Origin: Podarcis liolepis
Taxonomy: Eukaryota
Direction: 5' to 3' (one strand)
Length of the DNA: 64,000 nt
NCBI GenBank assembly: GCA_965112155.1
Contig: OZ218099.1
Shown: piece by piece, positions 1 through 64,000 of the stretch
How positions within the stretch are numbered: position 1 is the first letter of the stretch
Layout of the letters: every line of letters starts with the position of its first letter
Made by a program: the position numbers and the translations under genes
The notes under the pieces: model-generated
Databases searched by the model: none
Told to the model about the DNA's origin: nothing
What the model saw: the letters and a program-made list of their open reading frames with translations, nothing else

Positions 1-399
1 TCCTGGTTCATTTTGAAGCTGTATTTTGGTCTTACTTCCTTTGTCTTTGGCTTCTACCTCTCAAATATTGGCACGGCAGTCTGTTGGGAAGGATAGCACT
101 TCACTACTTATTTCAACTCTCAACAGGAAGGCTGGTGTAGGGAGCTTGGGAGTGTTCCTCAGTCCTCAATCCCTTCCAACTCGTCTAAGTTCTGTTATTT
201 GATCCAGCTGCTCACAGGGGTTCCTAGCACCAAACGACCAAAGTGGAGAGAGGAGCGGGGAGGTAGAATGCAGCCATCCCTCTCTTACTTGCTCAGTTAT
301 CTCAGAATCTTGACGCACCAAACGTTATCACAATCCCAACTCCCATCAGCCCCCAGCCAACATGGCCAGCGGTCAGAGTTGAAGTTGAACCATATCTCG

Positions 400-637
400 A
401 GGCCTTTAAAGGTCAGCACCAACACTTTGAAATGTGCTTGGAAACGTACGGGGAACCAGTGGAGATCCTTTAGGACTGGTGTTATATGGTCTTGGAGGCC
501 ACTCCCAGTCACCAGTCTAGCTGCCGCATTCTGGATTAGTTGTCGTTTCTGAGTCACCTTCAAAGATAGGCCCAAGTATAGCGCATTGCAGTAATCCAAG
601 CGGGAGATAACTAGAACATGCGCCACTCTGGCGAGAC
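400..637 (-). mobile_element. L2 LINE RT fragment (approx.)
   Basis: LVISRLDYCNALYLGL...LIQNAAARLVTG...HITPVLKDLHWFPV...FKVLVLTFK. Confidence 0.85.
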
Positions 638-972
638 CAAAAGTGCATTGTTTGCCGCTGAAATGTCCCCAAAGAGGAACTGGAACAGCAGTTGAATTCT
701 CCCAGTTCTATATCTCCCTTTTGTAGATACGAATCCTAAAATTGCCACCTTATCTCCATATATATTTATCTGTGCACAGATAGGTACCTGCTGTTGTTCT
801 TCTAATGGAAGCTGAGTTTCTTAGGTCTCTTGTTTTAAAACAGATCCGACCAGAATCCAAGGAGAATCATGCAGAGCTTCACTCTGGGAGACACGTCCTC
901 CTTGAAATACTCTGTACAAACCAGATTTCTCCCTTGGCTTTTAAATGAAAAGCAAAATGAGAGTATACTTAC

Positions 973-1155
973 CCCGTTGCCAGTGTTGCAGAAACCGCTG
1001 TCCTCAGGGCTGGAGGACCAGCTAAATGCCTCTACAGAGACAATGACAGTGGATGGCTCTTCGGCTCCACAGTTTCAAGGAGGGTGATGAGGGGAGAACA
1101 AGGAAGATGCCTCTATACCCAACTCTTTTTAAGCAAATAAGCTTGGATATTTATA
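973..1155 (-). promoter_or_regulatory. Candidate TATA promoter plus non-coding first exon of an antisense gene (possibly SLC16A6)
   Basis: Minus strand: GGGGGAGGAG box, TATAAATA (1155-1148), about 150 nt of unique sequence, then a perfect donor GG|GTAAGT at 973/972. Gene identity is inferred only from human synteny. Confidence 0.4.
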
Positions 1156-3406
1156 AGGGCTTAAACTCCTCCCCCAGAGGAATAACTTTGGAGAAGTTGC
1201 TCATCCCCCCTGCTAAGGTGCTGTCTTATATTTTTCCAGCATAAGCTAATAACTAACTTTACCAAGCTGCAGTATATAACCTTAGATTTCACCGGCCATT
1301 GAGGCTAAGTAGGGAAACGCTCTGGTTTCCAAAAAGATCCGGGCTGCTTCCTTCAAGCTATGTAAAAATGTCTTGGTGAAACAGCTGCTGCCCAAATTCT
1401 TCGAGGGGAAGCCCAGAAGCAGCTTGGCGGTTCATTGGGTGATATCCCTTGCATTCCTGGGGATAGAATGTGGGGCCCTTGGTCTCCCATTGGCTGCCCA
1501 CCCAGGGCATAGGCACAGTTGCAAAGTGCAGGATGAAAATAATATCAGAACCAACAGGCGGAAGGAAGTATTCCAGGCAATTGTGAAGGTTTAATGTGCA
1601 TTTGTTGTATAGTTCAGGGCAGGGTGAGAAACTGGGGGTGGAGTGCAGCAGAAAATTTCGGTTTTCCTTGGGCGGCAAATCTTTCTCAACCTTGATCCCA
1701 TGGAATAAAAATGTAGTGTAAAATACAATAATTGTACAGGATGAAAAGTAGTGCTTAAGCATAGCATGCCTTCTTTCTGATGATACACAGGGGGCAAATA
1801 ATTAGGAAGTAATTGTAAAACAAAGAGAAGCTGTTAGGATTTTAGAAACAGGCACATTTCTTTTGCTGTTCTTGTAATCAGGCCTTTAACTATTTATTTT
1901 AACTATTTAACTAGCCCTGGTGATCATCTAATGTTTATTGGATGGATTTTCCTCCTAAATTGATTTTTGAATTCTGAATTTATTGTTATTCACGTTTTAT
2001 ACTGTATTTTATGCTGTTTTTGTTGCATCAGTTAAGTGTTTTAAATTTGTTGTTAGCCACCCTGAGCGCGGTTTTCTGAACCGGGAAGGGCAGGGTGTAA
2101 ATAAAATTTTATTATTATTATTATTTTTACATTTGAAAGTTGTTGTTTTTTTTAAATTAGTCTTAGCAGGGCATCCATATAATGATAAATTTTCTCTTGG
2201 CTTTTATCTTTATATCCACTTCCAGAAAAGGAGGATCCAGACATAGACCTGCCTTATAGCCCAGGCAGAGGGTTTTTTGGGGGGGGTTGGGTTTGGGGGC
2301 TCTTGGGCAAAAGAGTCACTTGGGGCCCCTTAAATGTATGGAAGCACATACAATTTCACTTTTTCACTTAATTCTGTACATAAAGCTGCAATGAATGTGT
2401 GAATAAATGCATCATTGCGGTCAATGTTTGTTACAACTGGAGCGAAGAATATTACTTAATACACGTTATCAACACCACACCGTAAATACATGAATACAGA
2501 TCATAGCAGAAGGGAAAAAAAGGCATTGTCTTCATATGTGATGCTCTTATGTAAACAGAAGCAGAAAAGAAGAAACCCTCCTTAAAAAGCTAATTGTATG
2601 ACATATGGTAAATTGGTGACAGTTTACTGATAAATAACAGTATAGGCAAGAGTCCATCCTATTCAATGAAATGAACTTCCTTCTTGGAAGTCAAGTCCTC
2701 AACCAAATCACTGTAATCCAGACTTCTCCCAATTTTATGTTCAATTGAAGTCTGTGCTAGTGCTGTCTTGGATATTTACAAGAGCGTCAAAGATTTTAAA
2801 TACCGTATTCTTTCCGTGTACAAGACAATGAATTCCTCCCAATTTTTTAGTCAAAGATTGGAGGTCGTCTTATACACAGATTTATATGGTAAGTATTGGG
2901 TGAGTTGGCAAGGCACACAGGTCCAGGAGATGGCTGGTGAGGCAAGGCTGTGCTGAGACATGAGGGATTGAGCAGGGGATCGCTCCCAAAAAGCTCAACA
3001 ACAATAACAATTTCTAAATTTGGGGCTCCCAAAAGTAGGGGTCGTGTTATACATGGGGTCGTGTTATACACAGAGAAATATGGTATCTCTGCAGCTGGCT
3101 TTCAAGGCTGTTCTCCTCCCCTATAAATAATAATGTTAAAAAAAGCACAGATCTATAAAAAGCCATTTTATTACCCTTTGTGTCTGTTTTCTAGTGTTCA
3201 GTTTGCCCTTGTAATGGATTAAAGGTTAGGAAATTGAATTTTATTGTTTTGTTTTGTTTAACTAAAGCTGTTCCCTGCTGGTTAATGTTCAGCAAGTCCA
3301 TATATCGCCACTTTCTTCCAGACAACAGGGCAGTTCCAACTTTATCTCCTTACAGTTCAGTTCTGCAGAAAGCGACAGTGTGAGTGATGTTGCAACATTT
3401 CCAATA

Positions 3407-3864
3407 CAGTGGTACCTCGGGTTACAGACGCTTCAGATTACAGACTCTGCTAACCCAGAAATAGTACCTCAGATTAAGAACTCTACCTCATGATGAGAAC
3501 AGAAATAGCGCCCTGGCAGCAGCGGGAGGCCCCATTAGCTAAAGTGGTGTCTCAGGTTAAGAACAGTTTCAGGTTAAGAACAGACCTCTGGAACGAATTA
3601 AGTTCTTAACCCAAGGTACCACTGTACAGTGGATGCTCGGGTTGCGAATGTGATCCGTGCGGGATGCACGTTGGCAACCCGCAACGGTGCGTCTGCGCAT
3701 GCGCGGGTTGCAATTTGGTGCTTCTACGCATGCGCAATTTAGCACTTCTGCGCATGTGCGACCCCCGAAACCCAGAAGTAACCTGTTCCAGTACTTCTGG
3801 GTTTCGGCGGGTCCATAACCCGATAAAACACAACCTGAAGTGTCTGTAACCCGAGGTATGACTG
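3407..3864. mobile_element. Two abutting Tc1/pogo-type MITEs (3407-3624, 3627-3864)
   Basis: TIRs CAGTGGTACCTCGGGTTA-like; shared TA between them. Confidence 0.85.
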
Positions 3865-4789
3865 TATGTAGTTGATTTACAGTAGACATTTCCAGTCTGC
3901 TGTGGTAGAATTTCCTAAGAAGTGGTACCGTGTACCATTGATACAATTGGCTAGGAGTTAAAGTTTATGTGCAAGTCCTCGTGAGTTCTCCGTGAATTGC
4001 AGAGAACAAGTCTGGCAGTTGGCAGGTCTGTCTCTAGACCCTCCTCCAAAGATGACCTGAGGCACATAGTTCCTAAGCCCTTCAGAGGGAGGGTGTGTGT
4101 TTCTGTAAGAGGCACAAATCAAGTGTATCAGAAGGTAACGTAGCAGTGTTACATGTTTGTTTTAGTGTTGCGATTCCAAGAAATCCCAGTTTTGGCTGGT
4201 CGGTGACTCATACACGTAGCTATACCAAGCAAATTGGATTACATGATGACTCAGCACTTACTCGGCAAGTTAAGGTTTGCATCCATGCCTGGGAACTAGT
4301 TTGAAAAAGAGAGTATCTGCCCCCTTCATGAGTCATGAAAGTAGCTTTCACCCACGGAAGCTCATGGAAGAGAAGATGATAAACTTATCACCACCTTATT
4401 TCTACAGTGCTGAGCTAATTCCCATTCTTTACTTTTAAAATATTTCTTTTCCTGGGGAAACTGATTCACAACTTCCTAATGAATCAACCCATCCATTCAT
4501 ACAGTCTTAAGAGAGACACTTGCCAGTGCTGTGGACAGGACCATACTGTATATACTGCGTCAAGGCTGGAAAGCAAACTCCTACACAAAAGAAACACAAA
4601 TTGCCCTGAATAGTGGAATTCTGTGATCTGTAAACACTCTGCTACTGTTCTCTTGCTTCCGCTGAAGCCCTTTCCCTGATTACAGGAAACTGCTCATGCT
4701 CCTTATTTTCCCCCAACTACTGAGCATTTGATATTTTACCAAGCATTTCCCACATACTCTTTAAGTCTTCGCTGCCTTTCTTTCCCTTT

Positions 4790-5150
4790 TATTACTTTAT
4801 TTTATTTCAATATTCAAAGTTATACCATGCCACTCAACGGTTATAATCCTATTCTACAATATTAATGACTCACTCACACCCAGTGTTTATAATCGCAGTT
4901 ATATTTTAAGAATTCCATCCTATCCGGTTTCATTCTTTTTAACAGATTTCTTACTATGTTCTGCTATTTTTCTTCTTAGACTTCAAGCCCTGCTGTGAAC
5001 TTAGCCTATGGAAAGTTACCAGAAGAGTTTCCCAGTCCTCCTTGAAAGATTCTAAACTTGTGTCTCTTATCAGTGCCGCCAGTTTTGCCATCTCTGCGTC
5101 TTCCATGATTTCCATCAACCAGTCTTCCTTTGAAGGTAATGCCGTAAGCA
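4790..5150 (-). mobile_element. L1-type LINE 3' fragment (approx.)
   Basis: LPSKEDWLMEIMEDAEMAKL...FKEDW motif, similar to the 27.5 kb fragment. Confidence 0.65.
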
Positions 5151-5320
5151 TACTTCTCTTAACACAGCAGTATTCTAATCCTGGTTATTTTTTATTTTTT
5201 TATTGGGTTTTATAAACAAGAGTAATGTTGTACAAATAAGTATACCAAGTCTAATCCTGGTTATAACCAGGTATTGCTGTCAGTATTGAAGAGGTTGATT
5301 TAGGATGCCGTATGCGCTAG

Positions 5321-5680
5321 GGGACGTGGGTGGCACTGTGGGTAAAAGCCTCAGCGCCTAGGGCTTGCCATTCGAAAGGTCGGCGGTTCGAATACCCGCG
5401 GCGGGGTGCGCTCCCGTTGCTCGGTCCCAGCGCCTGCCAACCTAGCAGTTCGAAAGCACCCCCGGGTGCAAGTAGATAAATAGGGACCGCTTACTGGCGG
5501 GAAGGTAAACGGCGTTTCCGTGTGCTGCGCTGGCTCTCCAGATGCAGCTTTGTCAACACTGGCCACGTGACCCGGAAATGTCTGCGGGCAGCGCTGGCCC
5601 CTGGCCTCTTAAGTGAGATGGGCGCACAACCCTAGAGTCTGTCAAGACTGGCCCGTACGGGCAGGGGTACCTTTACCTTA
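5321..5680 (+). mobile_element. Sauria SINE
   Basis: tRNA-like head GGGACGTGGGTGGC..GGTTCGAAT and (ACCTTT)n tail. Confidence 0.85.
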
Positions 5681-5702
5681 TAGCCCACTAGGGGCAGCAA
5701 TG

Positions 5703-6195
5703 TTGTTTAGTCGTGTCTGACTCTTCGTGACCCCATGGACCAGAGCACGCCAGGCACTCCTGTCTTCCACTGCCTCCTGCAGTTTAGTCAAACTCATGCT
5801 GGTAGCTTCGAGAACACTGTCCAACCATCTCGTTCTCTGTCATCCCCTTCTCCTTGTGCCCTCCATCTTTCCCAACATCAGGGTCTTTTCCAGGGAGTCT
5901 TCTCTTCTCATGAGGTGGCCAAAGTATTGGAGCCTCAGCTTCAGGATCTGTCCTTCCAGTGAGCACTCAGGGCTGATTTCCTTCAGAATGGATAGGTTTG
6001 ATCTTCTTGCAGTCCATGGGACTCTCAAGAGTCTCCTCCAGCACCATAATTCAAAAACATCAATTTTTCGGTGATCAGCCTTCTTGATGGTCCCGCTCTC
6101 ACTTCCGTACATCACTACTGGGAACACCATAGCTTTAACTATACAGACTTTTGTTGGCAAGGTGATGTCTCTGCTTCTTTTTAAGATCCTGTCTA
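5703..6195 (-). mobile_element. Bov-B (RTE) LINE, 5'-truncated
   Basis: RT C-terminus VKAMVFPVVMYGSE...FELWCWRRLLRVPWTARRSNLSILKEI...LQYFGHLMRR; TSD GGGCAGCAATG. Confidence 0.92.
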
Positions 6196-6344
6196 GGGCA
6201 GCAATGATTGGGATACAATTGTAGACTGGACACTGGAATTTTTTCCAACTAGAATTTGTAAATTGGTAAGACACAGCGTGGTTTTGTTTTGTTTTTTAAG
6301 CCAAAGACATGAAGGAAAATAGAAGAAGAGAAAGGATTGGTGAA

Positions 6345-6528
6345 AAGGGGGTCAAGCTGTTCATTTGACAGCAGAATGTACTCCCTTGGAACGTCGTGGT
6401 CTCTCCTTCACTGGAAGTTTTTAAGCAAAGGTTGGGTGGCCATCTGTCATGGATGCTTTAGCTGAGATTCCTACATTGCAGGGAGTTGGACTAGATTGGT
6501 CCCTTCCAACTCTACAATTCAATGATTC
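6345..6528 (+). mobile_element. CR1 LINE 3' end (approx.)
   Basis: TCTCCTTCACTGGAAGTTTTTAAG...GGTCCCTTCCAACTCTACAATTCAATGATTC. Confidence 0.75.
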
Positions 6529-6563
6529 CTGGACAGGATGGGAGGAGAGGAAGACTTTTAAAG

Positions 6564-6872
6564 CATAGGTAGGCAAACTAAGGCCCGGGGGCCGGATCCG
6601 GCCCAATCACCTTCTAAATCTGGTCTGGGAATCAGCGTGTTTTTACATGTGTAGAATGTGTCCTTTTATTTAAAATGCATCTCTGGGTTATTTGTGGGAC
6701 CTGCCTGGTGCTTTTACATGAGTAGAATGTATCCTTTTATTTAAAATGCATCTCTGGGTTATTTGTGGGGCCTAGGAATTCATTCTTCTTTTTTTCAAAA
6801 TATAGTCCAGCCCCCCACAAGGTCTGAGGGACAGTGGTCCGGCCCCCTGCTGAAAAAGTTTGCCGATCCCTG
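6564..6872. mobile_element. hAT MITE with internal tandem duplication
   Basis: CATAGGTAGGCAAAC...GTTTGCCGATCCCTG; 8-bp TSD CTTTAAAG/CTTTACAG. Confidence 0.8.
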
Positions 6873-7240
6873 CTTTACAGTAATCATTTCTGATGCAGAT
6901 AGGGCTCTCAGGCTACCTGTTCCAAGGTACTTCCAAAGACGTCACAACCTTTGTTTTAGCTTTCTCAAACATTAAACCAGAAGTTCAGGCCATGCGTCTC
7001 TCTTGCCCTTTAAAATAGGTAGAGCACAGTGTCCCCTTCAAAAAGAGAGAGAAGTGTTTGCTGTTTTGCAAGCCACATGAGAAATGCTTGCTTTCTAAGA
7101 GTAAACAGAGCCCTTTGCCAGAAGTTCAGACTGACTTAGGCTCATCAGTCAAAGAGAGGAGAGCCTGCCAAGCAATCTTTTTTGGGGGCCTTTTGATAAT
7201 GCTGAGGATGTGTCAGAAGGAAAATGAACTGATATTACTT

Positions 7241-7272
<32 letters not shown>

Positions 7273-8369
7273 AGCACACGCACGCGTGTAACTTGGTATT
7301 AATGTAACGTTTTTATATGCAACCTGTGTATTTTTGTAATATTTTGTTTGTCTGTTGTTGCTTCAGTTTTCCGGACACTGCTTGGAGATATGTTTAATAT
7401 ATTAACCATTATCAAATTGAATAACCAGTTATTGCGTTTTACTAAAATATTGAATGACAGGGGGAATCTCATGTACAGATGCCCTTTCTGTCTTTTATTT
7501 AACCACAGTTGTTATCTCCAATCGTTACACACACACATTCATTCATTAAGTTTGGCCTTTGACAGTGAACTTGAGTCTGGGAGGTTTGAGAACAGTCCGC
7601 CTCTGAATTCTTGGCTTGCAGCGGGTGCTTCTTGGCTTTTCTTCCTTTCCCCCTCTTGCTATCACAGGGCTTTGTTTTGTTTTGTTTATTCAAGTATTTA
7701 CTCATGCCCCTCATTTAACTAGGTCACTCTTTTTCTGCCCCCCCACCCCTTGGTCGCATGGAATGACCTACCAATTTTGTATCTTCAGCTGCACATTCTT
7801 TCCCCAAGGTCATTGATACACAACTGGAAACATCTGTCATAATACTGGTCTTAGCAGGACTCAACCAGCCCATTCCACCCACCTCTAGTGACTGCTTATA
7901 CTGACAATGTCTCGTACTCCTTGCTATTCAAGCTGGTTCTTTCTACTTTTCAAGTGCCCTCCCCTGATAACATTCATTCTGCCATTTCAGATTAGGCTGG
8001 TGCTGATGACTGCGAACAACTAGCTTTCAGACCTGGAAACTGAGTCAGTTTTGTCCAGTTTCTCAGAAGATCAGAAGGTTGGCATCTTGTAAAATTTCAG
8101 CTCTGACTTTGTAGTCGTCAGCTTTTTCATGCCCTGTGTATGCTCATTTAGTTATAACACTGGCTGATCTGCTGGTCCCAATATAATTTCCCACAGTGCA
8201 GGGGCTTGGGCTGGATGACCTTTGGGGGACCCCTCCAGCTCTACAATTCTTTGATTCTATGATTGCATCCCGGGGATACAATTTACTGTTCCATGGTTTT
8301 GATAGGATGGCAGAGCCCTTTGTGACAAAAGCCAAAATGGCCAGGGGTACAAGTAGCATGCTTCTTGGC

Positions 8370-8582
8370 GCAGGTAGGTAGCTGTGTTGGTCTGCCATAG
8401 TTGAAACAAACAAACAAAAAAATTCCTTCCAGTAGCACCTTTAGAGACCAACTAAGTTTGTTATTGGTATGAGCTTTTGTTTTGTGTGCATGCACACTTC
8501 ATGTACACGAAAGCTCATACCAATAACAAACTTAGTTGGTCTCTAAGGTGCTACTGGAATGAATTTTTATTTTGTTTTGTTT
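8370..8582. mobile_element. Penelope-like element, family A, short inverted pLTR pair (hammerheads disrupted)
   Basis: Same sequence family as the 16.6 and 27.2 kb copies. About 50-bp inverted arms. TSD ATRCTTCTTGGC at 8358-8369 and 8583-8594. Confidence 0.8.
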
Positions 8583-8722
8583 ATACTTCTTGGCAGTTCT
8601 AACTGTGGGTACTGTTTTTGATCTGTGTTATAAGAGAAACTGCTCCCTTTCCCTTATGGGGTATTCCAGAGCCCGTATAGAGTCCTAGCAATAGGAGAAA
8701 ATAACAGAGGCCAACCAGAGTA

Positions 8723-8962
8723 CAGTGGTACCTCTGGATGCGAACGGGATCCGTTCCGGAGCCCTGTTCGCATCCTGAAGCAAACACAACCCGCGTCTGC
8801 GTGGCTCGCAATTTGCCGCTTCCACGCATGTGTATGACGTCATTTTGAGCATCTGTGCGAGTGGCGAAACCCGGAAGTAACGCACTTCATTACTTCCAGG
8901 TCACCACAGAGTGTAATCTGAAAACACTCAACCTGAAGCACGTTTAACCCGAGGTATGACTG
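8723..8962. mobile_element. Tc1/pogo-type MITE
   Basis: CAGTGGTACCTC...GAGGTATGACTG TIRs; related to 3627-3864. Confidence 0.8.
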
Positions 8963-8964
8963 AA

Positions 8965-9497
8965 TATTGAGAAGCAAAACGGCTAGTAAGCCTGATCTTT
9001 ATTAAAGGAACTGTTGCAACATGGTCCCCACTCACCACACTCAGGAGGGAGAACCCTAAACGATGGTGTACAAGCCCTTTTATAGACTTTTGAAATTGCC
9101 CACCCTGTAGCCCAAGACCACCATCTCAAAACATACATACATACATACATCACAAAAGAAGGCAGTCTACAGCAGAAATCCTGCCTGCCCGGATACCTGG
9201 CAATGGTCACTGATTGCATTACCTGGGCAGTCTGGCCATTCTTTTGTGATGGTTAATACTTTAGTTCCTGAATCCAGGTCACTGGCTCACCCTATTCATA
9301 CACAAATATGCCCTTAAGACAGGATTTTCAAGCAAAAAGACAATGGGAAGGCTTTCCCTGTTTGCCTCCCTTACTGCAGAGGAATATTTGAGTTCATTGG
9401 GAGAGTCAAAATGGCTTCAGGATTGCTCTCACATACTATTTCAGACGCATGGTTCATATATTTAGATATTTGTGCATTTATGAATATTTATTCTACA
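8965..9497 (-). mobile_element. Possible ERV-like solo LTR (approx.)
   Basis: Minus strand starts TGTAGAA, has TATAAAA near 9080 and AATAAA near 9000. TSD not convincing. Confidence 0.4.
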
Positions 9498-11210
9498 CTT
9501 GAGACCTTAAAATTCTTAAAACAATCTGCAAGTTCTTTTTCAGCCCATACTGCACAGAAGCTGCATTCAGATGCTTGGTTTATTGAACGAGTTTTACAGG
9601 TTACAATCCAAGCGCTTCTGTCCCGATTTCTAACACTCTTTTTTTCACTGCAGTGCACACACACAAACACATATACATATACATATGAAACAGGCATTAC
9701 AACAAAAAAGGCACAGAGGAGAAAAAGAAAGACTGTCCATATCCAAACAATATTCCCCGAGTTTCACAATACATTTATGTGACAAACGAAAGCTGAACAT
9801 CATTTGCTGAGCTATGACAGGACAAGAGAAAAGATCATGACCAAAAAAAAATTCCTTTCAGGTCATTCATAATTTTTGTTCAAGTTAGCAAAATTAGAAG
9901 AAAGTAGCCCGAACAATGCACACCAGCATAGAATTATCATGAGTTACAAAGTCTTACATGGTGGGAAGGAGAGGATAGGTTAGGTTTTTGTTTATTAACA
10001 CATATAGTAAAATCATAATGCTCCCTGATAAAGTAATCTTTTTCGAATGCGCTTGTGTGCCTTTCATTTTGTAGTTGACCTCTGCAAAGGCCAGCTGCCA
10101 TACCTTATGGCACCAGTAATATATTGCAGCTCACTTCAGACCCTGCCTAAATCGAGCGATGGTTAAGTTGGGATCCCACAAGCAAGCAGGAGCAAGCTAC
10201 TATTTGCAGCGAAGACCCCTTAATATGTCCTTGTACATTTAATCCTCTTAAATCCTTGCGCTTGTCTGCCTTCTGCGTTTGTCTGCACAGAGAACCCTGA
10301 CTCCTTTATGACGTGTCCTTTGCATGTCCTATCTTGATCATATTGCAGATCTAGACAAAATTGCTACTCTGGTAACCTTCAAAACCTAGTAAGTATAATT
10401 GAGAGTTCAGGCATGAATGTGTTTTTACAGTAAGGATTTCTACGCGTGGGTGGCAAATTAGGATTTTGTTTTTGTATCTTTTTCTCTTCTACAGCATCAC
10501 CCACCCATATAGGTGGGGGTTACCTTCCGAGGCACTGTGCGCATAGGTGAAATTGTGTTTAATTGAAGCACCCGTTGAAAAACCCTGCAGACTAAAACCT
10601 CTGGGAACCCCAGAAAAAAAGACCCTTTTACAAACCAGCAGCCCTACCGGATGGGTAGGAATGGTGGCAATGGAGGCACTCAGCCTTCCTCATTGCTGAA
10701 GCACAATTTGCAAACAATGACAAGCAGGGCGGACCGGTACCCCCAAAGTGCTTGGCTGTGGGTGAGACTCACTTGGTGGAGCTGATGGTGTCTTGCGGAG
10801 GAACATGATGATGGGCAGCTGGCGCTTCTGCCTCTTCAGTTGGTCAAGGCATTTTTGGGCAGCCTCATGGTCCATAGATGCAGTTTCAACACAGGTGCCA
10901 ATGTTCTTCAAACCGAAGCATTGTTTGAAGTGGGTCAGCCAGCCAGAACTAGCTCAGAACTCCTTCTCAGGCTGCCTGAAGTGCACATACAGTCTGAGTG
11001 TCTTCTTGCGCAAGGTGCTGCCATCAGTGGGGATATGCTGGCGGTTCATGTCTTCTAGTCATTGGTTCAGTGCCTCACATGCCTTCAACAGGGCCTCATC
11101 CTGCACGTGCCTGGGGACCTTGGCAGTTGTGGGTATACAGGCACTCGCTGCCTCCGATGCCCGGATTTTCTTCTCTTGTACTTTAACGGCACATATGCTG
11201 GACTCATTCT

Positions 11211-11863
11211 TGTCAGGATACGCCGGGGGGGGGGTCTTGCAGCCCCCAAGATGAGACGAAACCTCTCTGGGAGTCTTCCTGGTGTTGCACAGCTCTGGGA
11301 CGTCCATAAATCAACAGTCCCGGGACGCTCCAGCTTCACATAGCAGATGCCTGTGCGCACACACACTCAGCAGAGATCAGCAGAAACGAATTGGAGAATT
11401 GTGTGCTCATTCTAAGCTTTTATTCAGCAATATTTACAGGACAAACGATCATGGCGTCCTCTCCCTTCAACTCCGAGAGAGAATAGAAAGTAAAAAGTAC
11501 AAAAACACAACAGAGCGGAAGAGATAAGGCTACCTTCCATTCTCAGGCTTTTCCAAACCTAGAAAGTAAATATGGACGTGTGATGTAACCATCACACACC
11601 CAGCAATGGAGGACTGATATACAGTGGTACCTCGGGTTACATACGCTTCAGGTTACATACGCTTCAGGTTACAGACTCCACTAATCCAGAAATAGTACCT
11701 CAGGTTAAGAACTTTGCTTCAGGATGAGAACAGAAATCACACGGCAGCGGCAGCAGGAGGGCCCATTAGCTAAAGTGGTGCTTCAGGTTAAGAACAGTTT
11801 CAAGTTAAGAACGGACCTCCGGAATGAATTAAGTAAATAACCCGAGATACCACTGTACTGACA
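11211..11863 (-). mobile_element. Solo LTR inserted in the Tigger transposase
   Basis: Ends TGTCAG...CTGACA. 5-bp TSD ATTCT/ATTCC (11206-11210, 11864-11868). AATAAA on the - strand near 11420. Interrupts the transposase frame. Confidence 0.7.
11622..11855 (+). mobile_element. Tc1/pogo-type MITE nested in the solo LTR
   Basis: TIRs and TA TSD; near-identical to 3407-3624. Confidence 0.9.
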
Positions 11864-12745
11864 ATTCCTACCAAACGTGTGCCACAGCACACATGCTCAA
11901 GCTATACTGTCAGCAGTCTAGCACTTCCAATTCCTCCTCCAGCGTGGGTACCACTCGCTGCCTCTTGGGTTTGTCATCACCTGAGGAAGTTAAAGAGGCT
12001 GTGCATTTAGGTGCCATCTCAAAGAACGACTCAAAAAACACCTCCAAAACCTCCAAACTCCAGCACAATTCCTCTCTCTCAAACTCCTCTTTCAAATTCC
12101 AACTCTCCACAGGTCTCAACGGTTGGTGCAAGGCCTCTTGGGATTGCAATTGTGAAGGCCTGTGGGATTGCAAAGTTCTGTTTTTGCGCGTTTTCTGACA
12201 GCTTTACGCCTCTTCTGGGGCTGTTTTAGCGATTCTTAATTCACTTCCAGGTTCGGCACAATGCGTATACACACAGTTGCGTACATACTGAATGCATAAA
12301 TGGGGGGGGGGTGTCTGTATATTGGAAATTAATAAAACTATATTTTTATTTTTATTTTAAAAAGATCTATGCATGGTGGTGGTTAGGAAGAACAGATGCT
12401 GCTGCTCTTGTGTTTTTGTTTCTGTGTGCAAGCATACTGTTGTCTTCTTTTAACCTTGCCTTACATATGTGTGAAAACACTCATAAAATTAACTCAGCTG
12501 TGCATTTGAAAATGACAGTTCCGATTTCTGCCAAAGCAAAAATGTGTCTTCCACCCCCCCACCCCCGCTCCAATGGAAATTTTGTTTTTATTTAATTTTG
12601 TCTTCTGGTACAGGCAAACTAGGTATGTCAGAAGTTCTCCCTTCTCCAGATCAAATTCAGAAGTCATCTAATGCGGGTTGAGATACACAGAAGAAAAACA
12701 GACATCAATTTAAGATGCCAAGGTGAGAATTTTGTGGATTTAAAG

Positions 12746-12881
12746 CAGGCATAGGCAAACTCGGCCCTCCAGCTGTTTTTGGCCTGCAACTCCCATGATC
12801 CCTAGCTAACAGGACCAGTGGTCAGGGATGATGGGAATTGTAGTCTCAAAACATTTGGAGGGCCAAGTTTGCCTATGCCTG
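12746..12881. mobile_element. hAT MITE
   Basis: TIR CAGGCATAGGCAAACT; perfect 8-bp TSD ATTTAAAG. Confidence 0.9.
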
Positions 12882-13484
12882 ATTTAAAGGGATATCACTG
12901 GAGGTTTGGAGTGACAGAAAGAATAACTATCAGGGTATTTATACTAAACCAGAAATACCTGGGCTGAAGGACCCCATCGTGCCAGCGTCTCCCCACCACC
13001 TCCTTCAGAATTGATGACTGATATAGCAAGCTGGGCTCCTTTTAAACAAGGAGGCTTAGCTCAAGGAAAGCCGAGCTAGCTACTCAGAAGGAGGTGCAAC
13101 TTCTGGTTAAGGCTCAGTGTGAGGATGATTATGCCTGAAGCAAAATTTGAGATCTGCTCTTGTGGTGGAGGCCTGAACTCTGCTCTGCATGAAGCTGTCA
13201 AGAGTGCCAATGATGCCCCTCGCCTCACCCAAACCTGAACCCTCATCTACTGAGACTATTGGGGAAATAAGTAGGTGAATAATGTTTTGGCAGCTGGGTC
13301 TGCTCTAGAGACAGTTGTACTTCAGTTGTGTGGAATCTAGGGACCTTCAGAGTGCTATCCTGAACACTTGCTTCTGAACATGCCCCTTGAACACAGAGAG
13401 TTTTCTTCAAGGAAGCATTCATAGAAGGAGCGAACTTGTTAGTTGTGTGACCAACCTACCCGTTGATTTCAATATGGCTTAAGT

Positions 13485-13652
13485 ACTGTATTTTTCTGTG
13501 TATAAGATGCCCCCATATATAAGACAACCCCTATTTTTGAGCCCAAAATTAAGAAATAAATATTTTAAACATTCCGTGTATAAGACGAGCCACAATTTTA
13601 AACTTTAAAAAAACTAGGGGAAAGTATAGTCTTATACACGGAAAAATACAGC
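13485..13652. mobile_element. Mariner/Tc2-like MITE (approx.; relatives near 2801-2890 and 14585-14853)
   Basis: TIR CTGTATTTTTCTGTGTATAAGA / TCTTATACACGGAAAAATACAG. Confidence 0.7.
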
Positions 13653-14023
13653 ATGCCTTAACTTTTTTCTGGGGTTGGACTTCAGTGTCCAAAGAGTACT
13701 CATACTTCTTTCTACCTTGCAAAGACTGTTGAAGCAGGCTTGCTGTAGAATTGTCTGAAAACTGGAGTCTGTTAATGAATTTGGGATTCTGCTTCCCATA
13801 GATGTGGGGCTGGATTTCCCTGGAAGCTTTAGCAAAATTCTGGTGGGTTCCAGCAACTTCCCCTCCATGTTGTCAGAGTTTTCCACCGTCATCAAGTCAG
13901 GCCATCACCTAGAGGCTTGGTATAGGCCGAGGCCCACTCCATATAAATATTATGTGTGCTGCTATTGCCTCTGGGTTTTCCTCCCTCTCATCTTTATTTA
14001 TAATTTCCTCTTTTTTTTTGCAG

Positions 14024-14154
14024 ATGGTGCATATGTTTCTGATGATGTGAAATTCTTACATCGCCTGTGAAGAAAGCACGAACGGAGTTATAAGAGCATA
14101 CTTTTAGCTAACTTGCTAGCATCCATGAGACATTTCCTAGTGGAACATTTCTGA
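14024..14154 (+). promoter_or_regulatory. Two upstream ORFs in the ARSG 5' UTR
   Basis: 14024-14050 MVHMFLMM* (four in-frame AUGs). 14125-14154 MRHFLVEHF*, which stops 4 nt before the main ATG. Confidence 0.6.
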
Positions 14155-14158
14155 TACA

Positions 14159-14388
14159 ATGGAAGTTCTGCTTCTGAAGGGGCTATTCTTGGTGCTGGCC
14201 AGCTGCTTCCTGGGACTCTTCTACTATCAACACCCACTTGTCTCTGCGAGTGGGGAAAGATCAGGCTACAAAAAACCCAATTTCATAATAATTTTAGCAG
14301 ATGATATTGGATGGGGAGATCTTGGGGCCAACTGGAACCTGAGAAAAGACACGCCTCACTTGGATAAGATAGCAATGGAAGGCATGCG
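14159..14388 (+). CDS. ARSG: Arylsulfatase G, coding exon 1 (exon starts at 14024 with 5' UTR)
   Basis: Acceptor TTTTTTTTTGCAG ends at 14023. ATG at 14159 in strong Kozak context (ACAATGG). Hydrophobic signal peptide [19 protein letters not shown], then sulfatase N-terminal motif [17 protein letters not shown] and [13 protein letters not shown]. Donor CG|GTAAGG at 14389. Confidence 0.96.
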
Positions 14389-15065
14389 GTAAGGTTCAAA
14401 CCAACGCTTAGCATCCACTATTGTTGCTGTTCGTAAAAAGGGTGGAAGCTACCGTAGGCACTGCACAAAGATTAAAAAGTCATGCAGACCCTGTCCTCAG
14501 ACCTGCACTTTTAAAAATGTGATGGAAAAGGGATGGTGAGGGAAGAGGACAACAAGCCAATTCAGATATCAACACAATCAAATTGCCATATTTTTCGTGT
14601 ATAAGATGCCACCATGTATAAGACAACCCCTATTTTTTTAACCCAAAATTAAGAAATCCTGCTAGAACCCAAACCCGAGCCTGGACTGCCCATGCCAGAG
14701 CTTGAACCCAAGCCCAGGCTACTCACACCAGAACCCAAGCCCGCGCCGCCCACACCAGAGCCCCAACCCCTGTGCATTGACCATCTGTGTATAAGACAAC
14801 CCCCAATTTTTGACCTTTTGTTTTTGCAAAAAAACATCGTGGAAATATACGGTACATAAAGTAAAACGGAGCAACCAGTTTTGGTGGGACAGGCTGTGCT
14901 GTTCACTATTAACATTTCTGTTTATTTCCGTGAGGCCAGCCAGCATAATCACTATCATTTTCCAGTCCATCTGTACGGTGGATGACTTTCAACATTGTAT
15001 TAGCTTCCCCAGCCTCCCCAGAACCCTTGGTTATCAATGCTGTTGTCTATGTAAACTCGCAGTCT

Positions 15066-15260
15066 ATATGGCATCGTGGTTTGAGTGTCAGACTAGGATT
15101 TGGGAGAGCAGAGTTCAAATCCCCTCTCAGCCATGAAGCTCAGCGAGTGACCTTGGGCTCAGTCACTGCCTCTCAGCCTAACCTACCTCACGGGGTTGTT
15201 GTGGGGATTAAATGACAAGGGGGAAGAACCATGTATACCATCTTGAGCTTCTTGGAGGAA
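15066..15260 (+). mobile_element. MIR-like/CORE SINE (approx.)
   Basis: GTTCAAATCCC box, GTGACCTTGGG and CCTACCTCAC.GGGTTGTTGTG core. Confidence 0.7.
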
Positions 15261-15839
15261 TGTCCTTGTGATATTAACGCTAATCACAGAAAGCTTTCCA
15301 AAACCCAGAGAACCCACTTTTCATTTCTACCTTTCCCTGTCACGTTTTCAAAATGTGCCTCTGTAACCTCAGGGCCTGTAAAACAAAGATTAGTTCAAAG
15401 ATTCTCCCTGATAATGAAAGGTTGCGTCTTCTTCGGGATGGGCAAAGTTCATAAAAACTTCCTCAACAGACGTCAGCGCTGACTTATAAAACCTGCCCAG
15501 GCAAATTGTCAGTCCAGGGAGCTAAGATAACAACAGTGATTAGAACCTCTGTTTGCTGTTCCGTTTTTATACCACGGCATCCATCTTGGAGGTGATTGAT
15601 TCACACCACTCTTGTTTCTGTTTGGGTTTTTAAAACGCCACACCAGCTGATAAATTCTTGCCTCAGAGCTGAACGTGAACACAACACAAAATCTTCAGGT
15701 GTTGCCAAAGACTTGACTGCCCATGAGTTGATTCTAGCCTCCAGGAACATCAGGCCTATGTTTTTTTGATCCTTTTAGACTCCTCAGGCCTCTAACACTG
15801 TCAAATTCTTCAAAAGCTGGTATCAATTGCCCCTTAGCT

Positions 15840-16069
15840 CAGGGGTAGGCAACCTAAGGCCTGTGAACCGGATGCGGCCCAATTGCCTTCTCAATCTGGC
15901 CCGCGGACGGTCCAGGAATCAGCGTGTTTTTACATAAGTAGAATGTGTCCTTTTATTTAAAATGCATCTCTGGGTTATTTGTGGGGCTTAGGAATTTGTT
16001 CATTTTGCCCCCCACATGGTCTGAGGGACGGTGGACCGGCCCACGGCTGAAAAAGGTTGCTGACCCCTG
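15840..16069. mobile_element. hAT MITE
   Basis: CAGGGGT...ACCCCTG ends; perfect 8-bp TSD CCTTAGCT. Confidence 0.9.
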
Positions 16070-16608
16070 CCTTAGCTGTATTAAAAGCCACATCTCCAAT
16101 CTTAAACCCCCATGACATGTATGCTGGTTTTTGGACAGTGCGCATCTCAGTCCATAGTTAAGAGCATGATGCTCCGAAAGAAAAGCAACTACATTTTGAT
16201 CCAGCCTGCTTAGGGAATGATGTTCCTGGGAGAGGTTAGATAACTCCAGCCTGGCTGGAGATGTCAGAGCGTTGGGACAATTTTATAGATCTCTCCTTTT
16301 GTGATAGCATCAGCATTCGTATCATCAACGAATTCTGTTTGCTCTCTAGTGTCCTCCCTGCCAAGTTAGTAGTTTTGCTAATTCTGTGGGCACAAATACT
16401 TTCATGCGTGTGTAACAACTGCTAGACCTTTTCCTTACCTATAGAGGACACCCAAGATGGGGTTGGGAGCTGAGCTTGTTGCTTCTAGGCAGTCAGAAAT
16501 GGCTTTATTTTCCCCACAATGTAACCATGGCAAAGGATGTGGGGATAAAGATCAGACTTCTTAGCAATGGACTTGGAGGCGCAGAGACCTGAACCTCTAA
16601 CCAGAGTA

Positions 16609-17098
16609 AAAATAAAAAAATTCCTTCCAGTAGCACCTTAAAGACCAACTAAGTTAGTTCTTGGTATAAGCTTTCGTGTGCATGCACACTTCTTCAGATA
16701 CACTGAAACAGAAGTTGCCAGATCCTTCTATATAGTGAGAAGGTGGGGAGGGGTATTACTCAGAAGGGTGGTGGGAATGGGTGATTGGCAGATAGCTGAG
16801 ATGAGCCTGTTGACGACTCTTAACGACTGCAATAGGTCTTACAGGAAAAGGCAAGGGGTGAGAAGGTGAAAAATGGCTTAGTCATGTATAATGAGATAAG
16901 AATCCAATGTCTTTGTTCAGACCAGGTCTCTCCATGGTTTTAAGTTTGGTAATGAGTTGCAATTCAGCAGCTTCTCTTTCCAGTCTATTTCTGAAATTCC
17001 TTTGTAGTAAAACAGCTACTTTGAGATCTTGTATAGAATGTCCTGGGAGATTGAAGTGTTCTCCTACTGGTTTCTCTGTTTTGGCTACCTATCTGTAA
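16609..17098 (-). mobile_element. 5'-truncated Penelope-like retroelement, family A
   Basis: Minus-strand frame 17082-16882 KTEKPVGEHFNLPGHSIQDLKVAVL...EREAAELQLITKLKTMERPGLNKD...* matches a GIY-YIG endonuclease C-terminus. Followed by a pLTR with hammerhead core. 14-bp TSD CTCTAACCAGAGTA at 16595-16608 and 17099-17112. Confidence 0.9.
16664..16701 (-). ncRNA. Minimal hammerhead ribozyme motif (PLE-associated)
   Basis: GUAU-CUGAAGA-A-GUGUGCAUGCACAC-GAAA-GC-UU-AUAC: core, stem II and a 4-bp stem I are present. Confidence 0.75.
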
Positions 17099-17392
17099 CT
17101 CTAACCAGAGTAGCCAGGGAGAGAGGCATTGCTTTCCACCAGAAAGAACACTTTTACTAGCATTTGCTGTGTCACAAATGGATCTGAGAGTTCAAAGTGT
17201 TTTATAAAGAGGAAAGCGGACCAAGAAGGGGGTGGGGACGCACAGAGATTAGGATTGGAGTGTCGTTGAGGCCACCATTAAGAAAACCTGCATTAAACTT
17301 GACTCGATCAGAGTGAATTCTTTCAAGAAAAAGGAAGCACAATAAATGGTAAATAATAGTTGGAACCTCTCTTCTTTTTTTGCCTCCTCTAG

Positions 17393-17580
17393 ATTTATTG
17401 ATTTCCATTCAGCAGCATCCACCTGTTCCCCATCACGAGCTTCTCTGCTTACAGGCCGCCTTGGCCTTCGCAATGGAGTGACCCACAATTTTGCTGTCAC
17501 CTCGGTGGCCGGCCTCCCGTTGAACGAGACAACCTTGGGAGATGTTCTGAAGGAAGCTGGCTACCTCACTGCTGCGATAG
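17393..17580 (+). CDS. ARSG: ARSG coding exon 2 with active-site CSPSR motif
   Basis: TAG acceptor, 188 bp, [63 protein letters not shown]. CxPxR formylglycine motif at 17424-17438. Donor GTAATT. Confidence 0.97.
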
Positions 17581-19109
17581 GTAATTTAACTGACCTCCAA
17601 TAGAAAATTAACCTGGTTTTGTATAAAGGGTTGTTGTTTTTATACGTATCTACATATCTGTGTATCTATACCTATATTTCTGCTAAATTATATTATAAAT
17701 AGCACAACTCTGCATATTTCCCCATGCTTTTTGAGTGTTCAAAGTCCTTCCCACAAATCATCTCTGTACAAAAATCCTGTAAAGAGATTAGCAGAAGTAC
17801 ATCCATAATGTAGATGTGAGACTCAGGCAGAGAAGAGAGAGAGAGAGAGAGAGTTGTCCAAAGCTACCTCTGAAGTTCATGGCAGCGGTGAGATGTGAAC
17901 CAGGGATTTCCTTGCTCACAGTCTGTTGGCCACATCAATTCCACATTCGGCTGATACTAAACACCATTGGCATAGTATCTTGCATTGTCAATAAAAGCAG
18001 CATTTCTGGTTACATTGTTAGGGTTCACCATGGGCGAAATTGTGATCTTCAGAGGCTGTTCTTTGGGTTCCCCCACCTTTTGCCAGAAAGAGGGCCTTTT
18101 CTGCGGGGACACCCAACCTATGGAACTATCTAAAAACGTTTGCTTGTTAAAAATGTTTGCCTGGTAAATCTCTATTGCCTTTTGAGCATGTCAGCCAAAC
18201 CCCATCTGTTCTCTATTTTAATGGGTATTTTAAAAGCCACATAATGGGCTTTATTTAAAGTAGCGCAAAGTAGTTTATTGCGTGGGTGGAACAATTTAGA
18301 CTTGCACAATGGGACTCCCCACGCCCTGAATCTGGGTGTCCCCCCCAATCCTTCAGAGCAGATTTTGGGGGTCAGCACACATGGGGGGAAAGACATGGGA
18401 AAGTCCTGTTGCCCATGTGCAAGACATTTGGCTCACACATTTATTTAGTTGAATACCACACAATGCTGTTTTTTCTGCTTTTAATCTTTGTGTTTTATTG
18501 CTGGTTTGAGGGTAGTTTTTTTTTACTTCTTTTACGTTGCATTTGTTTTGATGATTATGGTAATCTGCAGTGAGGCCCTTTGCAAGAGAAGGTGAAATAT
18601 AAAATCCACGAACAAATAATGGCATGTGAATTTCAGGCACCCCTTGCGTGAGACTATGGGGGAGCATCTGGGATGCTGCTGCTATCATATTAATCATGCA
18701 TCACTGGTGGAAGAGAAACATACCTTTTGCTTTCCACTCTTCCGTGAAAGGGAGGCATAATAATCACAGATCTGGGTCATACACTGGCAACTGAATGTGC
18801 AGGAAATTCTCCTCTACTTCACGAATGATGGCTGGGAATTTCCTGACTAGGTCCTTGTGTCCTCTCCCTTGAGGGATGCTATTAATTGGCCAGAAAGAAA
18901 TAGCTTTTAAGAGCTCGCTATGTCTGCATCTTGGTGTTCATAGAAGGGGCTACCTGAAGGCTCCTCGAGTTTGATGGCCTAATCCCACTGGTCACCTCTT
19001 TGCACAGCCCTGTTTACCACATCTCAGATAAAAAGCATTAAGTACTCTCTCTAGTCACTGGTACATATGAGTTGCTAATATTGTTCTTCTGGCAATTGCT
19101 TCCTTGCAG

Positions 19110-19157
19110 GGAAATGGCACTTGGGACACAATGGCCTTTATCATCCCAACTTTCGTG
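19110..19157 (+). CDS. ARSG: ARSG coding exon 3
   Basis: CAG acceptor, 48 bp, GKWHLGHNGLYHPNFRG (sulfatase GKWHLG motif), donor GTAAGT; phases match neighbouring exons. Confidence 0.95.
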
Positions 19158-19327
19158 GTAAGTGTTCCCCCCTACCCCATCTTGAAATCCGAACGTCCAC
19201 TGCAGATTTAGGCCTGGTTCTTGCTCAAGACTTGAAACTTTAGATGTGAGCTCACATGCTTGGGTGTTTCTTTGTACCAGTGCATGCCCTCAGTGTCAAG
19301 CCCTCCTAAATTATTATTAAATTTCAT

Positions 19328-19636
19328 CCAGCCCGGACACTGAGGTCCCTTGCTGAGGGCCTTCTGGCGGTTCCCTCACTGCGAGAAGTGAGGTTACAGG
19401 GAACCAGGCAGAGGGCCTTCTCGGTAGTGGTGCCCGCCCTGTGGAATGCCCTCCCACCAGATGTCAAGGCAATAAACAACTATTTTACTTTTTAAAGACA
19501 ACTGAAGGCGGCCCTGTTTAGGGAAGTTTTTAATGTCTGACGCTGTATTGTTTTTAATATTTGGTTGGAAGCCGCCCAGAGTGGCTGGGGAAACCCAGCC
19601 AGATGGGCGGGGTATAAATAATAAAGTATTATTATA
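19328..19636 (+). mobile_element. L2 LINE 3' end (approx.)
   Basis: RAFSVVVPALWNALP-type end and CCGCCCAGAGTGGCTGGGG...GGGCGGGGTATAAAT tail. Confidence 0.8.
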
Positions 19637-20190
19637 TAACGTGTCAAGATGAAAACTCTCTTCTTGAAATGCTAGTTTTCTATGGCTAGGGCGAGGTTTT
19701 GTATAGAGAAGCATTTGATTAGGTCAGCCCCTGCCCTTAAATCATTACTCAGATTTACTGCCTCAGTAAGAACAAACCCTTGGAGTCTAATCTCCCAATC
19801 ACAGTGAAGACATCAAGACTAGGTTGCATGATCCCTTCCTGGAGCAAACTCCCTTCTCTGTACTGATGCTATCTGCAGTTAAGGCTTAATAGGCCCCTTC
19901 CTTCTTTTTAAATTCCTTTTTCTTTTCGCTCCAGAGCTTTCCCTGTGAAAACCTGCTCTTTAAAGCTCAGTCGGAGCAAACGCCAAACACGGAAAACACG
20001 AATTGATGTTTGTTCCGATTCAACTTTAAAGAGCGGATTTTTCCGGGGGAAGTTCAGATATTTGCCTGCATAGGTTGAATTGTCAGCAGTGGAACTTGGG
20101 ACAGCTGTTTTGCTGGTCGCAACACTTCTTATAACTGCAGTGGTTGCAGATGGACTTTATACAACCAACAGTATAAACCTGTTTCCTTAG

Positions 20191-20418
<228 letters not shown>

Positions 20419-21866
20419 TAGGAGCCAGATTCTGCTGGGAAATTCACAACTGGGGCATGACAGAGAGCCATCCCCTCTTGTTTGTCCCCCATGTTAGGTA
20501 ATCAGAGGTGCCTGCCAAAGGCTCTTGTAAATCTGCCTTTTGTGTATGGACAGGGTCATTTTGGCCAAATCATGTCATGAAATTCTACTCAGTATTGATC
20601 TGGAGCAGCACTCCAACGTATAGTTAGCAGAGTAAAAACTTATACACGTTGCAGGATTCTCAGAGGCAGTTGTATTTCATCCAGCAGAGCTTTACTGCTG
20701 CTGAAGGCAAATGAGCATAATGGTCGCAAATCCAATGCATTCAGGATTGGCCCTGTCCATAAGAAATCCAGTTGCGGCAGACTTAACTTAAACGTACAAT
20801 AACTTATAATACTAAACTTTAACACTAAGCACGCAGAACACTGCACCAGAACAAAGAGGTAGAAAAAGAAAGTGAAAACCAGGCTTCTTCTGGACTATTA
20901 TTATAGACTCAAAACAAATACAATACCTTGTTACGCAGATGCAATAGTTGCAACATATAGAGCACAACCGGCTGAATGATAATGTTTGAAACAAATTTCT
21001 TTACTGGTTACATCCTAACATGTGAATCAAGTCTAGGATGTACACCATATACGATCCTTAAGGTATATAACCTATTTAATTAAATCCAACGCAGATATAT
21101 TTCTTCCTTCTTAATACATTCTTGTGTTATACAGTCCTTGAATGATTAAGGAAAGGTCCCCGGAATGTCATGTTGTAACTATTACCATAGACAGCATAAC
21201 CTTGTCAGAAAGAGGTAACAGAACCAGTTTAAAACCAGCTGTACTCAGCTTCTCTGAAGGACTAACCCAAACATCAGGAACCTTCTGCTTGTTTCTTTCA
21301 AACAGAGAAGCTTGCAGAACCTTCTTGAATTAATTAGAATAGGAAATAGCTCTACACATCAGATCTAAGTACTAAGAAATGCAAACTGACATGTAAGAAC
21401 CCACATTGGAAGAATGAGTTTGCTGTCGGATATGTAAGCAGCTTTCCCCAAGCTGGTGACCGCCACATGTTTTGATAGTCTACAACTCCCATCATCCCTG
21501 ACCATTGGCCATGATGAGTGGGGCTGATGGGAGTTGTAGTCCTACGAGGTTTGCAGAGCACCATCTAAGGCAGCAACCTTCACCACATCATGTGACAGTG
21601 ATTTTCATATATTAATTATTTGCTGAGTGAACAAGTACTTCCTTTTTCCTGCCCTGAATTTTCTGCCATTAAGCTTTGTTGAATGACCCTGAGTTCTAGT
21701 AGTATCTGTGGGTGGGTGGGTGAGAGAGAGAATTCTCTTTATTTACTCTTCCCCCTCTGTTCATAATTTTATAAACCTCTGTTTCATAATAGATATCAAA
21801 GAAAGAAAAACTAGATTTTAAAAATAGATTCTCTTGTACCCTATCATTGCTTAACCACACCTTTCC

Positions 21867-21911
<45 letters not shown>
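21867..21911 (+). repeat. (AAT)15 microsatellite inside an ARSG splice-acceptor region
   Basis: Perfect repeat flanked on both sides by CTTTCC; ends 14 nt before the exon at 21926. Confidence 0.95.
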
Positions 21912-21925
21912 CTTTCCCCACCCAG

Positions 21926-22063
21926 GAAACATCAGAAAGACTGTTATCCTGAAATAGCACTACCTCTTTTTGAAAACCTCACAATTGTCCAACAGCCCGT
22001 GGACCTAACCAGCCTGGCTGCCAAATACACAGAGAAGGCGATTCAGTTCATTCAGTATGCAAG
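21926..22063 (+). CDS. ARSG: ARSG coding exon 5
   Basis: CAG acceptor, 138 bp, [45 protein letters not shown], donor GTGAGG. Confidence 0.94.
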
Positions 22064-23364
22064 GTGAGGACATCTCAGTAGTCAATTATCTTATTTGGAT
22101 GTAACACTAAATTATGACTTAGCTTCATTACATGAATGGGCCTGCCTAACCCTAAGGCTTGCACACTTTCTTCTCCTCATGCAGTACAGCAGTGAGGAGG
22201 AGATTGGGAGCTTTTGCTAACTGCAGTTTTGCATTATGCCTCATTATGACTGACTGAAACAAGCCTTCCAGCCACGGTTAATGCTGTCTAATTTCACTAA
22301 CTTAACAACTCTGTAGTTTACCAAAAAACCATTAGCAGTAATGTATGACATTTCAACAATTTCTAATTCATGAAATCTTAATTAATATATACAATGCGAA
22401 AATAATAATGACATGCGCAACTCAAAGCCAAACAGCCCAAATATTCCTGAAATATGTCCATGAGAACAACTTTCTATTTGTGTACTTGTGCTGTTGCAAT
22501 CCCAACAGAGCTCTGACAACAAGGTACCCGGATTTCAGTCTCTGTTTCGTGAATCTTCTTCTGTTCATGATTTCACAAAGTTTGTGAAATTGATCATGCA
22601 TTATTATTTGTTTGCAAGGAGGTTATGTAATGTTGTGTTACTGTCCCACAGTTTCTAGTGCTTTTTCTGGATACTTTCCTTACTACGAAAAGACTGGTCC
22701 TGCCCCACTCTACCACCAGCAGGTTGGTTGCACATGAGTGCCAAATCTACTTTAATTGTCAAACCTGAATTTGCCAGTAGATAATTGAATCCTGCCCGCA
22801 AAGCAGCAAAAGTCTAGAAGTGTTTGTTCCTCCTCGTTTACTGTTGTGTTTTGAAGTGGACAGGATCTTAATTTTGGGAACACTGTATCTTTCTATCTTT
22901 AGTTCCTGAATAATAAATTTACCTTAAAAGAGATTCAGCAGTCTGTGGAGTCTGGTTCCTGCTTACAGGAGGGTGATAATTAAGTTTTACTGAGAAGCAC
23001 AAGGGTTTGCTTATTTTTTTTCTGCAACAATTAGGATCAGGATGTTAATTATTCCTAACAGATCACATCTGAGATAGGAGCTTATATCAGGGTCATAGAT
23101 AATTCATAATATTTTATATTAACCTTACGGCAGCCGCAGTGATGCCATCATCCATAGAAATAAACCATGCAAGAAGTACAGATTACAGGATATGTTCCAC
23201 AATTAATTACAGTATGATAATGTGAGATAAGTCAAGAACAATATAGGGTATATAAAACACTAATAGATGGGCTTTTTAAAGTTCATTGTTGACAAGAAGA
23301 ATAAAACAAAGCCCTTGTATCCACTAAGTATGGCCAAGTATTACACAATGATCTATAAGTACTA

Positions 23365-23690
23365 GGGAAAGGGAAAGGACCCCTGGACGTTAAGTCAAGT
23401 CAAAAGCGACTATGGGGTTGCGGGGCTCATCTCACTTTCAGGCCAAGGGAGTCGACATTTGTCCACAGACGGTTTTCCGGGTCATGTGGCCAGTATGACT
23501 AAACCACTTCTGGCGCAATGGAACACTTTGACAGAAGCCAGAGCGCACAGAAACACTGTTTACCTTCCCACCACAGCGGTACCTATTTATCTACTCGCAC
23601 TGGCATGCTTTCGAACTGCTAGGTTGGCAGGAGCTGGGACAGAGCAACGGGAGCTTACCCCATCATGGGGATTCGAACTGCCGACCTTCC
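23365..23690 (-). mobile_element. Sauria SINE (approx.)
   Basis: Reverse complement of the 38164/41231 family. Confidence 0.8.
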
Positions 23691-23924
23691 CATCACCACC
23701 TGCGTCCCTCTGTAAGCACTAACCCATAATTCACCAGTTGAACAATCGGCTGGAACAGTAAAGGAGGACTAATATAATTGCCTTACTGTGCATGTTAAAT
23801 GCTGGCTTCTGCTTATTTTTTCACTATTCCTTTAATTCTGTAGAATTAAGCACCTCTGATTGACTTCCGTTAATTATCACTTTGGGCAAATAGCCCAGTC
23901 CTTATCTCTCAATAGTGTCTTGTA

Positions 23925-24166
23925 CCGTGGTACCACTGGTTACGTACTTAATTCGTTCTGGAGGTCCGTTCTTAACCTGAAACTGTTCTTAACCTGAAGC
24001 ACCACTTTAGCTAATGGGGCCTCCCACTGCTGCCGTGCCACCGGAGCACGATTTCTGTTCTCATCCTAAAGCAAAGTTCTTAACCCGAGGTACTATTTCT
24101 GGGTTAGCGGAGTCTGTAACCTGAAGCGTATGTAACCTGAAGCGTATGTAACCCGAGGTACCACTG
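23925..24166 (-). mobile_element. Tc1/pogo-type MITE
   Basis: Reverse-orientation copy of the 11622 family; TA flanks. Confidence 0.9.
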
Positions 24167-27100
24167 TATATCACCTTCAGATGCAAGCATAGCTCACCCT
24201 CATTCTGATGTAATCCTTTATGATTTTGCGTTTGTCGAAAGAGTAGCATAAACAAAGTGAGATCTCTTCCAGTTCCCTGGGTGTGCTATGTAAACAGAAC
24301 CAATGAAGGCTGAACCAATGTTGGTGGCATTGAGCCTTCCTATATCCATGCCATCAAGATCAAATCAGCAGATTTTGCCACCGACTTTGCACTGTTACTT
24401 TGTAGAAACGAAGGTGTGTGATACTGGCGCAGGCAAATGTTAAGGTTTAGCTCTAACCTTATGTAACTGAATCAGTTGCAAGTTTTATTTTGCAAGCTGT
24501 AAAATATTCAGTGACTTCTGAAGCGGCAGTGATTGCTTTGATTTTGTCCTAAGCTTGATAAATGTTTAATTAGATTTTAAAAAAAATGTGCACCTAGCGC
24601 ACTCTGTTGTCTTCTTTAAATGTTCCTCCCCTCATTGTATGGAATCAGATATTTTGATTTTTGAAATGTGAAATTCTGGGCTGTGAATATACTTAAGACT
24701 CAGTTACCTGGGAACAAGACCCACTGAGTTCATTTTGGTTTACTTCTGAGTAGGCACACAGAGATTTCAAAGTAGCCTTGTAAAACTCTTACCTGCCTGG
24801 GGGGTTGTTGATGTGATTGACAAAGTTCTGCATCTGAATTGTCACGAGAAGCAAAAGTCAAGCCACACATACAAACCTATGCTTGAACTGGATCTAACTA
24901 GGTTTTTTTTTTTATCAAAACATTGTTACATGGTTTTGAGCACCGGGATAAATGTTTGTGACCTGAAGTGATATAGCTGATTTTGCTGTTACTATTTCAG
25001 AACTACTTGTACCCAACTTAGATCAAGGTACAGGCTACTGGGCGTTGGGTTAATGAAAAAGCTTTTTAACTAATTGCAGGGATTCTCTTTAATTGGGTAT
25101 CAAGAACCGGATAGATCCGGTTAATCTCTTACATAAGTCAGTGAAGCTGATCCAGGAAACAGTTCTCTTGGGCCTTTTGCTGTCTTGAGCAGTTAATAAT
25201 AATTAATATTATTAAATATTAATTTTCAGCTTGCCTGATCCGGTTTTGTTCTTAAGACTCCCAAGTAAAAACTGGGTTAATTGCCCCCGTGTGCTTTATA
25301 ATTAAATAAGTTGATGACTACCTCATGATAGATAGCAAGCCTAATCCTCAGGAGAACGGACAGTTCTGGGACGGAGACAGCAAGAAGGTGAAGCCAGCTA
25401 TCATGAGTGCCCCACGCTGGAATTATTTACTAAATCTTCAAAATTTATGGATTTGCCTGCCTCCTTTTTCCCTGTGTGTTGTTCCTTCAAGGAACCGAGA
25501 GGGCTCAGGGCTGGATGGAACTGAAATGAATCCTGTCAGGGTTTCTCTCCACCTAGGAGAAGCTTTGTCCTTACTGCACTGTAAATAAATGGGCCAAACC
25601 CTAATGACTGTCCTTCCACAAATATTCCAAACAAAGCTGTTGTTCGCTTGCTCTCATGTTCTGCTTGCGGGTTTCGAACAGGCATCTGGTTGGCCATTGT
25701 GAGGGGGGAAAAACGCTGCAGTAGATGGACCACTGGCCTGATTCAGCAAGCTCTTCTTAAGTTCTTACACTCTGAAGAAAATTTAAACTGAATTGATATG
25801 TCTAAAACTGCTCGCTGGTTCTTGAATGTCTCGGGAACCTCAGGGTGCTAGCCCTGCTCAGAATAGATCCATTTAAATTAAATAGTCTTTAGTTGATCCT
25901 GGTCTTTAATTTCAGTGGGTTTATTTTGAGTAGGACTAGCGTTGGATTCAGCCCTCGGGATATTTGGCAGTCACCGGGCTGCTAATCTTGCCCATGTTTG
26001 TGCATGAACTTGACGATTATAGTAACTGGTTTTCTGATCCATGTTAGCTTATTCCCTTGAGTAGATTCTGAGCCCAGCCCAGTGAAAAGAGAAGACACAA
26101 GTCTCCTGATGTCTAAATGCTGAAGACCTGCCCATAGCTACTCTATAGTTCAGTTTCTCTTCTTGCGGTGAGCCAATATGATCACGGGCTTCATTGTGCA
26201 GGGCTCTGTAATTGTTGCCCCAGCAAAGTCTCCTCCCAACCTGTTGGCCTTCCAGATGTTTTTGCACTACAGCTCCCATTGGCCTTGACCACCGGTCTTG
26301 CTTGGGCTGATGGGAGGTGGAGTCCAATAACATCAGGAGCACAACTGCTTGGGGAAAGTGACCTTGGCTTTCTCAGAGACATTGTTCCGTGAGTACATTT
26401 AAAGTGCTATGATGCCACTTCAAACTCTCATGGCTTCCCCCAAGGAATTCTGGGAGCTGTAGTTTGTTAAAAGGTGCTGAGAGCTATTAGGAGGCCTCAC
26501 AGAGCTCTAAATTCCCAGAATTCCCTTTGAAGAGGGATTGATTATAAAACAATTCCAGGCTATAATGGTCCAGCAATACAGGAAGGGACCAGTTTCTTCA
26601 GATCCTAACAACAGCTGAGCCCATTGAATTATATGCCACACCAGGCAGCTGCTTAGTCTGTTTGTATAGGAGAGCCAACCTTGGTTTTTACGATCATTAT
26701 TTTGTTTGAAGTATTTCAAAGGATCCCCTTCTCCCTCTCTCTCCATTGTAATTAGGCAGGAAAGAAGCATTCTGTTGTAGCAATAGAATGAGTTAGAGTT
26801 AGTGTGTGGTAACCACAACAGTTTCCCTAGTTTGAAAATGTGTCCGTATCGCCCCAAAGGTTGGGAACTGATGCAGTAAAACAGTTCAGCTTTCCTTTCC
26901 CCTTCCTTTTTCTTTCTTTTCTTTTTTTAAAAATTTGTTTATTTGGTTTTCAGATCAAAGTTTTGCAATCACATATCCAATATGCAACATAAAAACAAGA
27001 TTCTAAAGAATCTCCTGGACTTCCCTCTTCCCCTTTGTGGGTCCTATTGTGAATCATTTCCTCCTGCGTCTTTTATGATAATCCAAATCTTTTACATCTC

Positions 27101-27236
27101 CATTATGTCCACAGTTCACCATTAAACTACAAGTGTTATTCCAGTCCTACTTACAGATAGGTAGCCGTGTTGGTCTGCCATAGTCAAAATAAAAAAAATC
27201 CAGTAGCACCTTTAAGACCAACTAAGTTAGTTCTTG

Positions 27237-27274
27237 GTATGAGCTTTCGTGTGCAAGCACACTTCTTCAGATAC
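27237..27274 (-). ncRNA. Minimal hammerhead ribozyme motif (mirror arm)
   Basis: Exact reverse complement of 27337-27374. Confidence 0.75.
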
Positions 27275-27336
27275 ACTGAAACAGAAGTTGCCAGATCCTT
27301 CTATATAGTGAAGGATCTGGCAACTTCTGTTTCAGT

Positions 27337-27374
27337 GTATCTGAAGAAGTGTGCTTGCACACGAAAGCTCATAC
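27337..27374 (+). ncRNA. Minimal hammerhead ribozyme motif, sense to ARSG pre-mRNA
   Basis: GUAU CUGAAGA A GUGUGC-UU-GCACAC GAAA GC UC|AUAC; predicted cleavage after 27370; palindromic AGCU stem III. Confidence 0.78.
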
Positions 27375-30300
27375 CAAGAACTAACTTAGTTGGTCTTAAA
27401 GGTGCTACTGGAAGGATTTTTTTTATCCAGTCCTACTAACAGTTTTAACCGTTAACAATGGTTTTTAAGGTAAATTAAAAATTTTCCCCATTCCTTATTA
27501 AAATTCTGGTCTTCCTGATTTCTGATTCTTCCAGTCATTGCCAATTTGGCATAATCCATCAACTTAAACTGCCATTCTTCTCTTGTAGGGACTTTATCTT
27601 CTTTCCATCTCTGGGCCAATAACATCCGCACAGCCGTGCTCACATATATAAATAGTCTTTCCCCTTCATTTTTCAGGTCATTGTGATTGAAGAGAGGAAC
27701 TTGCAGTTTGTTTATTTATTGTTCTTTTTAAAGTGGGGTCCCTTTGAATGAAAAATGAATTATTTTTTAAGGAAAGGGTGATAGGCTGTTTATGAACGTT
27801 GACTTTTCAGGGGTAATATTAGTGTTTCTTTTTAAGTTACACATTGGGGGAATATGGCAACAAAGCGAAGTCTGTGGATCTCTCATGACTGGCAGCTTGT
27901 CTCCCTTGTTCATGAAATCAGGGAAGTAATGTAGGTTGTGCTAGGAACAACTAAGTTTTGAATTCGTGTATAGGAAATGGAAGGGAATTCAGGCTACAGG
28001 GTATAAACGACTCTGCTTGGAAATGGCCAATTTATTTATTTTTTTTAATTGTAATATGTGCCGTGACTTGTAAATATTCATGGCATGTATTTGTCATATA
28101 TGCGGTGGAAGACTTGATACGATGCAAGATGGAAATGATGGTAAAGATATATTTCATGCAGGGCACCGCGAGTCCGTTTGGGAACTGTGAGTTTGTTTGT
28201 TCCCAACATCCAAGAGTTTATACACGCACAAATACGCAAATGCACACGCACTAGCCGTAATCTTGTTCCTCTTCAACATTTGTCATCCCGCCCTTTTCCC
28301 TTTGGAAGGCCCTGAGGAAGAGCAGGCCTTGTTAGAGGAGACAAATATAGCTGTAAACAAGAAAACAGGACATGTTCTCTGGCAATTTAAAAATAACCTA
28401 GCCTAGGTTAGAATTGCCCAGGCTTCCCCCAAATTCTGCGTGGGAATGTTGAAGCCACCTGGAATCTGCAAAGTGATTTCCTTTTATGTAGTTAAAGCTG
28501 CAATCCTGTACACACTTGCCTGGATCCAGCATCCGTGCATACCCAGAATCGGCTCCAGTGTGTCCCGCCAGCTCACTGGGTTTTTAAGGGTTTTTTTTTT
28601 TGCAAAAACAAGTTTCAAATATCAACATATCAGACTGAATAATCAATACAAATTAAGATGACATAAAGAGAGTAAAAACGACTTCCCTCCACCTGTATGT
28701 GACTTTTCCTTTTAAATGTTACTTTTCTCGTTGTGTTCTTATACAGTGGTACCTCGTTTTGAGTCTGAAATACATAGATAATTATGAAATGATTGTAAAG
28801 TTTAATAGGTTAACTGTTTATATTTGGACAACTTTTCTGCTGTTCTTTATTGGAAGGAGAAAAATAATCATTTCCTTAATAACAATTTAAACAATTTTTC
28901 TAACTAAAGCAATAACATTATAGCATATGTATCCATGTTTGTTAACTGATGTGGTTAAACTTAAAAAAACCAAAAACACCTTAGACTGAGTTTTAGCACA
29001 CATGAAAAACTGAAAACAAATCCTTATTTCCTGATGAATAGCCTTTGGACTATAATGTAACTTAAATAGAAAACTATCTTTAGAAAGAATTTGCCTCCAA
29101 AAACATTTTATTTTAAAAATCTTATTTAAATAAAAAAAATCTGATTTTTAATTTTTTTAAAAAAAGATAAATAAATTTGACTTTTATCCACCCTGTTTCC
29201 AGACAAGATTGACTCCATACATCTTACTTAGGAGGGGAAAAAAGCCATACCACATGACATAAGTTTGAACTCATCTATTGTTTACACCTACACAATAATT
29301 ACCCCCCCCCAAAAACCCACACACACTTCAATTATTTGGAAGAGCCAATTTAACACATTGGAAAAAGAGAGAGATTTGCACCTGCAAAGATGCATGTATG
29401 GGTTTAAAAATATCGACTATACTTTAAATGGTATGAACAGGTTTGTTGAGAAGTGATGTGTGAAGAAGTTCATTAGCAATGCAGCGTTGGGGTCAAGGCC
29501 GTTTTGAGAAGGAAATTGCAACGGAAGGCGGATAGCGCCCAAGCTCTGCTTCATCCTGTTGCAACAAAACAGTTGGCGGTGTCGAGAGAAGCCGTTGTCT
29601 GCATATCACTTCAGGGAAATAAAAAGCTAATGCAATTAGGAACTAGGTTGTGGGAGAGGAAATGACTGCTGTCAGCTTTTTTGAAGCCAGTCACTCAGGG
29701 CGGAGCCTTGTGCTGTGCACATAGGCCTCAAATCTCCAAAGAGGCACTTAGCAACAGGGGAGAAAAAAGTAAACAGAAGAAACCTAGGATGTGTCAACAG
29801 AAAATTTGATTATCTGCTCATAACAGGAAAGAGCAACGCCTCTGCCAAAGCTTGGGGTTCTTCCCCCTCTCCCAATTTTCTGCAGATGCTAGAATCGAAG
29901 TGCAGTGGTTGGGATGGTCAGAGGCACCTTTTGAGTAAATTCACTGGCTGCTTTGCATCCCATATCTTAGTCTGCAAATGCAGAAGCCAACCATACATTC
30001 GTTGCGCTCTTCAGAAATTCGTACTGAAATGGTGGATGAGGCTGCTGTTTAAAGAAACTGGAGGGTTTGAGAATGGACAATTAGGTGAGAGATTGGGGTG
30101 GGAGTTTGGTCACATTGATGTGGTGCTTGGGAATCGCTGAGCTCAAATTTTTTTTTTCTCATTTGACTGGCTTAGATGGAGGCATTATACCTCCCTCTCG
30201 CCGCCATCTCCATTACCCAGATACAGGCCATTTTAAACCATTAAGACTTCCTCGTGGGGTGTCGCCTGCACTAATAAGAGCATGGTTCTAAAAGGACTGC

Positions 30301-31316
30301 TACACTGACGGCCTTTTGGTTCCAGCAGGAAGAAGGGCTAATGATCATTTTATATTTTTCTATCCTAAATTGATGCGTTGCAAAAATGGTTTGCAGCACA
30401 GAATGTGCAGGCCAGTTGTTTTCCTGGTTTACGTCCAGGGTGCACCTGCCTTGTGGACTGCACTAATACGCCACAGAACCATTCTTAAGGTACGAAAGCG
30501 AAAGACAGCTTTGCTTCTACAGATAGCTCCAAAGGTCAGTACTTGAGGCAGGTACAGCGATTCTTCCAGAGATACCTTGCCGTTAAGTACCTTTTCTTAG
30601 GAGCTGAGAGCTGGCGCACTTAGATTTTTGCTCCTTTGGACGCATCTACTGCTCACGGAGTCTTGATTTGGACTCTTTGAACCCTCTCTTTGAACCCATT
30701 CCACCTTATCCTTATCACATAATTTCAACTTACTTGCATCTTTATTGATGTTTAAACTTGCTCTGATTAGCTGCCCTGGGCGTGTTTATGAGGCTGTTAA
30801 ACTAAAGGGATCAAACATCTCCTGTTATTTATAAAAAGTGCCTTAAAGAATGGCTCCTGGACCAGAGGGAAAGGGAGAAGCCAAGGATATGTAACCCTCT
30901 TCAGGTGTTCCGTAAGTGTGTTAACTAAACATCCATGATCTGGTCTTTGTTCTCATTACCCTCTGTTAAGTTGGAGGGCGACTTTCTGAAATGGGGAGCC
31001 TTCTGAGCTCCTGGAGAACGATGAAGGCTGTGGAGCTAGAACCTTATCAGGGTTCTAGAACTTATGCCAAGATTCTAAAATGTGCAGGGAGCCACATGAG
31101 TTTGGAGGCTCCCTACTTCTGACGGTCACCCTCCAACTTGCCGAGGGCGATAAGTGTGACGTATTTTTTAGCATGCTTGCAGAACTCCTGGAGAGGGCTT
31201 GTGTGTCGTGCAACTCAACTTTTTGTTTGCTTGTTCAACCTGTGATACACCTCTTACCTTTCTACACAGAAGTATACTCAAGGTAGCTACAGAAAGAAGT
31301 TGCTACCTCGCAAGAG

Positions 31317-32167
31317 TAGGGCTGGGCGCTATCTGGTTTTCAACATTGTGATATATCACCAGCTAAACATCACAATATACCGATATATCACAATGTCTGA
31401 AATTCACGGCCTAGGACCTTCGTACCTACAGGACCGCCTCTCCTGGTATGCCCCACGGAGAACCTTAAGGTCCATAAATAGCAACACCCTAGAGGTCCTG
31501 GGCCCTAAGGAAGTTAGATTAGCCTCAACCAGAGCCAGGGCCTTTTCAACAGTGGCTCCGGCCTGGTGGAATGCTCTGTCTCATGAGACCAGGGCCCTGC
31601 AGGATCTGATTTCATTCCTCAGGGCCTGTAAAACAAGAGTTGTTCCGCCTGGCCTTTGGCTTGGAATCAATTTGATTCCCTCCCCCTCTTTCTTTTTTCC
31701 ATTCTCCTCCTGTGATGGGAGACTTCCCTGGCTTTTTTCTGGCCCATGTAGGACCAGTCTGGATAGTTAGCCTTTGTGAAGACTTGACATTTTCATCCCC
31801 AAAAAAGCTTTTGATTTGAATTTGCATTGAAATGAGGCTGCATTTTAATGTTGTATTTTAATCTTGTTTTTTAAAGTTGTATTTCAATCAATTTGTTTTT
31901 ATATCGGTTGTTAGCCGCCCTGAGCCTGGTCTTGACTGGAGAGGGCGGGGTATAAATAAAATTTATTATTTATTATTATTTATTAAATAAGCTATGTGGA
32001 GTCATTGGCTGGCTTCACTTTTGTTCCCACGTTGTGATTTTTGCATAGCACACACACATCATGATTTGCAATATATTGCCAGGTCAGAAGCTATGAAACC
32101 GATATTGTATCATGATATGAACTTCAAACCGGTTTTGAACGACATGTTGATATATCGCCTAGCCCTA
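31317..32167. mobile_element. hAT-type MITE interrupted by an L2 3' fragment (approx. 31402-31985)
   Basis: TAGGGCTGGGCG...CGCCTAGCCCTA TIRs. The insert encodes L2 RT C-terminus HGLGPSYLQDRL...RAFSTVAPAWWNAL and ends in a (TTA)n tail. Confidence 0.8.
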
Positions 32168-33552
32168 GGCATGAGCCTTGGTTGCATCTGTGAAACACAG
32201 GGAAACCTCTTTTGCCTGTAGTATCTATGGCAGTTCAGTGCAGTTTGGTTTCTTTGCAGCGTGAGGGTTGGACCTGGGTTGGTCTGCAAAGAATCACTTT
32301 CCCATGTTGTCCTTTCACCCACAAAAGTAAGCATTTAAACCAAAGTCGCACAAAGTCAAGTCTTAATACGACATGATTTGTCCTCTTATGGAATTGCTAT
32401 TCTTCTGCTCCAGGTTTACCCCTTGCACAATGATGCTTCCAGGCTAATTTCCTGGTTGCGGGGTGTGTCTTCTCTTCATCTCCCCCCACTCCCAGGTCCA
32501 TCAGTTTATTTCCGGTGGCGGAAGACAGCAGACTCCAGTTCCTGATGTAATTTCTCCTCCTTTCACCTTAATCTCCTTCCTCCTGTACTTCTTGCTAGGA
32601 ATAACTACTATCCCTTTTCCCCTTGCTAAGGATATATGCTATGCATGATAAAGGGGCACTCGGCAACTGTTTCTGTGGGTGAAAACAGACATTGTTATTC
32701 TCAACCATGGAGCCATCTGCAACTGTCATTCCCAAACTGAGTACACTTGCCAGGGTGTGGGTGGGTGGGGGAGAGAGAGAGAGAGAATCACCAGAGTGTC
32801 TTGCAGAATTACCTAATAGAACAAAGGATCCCAAGAGGCTCTGGGAGTGCCTCCTTTCATTTAACCTCTGCTGCTAAGCAGTTCTTCTGTTCCTTGGCAC
32901 TGGGAGTGATTGATGGCGTCGTACGTGATGCCAAAATGACCTGTCCTTAAAGGAGGTCACCCATTGCATCTCTGCCTGAGTCCCTGCTCTGAGTGTGCCT
33001 ACTTCAAGAGCTTTAATTTCATTGTACACAGGTTGTATATGACAATAAAGGTGTTGTTGTTGTTGTTAGAGAGTGAATTGTGCGTCCTGTTTTAATTTAA
33101 AGGGGAGGGGGTGGATAGTGTGCTTCAGTGGCCAGGCTTTTTGGCAACACCAACCTATGCCAGTTTAAGGGAGCCCTGGTCTCTGGAAGAGCCGCTTCCC
33201 AGGGACTTCGCAGGCACTGGAGGGTCAAGCCACCCAATGCTTCTTTCACTGCATCCTGCCACTGAGAGTCTAAGTTCTCCAACCCAGTGCCTGTGTCCAC
33301 GTGGTGCCAGGCCTGTAATTCTTATTCTTTTAATGAAAAGGATGCCTGCATGATTTGCCTGAGAGCGTCATGTGTTGATGTCAGACCTGTCCTTGGAGCA
33401 TCTTCCTGTTAAATCTGATTTAGCAAAAAATAAATAAATCTCCATATGGGAAATAGGAAGGAAGGAATACTTTTCGTTTCCAGATTTGCAGCTGTATACT
33501 GAATGTGCATCCAAGAATTTGCACTATGTAGGTTGCAGTCGTCTTCATTATA

Positions 33553-33804
33553 CAGTAGTACCTTGGTTTAAGAGCAGCTTAGTTTATGAACAACGTGGAT
33601 TAAGAATGCTGCAAACCTGGAAGTAGGTGTTTTGGTTTGTGAACTTTGCCTTGGAAGCAGAACATGTACTGCTTCCTGTTGAGTGTGTTCCCTTTGTAAA
33701 TTGAGTCCCCCGCTGCTATGGGAAAGCACGCCTTGGTTTAAAAAAACTTTGGTTTAAGAAAGGATTTCTGGAACGGATTAAGTTCGTAAACCAAGGTATC
33801 ACTG
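33553..33804. mobile_element. Tc1/pogo-type MITE
   Basis: CAGTAGTACCTTGGTTTA...TAAACCAAGGTATCACTG, TA flanks. Confidence 0.85.
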
Positions 33805-34452
33805 TACTGACACCACCTGAATCGCTGTTTGTGTTGTTACTGAAGCCGTGTTGTTGCATTAATCTCTGGTGTTTTGTGATTCCTGAATCAAGGGATACAC
33901 TGCCTACTCCTCAGCTTCTTTTGCCCGACAACAGTGCAGGCGTTGCCTAAATTGGTGATTTTCAAACTCGTGGTTTGGGTTCCTCGGAAGTATGCCTCAG
34001 TGAGAATATCAGTAGTGGCTGACAAGTTTTCCTGACCAGCACTTCCCTTGCAATGCACAGTTACAGAAAAGGATCGGTTACATTCTGAACAGCACTCTTC
34101 GTTTACTGGGGGACAATGGTGAGGCTCAACAGGCCCAGCTAATGTTCTGCATGAACTGACAGTGGTTCTTAGAACGTAGCTTAGCTTCCTCTGCAACAAG
34201 CAGTCTGGGGACATCTGTGGTGGACATGATGAGGTCCCCTGTTTGGTTTGAAAAACACAGACTTAAATAAGCAGAACCACTGCAATTTTGGAGAAAGAAT
34301 CTCTTACAATTTCAGGCCAGCTGAGTGGAAAGATGTTATATTATCATGGCCGTAGTAATAGACTGTTGGGCAGCCATGCGGCCTCCGTTCTGACCAAGCC
34401 ATGCCTTCCTCCATTTAATTCACCAGTGTGCATTTCTGTGTTTTCTCTCTAG

Positions 34453-34649
34453 CCAGAGTGGACACCCATTCTTCCTATATATCGCCCTGGCTCATATGCA
34501 TGTGCCTTTGACGTTGGCTGAGCCAACATGGGACCTGCCTGGACAAGATCCATACGGAGCAAACCTGAGGGAGATGGATGCCCTGGTGGGACGAATAAAA
34601 GACGAAGTTGACAGCACAGCGAATGAAAACACACTCCTCTGGTTCACAG
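34453..34649 (+). CDS. ARSG: ARSG coding exon 6
   Basis: TAG acceptor after pyrimidine tract, 197 bp, QSGHPFFLYIALAHMHVPL...YGANLREMDALVGRIKDEVDSTANENTLLWFT, donor GTGAAG. Confidence 0.95.
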
Positions 34650-35101
34650 GTGAAGCGATACAACCCCAGTCACTGTAACAAAGGTTGCTTAGGCGGCTGG
34701 TTTTATGGGGTTTGTTATAAGGCTTTCTTTGGCTTCAGCTGCGCTAACACAAAGCAGCCTGAATAACTTAATAAATACGAATGTACAACACAGTGCCTTG
34801 TTCCAGCAGAATGTTAAATGGCTTAGTTGTGGCGTGTTGGCCTTGGATTCAAATCCTCCCTCAGCCGTTAAGCTCAAAGGGGACCTTGAGCTAGTTATTA
34901 TCCCTGAGCCTTATTTACCTCACACAGTAGTCTTACAGAAAAACAGGGGGAGGGGAAAGAATCTGACAAAAAAATAATCATTAAAAAAGAAGAAAAGCAA
35001 CATTTGGATAGGGCAGATTTCAGTGAGGGTGCCAAGGCAGTTCTCGGAACCCAGGAAAAGAACTTCAGGGTCTTGTAAAAAGAGGGGCGGACTTTTAAAT
35101 A

Positions 35102-35327
35102 CAGTAGTACCTCAGGTTAAGTACTTAATTCGTTCCGGAGGTCCGTACTTAACCTGAAACTGTTCTTAACCCGAAGCACCACTTTAGCTAATGGGGCCTC
35201 CTGCTGCTGCTGCGTTGCCGCCGCACGATTTCTGTTCTCAACCTGAAGCAAAGTTCTTAACCTGAAGCACTATTTCTGGGTTAGCGGAGTCTGTAACCTG
35301 AAGCGTATGTAACCCGAGGTACCACTG
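35102..35327 (-). mobile_element. Tc1/pogo-type MITE
   Basis: 11622 family, reverse orientation, TA flanks. Confidence 0.9.
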
Positions 35328-36615
35328 TATTCGCCCCCTCCACCCTGCGACAAGTTCTACTGCACAGAACTTCTGCCCAAATTGAAATCGGAGTGGATGA
35401 AGATTTGCTGTCTTCCCTGACTGGCAAAGGCTTGGCATTACCCTGAGTAAAGACTTTGTCAGCCAGGGATTTTGAAGGGGTTTTTTGGCAGCTGCAGATG
35501 ATATTGTTTCTGTTGCCAAAGTCCCCCACAAGCTTCTTTAAAATTGGCCTAGAGCAACATAAAGGAGCTACGTCATACACCGCTGTGTTGCATAGGCCTG
35601 GTTTCAAGAGGTGTGCGGGCAAAACTATAGGCTGATGGGAAAATCTGTTCTTTGGGGAGGACCCTTTGTCCCCTCCCTCCCCCCATCCACCCGCCAATGG
35701 CTGCCATTCATTTCTGTAGGGGAAGAAAAAGGATCCTTCAGTTGGTTTAAAAATATTAACTACCTGACATCTTCATATCTCTCTCCCCACCCCCCACTAA
35801 GAACCTGGGTAATTTCCAAGTTGATCTGAGGGGAGCTTTGAAAAACTTGAATAAACAGTGCTCTCTTGTATGGTCTTTAGAAACTGTGTAACACGCCATC
35901 AGGGGCTGCCAATGTTTTGGGGCCCATAAGCCTAATTGTAAACCAGATTGAACCCTATAATCTGTTGCCTGTAATGGAATGCTTCTTTCAAGCCTAATTT
36001 CATCGGTGGGGTAAGGAGGGGACCTTTCAGGCAATAGGGAAGGCCCACGTTTCCTGCATTGCAGGGCTTGGGACTACCTGACCCTTGGAGACCCTTCCAG
36101 CTCACATCAGGCTTGGCCAACCTGGTACCCTCTAGATGTTTTGACCCACAACTCCCGTCAGCCCCAGCTAGCCTCAGGTTGCAGAGAAGGGACTGTCAGT
36201 TTGATTAATTGGTCGGAATATCCTGCCTCTGCACATTACATTCTGTTCTTGAAAATATTTCTTCATGTGCTGTGTCCCGTTCTTGTGTGAGGCTACCCAT
36301 GGTCTCCCATCCAAGGACCTGGCCAGGTCTGCAGCTGCTTAGCTTCAATAACGCTAGAGGAACACGTAGCTCAGCACACACTCTACTGCACCCTGCACAT
36401 GACAGTCTTTTGAGGGAGCTCCTTCTTGCCCCCAAGCTGGACTGAACCCAAATCTATTTGTGTGATCCATAATAGGACATGTGCCTTACGTTGATCTATA
36501 GATTCACACAGCTGAGGGCTTAGTGCACTGAAATCCGCTCTTCTCTGAGTCAGCTGAAAGCCTTTCACCCACGTCCCTGTTTTCTTGAACTTGTGCAATA
36601 GCAGAGTTAACTCAA

Positions 36616-37015
36616 CAGACCCTCCAAGTGTCGATATTTTCCAGGGACGTCCCTGATTTAGAGAAGCCATCCCAGTTTCTGATTTGATCCCAGAATGTCC
36701 CGCTTTTCCTTAGGATATTCCTATTTTCATTGGAGAGATGTTGGAAGGTAAGGTTGGATATTTCCATTTTAACTGAAGAAATGTTGAAAGGTATGGAGTT
36801 ATCTGACCCCCCCCCCCAGCCATCTGAAGGCAATATTGTATAGGGAAGTTTTTTTTAAAAAAGATGTGTAATGTTTTATTATGTTTTTATACATGTTGGA
36901 AACTGCCCAGAGTGGCTGGGGCAACCCAGTAAGATATGTGTGGGATATAAATAGTAAAATTATCATTATGGAATGGGACGTCCCTATTTTCATCGAAGAA
37001 ACGTTGGAGGGTATG
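36616..37015 (+). mobile_element. Composite MITE with 6-bp TSD, carrying an L2-type tail
   Basis: CAGACCCTCCAA...TTGGAGGGTATG; TSD ACTCAA/ACTCGA. Confidence 0.75.
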
Positions 37016-38163
37016 ACTCGATATGCTTAGCCTTCAAGCTAAGACTCATTGCATCTCTCGGTGCTTCATTCTGGACTCCTTCTGTTTCACATTCCCAGAC
37101 TGTGAAACTTGGAAACACATCCGTTATTGTTGGGTTATCTTCATTTGACTGTGTCATTTCAGTCAAAAGGACAAACCTTGTCATCCACGTCTAAAAATCA
37201 AAGCACAAATCCCCACTTAATTGAAACGGAATTTCCAGCCCCTAAATCCATTTTTAATGAGATCACATTTGGCTCATTAAGATCCAAGCCTGACTCGTTT
37301 CCTTTCCTTATGTTTGCAACCCATAGACTGGAAGGCTGGTTTTCTTCCTCAATAAATATATATATGGTACTTTTATGTCTTGAGTTTCTTTTGGTGCCTG
37401 GAGAGAGTAGTGACTCAGGTCGGATCCACAGCATACATTTAAAACACTCTTAACTACAGTGGTACCTCAGGTTACATATGCTTCAGGTTACATACGCTTC
37501 AGGTTACAGACTCCGCTAACCCAGAAATATTGTATTGTCTCTGTCCCACCCTTATTCCTTTAATTTATTGATTACATCTTATTCTTTGCACCAAAACTTC
37601 TAAAACTAATATAAAGGTGACAGCGTACAACCTTGTCTAGTGCCTTTAGTTATTTTACAAGTCTCAGTCGATACGTTATTTACTATCAATTTTGCTGATT
37701 GTTCTGTATCCTTTGTAACCTTTTAATAAAGAATCCAGAGGCCCGTTGCCGCTACACGGGAGATGGATTAAAGAAAAGAAAATACAAAATTGGTCCCACC
37801 CTGTAGCTTGACCAGTGGCAGCTAGGAACAGCTAGGAGCTAGGTGGAGTCATTGATCTCAAAAAAATGTAGACTCGTACAAGCAGGCCAGCTTCTGTTTT
37901 GACTTAAATGTTTATTTTGGGCTTCTTGGAAATATGTAAAAGCATGGAGGGGGGGGAGCACCGGCTCACAATGTTACCCACCTCAGAGGTGCCGGAAATG
38001 CGCTCTGTCTGGAAAAAAAGGACAGGGTACCAGCCCATTTAGAAGCAAACAAAGAAGCCATTTGCCTGCAAATAAAGCCTCCCTTGAACTCTGGTGTTTT
38101 CTGAATGTTCTTGTGACTCTTGCTTTTATTGTTATTTTTTAGTTCGGTGTAAGCCATTATATA

Positions 38164-38503
38164 GGGACGTGGGTGGCGCTGTGGGTTAAACCACAGAGCC
38201 TAGGACTTGCTGATCAGAAGGTCGGCGGTTCGAATCCCCGCGACGGGGTGAGCTCCCGTTGTTCGGTCCCAGCTCCTGCCAACCTAGCAGTTCGAAAGCA
38301 CGTCAGAGTGCAAGTAGATAAATAGGGACCGCTCCCGCGGGAAGGTAAACGGCGTTTCTGTGCGCTGCTCTGGTTCGCCAGTAGCAGCTTAGTCATGCTG
38401 GCCACATGACCCGGAAGCTGCGGAGAAACGCCGGCTCCCTCGGCCTATAGAGCGAGATGAGCGCCAAAGTCGGTCACGACTGGACCTAATGGACCTTTAC
38501 CTT
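38164..38503 (+). mobile_element. Sauria SINE
   Basis: Full head and tail; 13-bp TSD TAAGCCATTATAT. Confidence 0.9.
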
Positions 38504-38719
38504 TAAGCCATTATATTGGTAACAATATTAAAAGGAAGCTTTTGGTACTGCCCATAATCATTCGTTGGAAGTAGCTTTATTAACGTATTAAGGTTCATTT
38601 AAAGGGGTTTGATGGGGAACAGAAGCATGCTCTATTAACTTTCTTGCTAGTTCTCCTTGTTTTGAATTGAAAGGACTTTCCCGTTCTGTTTTCAACAAGG
38701 AGTTTTCTTTCCCTCCTAG

Positions 38720-38800
38720 GAGATAACGGGCCTTGGGCTGAGAAATGTGACTATGCGGGCAGTGTCGGTCCCTACACGGGGAGATGGCAAACAAGAAGAG
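38720..38800 (+). CDS. ARSG: ARSG coding exon 7 (GDNG metal-ligand motif)
   Basis: TAG acceptor, 81 bp, [27 protein letters not shown], donor GTAACT. Not in the ORF track; found by reading the sequence. Confidence 0.95.
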
Positions 38801-39093
38801 GTAACTGCTGGCACTCATTCATTTCTAGGGCTTGTTTGGCTCTTTCGCAGCACATGTGCAGAAATCAGGATCTTGTTTTCTATAAGCTCCCTTATCAAAA
38901 TTCAGGCAAAAAGCTGGAAGGGAAGTTAGGATGTATCCTCTGTTTCAGTCCAATAGCACTGACCTCTTCCTCCTTCACTGGTGGTAGCACCCTTGCCATG
39001 GAAGACTTAGATCAGGGAGGCCCAACATTTTGGGGTTGGGGCATTTTTGGGTTGGAAAAATAAAGTACCCATTTCACAGAATACAAACTGGTG

Positions 39094-39386
39094 CATGCCC
39101 TCCGACATTTATCTGATGAAAATACAGACGTCCTACCTGCCAACCTAGCAGTTCGAAAGCTCGCCAAAGTGCAAGTAGATAAATAGGTACCGCTCTGATG
39201 CGAAAGTAAACGCCGTTTCCGTGTGCTGCTCTCGTTCGCCAGAAGCGGCTTAGTCATGCTGGCCACATGACCCGGAAGCTGTACGCCAGCTCCCTCAGCC
39301 AATAAAGAGAGATGAGCACCGCAACCCCCGAGTCGGTCATCACTGGACCTAATGGTCAGGGGCCCCATTACCTTTACCTTATTCAA

Positions 39387-39421
<35 letters not shown>

Positions 39422-40000
39422 ATGGTGATGGTGATGGTGATATTATCATCTGGCTGGGTTGCCCCAGCCACTCTGGGAGGCTTCCGACATATATGAAAAC
39501 ATAATAAAACATTATACATTTATAAACTTCCCTTTACAGGACTGCCTTCAGATGTCTTCTAAAGGGTGTATAGTTATTTATCTCCTTGACCAGGGGTCAG
39601 CAAAGTTTTTCAGCCATGGGCCGGTCCCTCAAACCTTGTGGGGGGCTGGACTATATTTTGAAAAAAATAATAATGAATGAATTCCTATGCCCCACAAATA
39701 ATCCAGAGATGCACTTTAAATAAAAGGACACATTCTCCTCATGTAAAAACACTCTGATTCCTGGACCATCCGCAGGCCGGATTTAGAAGGTGATTGGGCC
39801 AGATCTGGCCCCTGGGCCTTAGTTTGCCTACCCATGTCCTTGGCTCTAGGGTCGCATAACTCCATACCCTCCAATATTTCCCCGATGAAAATAGAGATGT
39901 CCCAAGGAAAAGCGGGACATTCTGGGATCAAATCAGAAACTGGGATGGCATCTGTAAATTCAGGACTGTCTCTGGAAAATAGGGGCACTTGGAGGGTCTG
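39094..40000 (-). mobile_element. Same composite MITE, inverted, with nested Sauria SINE (approx. 39135-39380) and hAT MITE (approx. 39590-39836)
   Basis: CATGCCCTCCGA...TTGGAGGGTCTG; TSD CTGGTG/CTGATG. Confidence 0.75.
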
Positions 40001-40496
40001 CTGATGATGCTCAAATAGCAAAATGTACACACCCAAAGCCAAACAAAACGAAGAGCTCCTCCACCCTAAACAACCAACTGGAACATCAGAAAGTGTCTTA
40101 TACTTATATGTGTGTTTTAGCTGTCTTGGACTTTCAGATTTGCTCATACAACATTGAACACAGTTTTTCAAGTGCTTGCCAGTGGATTCATAGAAGAGGA
40201 AATTTTCTTGTATTCTCACTGTCGCTGTGGTTACTGGGGATAGTTCCCACTTGAGAGGGAGTCCTTGGACTCGATAATAATTTCAGTGTTCCCAGTTTTA
40301 ACTTTGATGTACTAGTCAAAGTTCAAATTTTGATGGGCAGTGCCCTCTTAGTGGGGATTATCTTAAAAATAGCACCACATGTTTACAGAGAGATAAATAC
40401 CCAAAGATGTTTATTATCGGTCTGTAAATCACAAGGAGAGATACTGACAGACTGTCTCTCATTTCTCGCAAAGCGCTGGAGTTGTGATCTGGATTA

Positions 40497-40738
40497 CAGT
40501 CGTACCTCGGGTTACAAACGCTTCAGGTTACATAGGCTTCAGCATACAGACTCCAATAACCCAGAAATAGTACCTCGGGTTAAGAACTTTGCTTCAGGAT
40601 GAGAACAGAAATCATGCTCCGGTGGCGCAGAAGCAGCGGGAGGCCCCATTAGCTAAAGTGGTGCTTCAGATTAAGAACAGTTTCAGATTAAGAACGGACC
40701 TCCGGAACGAATTAAGTATTTAACCTGAGGTACCGTTG
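40497..40738 (+). mobile_element. Tc1/pogo-type MITE
   Basis: 11622 family, TA flanks. Confidence 0.9.
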
Positions 40739-41230
40739 TATTTTGAAGTGGCCTGATTTTTCTCATGGGCTCAAAGTTTGTTAATGCATTGTGGAGCTTG
40801 GTTTCCTTCCTTCTTTCCTTACCCCTTTGATGCCATGTAGTGGGCAAATATTGGGACCTCCTTGTTATATGTAAGAAATGCTGATGAAAAGCGATCTCCT
40901 GCCATCATTTTGATTTCATCAGGAGAATAGGATCCAAGTCTTGCTTTGCCTGAAATGACAGCGATGCAGTGCCATGGCCTTTTCCGCCAGGGAGGAGATT
41001 TCGATGAGTCAGTGCTGAATGAGGCACATACAAGATACCTCTGTCCTGTGTCACCCATATTGGAAACATCTGGGAATCAGTGTAGGCATGTTGTTCCTAT
41101 TCTGGAAATTATGAGACCGGTTGGAAGAGGAGAGCACACACAAATTGGATTCCTACAAATTGGAATTCAGTGTCGTGCTGAGCAGATCACTCCATCAGCA
41201 TAAGCATTTCTCCTTTCTACTGGAGTGATG

Positions 41231-41576
41231 GGACATGGGTGGCGCTGTGGGTTAAACCACAGAGCCTAGGGCTTGCCAATCAGAAAGCCGGCAGTTTGAA
41301 TCCCCGCGACGGGGTGAGCTCCCGTCGCTCGGTCCCTGCTCCTGCCAACCTAGCAGTTCGAAAGCATGTCAAAGTGCAAATAGATAAATAGGCACCGCTC
41401 CGGTGGGAAGGTAAACAGCGTTTCCGTGAGCTGCTCTGGTTCGCCAGAAGCGGCTTAGTCATGCTGGCCACATGACCCAGAAACTGTACGCTGGCTCCCT
41501 CAGCCAGTAAAGCGAGATGAGTGCTGCAACCCCAGAGTCCACGACTGGACCTAATGGTCAGAGGTCCCTTTACCTT
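41231..41576 (+). mobile_element. Sauria SINE
   Basis: Full head and tail; 13-bp TSD TACTGGAGTGATG. Confidence 0.9.
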
Positions 41577-42257
41577 TACTGGAGTGATGTCCCCTCTCCT
41601 TTCCCCATATACTGTTCTGGTGTTTCTCCTGCCCTTCCCAAAACGATTAGAGAGGGATGCAGAGAGCACAGGCATGGGGGGTGAGAGGAGGATGAAAGCC
41701 TTGCTGTCCTAGCAGGTCTTATTGTGCTGGTTCTCGCAAGTGCAACAACTTGGTTGAATCTGGCCCTTCTTTATTTGTTTAAAAGCTTTTTTATGCGTTG
41801 CTTAATAGGCCAAAAATCTCTAATTAGTAACAGTAGTGATTTCCCTCCGACAGCAGCTTTGGGAAACGGGGGTTTTTACTGGGATCGTTACAACTGTGAT
41901 GTAAGCTCATCAAAAATGCCCCGAAACAAACTAGCAGCTGCAGTGCTGACCAAGTCCGATTCGTGGAATTTATGCTCTCTGACAGAATACAGAGACTCCA
42001 AGGTGTTCACTTTGGCATAACTCTGCCTGTTAGTTCCATTTATCTGTATTTGGTTTCACTGAAACGTTAGTTTTTTTCTAAGAGGTGCCAAGTTACCCAA
42101 GAGGCTCCCTTTGTTTTTCATGCCTTTGAAAACATCTCTCTCATTGTAAAGATGAGATCAGATCTGCATCTGTGTGTCTCTTTTGCATTGGTGGGATTAT
42201 TTATGTTGAGGTAGGCAGGAGGCCACACTGTGAAGTATCCGATTCCTGCTTCTAGTA

Positions 42258-42321
<64 letters not shown>
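42258..42321 (+). repeat. (CT)n(GT)n compound microsatellite
   Basis: Read directly from the sequence. Confidence 0.95.
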
Positions 42322-44664
42322 AAAGTCATATTTCCCCAGTTGCTCTTTGAGAGCAGAAGCAGCAGCTATTTCCACATATGTTTCCTGTCCGTTTCCAAAT
42401 ATAGAAAGGAATGGTCTGACATTTATAATAAAAAGCTGCCACAGAACTCACAGTCCCAGGGCTTTGCTGTCTTCATTTAAAATCCCTTCCCTACTTCTAA
42501 AACTTCCTCTCTGACCATGCGACTTAACTTCTCATTTATTTCTGGAAATTAGTTAACCAGTTCGCATCTCTAAGAGCCATATTTCAACCCAGCATCTCAC
42601 TATATCACAAGGGTGAAGAACCTGTGGTCCTCTGCATGTTATTGGATCCCAGTTCCCATCAGCCCCACCCCATGCTGTACAGTGGCCAAGGAATGATGGG
42701 AGTTGTAGTCCGGCAACATTAGTTATTCCTTGTTTACACAGTATAAAACAAATCACATCTTCAAATTAGGCATGTGCTGCCACAAGATGTGACGGCCAAG
42801 AGCTCAGAGGCCTTTGAAGTAGATTAAATTTGCAGCGGATTATGCTTTTAATGGTTGTTAGTCATAATGGCTCCAGATTCAAAGGAAGCATACTACTGAA
42901 AGCCTGATGTTGGAAGTCTGGAACCAACAACGAGATGTCTGTAGTCTTCCTGTCTTGCTTCCCAGAACCATGGGAAGGACTATAGCTGAGTGGTAGAACA
43001 CTTGCTTCGCATGCTCAAGGTTCAATCCCTAACACCTCCAGGTAAAATTGGGAAAAGCTGAAATTCTGGAGAGTGGAGGAAAGGTGTTTTGGGCTGCAAA
43101 TCCCATTAGCCCCAGCCAGTGTGGCAAATGGCCAGGGATGGTGGGAGTTATAATCACCTGCCTTTCCTTTGGAAGCAGAGGAGAAAATATCTGAGGACAG
43201 CCATGGTGATTAGCTAAGGGCGAAGATGGTCAGCTAGTACTCTGGTGCCGAAGTGGTGAACCCGCCACTTTGACTTGATCTTGGAAACAGATTGGGAGAC
43301 AGTGTTTTCAACACCAGCAGTATAAATATAATCCCAACGCCTGGTCTTCTGCACCTGTGTCGCCACCTGCATTTTGAACTAACCACAGACTTCAAAGGAA
43401 GCAGCATGTACTGCATGTGGCAGTGGTCTAATCTGAAGGCTACCAGAATATAAGAGACATAGCCAGGTGATCTGTATCCATAAGTGGCCACAGCAGGTGC
43501 AGTAAGCTCTGCTCCAAACCACTAGGGCTCCTTCCCTAGCCTGTGAACCTCATCCTTCAGAAGTAGTGCAGCCCTGTTTGGAATTGGTTGAAAACCACCC
43601 CTCTAAAATGGCAAACTTGCCAACAGCAGGACTGAACTTGAGCTCTTACAATGTTTGCATGAGCTATAGACAAGCCCTAAAGTCCTCCAGAAAGCATCTC
43701 AATATGTTCCCTGGCAAAAAGTTATGCGTGCAATAAATCAAGTGGCATCCCATGCCCTGGTAATTTTCCATTTTGGGCCTTTCCAGGGGGTGTTTTGGGT
43801 TTGTCCATCCCCACCCCCTCTTCCTTACAAGGAAACATTCTGTTTTCTCTCCTCCGTCAGATTTCCCCCAGAAGCCTTGGCCTTTGTAATTTAATGCAAC
43901 AGGATGCTTGCATAACATTTGATTATTGAAACAAATGCCACAGGCCTGTGTTATTTTGCGTGGATGGGCACTTCAGCACAGAGCTGGTCCAGAAAAAGCC
44001 CCTTATTAGGGCCGGTGCAATTTGTACCCTTTGTGTTTACAGACACTGTGCTTTGGGGAAGGGAGGTGAATGCGCTTGTCAACAAGCACTCGTCGTTTTT
44101 GATTTTGGAAGGGGAGGGGGAGGAAGTCACTTGAATTGAGTTTGTTTCATTTAGCCTATTTGTAAAGCAGAGCCTTTCCATTAAAAAACAACAACAATTA
44201 GCCAATGCAGCCACAACAGAAAGCAGCAAAGATCTCTTTTTTCTTTCTTCAGCTTGAATGTGAGAAGTGTTGCTGGGGTTTTAGGCAGCCATATCCAAAC
44301 CTAGGCCGGGAAGGTGTAGTTTTCCAGCTTGTACATAGAGGCTGGGTGTTGCCAGAGTTTCCCAAATTCGAGTCGCCTGCTGTTTCTGGACTACAATTCC
44401 CATGATCCCTCACTACTGGTCCTGCTAGCCAGGGATGATGGGAGTTGTAGTCCATCAACTGCCGGAGACCCAAGTTTGGAAAACACTGTGTTAGACAGTG
44501 GGTCCAGAGGAAAAATTGAGTTGAAAGTGTTCTAATCCTATTTGACCTCCTCTCTCCCTTCCCCAGAGCTTATCAGTTTTGTGAGGTGGAGATCAGGGCC
44601 TCAACCATGATTGCATTTGGGGCAGCTCTACCTACTTCCACCATTCATTCCCCCCCCCCACCAC

Positions 44665-45350
44665 GTAATTTTTATTAAGATTTCTTGGTTTACAGAAGTA
44701 TGTGCAATGCCTCTTTTTTCAAGTTACATTTTCTACACATCAGTTTCATTTGTTGAGACATTAGTGTTACATCAGAAAGAAAAGGGGGAAAGAGGTGGAG
44801 GGGGCCATGGTGAGTGGGGGTGGAGTTGGGTGGCCATGTTTCTATTTTACTTCATGTATGTGTGGGGTTTTGTGTCAGCGTCGCTTGTGCAGGTTCTCTT
44901 TTACTATTCGCTTGTGTTCCTTTGGTGGTGAGAGAGGTTGGGGTTGGCCTAGAACAGGCTTCCTCCACCTCGGCCCGCCAGATGTTTTTGGACTACAATT
45001 CCCATGACCCCTAGCTGGCAGGACCAGTGGTCAGGGGTGATGGGAACTGTAGTCTCAAAACATCTGGAGGGCCAGGGTTGAGGAAGCCTGGCCTAGGGTG
45101 TGGTTGTTTGTTTGTGGTTGGCTGTGGTGAGCTTCGTTTTCATGTGTGAGTGGGGTGGGTGGGTGTTTTTGAATCAGGTTAGCCATATTGATTCATATGC
45201 TGTTGGTGGATACTTGTCATTCTCCTGTTGGGCTGTGTATGTGATAAAGGGGAGCCATAACGGGGTGGAGGCGTCATCTTCCATTTGTCCCCCTGTCAGT
45301 TTCAGTTTATTGGTTAGTTTTTCTAATATGACTGGTTCCCATACTATACT
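44665..45350 (-). mobile_element. L1-type LINE 3' end (approx.)
   Basis: IVWE..ILEKLTNKLK...LWLPFITY C-terminus plus a 3' UTR ending AATAAAAATT. Confidence 0.6.
44955..45090. mobile_element. hAT MITE nested in an L1 3' fragment
   Basis: CAGGCTTCCTC...GAGGAAGCCTG; TSD GCCTAGAA/GCCTAGGG. Confidence 0.8.
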
Positions 45351-46659
45351 CCCACCATTCATGCATTGAGTGGCACATCTGTAGAGTGGAGCCTATCATG
45401 TGACAATCAGGGTTCCACATCGGGGTAGGGAGAGCCTTCATTGGTCAAGCAGCCTACATAACCCAAACAAAGTCAGAGGTCTGCGATGCAGAAGCCGCAG
45501 TTAATTCAGAATGCTGCAGCACGGTTGCTGACACGAGTGAGTGATTGTCTGCATGTAATACCTCTGCTTCTGGAATGGCACCGGTTGCCCGCTTGTTACT
45601 AGGCCAAATTCAAGGTGTCATAGTTGGTACCGGAAGCCCTTTTGTGCCCATTCCACTATTCTGATCTGCGGAACTGGCACCGTTACAGGGACCACATAAT
45701 TCCCCTTCCACAATTAAGCATCATAATCATCATAATAAATTTAATTAGACTCCGCCCATCTGGCTGGGTTTCCCCATCCACTCTGGGCAGCTCCCAGCAG
45801 AATATTTAAAATACAGTAAAAGATCAAACATTGAAAACTTCCCTAAACAGGGCTGCTTTCAGATGTTGCTTACAATTTTAAGAAATCAGTCTTTTAGTAT
45901 GGCAGCACCTGCCTGTTGACATGAGGCAGACACCTTCCCTGTACTGTTTTCAGGGCCTGCTTAGAACATTTTTGTGCAAATGTGTAGGGGCTAATGTGTC
46001 CTAAAATAATTGTTTTTCAATATTTAAAACTCTACAGGTAATTTTGAAACTTCTTGTAAACCGTTTCAGAGATTTTTGCTGCAATCAAGCAACTTATATA
46101 TTTTGTTAAATAAAAACAATTTGCCATCAGCAGGAGGAGGAGGAGAGATCATTTTTAAACAAAGCAGCACGGTCTGACATGGTTATATAAATGTTTATGC
46201 ACTCTGGATGTAACAGCTCCACGTACCAAACATTTCCAAATATTGTTGGGCAAACAAAGCACAGACAAGCCCATCTCTGTCTAGCCCCTCAGGACTAGAT
46301 GTACAAGCAGAACTGAATCGGAATCAATTAAAGTGTTTCCTGTATGCCTCCTATCTGACTTAGGCAATGAGAAAAAATGTGGATGTTCCAGTGGTTGAAA
46401 ACAGCTGTGCGACTTTTGAAACTATTTATAAAAAGTGCAATGGAAGGCGAAGGTGTTCTTCCTAAATCTTGAAAGTGGAATAAAAAGTTTTTAAAGTGGG
46501 GCACCTGCTCTCATGAGTTCTTTTTGTTGTCAGCGGAGAACCTTTGCATCTCCTGGATCAGAGCTCAGCCTTCCCACCCACCTCTCTTCATCCTGACCCT
46601 TTGTCAGCTGCACTGTCTCTGAAGCCATGTTTTTGCTGCTGCTGCAAGTGTACGTGTTA

Positions 46660-46850
46660 GAGGCCATAGCTCAGTGTTAGAACATCTTCCTTGCATGCAG
46701 AAAGTCCCAGATGCAGCCCCCGTCGTCTCCAAGTAGGACTGGGAGAAACTTCTCTCTGAAATCTTGGGAAAGCCGCTGAAATGCCAAGGTGGACAATGCA
46801 AAACCAGATGAACTTTTGACTTGGTCTAAGGCAGCTTCCTGTGTTCCTTT
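46660..46850 (+). mobile_element. tRNA-derived squamate SINE (approx.)
   Basis: GGCCATAGCTCAGTG head and AAGGCAGCTTCCTGTGTTCC tail; a partial relative lies near 42975-43075. Confidence 0.7.
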
Positions 46851-47010
46851 GTGTTAAGGCAGAGCGGTCCAAGCCCACTCCCCGACAAGCCTGTCTTCGC
46901 TTCCTCCTCTCAGCCACAGCTGTCATTCCCTCCCTGCTCTGCCCCCCGTCCTGGCAGTGACTCCAGACTCCACAGCAGGATTTACACTTGATTCCCTACC
47001 CCCCATCTAT

Positions 47011-47504
47011 CAGTCGTTCCTTGGTTTTTGAACAGCTTAGTTCTCAAACGTTTCGGTTCCTGAACGCCACAAACCCAGAAGTGAGTGTTCCAGTTTACGA
47101 ACTATTTTTGGAAGCCGAACGTCTGACAGGGTTTCCGCAGCTTCTGATTGGCTGCAGGAGCTTCCTGTAGCCAATCAGAAGCTGTGCTTCGGGTTCTGAA
47201 CGTTTTGGAAGTCAGAACGGACTTATGGAACGGATTCCGTTCGACTTCCAAGGTACTACTGTACAGTGGTACCTCGGGTTAAGAATTTAATTCATTCCGG
47301 AGGTCCATTCTTAACATGAAACTGTTCTTAACCTGAAGACCACTTTAGCTAATGGGGCCTCCCGCTGCTGTTGCGCCGCCACTGCACGATTTCTGTTCTC
47401 ATCCTGAAGCAAAGTTCTTAACCCGAGGTAATATTTCTGGCTTAGTGGAGTCTGTAACCTGAAGCATATGTAACCTGAAGCGCATGTAACCTGAGGTACC
47501 ACTG
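47011..47504. mobile_element. Two abutting Tc1/pogo-type MITEs (47011-47261, 47264-47504)
   Basis: TIRs; shared TA at 47262-47263. Confidence 0.85.
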
Positions 47505-48071
47505 TACTGTGCTTTTATGTAGATGATTTGACATCACACTTTTTGTCCATGCCAAGTCTTTGCCTTGTGCGCATTCACAGCTAGTCCTGAAGGAAGGTTA
47601 CTGTGGCTGCAAGACCATGATGACTTAACCCAAATTTGGCCAATCCAGCTGGGATGGAGCTCAAGCATAGCATGCTATGTGCTGCACCAGTACTTTGTAA
47701 ACATTTATAATCTTCAGGAGTGTCTCCCCCGTCCCCGCCCTGTGCATGTTGAAAAAGCTAAAAATATCCCAGATTCAACCTTGAATAGGCCTTGCATTCT
47801 GCTGTTGCCACTGCTGAATAAACTGAAGCAGCGTAGAGGAAGGAATTGATGAGATCATTAGGACTGCTGTGTCATTTATGTTATGCACTGTTTTGGGCTA
47901 GCACAATTTCACATCTCCGTTATTGGATTTTTTTGTCTCATTTTTAAAAAGGAGAGAACTTGTCCCCCTGTCTCTTAACTATTTAGCTTTTGTTTTGTGA
48001 TCTTGGCTCTTTGGGAACTCTCCTGGCAGACAGGCCTCCGCAAATACATTTTCTCTGTTTAAATTTTGCAG

Positions 48072-48180
48072 GCGGGAGCTCAGCAAAGCAAACGACCTGG
48101 GAAGGGGGTCACCGGGTTCCCACGCTTGCCTACTGGGCAGGGAAGATCCCGGCAAATGCCACGAGTCCTGTGATGTTGAG
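48072..48180 (+). CDS. ARSG: ARSG coding exon 8
   Basis: CAG acceptor, 109 bp, [35 protein letters not shown] (sulfatase K..WEGG.RVP motif), donor GTAAGA. Confidence 0.96.
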
Positions 48181-49339
48181 GTAAGAGAACGTAACAGTGC
48201 CTGCTGTTCTTCTGGGATCATTTTCAAGATCCGCCTGGAGAGGGGCGTTGATGGCCAAACCCAAAACTGGCGCAGGCTTCATGTGGGGAACAGCTGAACT
48301 GCTCTGGCATGAACCGGAACTGCTGAGAACATACATTCCTGGGAAGTGGAGGAACCTGCCATTTCCAGAGGGATAAACAGAACAACAAAAATGGAGGTGT
48401 TGTCCTGAGTTAACCAGTAATAAACTCTGTTAAGCGCCCACAGATTTATGCAACCCTCTGCACCCTTTAGCCCCTTTCTCAGACCTTAATAAGGATTAAG
48501 AAGAAGGCTTGGGGGGGGGGAGGGGACAAAAAAACCATGTGGCTGTTTAGGGTGAAGGGGTTCAGAGATGCTGGCCACTGAGTCAACAACTGAGTTCTTC
48601 CAAGGGGGTTGTTTTCCTCCTGGGTTTGAAAGTGGCCAAAAGTTAACTTTTGAGATGTTTACTCAGATAAAGATTTCAAAATCCCTGTCTCATGAGAACA
48701 GGAGTAAAAATTATTCCCTACTAATAACCTTACGTAACTTCACTTCCTTCTGACCTCATTGCTTCCAACTCTCTAGTACTTCATGCTTCTGATCAACTCA
48801 ACTGGTTCCTGAAAGCTTGTGCCATAATAAATGTGATTGTCCCTAAGGCAGCCTTTCTCAAACTTGGGTCCTCGGATGCTACTGAACTACAACTCCTATC
48901 ATCCTTGTCCACTGGCCATGCTGGCTAGGAATGATGGGAATTGTAGTCCAACAACATCTAGGGACTCAAGACAGAGAACAGCTGCTGTAAGGCGATGCAA
49001 TGCTTTTTGTTGTAATTGGTAACTGCATTGGTATCATGAATCAAAAACAGCTTACCGCACACAGACAAAAACCTATAGAGAGCGCCCACATTAATCCAGA
49101 TGGCTTGCTGGGGACACTCCTTTGAAGGAGTCAAGGATGCTTGCTTCTGTATTGTTACCCTGCATGGTATTTCCGTGGATGAGCTTGGCCAAAACGTGTT
49201 AACAAGCTGTGAGTGGGAAGCTGACTGTTCAGATCTCACCTCTGTCATTAACTTTGCTTTTGGCAAACTGCTGCCTCTCATCCTCCGTTTCCCCCATACA
49301 TAAGATAGGATTCTTAATGTGGAGTCTGTCTTACAGTAC

Positions 49340-49599
49340 TGTTGTTGGGACTGCTGAGATGGTCCTGGAAGATAGTACCCAGACCCTGAGATCATCACTT
49401 CTGAGGCCCTTCTTCGTGTGCCCCACTTCCTCCACGAGAGGTGCGGAGGGTGGCAACACGAGAACGGGCCTTCTCTGCAGTGGCTCCCCTTCTGTGGAAT
49501 GCTCTCCCCAGCGAGTTTTGCCTGGCGCCTTCATTATACATCTTTAGGCGCCAGGCAAAAACGTTCCTCTTTATCCAAGCCTTTGACTGATTGACATCT

Positions 49600-49633
<34 letters not shown>

Positions 49634-49870
49634 CTTTATTATTTATACCCCGCCCATCTGGCTGGGTTTCCCCAGCCACTCTGGGCGGCTTCCAACAAAA
49701 AATAAAAAATACATGAAATAATCCAATGTCTTTAAAGTGTGTTGGGAGGGGGTGATTGGGTTGCTTTTGTTTTTATCCTTATTTTGTATTTTGTGTTTTT
49801 ATATTGTGATTTTATCTTGAGACCTGCGGGTATAGGGTAGTATATAAATTTCAACAACAACGTTATTATT
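49340..49870 (+). mobile_element. L2 3' fragment with an opposite-strand L2 tail nested at approx. 49600-49715
   Basis: RAFSAVAP.LWNALP-type end; (CAA)n and a reverse GGCTGGGTTTCCCCAGCC tail. Confidence 0.7.
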
Positions 49871-49991
49871 GTTGCTATTGTTATTGTTGTTATTATTATT
49901 AATATTATTGTTGTTGTTGTTGAAATTTGTATACCACCCTATACCTGCAGGTCTCACAAGATAAAATCACACTATAAAAACACAAAATACA
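49785..49991. repeat. Inverted duplication of a LINE tail (about 77-bp arms)
   Basis: Arms differ by 4 substitutions and a 2-bp indel; about 50-nt (TTA/TTG) spacer. Confidence 0.85.
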
Positions 49992-49993
49992 CT

Positions 49994-50033
<40 letters not shown>

Positions 50034-51029
50034 CTTACTTACACGATTACGGAGTGTGTTTGCCTGGCTGGAATAGTCTGATAATGCCCCTGAAGGCTGT
50101 GTGTGAGTGTAAAACTCTATCTCACTGTACAAAGGTAGAAACGCTATCTATTGCTCCTCCTCCTTTTGCCTCCGACCCACAGCCTGGCATGTAGTCCTCA
50201 GCACTGAAAACTTTCATTACTGGATCTTAAGTGTAGATGTGGAGAGTGCAGGCATGCCCTCTTGTTTTCCTAAAGTGGTACAGAGCTTTGTTTTCATAGG
50301 CAAACATCTAAGCAGTCACAAATGGCGACGGGAGCTGTGGGATCTATTTTGCTTCCTGCTGTTGGTGGCGACGCTTTGCAGAGTGCCTTCAAGAGAGAGG
50401 AGTAGGAGATGGGGCAAAGAGGGGAGGGTGCAGGTGCAGGTCGCCACTTTTGTTTGGGCAAAATATGGGACAGGTCAGGCAAAATAGAGGGGAATTTGTG
50501 GGTGTAAAATTTACTTTTACCTGGTGCAGAAATGAGTTCAAAGCAATCCATTGCAATGACCAAATGAATCTGTCAGTCACTGCAAGCCATCCAATATGGA
50601 AAGGAAATCTTTCCCACCTGCTGAATTTCTGCCTGCCAGAAAGATGAGAAATGTAGAAACCCAGCCAAAAAAAGAACGAGGGGGAGAGATAACGACAAAT
50701 TCTTAGCTTTCAAGGGACTGAGGCTGCTGCTCCAGGGAACGTTTTGCTTGTCCCTCTTAGAGCCATCGGCAAGAGCTCGGCCCAATCCAGAAGAGTCTGC
50801 TGCAAGCTGCTGAGCTCTATTGGCTAACCTGGAGCATCAATCAGCCAGCTTAACTTCTGAGGTGTCTAGCAAGCTAGGCTGCATGAGACAAGCATGTTGG
50901 CGTAAGCGCACAAAGGAGGAAACTTTTAATGCCCATTTTATACTTTCCATGACTTTGAAAATGGGGCAAAAGGCATCCCAAACGGCACAGGGGATGCTGC
51001 TATTCAAAACAGGGCGATCCTGTGGGGTT

Positions 51030-51276
51030 TTTATTATTATTATTATTTGATATCCCGCCTTTCACTCCCTTTAAGGAGTCTCAAAGTGGCTAACATTCTC
51101 CTTTCCCTTCCTCCCCCACAACAAACACTCTGTGAGGTGAGTGGGGCTGAGAGACTTCAGAGAAGCGTGACTGGCCCAAGGTCACCCAGCAGCTGCATGT
51201 GGAGGAGCGGAGACGCGAACCCGGTTCCCCAGATTACGAGACTACCGCTCTTAACCACTACACCACACTGGCTCTC
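51030..51276 (-). mobile_element. Young tRNA-derived SINE
   Basis: Minus strand GAGAGCCAGTGTGGTGTAGTGGTTAAGAGC...GGTTCGCGTCTCC boxes, CpGs retained, (TAA)n tail. Confidence 0.8.
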
Positions 51277-51804
51277 AAAGGGCCAGTTTCAAAGGGACGG
51301 GGGCAACCCTAGCGCAGGTGCATCGTGTGAGGTGTTCAAAAGGGATCGTGGCCACTATCCCTTCCCCTAAACAGCCCCTGGTGGTTCCTCTCCTCCAAGT
51401 CACCAGCAGCCAGGAGCACATAGTTCTGCATCTCCCATGAGGAGGCGAAAACAACCCAGGGAGTAATCAAGGCTGTCACTGTCTATGCTTGGGAACCAGG
51501 TGCTTCCAAGGCCAGATAGCAACAGTGTGAGATGCTCCCTGGGGCGTCATCTCCTTGGCAGCACTCCTGGGAGACAAGATCTCAGGAAGCTACAGCGCAG
51601 CTAACACTTGCCTGAGAACCAAAAGATAAAGCACAGCCTGAAGTAGGCGTGAGTGTGGGTGTTTAAAAACCATTCTGCTTGTGTTACAGGTTCCAGCAGG
51701 TGACAGTCAGGGGTTGTCTTGCCCCAACGTTGCTTTCTCCGACAGCACCAGTGATTTCTTTTGAAAAAAATCAGGCATGCAAGGGCAAAAAGAGGTGTAT
51801 TGTG

Positions 51805-52217
51805 TCAGGGCCTTTTCAACACTGGCTCCGGCCTGGTGCAACGCTCTGTCTCATGAGACCAGGGCCCTGCAGGATCTGATTTCTTGCCGTAGGGCTTGTA
51901 AGACAGAGTTGTTCCGCCTGGCCTTTGGCTTGGAATCAGCTTGATCCCCTTCCCCTCTATCCTTTTTCCTTCTGTGATGGAACTCCTATTTAGGGACTTC
52001 GTTGGCTTTTTTTCTGGCCCACGTAGGACCAATCTGGATAGTTGGCCTTGGTGAAGATTTGACGTTTTCATCCCCCAAAAGTTTTTGATTTGAGTTTCTA
52101 CTGAAATGAGGCTGCATATTAATCCTGTTTTTAAGTTGTATTTTAATCAATTGTTTTATACCTGGTGTTAGCTGCCCTGAGCCCGGTCTTGGCTGGGGAG
52201 GGTGGGGTATAAATAAA

Positions 52218-52264
<47 letters not shown>
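51805..52264 (+). mobile_element. L2 LINE 3' end with (TTA)n tail (approx.)
   Basis: Closely similar to 31535-31985. Confidence 0.8.
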
Positions 52265-52265
<1 letters not shown>

Positions 52266-52390
52266 GTCTAATCGCACCCACAAATTCAGTTAGAAGGGTT
52301 ATGGCCAGCTGCCCCCCCTCCCCAGACAGGTTGAAAGAGTCTAGCAAGGCAAGGACCAAGGCAAATTGGGCCACCAGAACAATGTGTGTA

Positions 52391-52619
52391 CAGTGGAACC
52401 TTGGTTCTCGAGCTTAATGCGTTCGACTCCCAAAACTGTTCGAAAACCAAGGCACGGCTTCCAACTGGCTGCAGGAGCTTCCTGCACTCAAGCAGAAGAC
52501 ACGTCGGATCTTCGGCTTCCAAAAAACGTTCACAAACCAGAACACTTACTTCTGGGTTTGAAGCATTCGGGAGCCAGTTTGTTCGACAACTAAGCCATTC
52601 GGGAACCAAGGTACCACGG
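52391..52619. mobile_element. Tc1/pogo-type MITE
   Basis: TIRs and TA flanks; related to 47011 and 62825. Confidence 0.85.
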
Positions 52620-52782
52620 TATTAAAGATACAGTTCTACCCTGTTTCAACGGAACTACACTCTTTTAGCAGTATTTACCCATATCCATTAGAAATTCTTC
52701 CATTATTGATTTAAATACAGATCAGGAGTTTAGACTGATGCATCTCAGATGCTTCAGAATTTTTACTCTTGGATTTGGAATA

Positions 52783-53229
52783 CGGACTCTCCAATTGTCC
52801 CTATTTTCCAGGACAGTCCTGGATTTACAGAAGGTTTCTGATTCGATCCTGAAATGTCCTGCTTTTCCTTAAGACGTCCCCTATTTTTGTTGGAGAAATG
52901 TTGGATGGTATGGAGTTATGTGACATGCACACACACACACACACACATACACACACACACACACCCCTGCCAAGGAGAAAAGTAACTATGCAACCCTTAG
53001 ACAGCATCTGTACAGGGAAGCTTTTTTAATGTTGAATTTTTTATTATGGTTTATACATATGTTGGAAGCTACACAGAGTGGCTGGGGTGACCCAGATGGG
53101 CAGGATAAAAATAACAACACGTAACAACACGTAACAACACGTAACAACACGTAACAACACGTAACATAACATAACAACGTAACATAACATGATGTCCCTA
53201 ATTTCGTCAGAGAAATATTAGAGCGTGTG
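52783..53229 (+). mobile_element. Third copy of the composite MITE, with (CA)n and (AACAACACGT)5 expansions
   Basis: Same internal sequence; TSD GGAATA/GGAATG. Confidence 0.7.
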
Positions 53230-53839
53230 GGAATGTAGTTTTGGTGTAGTACACTCCCTCTTGCTATCCCATAGAAATGACTGGATATGCCCTGCTGAAT
53301 GTTTCTCAATAGCACACTGCAGAATGCTCTGAAAGGGAGATGAAGGAGAAACCCCAGGATCTTTGCTTTGGGATTGTAATCTGGCCTCGACCTGCTGGTA
53401 GAAACATGCCCACATCAATTCTTGTTATTTATGCTCTTTCCTTGGCTTATCTCGCAGGCTCAAGACAGAATCCTCAAAACAACTCTGTGAACTGAGACCA
53501 TTATTTGCCCAAGGCCAACTGGTGTGTGTTTCCTGGCTGTGTAGGGATTTGAACCCAGGAGCCTAGGGAACCAATACGATTTCACCTTCTTCTGCTCTGG
53601 ATATTAAGTCATCCGGGAAGGACCAAGCTGCTTCTGACCTCTTTATGCTGCATGCATCTTATCTACTTCCCTTCTCTCGGCTCCTGTCTGCACATCACCT
53701 TTGCTTACCATCCACTGTGTACCTGGCTTAGACTTGTGGTGATGATGCTCTTAACGGTGCCTCTGGCTATTGCTATTGCCATTGGGAGTGGGCTTTTCCA
53801 ATTTTAGGACCTGCTATCCTTGATCTCTGCTGACAAAGC

Positions 53840-54285
53840 TCCGTATGGTTAAAGCTATGGTTTCCCCAGTAGTGATGTATGGAAGTGAGAGCTGGACCAT
53901 AAAGAAGGCTGATCACCAAAGAATTGATGCTTTTGAATTATGATACTGGAGGAGACTCTTGAGAGTCCCATGGACTGCAAGAAGATCAAACCTATCCATT
54001 CTGAAGGAAATCAGCCTTGAGTTCTCACTGGAAGGACAGATCCTGAAGCTGAGGCTCCAATACTTTGGCCACCTTATGAGAAGAGAAGACTCCCTGGAAA
54101 AGACCCTGATGTTGGGAAAGATGAAGGGTACAAGGATAAGGGGACGACAGAGGACGAGATGGTTGGACAGCGTTCTCGAAGCTACAAACATGAGTTTGAC
54201 CAAACTGCGGGAGGCAGTGGAAGACAGGAGTGCCTGGTGTGCTCTGGTCCATGGGGTCACAAAGAGTCAGACATGACTAAACTTC
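53840..54285 (+). mobile_element. Bov-B (RTE) LINE 3' fragment (approx.)
   Basis: RVPWTARRSNLSILKEI...RWLDSVLEATNMSL...VHGVTKSQT. Confidence 0.92.
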
Positions 54286-55949
54286 AACATCCCTGATCCC
54301 AGCTTTTTGGACCCCAAGTCCAAAAATACTTAGAGTAAATAAGGACCACTAGATCCTTCTTGTTGTTGTTTTCAACAGTGGACATAAATCTCTTTGGGAT
54401 TGCAAGGGTAAATCCACTGGAATAATAGCAGTGATCATTTGGCTTTTATTAGTAGTTGTAAATGAGTTCCTTGGGTGTGATTTCCTTATTAATTGGCATT
54501 ATGTAAGCCCCTTTGGCCACGGAAATGTCTTTCCGCGCACCACAAAAGTTATTACTAATGCCATTAATTGCTGTGACATTTCAGTCTTCTGCAGGCTGTT
54601 TCTAAGGAGTTAGCCCAGAACGCTGTCACAATCTGACCACTTATGCGAAGCCTTGAAGCTGAATGCTTTCATTCTCCGCTGCCTCCTTATGCTGAAGTTA
54701 TGCATCAGTGCTGGTGTGTCACGGATACTGTATGGTGTTCGTAAGCTATATATTTTGGAGTTATTATTCAACGGAAAGATTGGCAGTTGTTGTTGCTTAC
54801 TTAGCAGCAGTAGTACATCTATTACAATCAGCCAACCATAATTACAGAATCCAAGCCTCAATAAAACAGATGATAATGAGTGACATGTTATGATCTAGTG
54901 ATCGTAACAGGTCTTTGATAGCTAAGAAGATAGCTGTTGGGAGGTAGAGCCAAAATGTAAAATGGCAACCAAGGTATTTGTGTGTCAAAAGCTCATGCCT
55001 AGTGTTTCACTGGAACAAAGCATTCTTGACTATTTTTTCCATCAACAAGTATGCAGACAAGAGCGTGGTGCTCTGAGAATGGATTGTTCTGGTGAACTAT
55101 CCAGTGAAATCGGGTGCCTTTCCCCAGAAATGAAATGCCTTCCTCTCTAAGCGTTTGGTGCAATTCTAGGATGCGTTTTAAGTCTTAGTGTGAAACTCAG
55201 AGATTGTCCATGTCAAATTGGGGCTGCTGAAATCCTAGTACACACAGTGTGTTGGAAACTTGGGGCCAAGTTACATGTGACGTTTGTATCTAATGTGAGG
55301 GCAAGTCCTGTGGTATTTTCTTTCTGCTCAGAAATGTTTATTTATATCTACTTTCTTTCTGAGAAATACTTGTTATTTGTGGATTTTGGAGCACTCCTGT
55401 AGTATGAGGGACTAATGGATGGACAACAAAAGTAGGTTTTCTGTAAGTGTTTACGGTGAGGAAGAGTCTTAAAGCAAGTGGCACAGTAATAAAACTGTTA
55501 GCACGTTTGCAGAGTTAAGCAGGGTCCGGAATGGTTTCAAATGTGTTGAGATTCCTGCATTGCAGAGGGTTGTACAAGGTGACCCTTAGTTGGATGGCCA
55601 AACCTCTACTTCAAACTTGAGTAGTTTGAAGTTCTCTTTGCCAATTCTGTATTTGAACACACAGCATAGAATCATCAGTTTCATTTAGATACCTGTTTGG
55701 GCTGCCTATATTAATGTATATGTTTAAGTAGGATTGATGGAATAATCTTATTGCAGGTAATGGGTTTTGTTTGTTTTTGAATTAATTTTGCTTTATTGCT
55801 ATTTTAATTAATTTTTATTAATTTATCTCCCCTTTTTCCTGTTATGTTTATTAATTAAAACTTAAACAAACAGGCAGAGACTCACCTCCAAGTCCTCTGT
55901 TGTGAGTCACCCAGAGTGGTTGGGGAAACCCAGCCAGATGGACAGGGTA

Positions 55950-55992
<43 letters not shown>

Positions 55993-56840
55993 TACATTAA
56001 ACTTAGGTTAGCAGCAACTGCCTCCCTGCCAGTAAACCCAATGGTTTTCCTGATCCATATTCCATGCAGGATGAATATTTCTTCACTGCACTGAGGTGAT
56101 GCTAAATTTCAGTACTGTGTGTAGCAGCTCTTGGTTACATATATGATTATCCCAGTGTGAAGATATAGGAGGATTTATGGGGGTGGTGGGTGGGAGAGAT
56201 TCTTTCTATCTTTTGCTCCCATCATCTCGGCTGACAGCATGTACCTCCCACATGAAGCTAGTTGCCCTGGGGAAAGGAGGAGAACCCAGCTGGCTGTATT
56301 GTGAAAAGGGTGGCATTGCTGGCTGGGCTCCAGCGTTTTCATGGAACAGTCGCTAAGCATCTGTTGGGAAAGACTTTATCTCAACTGTGCATATTTAACA
56401 CTACGAGACCAATTATTTCTTTGGAATCGTGGGCAATTGGTGCTTCTAAAGACCAGCAGCAACCGCAGGGTTGGGTAGGGTGGACAGGAAGGAGAGGTGA
56501 ATCCTTTGGCTCCCCAGCGGCTAGCAAAATCATTGTGGCACGAACGCTTGTGGGCGGGAGCCTCCTTCAGTGCACCTGGATGTCTGAGAAAGGAAGGAAG
56601 GAAGCATATTGATAAATGACGAACTGCCGTGCATGAATAGTTGACGTCAGAGGTTTTGCATGCACTGCCTTTGAGAATATGGGACCCACTAGAAGTGGTG
56701 AGTAATGAACAGGCGGAAATCAGGATATATGGACTTAGCTGAGAAGCTGCTCTGTGAACAAAGGTTGCCCCCACAACTGAGGGTTCAAAGCCACTTTCAG
56801 GATCACGTATTGAGAGTTAAGTTGCAGAGGACTGTTCCTT

Positions 56841-56980
56841 TGGAATCCTTTCCCTACCCAAGGAGGCTCACCTGAGGCTTTTAGCTGTCCATTTGTTGTC
56901 TCTTGTATTTTGGAATCCTTTCCCTACCCAAGGAGGCTCACCTGAGGCTTTTAGCTGTCCATTTGTTGTCTCTTGTATTT
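56841..56980 (+). repeat. Exact 70-bp tandem duplication
   Basis: 56841-56910 equals 56911-56980. Confidence 0.95.
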
Positions 56981-57022
56981 TCGATTTCCTAATTGGTGTT
57001 TTATTTCTGTTTGTCTCTACTC

Positions 57023-57071
<49 letters not shown>

Positions 57072-57076
<5 letters not shown>

Positions 57077-57347
57077 GGTTTTGGTGTCTTCGGGTGTCTT
57101 CCCGTGTAAGAGTTGGGGTGTCTAGGCGACGTTTCGACGAGGTCTCACTCGTCATCTTCAGGCTGGTGCTTTCGGCTTCTTGTTACTGGAACAGAGCTCT
57201 GTTCCAGTAACAAGAAGCCGAAAGCACCAGCCTGAAGATGACGAGTGAGACCTCGTCGAAACGTCGCCTAGACACCCCAACTCTTACACGGGAAGACACC
57301 CGAAGACACCAAAACCTGCATTCCTGTACCCGTGAAAATCTACGAAA

Positions 57348-57349
<2 letters not shown>
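57072..57349. mobile_element. Penelope-like element, family B, 250-bp perfect palindrome within (TA)n
   Basis: 57072-57321 is a spacer-less perfect palindrome. 28-nt asymmetric tail TCCTGTACCCGTGAAAATCTACGAAAGC. Each arm carries CTGAAGA-T-GACGAG..CTCGTC-GAAAC-GTC. Flanked by (TA)n at 57027-57072 and 57350-57389. Confidence 0.8.
57230..57267 (+). ncRNA. Minimal hammerhead-like motif, family B (mirror copy on - strand)
   Basis: CUGAAGA 57232-57238, 6-bp stem II, GAAA 57258-57261, palindromic ACGU stem III, GUC triplet ending at 57265. Local stem I is only 2 bp. Confidence 0.6.
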
Positions 57350-57393
<44 letters not shown>

Positions 57394-58068
57394 AGTGCAG
57401 ACTCATAGAGAAAGCTGATGTTCCCAGCATTCGCTTCTATGCTTTTCCTTCTCTGTGTCACTGCAAATCTTAAAACTCATCCTTCTTTTTCTGCCTGTGA
57501 TTCCTCTGCATTTACACACCTGGGTTCTCAACCTGTGCAGAGCCAACTCTTTTTCCTAGACCTCTAGCTAGGGAGCAGGCGCTCATTTTCTCTTCCATTG
57601 AGCGGAAAATGCTTATGAATTTCCCATGCCTCAAGGGGTGGAGCTGCTGCCTTTCCACCAAAATCTGCCGTGCCAAACTGCTTCGCTTAACGGCTTCGTT
57701 TGATGACGAGTGCCCGCAGTGACTTTATGATTTTCCTGCTCATTAAAAAGTAGGTCAGTAAAGTAGGCCGCCCAAATGAATAAGGAAGAAATTGTGCCAT
57801 CGTTTTGCGGCGACGTGCTTTGGCAGAGCTCTATAGATTGAGCGGGGGCTGTTTTGTTGTGTGCGTAGGTGCCGTTATCTAAGAGTTCAGGTTCGCTGCA
57901 TGTGACTTTTTGGGAAGGTGTATCATCAGGTTATGTAGCTAGAAGGGAAACAGAAAGCAGGCTTTAACTATCAAGGCGTCATCCAAGATACTGGCTTTCA
58001 CTTGCCCTTTCACTTGGTTGATTGTGCAAAAAATGCATTAATTTAACTAAGGTAAGGTGGCACTGATG

Positions 58069-58573
58069 CATAGCTGTCAACTTACAGATTTGAAAATAAG
58101 GGACCAGCAGCCTCGAAAATAAGGGATCAGCAACCAAAATAAGGGATTTTGCAAACACAAGTATGTTCAACTTCTGAGCCCCTCCGAGCCAAAGTCAGAA
58201 AGCCCAGCCAGCAGCCAAACAAAGCCTCAAGCGGTGGTTCCCACAGCGCAGCAACCCGGCAAAGGGGATGCAGCAAGGAAAACACCATCACCTCTCCGCT
58301 GGGAAACGCTGAGCAAGGGCGAGTCCCCAGGCAACGCGACCGATTTGATCGGCACAAGGCATGCAATCTCCCCCACCCCAGTCGTTCTTAGACTCCTTTT
58401 TGGGTGAGCAACGCAGCCAAGCAACACAGTTGGAGCCTCCCTCCTCCCTGGCCGGCAGGGAGGAAGGGAGAGGAGCTGCTTCCTTTGAAACCCGGGAAAT
58501 TTAAGGGACATCAGCGGGACATGCGCTGAGATAAGGGACTTTCCCGCCAAATAAGGGACGGTTGACAGCTATG
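58069..58573. mobile_element. hAT non-autonomous element
   Basis: Perfect TIR CATAGCTGTCAAC; 8-bp TSD CACTGATG/CACCGATG; subterminal ATAAGGGA repeats. Confidence 0.9.
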
Positions 58574-61500
58574 CACCGATGCATCAGTTTAATTAAGAAC
58601 TTCCTTGTTAACGTTGAAGCTGTTTTGAAGGGTGGTGTTCCTCTCTATACAACCTCCCAAGCTGAGTCTCAAATAACAGACCCTGGCCTGTCTCCCACAC
58701 CATTTCTAATCCCATAGTTTGAAAAAAACAAAACAAACAAAAACCCCTCATCAAATAGGTTATTAATGAGTGAAACTGTTCTCTTTTTTCCTGGTAAGCT
58801 TGCTGGAGGCACATACTTACAAACACTTTCAAACTTTTGTGAATTCACGGCATTTTCTTTGTACTTGGACCCCATGCAACCAATTTCTTCTGTACCGCTG
58901 CATCATTGTGACAATGTTTTCTCTGCTAATTGGTTTGCCATTCTCAAAAAGGCCTCTTATAACCTGCGTATTCACGCTTCCCACTGCAAAATCTGGGTGT
59001 TCCAGGAAGGGAATGGAGTGGCAAGATCCGAGAAGTTAGGTGTGTTGTGCCAAGTTTTCCAAGCCTGAAAATTGCTTTTGAAAATGAGTTTACTAGTTTG
59101 CTCAGCACAGCCAGCAAAGCGGAAGTCCCTGGAACCTCAGGATTCCATATTCACTCTGCAATCTTGTCTATGATTCCTCATAATGGACATTATCTGCCTT
59201 TTAGGGGAACTCTCCCATATTGTGTTCCACCAAAACAATGTTAAGTAACATTCAAAGATTTTTAAAATGCATTACATTGCAGCACAAGAACACAAACTGC
59301 TCTGAAGGTTTTATTTATAGTCGAGTAGTATATTAATTTTAAGATATAAATAATACATTTAAATACGTATTTTTGCACAAAATATGAATTTCTCAATGTG
59401 TTGTGTCTCAGAGTAAGCATTTCTAAATTTGTTTTATCAAAAAAACAAACAGCTATTTGTATGGGTATTTCTGCTTGTTTGTTTGTTTGAGCCAAGAACA
59501 ACACCATAGCATTCAAGAGATGTGAAATTTGAAGGATGACTGCATTATGATCTAAACATTAATCCAGTCCCTTTTTATTAAAATGGTCAAAGAATGAATT
59601 CCTCGAGCATCCCTAATACTGCCTGGCTTATTTAAAAAGACAACCATAAGAAAATAAAATGATATTAATAAAACCATGACTGATATGGAAGATGTGAAGT
59701 GTGTTAGCTCTTCCTCTCCCAGGAATCCAGGGGAAAACCCTTGCTTGAAGACATCCCTTGTGTCTGTGATATACAAGAAGCATAAGGCGTTTCGCCTACT
59801 TGCATACTAATTTGAAGAAACGAGCTGAATTGGTTCAATCTCCAGGTGATTAGGGCCAATTACAAGCTTGACCATCTTCTGTTGAGCTGCTTCAGTAATC
59901 CATTTCCCGTATTGTGCTGGTTGCTGGATGTCAGATCACCCAACTGACGGTGTTTGTGTGTGTATTATTTCAGTACCACACTCCATGTGCTGTGTTATCA
60001 AGTATATGATTATGGAATAATGTGTTTTGTGGCTCAGGTTTAAGTCCCTGAAATAAGAAGACTGCAGTGGAAATGTTGACAGGGTTGTTGGTGGCAACTG
60101 CAGAACCCAATGCCACTCTCATTTTCCATCCTGGCTTCCTGTGGAAGCTGCTGTGCTGTACATAAGTAAAACCATATTTTCCTAGAAAGTGAATTGGTGT
60201 GCTCAGCATGGCATCATTCTGATGTATTTACCCTGCTTATTTAATCCTGCCACTGGTTTTATCACCAAAGACTGCATCGTGGTAGTGTTTCTGTGCTGGA
60301 CCCGGCAGTACACAATAGAAGTTTATAGTGACCCACCCTGGCTCCCCACCAGTATGCAAGTCTTGACAGGAAGCTATGTGGCCTTGAGGTTTTATGGAAC
60401 TTGGAGCTCAAATCTTGGTATTTCTGTGGGTGCTTGTATGGTTCCATACACGTCTGATTGTTGCTTGGGTCTCTTCTGGAACTCATGTGCATCAAGTAGT
60501 TCAGAGACTATGCACCATCATAACTAAGCCCACCTTTCTGTGTTTTCTGAAGGAGTTGCTAGCTCCCTCTGGCCTTACTGAGCTTTCCTCTGGCACTCCA
60601 AAGGCATGGGGGCAGCAGGAAAGGAAGGCCCAGTGGTAAGGGGGAGGCAGGTGCATATATAAGGGACGTGTCTCCTTTTTCTGGGCATCTGGCCTTGGAA
60701 AGAGAGGAGAGGAGCCAGCAGAACAAGGATGTCACTCATCATCAAACACCTGGACCCAGTTCTTCCCCAGATATAACCCAGTTGGGCATCTGTCTAACAC
60801 AGCATAAGGAAGCCTCGTTCATTATATACTAGCTTCCCTCCCATCGTTTTTACCTCAGAACAAACCTTAGTGAGGCCAGTGTCTTCATGATCGAGAGCTG
60901 GAGACGATAAGTGGAAATGACAACATAATGCTGCTCCGTAATTTGGGAACCCATTCTGCACTTGAGGCATTAGAAATTTTCCACAAGGTATTTGTGTCCA
61001 CTAGGCATTCATTAATTTTCCATCAAGAACTGCAAGCACTGGATCACCCTTCTCTTGAGTGACTCAGCGATATAGCCAGCTTCCTCCTAGCAAATTAACA
61101 TTTGTAAAAGGGGGTGCTCGCTCATTAAAATGTGCTAATTAATATGGATGTAAATAATTTCAGTCTAATGCGAGGCTTTGGCTCAAGTTCCTGGGAGCAT
61201 ATTACTTGGCAGATTAGCATTTGAGAAATTGGGTTTGAGTGTCTTGCACAAAGCTCATTTTTCTGTACAATTGCTGCCCTCAATCTCAAATCAATATATC
61301 TTTCTTCTCCCCACCATTTTTGTGACCTTCCCCCACCCCCACATCCTTCCCCCAATCTAATCCTTGAGGAAAAGTCCTGACAATGAATCCAACCCTTAAG
61401 GTAAAATAGTCAGTATGTGCAAATGCTATATCTTGTAGTTGGATTTGTGTTTGGGAATTGAATTTCTTTTCTTCTTAAAACACACACGTACCAACCTGAA

Positions 61501-61721
61501 AAAGAGGAGGCCCAGTCTGGTCGATATAGGGTTGTTGCTTTTTTGCGTAAGTGAGGTACTCATCTGAATTCTGTACTTTTGGTGTAGAATGTGTTACGAC
61601 CGAGGGGGGAAGTGTTAATTTTATTTCCTCCAAAGCTCTCCTTCATGGTGAAGTAGCTCTTGCTTCTTGTACACTGCTCCTGTCCTGTGTTCTTCTGATC
61701 ACAGTCTCTTCTCTCCTGCAG

Positions 61722-61842
61722 CACTTTAGATATATTCCCTACCTTGGTGTCTCTGGCAAACGCAAGCCTCCCTCCCAACAGACAGTTTGATGGTATGGAT
61801 GTGTCTGAGGTCCTCTTCGGGCGGTCAAACAAAGGACACCAG
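61722..61842 (+). CDS. ARSG: ARSG coding exon 9 (gene continues beyond the window)
   Basis: CAG acceptor, 121 bp, [40 protein letters not shown], donor GTATGC. The nine exons total 1224 nt with no stop. Confidence 0.95.
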
Positions 61843-62606
61843 GTATGCAATTAACCTTAATATTTAGCTGAATTTTTGTGTGGAAATAGTGTGGCCTTTA
61901 TTACAGTGGTACGGTGTGTTTCTTTTTGCCCTTGGTGGCAACAATGGGATGCAGTCCGTAGTCCAAATCAGCTTTTTGCATCCTAATTTATCAACATTCC
62001 AGATGGAATGGCCTGAGATATTTCGTTGCCTGAAGTGAAAAATCTAAGCAGCACTCTCCATGGTGTTATTATTTAAAGTGTTCCTTTAATTGAGGGTGTG
62101 GTGGGTGGGGCACATAATTTTTTGCTTGCTTACCTTGGGTTTCCTGAGCAGGAGGGGCACAGTCCTTGGTTATATAATTTCACAAGACTTTGTTGAGGAA
62201 GAAGTGAGGAGTTCTGAACTCTCACGGTGCACTCTGAAGTTTTTCTAATTTGGCCCTTGGAGTTTGAAACTAGCCTCAAACTCAAAGGAGTATTGAAAAA
62301 TACTTTCTTTTTTCATGAACAAGATGCTGTTTTGCTGAGGGAAATCTCCAAAACCTGAGCAAGGCATCAGTTTGACATCATGTTTGGCTTCTCAGAACTT
62401 ATCACATGCACCAAGTGAATATGTGCATGTTAAATTTTGAGAAGCCATATATAATATTAGCCACTTGCGACGACAACTGCATAAGACCTAGTGAGGAGTG
62501 GGAGAGCATTCAGGGAATTCAGGCTGTCCTATGCATGTAGGGAATTATTTACTGTAAACAGCCAGAGCTGTAAATTAGAGAAATTAGAATGTCATCTAAT
62601 TCATGA

Positions 62607-62645
<39 letters not shown>

Positions 62646-62824
62646 AGGTTGTAGCACTGACTTAATATATTCTTCTTCAAAGATTTAGTAGAAAAGGTTG
62701 TATAATTCCAGAAATATTTGGAGCTGTGTATGGTGCTATTCTTTCACTACTAGTGAAATAACACACCCACAGAGTGTGGAGCATATGTGCATCCAAAATA
62801 TGTAATGGACCAATAATATTATTA

Positions 62825-63066
62825 CAGTGGTACCTCAGAAGTCGAGTGGAATCATGTTCCGGAAGTCCATTCAACTTCCCAAACATTCAAAAACCAAGGC
62901 ATGGCTTCCGATCAGCTGCAGGAAATTCCTGCAGCCAATCGGAAGCCGCGTTGGACGTTTGGGTTCCAAAGAATGTTTGCAAACTGGAACACTCACTTCC
63001 GGGTTTGTGGCGTTTGGGAGCCAAAACGTTCAACTCCCAAGGCATTCAGCTTCCAAGGTACGACTG
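62825..63066. mobile_element. Tc1/pogo-type MITE
   Basis: TIRs and TA flanks. Confidence 0.85.
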
Positions 63067-64000
63067 TATTAAAATTGGTATGCATAGGAGGTCTTTGCCT
63101 CAAGTCTTGCTGGAGCCGGTAGGCTGGTGCAATCTCCTTTCCCCACTTTAGCTTTGCTTGCCTCCTGTCATTTTCTTTCTCTCTCGTTGATGGCCAGGTG
63201 ACTCCCATTTCCTTTGCTTTTCAAGGCAAAACCGGTTTTTGTTCCCTTACATCACAACAGATTTCTTTTCTTAATTGCTTTGGATTCTGAAACCAAACAA
63301 GAGAAACAACAAAAATGGGTCCCAGGGTGCTTGGTGCTAGTCTTTGCCTGAACAAACAGGGACATCATTAAGTTCTCATTCAGCCTGGAGTCCTGGCTCC
63401 GGCATCTGTGTCCATTATCAATTTGTAAGTAGGGCAAACCCCCACCCCAACCCGTCTACACTCTGTCATTTTCTGTTCACATGATAATGCGAGAGCTACA
63501 AGCGTAAGCATGAGAACAGCAGTTTGCAGGGTAGTTATCAGAGGGCACATTTTCTACACGCTGCCCTCTTGCCTCTCCCAGCCGCAAACTGGAAACCTAA
63601 GGATGAAATCCTGTATGTTGTTTTGAAAGCCTGCCCCTACTGCAAGCTCCTGCACACTAGTTCCCACTGGGCATTTCAGATTTCACTGTGGCTTTTATGT
63701 ATTCAATTTAGTAAAAAAATTGTGGGTGCTGTAACTTAACCCTGGGGGCAAGCAGTTAAGAAGGAGAAGCATCCCTATAAGACAGAATGTTCTCTTTTGC
63801 AATGGTCCAATTATGATGGTAAAGGCAGGGCATGACATGACGGGTTCATGGTGAAATGATTGGATTGGCAAAGGTTGTGCCGTATGTAGGCAGCAAGTCT
63901 CAGATGAACCATTTTAAGAGACATCTTCATGGCATTGAATGAATGTTTTGAGACAAGTTCAAAGAGAAGGTAAAAAATTGCCTTGATGAGGGCATATGCA

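Follow-up and report, generated by a model that had tools for sequence, protein, structure and literature searches.

The hairpin at 27140..27437 of the window (the whole 64,000-nucleotide stretch of Podarcis liolepis DNA that we analysed) is probably a young insertion of a Neptune Penelope-like element (PLE), in which two pseudo-LTR pieces lie head to head, each strand of a 12-bp staggered cut having primed its own cDNA, and in which the hairpin is a functionless by-product. We observed directly a target duplication, a tail on one side only, membership of a family and about two thousand sister hairpins. One nick would have primed synthesis at the start of the tail, the other some 35 nt deeper in the element, in a U-rich tract. 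Synthesis of the two cDNAs would have ended at about element positions 160 and 150, and a 2-nt microhomology would have joined their 3′ ends. Both templates would have come from one source subfamily, which would explain the variants that the arms share as well as the absence of mismatches between them. The locus is a further case of an already described PLE layout rather than a special one, and in itself it is of little weight, being one among about two thousand alike.

Structure, origin and location of the insertion

We found that the arms are free of mismatches over 103 bp, as the initial annotation had claimed: the left arm of the stem (27199..27301, + strand) and 27310-27412 are exact reverse complements separated by an 8-nt loop. 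The predicted fold had an energy of -217.7 kcal/mol (z = -31), and 0 of 100 shuffled sequences folded as well. The outer limits proposed there, 27140..27437, do bound the hairpin insert but take in the 12-bp target duplication at both ends. The two copies of this duplication (left, 27140..27151; right, 27426..27437; both +) are direct repeats of a length, 12-13 bp, that is the family mode, and the insertion proper is 274 bp. Its tail-bearing arm (27152..27311, sense on the - strand) is a PLE pseudo-LTR piece that begins with a ~35-nt extension present on this arm only (27152..27186, -), which we assigned as the PLE 'tail' from the bimodal arm starts of the family and the Fig. 2 legend of PMC8557442. 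The tail-less arm (27310..27425, sense on the + strand) is the inverted piece and ends in the U-rich tract; its portion 27310-27412 forms the perfect stem. The inverted duplication extends to about 27187 and 27426, but 4 nt near 27198 are deleted from the left arm, and over that full extent the arms are therefore not identical. When the left 158 nt, in the tail-bearing arm, were aligned with three other genomic copies, 158 of 162 columns agreed and the gap was the sole difference. The pieces meet at a head-to-head junction with 2-nt microhomology (27310..27311), and the 24-nt junction string is also present at 4 other independent insertions. A palindromic TATA-like box, by its sequence a putative promoter element, lies at the loop on both strands (27301..27308).

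Three other origins were rejected. An assembly fold-back artefact is ruled out by the target duplication, the one-sided tail and the 4-nt difference between the arms, and also by like junctions in contigs of three DNA runs. As a microRNA precursor the hairpin scored at best 67.4 bits in Rfam against a gathering threshold of 90, equally on both strands. An amplified palindromic unit, whether MITE-like or a retrozyme, would be expected to leave many copies with the same junction and ends, whereas the junctions of this family are highly variable; the junction string occurs only five times, and the other four insertions differ in variants, ends and the side that carries the tail.

To place the element, we used a longer copy (locus L005) in which the same pseudo-LTR is preceded upstream by the end of an open reading frame with a GIY-YIG domain (PF01541, 23.8 bits against a Pfam cut-off of 22.6); the insert itself has no open reading frame. 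The translation of L005 also contains a CX4CXXC linker, which fits the Neptune CX2-5CxxC motif named in PMC8557442. Domain and linker together indicate that the family is an endonuclease-positive PLE, most likely of the Neptune clade, and the match of the insert's pseudo-LTR to this copy bears out the PLE origin assigned at first and makes the same classification the most likely one for the insert. It has the traits of the PLE layout, namely an inverted 5′-truncated copy, a 30-40-bp tail at one end and a target-site duplication, and PMC8557442 describes that layout as an inverted 5′-truncated copy with a 30-40-bp tail often at one end only. Units of endonuclease-positive PLEs described in PMC8557442 and PMC3846280 likewise have head-to-head inverted pieces, a tail at one end and a target duplication, and their pseudo-LTRs carry TATA and initiator-like motifs readable both ways, as here. 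The present insert differs from the published units in that its two pieces, of about 160 and 116 nt, are tiny and lack an open reading frame.

The insertion lies in an intron (22064..34452, +) defined by mapping the exons of an arylsulfatase-like sulfatase gene, about 5 kb from the donor and about 7 kb from the acceptor. Exons of this gene map to the + strand at 14.3, 17.4, 19.1, 20.3, 21.9, 34.5, 38.7, 48.1 and 61.7 kb, and one of them was confirmed by Pfam. The initial annotation had placed the hairpin in ARSG pre-mRNA; the sense orientation within an intron of a + strand sulfatase gene holds, but the evidence identifies the gene only as 'arylsulfatase-like'. Its motifs agree with ARSG, its putative name. 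The target was an older interspersed repeat, which forms both flanks (26960-27139 and 27438-27660) and is about 77-88% identical to a copy at locus L191; a paralogous copy of the repeat carries the 12-bp target once. Contigs from three DNA runs compared with 26960-27660, where both flanks are old repeat, included no piece spanning the stretch and so gave no empty-site evidence. The insertion is likely young.

Stop sites, junctions and proposed priming across the family

Sister insertions are abundant. Genome-wide we found 13,150 exact 30-nt hammerhead cores (0 for the control) and 1,931 back-to-back hammerhead pairs separated by no more than 120 nt, as against 12 pairs of opposite geometry within 300 nt. 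For a positional census we used a 23-nt marker with 16,358 matches, of which the first 100 (contig C1, 0-4.7 Mb) yielded 68 insertions, 41 of which were two-armed, and both arms reached the 5′ side of the hammerhead in 20. The tail was on exactly one arm in 40 of the 41 two-armed insertions; among these 40, the tail-less arm was the longer in 22, the tail-bearing arm in 13, and the arms were equal in 5. Arm starts were bimodal, at element positions 1-4 and at about 24-40. Target duplications of 12-13 bp were present in 24 of 47 hairpins, and in 12 of the 47 none was found. Of the 45 junctions that could be scored in these hairpins, 15 were blunt or had microhomology, 15 contained inserts templated from the element end and 15 contained other inserts. 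Templated inserts are typical of polymerase-theta joining. These patterns would fit priming from both strands of a staggered cut, at the two start sites demonstrated in vitro for the anole element, followed by end joining.

An alternative, possible but rather doubtful, is that the hairpin arose by fold-back, a single tail-primed cDNA having either snapped back via the 2-nt microhomology at the TATA-like palindrome and copied itself or, as has been suggested for rotifer PLEs, primed itself on an antisense template; in both cases the hairpin would still be a by-product. Head-to-head PLE palindromes have been read as self-priming on an antisense template (PMC3846280). Several features of the 27-kb locus would suit fold-back: the arms are identical within the stem, the tail arm exceeds the other in length, and the junction has a natural short inverted repeat. 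So would the short snap-backs of 8-9 bp seen in three of the four other insertions that share its junction. Against fold-back, the left arm has a 4-nt deletion that is missing from the right arm, the right arm stops at the U-rich site like nearly all tail-less arms, and locus L317, with the same junction, bears its tail on the opposite arm. Family-wide, a tail-less arm offers no template for a tail, so that simple fold-back is unable to yield one on its copy, and a longer tail-less arm, the state in 22 of 40 insertions, cannot have been copied from the tail arm. The one-arm tail, the longer tail-less arms and the pile-up of arm ends described below thus favour two separate primings over self-priming.

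Priming from both target strands has parallels. In L1 twin priming, both target strands prime cDNA and microhomology joins the ends, which produces an inversion inside the target duplication. There the two cDNAs copy separate parts of a single RNA, whereas here one stretch was copied twice, so two pseudo-LTR copies or two RNAs are needed. In vitro, the protein of an anole PLE nicks and extends both strands, and its two start sites bound the tail (PMC11167929). In that system, the Poseidon element PAc of Anolis, both target strands were extended from the two starts and uncut RNA was the main template (PMC11167929); PAc belongs to the Poseidon clade, in contrast to Neptune here, so that these in vitro data come from another clade. 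The portion of PMC11167929 that we drew on gives no account of inverted insertions or of a fixed stop upstream of the hammerhead.

Such a stop was evident in the census, in which 41 of 106 arm ends fell at positions 123-133, whereas the following 11 positions had 7 and the vicinity of the hammerhead cut 2, the 23-nt marker being blind to arm ends before position 89. That only 2 of the 106 ended near the cut indicates that templates are seldom cut RNA. An initiator-like A occupies position 129 of the sense strand, 3 nt before helix I, with a TATA-like box 30 nt upstream of it, and the pile-up of ends may represent run-off at the 5′ end of the RNA. We rank below this transcription-start reading the possibility that the hot spot is a 3′ splice site overlapping the same bases. 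An intron in D. virilis does end at helix I (PMC4209133), 46 nt plus 75 nt after the start (PMC4209133; PMC2377424), which would agree with splicing; however, no shared upstream exon follows, and the AG is included in 31 of 90 hairpin arm ends against 4 of 90 that lie at the exon boundary. The arms of the 27-kb insert run past the stop site, to about 160 and 150, and are therefore likely to come from downstream pseudo-LTR copies; the TATA-like palindrome has accordingly been left in the loop with initiator-like sites on both sides. These sites lie downstream of the box (27301-27308) at 27277 (30 nt, - strand) and 27334 (32 nt, + strand), and transcripts starting there would have a hammerhead without the antisense arm. 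Longer copies have a GC-rich stretch immediately upstream, which the 27-kb insert lacks. In the right arm, 27323-27335 comprises a pyrimidine tract and CAG and resembles a 3′ splice site in sense orientation within the host intron, a signal that the hairpin would bury.

With somewhat less than even confidence, we regard the roughly 1,900 hairpins as a fossil record of a dimeric particle that primes both strands of a 12-13-bp cut at two internal starts, runs off its templates and leaves the ends to theta-like joining. The template would usually be the 5′ pseudo-LTR of an uncut RNA, run-off would occur at the TATA/initiator start 3 nt before the hammerhead, and the palindromic hammerhead may hold two template RNAs together. 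If true, this account would replace the self-priming model for head-to-head PLE insertions. It predicts that transcription starts 3 nt before the hammerhead and that each insertion has two RNA templates, and the pattern bears on the post-priming steps of Penelope-like retrotransposition, which PMC11167929 leaves unvalidated. In a literature search that lay outside most subscription journals and supplements, we found no paper proposing two-template priming with start-site run-off for PLEs, and the family-wide pattern of tails, arm lengths and stop sites may be new.

Variants in the two arms bear on the number of templates. The initial annotation had singled out variants common to both arms; these are real but not private, since both occur together in 6 of 29 other best-matching copies. 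The variants were inherited from the source and mark nothing special at the locus. At the stem-loop site, we found 99 hairpin matches genome-wide with the variant on both arms (A/A), the 27-kb insert among them, and 42 mixed A/T hairpins, compared with 3 G/T and 22 C/T in same-site controls. The mixed hairpins hint at two templates. Linked markers, available in 30 of the 42, did not confirm this, the second marker being present in only 1 of the 30, and a mutation hot spot is therefore possible; 2 mixed pairs had a rare variant in common yet differed at the loop site. Arms usually have rare variants in common, which fits templates from the same source and equally the copying of one arm from the other. 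Across the hammerhead region, 40 of 84 arm pairs were identical, in a set in which 10 pairs had been selected for resembling the query and 2 are probably cross-pairs, and the arm-to-arm mismatch was 69/6387 (1.1%) against 1.6% when shuffled.

Hammerheads and proposed roles of the hairpin

The initial annotation had also reported a minimal hammerhead with palindromic stem III on each strand, and our motif scan agrees: type I motifs lie at 27337..27374 (+, sense in the host pre-mRNA) and 27237..27274 (-, antisense to the host gene), and the predicted cut after 27370 can be derived from the sequence. In tests of the core we found CUGANGA and GAAA, an NUH site, helices I and II and palindromic helix III positions. 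Like the PLE minimal hammerheads of PMC4209133, these motifs have a short helix I, an extra base before helix II and palindromic helix III positions; dual minimal hammerheads about 100-700 bp apart on opposite strands are likewise already in print (PMC4209133). In a search of Rfam, no hammerhead family matched at E <= 1 and the hits were confined to microRNA hairpins below threshold, a result of little weight for minimal motifs, which lack the stem III that the curated models contain. Folded alone, 27334-27378 had pair probabilities of about 0.8 for stem I and 0.9 for stem II, and extending the RNA from 27334 to 27425 lowered stem I to 0.04. The right arm in its read-through context (27310-27425) had a stem I probability of 0.0 and is predicted to lack a hammerhead fold, and in the full insert the probabilities of both stems were 0.0. 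The stem II loop variant present here disrupts the perfect palindrome of the stem, giving a predicted dimer of -27.7 rather than -33.2 kcal/mol.

Single minimal hammerhead motifs are inactive in vitro according to PMC4209133, an anole PLE hammerhead cut only with its protein (PMC11167929), and tandem retrozymes showed cleavage in 1 of 9 dimers (bioRxiv preprint 10.64898/2026.07.22.740005). The lone minimal hammerhead of the insert would probably not cut in the host pre-mRNA anyway. In one RNA run of a related species, 12% of which was read, 1,369 reads matched the insert, but 97% of them continue into unlike sequence and thus derive from other copies. Among the reads listed from that run, no pile of ends was present at the predicted cut, and 11 reads started at 27318. 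Among the rows shown, there were 11 T>C places in RNA versus 5 per DNA run, the DNA being unmatched to the RNA.

The hairpin is likely a functionless by-product of insertion and not a ribozyme safety catch. The initial annotation had proposed the latter: that in pre-mRNA the antisense arm, transcribed first, zips up the sense ribozyme. The arms are predicted to pair in the host pre-mRNA and bury the sense hammerhead, in agreement with the stem probabilities of 0.0, but an antisense arm comes first whichever way the hairpin is transcribed. The further step, that this is a built-in self-inhibitor enabling persistence in introns, is unsupported, because insertion itself sets the geometry, which is symmetric (1,931 pairs against 12), and lone motifs are reported inactive. 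We therefore consider it very improbable that the antisense arm was selected to shield the host pre-mRNA, with hairpins persisting in introns while lone sense copies are purged. In favour of such shielding, the full hairpin is predicted to abolish the hammerhead fold; yet the layout is fixed by mechanism and, across the 1,931 pairs, identical in both directions, no hammerhead fold is predicted for the right arm by itself in read-through context, monomers are inactive (PMC4209133) or protein-dependent (PMC11167929), and arms ending close to the cut number only 2 of 106 in the census. We also sampled introns in 990 kb within three laminin-G genes (neurexin-1-like exons were confirmed for the gene on C3, one exon for C13 and none for C16), which contained 8 motif matches in 6 insertions: 3 un- or partly paired sense motifs, 1 antisense motif and 2 full hairpins, too few to reveal a bias. 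Stem I is damaged in two of the 3 sense motifs and the remaining one is partly paired, so the sample lacks a sense motif that is both intact and entirely unpaired, a lack that would suit purging; against this, sense motifs are no fewer than antisense ones. A genome with thousands of near-perfect hairpins of roughly 60-200 bp is a data set on selection against intronic dsRNA or sense hammerheads.

The duplex may be edited or diced, like any sister hairpin, and siRNAs from it are plausible, as already in print for inverted Penelope copies in Drosophila (PMC3681739). A broader proposal, in which the hairpin insertions jointly supply endogenous siRNA or edited dsRNA that restrains the family, no single locus being required, seems to us unlikely. 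About 1,900 near-perfect hairpins exist, many of them probably in transcribed introns, and Drosophila Penelope siRNAs map to such inverted regions (PMC3681739); those siRNAs, however, silenced Penelope inefficiently, according to the same source. The family grew to over 13,000 exact cores. Moreover, intronic dsRNA is nuclear and short-lived, and the somatic output of endo-siRNA in amniotes is usually low.

Other insertions were seen alongside the 27-kb hairpin. The same family has a further two-armed insertion at 8371-8574 of the window, which looks older and has its tail on the left arm; its arms are cut within the hammerhead, leaving no complete core on the + strand. The 16.6-kb copy (16597-17112) is two-armed, with about 475 bp tail-less, a 17-nt inverted tail and a 13-bp target duplication, and is an extreme case of a longer tail-less arm; its hammerhead (-, 16664-16701) is the third motif of the window and is antisense to the host gene. 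At three loci on contig C20 (L011, L012 and L013), flank and insertion are common to all, probably by segmental duplication. A perfect, loop-less 125-bp palindrome within (TA)n at 57072-57350 belongs to another family and has a hammerhead-like core and a short one-sided extension, and an ATG at the start of its stem II recalls the Poseidon element of PMC11167929.

Follow-up and report, generated by a model that had tools for sequence, protein, structure and literature searches.

A perfect palindrome in a (TA)n tract of Podarcis liolepis as the probable shortest common insertion product of a young Poseidon family

A loop-less palindrome with a one-sided tail, embedded in a (TA)n tract of the lizard Podarcis liolepis, is best explained as the shortest common insertion product of a young, (TA)n-inserting Poseidon family, with the front end of one element RNA likely copied onto both sides of the cut. 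We give this reading a probability of about 0.6. The locus was analysed within a window of 64,000 nt (contig OZ218099.1 of assembly GCA_965112155.1), and copy counts were obtained by pattern searches of the genome.

The two arms are perfect, 125 bp each, and meet without a spacer at GAG/CTC, the palindromic part of the right arm ending at 57321 (Table 1). A 28-nt tail follows on the right side only, and the flanking (TA)n tracts are the sole TA-dinucleotide arrays in the window's 30 TRF rows. A first-pass annotation had described this layout, and all of it was confirmed from the letters. Its view of the insert as CpG-rich, unmutated and young also held: CpG observed/expected is 0.95 in the 278-bp insert, compared to 0.36 in the window, and positions 1–123 of the window arm carry the majority letter among the 109 arms sampled. 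Its cruciform of about 360 bp has to be reduced to a clean cruciform of 125 bp per arm, as the added TA pairing needs a 28-nt one-sided bulge. Among contigs from four runs, one of organism B has 111 unaligned letters to the left of 57413 (57322–57399 being outside the alignment), which would fit an empty site; the contigs of two runs stop near the tract, and the fourth run has no coverage of the flank.

Table 1. Features of the palindromic insert and its flanks (window positions).
Feature	Position	Strand	Remarks
Left (TA)n tract	57027..57073	.	Target site; probably includes the target duplication; final AT common with the short-arm end
Short arm, untailed	57072..57196	-	pLTR positions 1–125 of the Poseidon element; ends at the putative upstream priming site (ATG+84)
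GC at centre	57196..57197	.	2-nt microhomology common to both arms, joining them
Long arm	57197..57349	+	pLTR positions 1–153; ends at the putative downstream priming site (ATG+112)
Hammerhead core, minimal type-I	57232..57265	+	Cleavage predicted after 57265; helix III is ACGU without a loop, helix I has 2 bp
Hammerhead core, mirror copy on short arm	57128..57161	-	
ORF start (first 37 codons of the 906-aa RT/GIY-YIG ORF)	57238..57348	+	ATG overlaps the hammerhead
28-nt one-sided tail	57322..57349	+	Stretch between the two putative priming sites; PMC11167929 for the Anolis homologue
Right (TA)20 tract	57350..57389	.	

The family to which the arms belong is large. Its 35-nt hammerhead core has 5,763 exact copies in the genome (control, 0), and there are 3,673 tailed ends. 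Two samples were used: set 1, all 44 clusters from the first 100 core matches listed, and set 2, 28 regions holding every listed tailed end between 21 and 32 Mb of C1, from which L095/L096 (one multimer) was dropped. Three of the 44 set 1 loci have full-length open frames of 906 aa with RT plus GIY-YIG at the C terminus. All three frames matched RVT_1 (E about 1e-15) and GIY-YIG (E about 0.001, under the Pfam cut-off) in Pfam; the GIY-YIG motif reads GVY-EIP-C711-KV-C714-PAT-YIG with downstream H residues (CCHH), and DKG is at 282. A PDB search gave weak bacterial RT matches only. The element unit is 2,963 bp, and one copy (L034) has direct pLTRs plus inverted orientation with a one-sided tail. 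The pLTR contains the hammerhead core and helix II, cleavage being predicted; as the ATG overlaps the hammerhead, the long arm in the window holds the start of the ORF. These copies provide the autonomous parent that the first-pass annotation had sought, and they bear out the PLE origin that it had assigned to homologues of the arm.

Protein matches to the ORF were 98% identical in Podarcis muralis and 82% in Vipera latastei, followed by many of 37–62%, including Anolis. The Anolis protein shares 45% identity across 773 aa, and visual comparison matched its N-terminus to the template letters of the Anolis carolinensis Poseidon (PAc) in supplement 1 of PMC11167929. The CX2-5CxxC zinc-finger linker between RT and EN, which marks Neptune/Nematis, has no match in the ORF, and this points to Penelope/Poseidon and away from Neptune. 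On its sequence the family is classed as a young, abundant EN+ PLE of the Penelope/Poseidon clade, close to PAc. The Vipera latastei identity, which covers 53% of the ORF, is well above that of Anolis, and horizontal transfer between squamates is possible for such a protein.

Insertion is nearly confined to (TA)n. Of the 109 arms in set 1, 108 have (TA)n at their end, and in set 2 all 64 end in TA, giving 172 of 173 arms over 70 loci; the microsatellite-targeting PLE with inversion and one-sided tail that had been suggested from this locus, and the (TA)n flanks that it predicted for arm copies elsewhere, are thus both found. Genome-wide, TATATATA follows 1,556 of the 1,836 tailed ends on the plus strand, the remainder including internal pLTRs, and only 9 of 151 TA tracts of at least 20 bp in the fetched loci lie away from an arm. 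The element letters are GC/ATTCC at the short end and GC/AAATATC at the long end; the genomic ends read AT... in 79 of 82 short and 58 of 87 long cases, and AAATAT... in 28 of the 87 long cases, so each end overlaps the target by 1–4 nt. In raw RNA reads of other animals TA is joined at the same two element positions. The one impure target site read, L071, has a 12-bp duplication, which together with other sites (limit near 10–12 bp) led us to reject the duplication of about 21 bp suggested by flank lengths. A strong (TA)n bias has been reported for Naiad and Neptune PLEs in PMC8557442, where available passages relate it hypothetically to the linker and note that it hides target duplications. 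The present family shares the bias but not the CX2-5CxxC linker hypothesised to mediate it.

Two further features of the TA flanks were observed. Their lengths are bimodal (L031–L074, L077–L094 and L096–L117), the two modes having means of 23 and 46 bp and rising steeply from about 20 and 42 bp, respectively (BIC 1217 vs 1238); the upper mode is weak in set 2. At L032, L039, L058, L060 and L113, for example, repeated insertions, some from different subfamilies, are stacked tail-to-tail in each other's TA flanks.

Arms joined head-to-head almost always comprise one tailed and one untailed arm. This was so for 46 of 47 pairs in set 1 (p = 3e-13 against 0.5) and 29 of 30 in set 2, or 75 of 77 overall; as set 2 was picked by tailed ends, 20 of its 30 pairs would be long plus short at random. 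The exceptions are L069 (short with short) and L097 (long with long), while L053, with two short arms 400 bp apart, is outside the pairing rule; 15 of the 109 set 1 arms are unpaired. Paired arms come from one source: mismatches amount to 26 in 24,386 aligned bases (0.11%) within pairs, compared to 11,751 in 668,093 (1.76%) between loci, although the arms of one pair (L033) disagree at both of the pLTR sites that mark subfamilies. The 5' stop points of paired arms also correlate (rho 0.77 in set 1, 0.82 in set 2). The 5' ends are at most 65 nt apart in 25 of 46 pairs of set 1 and in 20 of 29 of set 2, against permutation means of 6.8 and 5.4, and none of 20,000 permutations reached the observed values. 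Even with both arms beyond -100, the 5' ends are within 65 nt in 11 of 27 pairs (permutation mean 2.4). About 4 in 10 pairs have unrelated stop points.

We propose that the RT-GIY-YIG protein, probably acting as a dimer, cuts each strand of a (TA)n tract, and that each 3' end then primes cDNA, one at pLTR position 153 and the other at 125, where A/ATAT or AT in the RNA could pair briefly with the target. As both cDNAs would be antisense, they could be joined only head-to-head at their 3' ends, by microhomology. At the locus in the window both cDNAs would have been primed in the 5' pLTR, run off the first base of the transcript (G), and annealed via their terminal GC to give the loop-less palindrome and the 28-nt tail. 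The resulting insert has no promoter and no ORF, and so is probably a dead-end copy. The stricter claim, that a dimer nicks both (TA)n strands and copies one RNA molecule from two fixed sites 28 nt apart, with (TA)n found without a zinc-finger linker, we consider an even bet. The available text of PMC11167929 bears on it in both directions. In vitro, PAc cuts and extends both strands, with two start sites bounding the tail; against the model, no difference in start site was seen between the strands, priming is called non-homologous, and the target is not (TA)n. Our literature search, which covered papers outside subscription, found neither the long/short pairing rule nor twin priming for PLEs.

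In the twin priming of L1, both target strands prime cDNA on one RNA and the products are joined by microhomology; the second primer starts upstream, which gives an inversion without duplication. Priming by both strands on one RNA and a microhomology join are likewise proposed here. Unlike in L1, both primers would start within 28 nt, so that one sequence would be copied two times and yield a palindrome.

How far the arms constrain this mechanism depends on what their identity means: one source locus is not one RNA molecule, and identity could also stem from conversion after insertion. A rival for the same family, which we judge unlikely though a serious contender, retains two-strand priming but uses two RNA molecules of one source locus, held by the dimer; alternatively, the short end would arise by EN resolution of a symmetric intermediate, with no second priming site. 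It draws on the fact that arm identity establishes one source rather than one molecule, on the many pairs with unrelated stop points, and on the attribution of the tail to EN-mediated resolution in the accessible part of PMC8557442. Common stops far inside the ORF (for example -762/-762, -676/-676 and -696/-697) are, however, not predicted by two RNAs, and the in vitro start of PAc reverse transcription at both tail boundaries (PMC11167929) also speaks against this rival.

Self-priming, in which one strand folds on itself and is then extended, has been proposed on an antisense template for the inverted junctions of Penelope, Pen2a_Av having palindromic junctions and a TATA box in its pLTR (PMC3846280, as far as available). 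Here, the arm extending further 5' is the untailed one in 27 of 46 pairs in set 1 and 11 of 29 in set 2 (38 of the 75 long-plus-short pairs). Such an arm cannot have templated the tail, which argues against fold-back on one cDNA, since a single cDNA could not supply the tail; a loop-less centre would also be hard to form within one strand. We therefore regard snap-back as improbable, even though it would account for arm identity and close stop points, and several near-centre junctions have short, locally templated insertions when examined by eye.

Junction positions vary continuously between +105 and points beyond -3900. Where arms exceed one unit in length (L034, L041, L095-L096), they require templates that are upstream-started, multimeric or circular. 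In L095-L096 (G000:C1:22,499,500-22,516,900), which is one insertion, each arm has several full 2,962-bp tandem units, arranged head-to-head; this multimer needs a multimeric, circular or re-used template.

Within the continuum there is a clear hot spot. Exactly the same palindrome centre is present at 106 loci in the genome, and patterns of the same width found 220 junctions near position 0 (these 106 being exact), compared to 41 near the site of ribozyme cleavage and 10 in the region upstream of the TATA box. Among 173 arm 5' ends, 18 are at -1..+1, 18 at 2..12 and 4 at -12..-2. A better palindrome, GATC, 4 nt upstream of the centre is used by none of the first 50 junctions listed. In full-length copies a TATA-like box, TATTTATA, starts 30 nt upstream of the central G, from which we infer that this G is the first base of the element transcript. 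RNA reads from four runs gave no clear start at position 0; one run has loose ends there (4 and 6 reads), and coverage is on both strands. None of the listed holders of the sequence is on record as RNA. An excess of A>G in the RNA reads was not taken for editing, because the runs come from other animals and many differences are near 100%, and a cap-derived extra G at the centre was dropped, the extra letters being local templated insertions.

The recurrence of one centre might suggest a master palindrome from which the 278-bp sequence was copied as a non-autonomous mobile unit or ribozyme element in its own right, and 5 of 14 other exact-centre loci are indeed identical to the window's 278 bp, letter for letter. 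However, among 15 such loci fetched, including this one, 12 of which have perfect 125-bp arms, the centre sits on three pLTR haplotypes that also occur in long copies. Both arms change together in 13 of the 15, one locus having a private change in both. The same centre on three sequence backgrounds means that the palindrome forms anew, repeatedly, at insertion. In this sample of 15 the palindromes scatter among the long copies and form no clade; the continuous range of junctions, and a unit without a TATA box, further oppose copying from a master, which we consider very improbable. For the same reason, three haplotypes common with long copies, the locus does not qualify as a non-LTR retrozyme or autonomous mini-element, a tandem or self-propagating HHR unit from one master. 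The palindrome is real, and is neither a chance occurrence nor a fold-back artefact, because it has unlike flanks and a tail on one side only, and because its centre recurs identically at 106 loci; an assembly or read artefact has a negligible probability given the distinct unique flanks and the fact that raw RNA reads from other animals contain element-TA junctions at these same two positions.

The insert is probably intronic in a sulfatase gene, since the plus strand of the window has exon frames resembling those of a sulfatase at 17.4, 19.1, 48.1 and 61.7 kb; Pfam Sulfatase matched two of the four exon-like fragments weakly, under the cut-off. The first-pass placement inside ARSG stands as far as a plus-strand sulfatase gene with exon-like frames is concerned, ARSG being a candidate name for it. 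Elsewhere in the window, family A (27135–27436 and 16612–17100) is another element that bears a hammerhead, its arms inverted and a tail present; it has non-TA surroundings, a target duplication of 10–11 bp (CCAGTCCTAC) and its inversion at a TATA-like palindrome. A perfect 70-bp tandem duplication lies at 56839–56981, 45 bp to the left of the insertion, and a very high-copy repeat begins at 58068–58400, as judged by contig depth in all four runs.

The hammerhead is predicted to be a passenger at the locus, and inert there. Both arms carry the core CUGAAGA-U-helix II (6 bp)-GAAA-C-G-U-C, with ACGU as helix III compared to AGCU in family A, as first described. Helix II is predicted to fold, but helix I has no more than 2 bp, or 3 if a bulge is allowed, compared to 4 bp in family A. 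The cut predicted after 57265 was correctly read from the core. The earlier ribozyme reading was otherwise too strong: the type is minimal and dimer-dependent, and the palindrome is predicted to sequester it. In the predicted fold of the 363-nt region, all 34 core bases are paired to the opposite arm in a long hairpin. A transcript of the locus has one sense ribozyme, and the loop-less ACGU requires a second sense copy; the three helices of an active hammerhead are thus not predicted within one transcript. Rfam gave no family at gathering score in the whole window, and over 56900–57500 no hammerhead family was among the 47 matches up to E = 10. Of the 41 junctions near the ribozyme cut (pLTR position ~70), 8 are centred exactly there by eye, versus 4 and 4 at adjacent 4-nt palindromes, and in 4 further junctions one arm ends at the predicted cut, a weak hint that some templates had self-cleaved. 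HHR-cut RNA as the main template was rejected, as only 2 of 173 arm 5' ends fall at 68–72 versus 18 at -1..+1. Minimal, dimer-type hammerheads of metazoan PLEs have been reported, in reptiles too (PMC4209133). Those described there share with ours a loop-less palindromic helix III, an extra base after A9, a long helix II, opposite-strand pairs 100–700 bp apart and copy numbers in the thousands; here, in contrast, helix I is 2 bp, as in a D. virilis variant, and the core is near-invariant in this young family.

Much of this design is already published. The available parts of PMC8557442 give an inverted 5'-truncated copy with a one-sided 30–40 bp tail as typical of EN+ PLEs, and head-to-head arms, a tail at one end, partial tandems, a pLTR TATA box and palindromes at inverted junctions are all common to our family and the layout in PMC8557442 and PMC3846280. 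The tail here is 28 nt, and the mechanisms in these sources are EN resolution or self-priming on an antisense template. A close parallel is PAc (PMC11167929), which also has a single ORF with RT and C-terminal GIY-YIG, the ATG at the start of hammerhead helix II (the cut lying 28 nt downstream here, 26 in PAc), a tail bounded by two start sites (that of the long end being at ATG+112 here, 111–118 in PAc) and AT-rich targets. It differs in that our target is nearly strictly (TA)n with ends overlapping it, whereas PAc priming is called non-homologous. Inverted insertions, the pairing of long with short ends and a hot spot at the 5' end are not taken up in the main text of PMC11167929, and the available portion of bioRxiv 10.64898/2026.07.22.740005 contains nothing on inversions. 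The tail-plus-inversion design to which the first-pass annotation had drawn attention is the published standard footprint of EN+ PLEs, and minimal hammerheads too are known PLE features. Our additions are modest: the pairing statistics, and the finding that (TA)n is strictly targeted by an element that lacks Neptune's zinc-finger linker.

The locus itself is ordinary. The family bears on how PLEs make inverted ends and one-sided tails, a question called open in PMC8557442 and PMC11167929, and its 75 of 77 long-plus-short pairs, same-source arms, common stops and 5' hot spot discriminate between models and are open to testing with the in vitro system already established. The family also targets (TA)n strictly while belonging to a clade that lacks the linker proposed to give that bias, and a vertebrate genome with at least 106 long loop-less palindromes in TA tracts is a natural set for studying palindrome stability. 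If double priming is correct, it alone would explain the inverted pLTR, the one-sided tail, the common 5' stops and the perfect palindromes at the transcript start, and about 3,500 young insertions in this lizard genome would record it.
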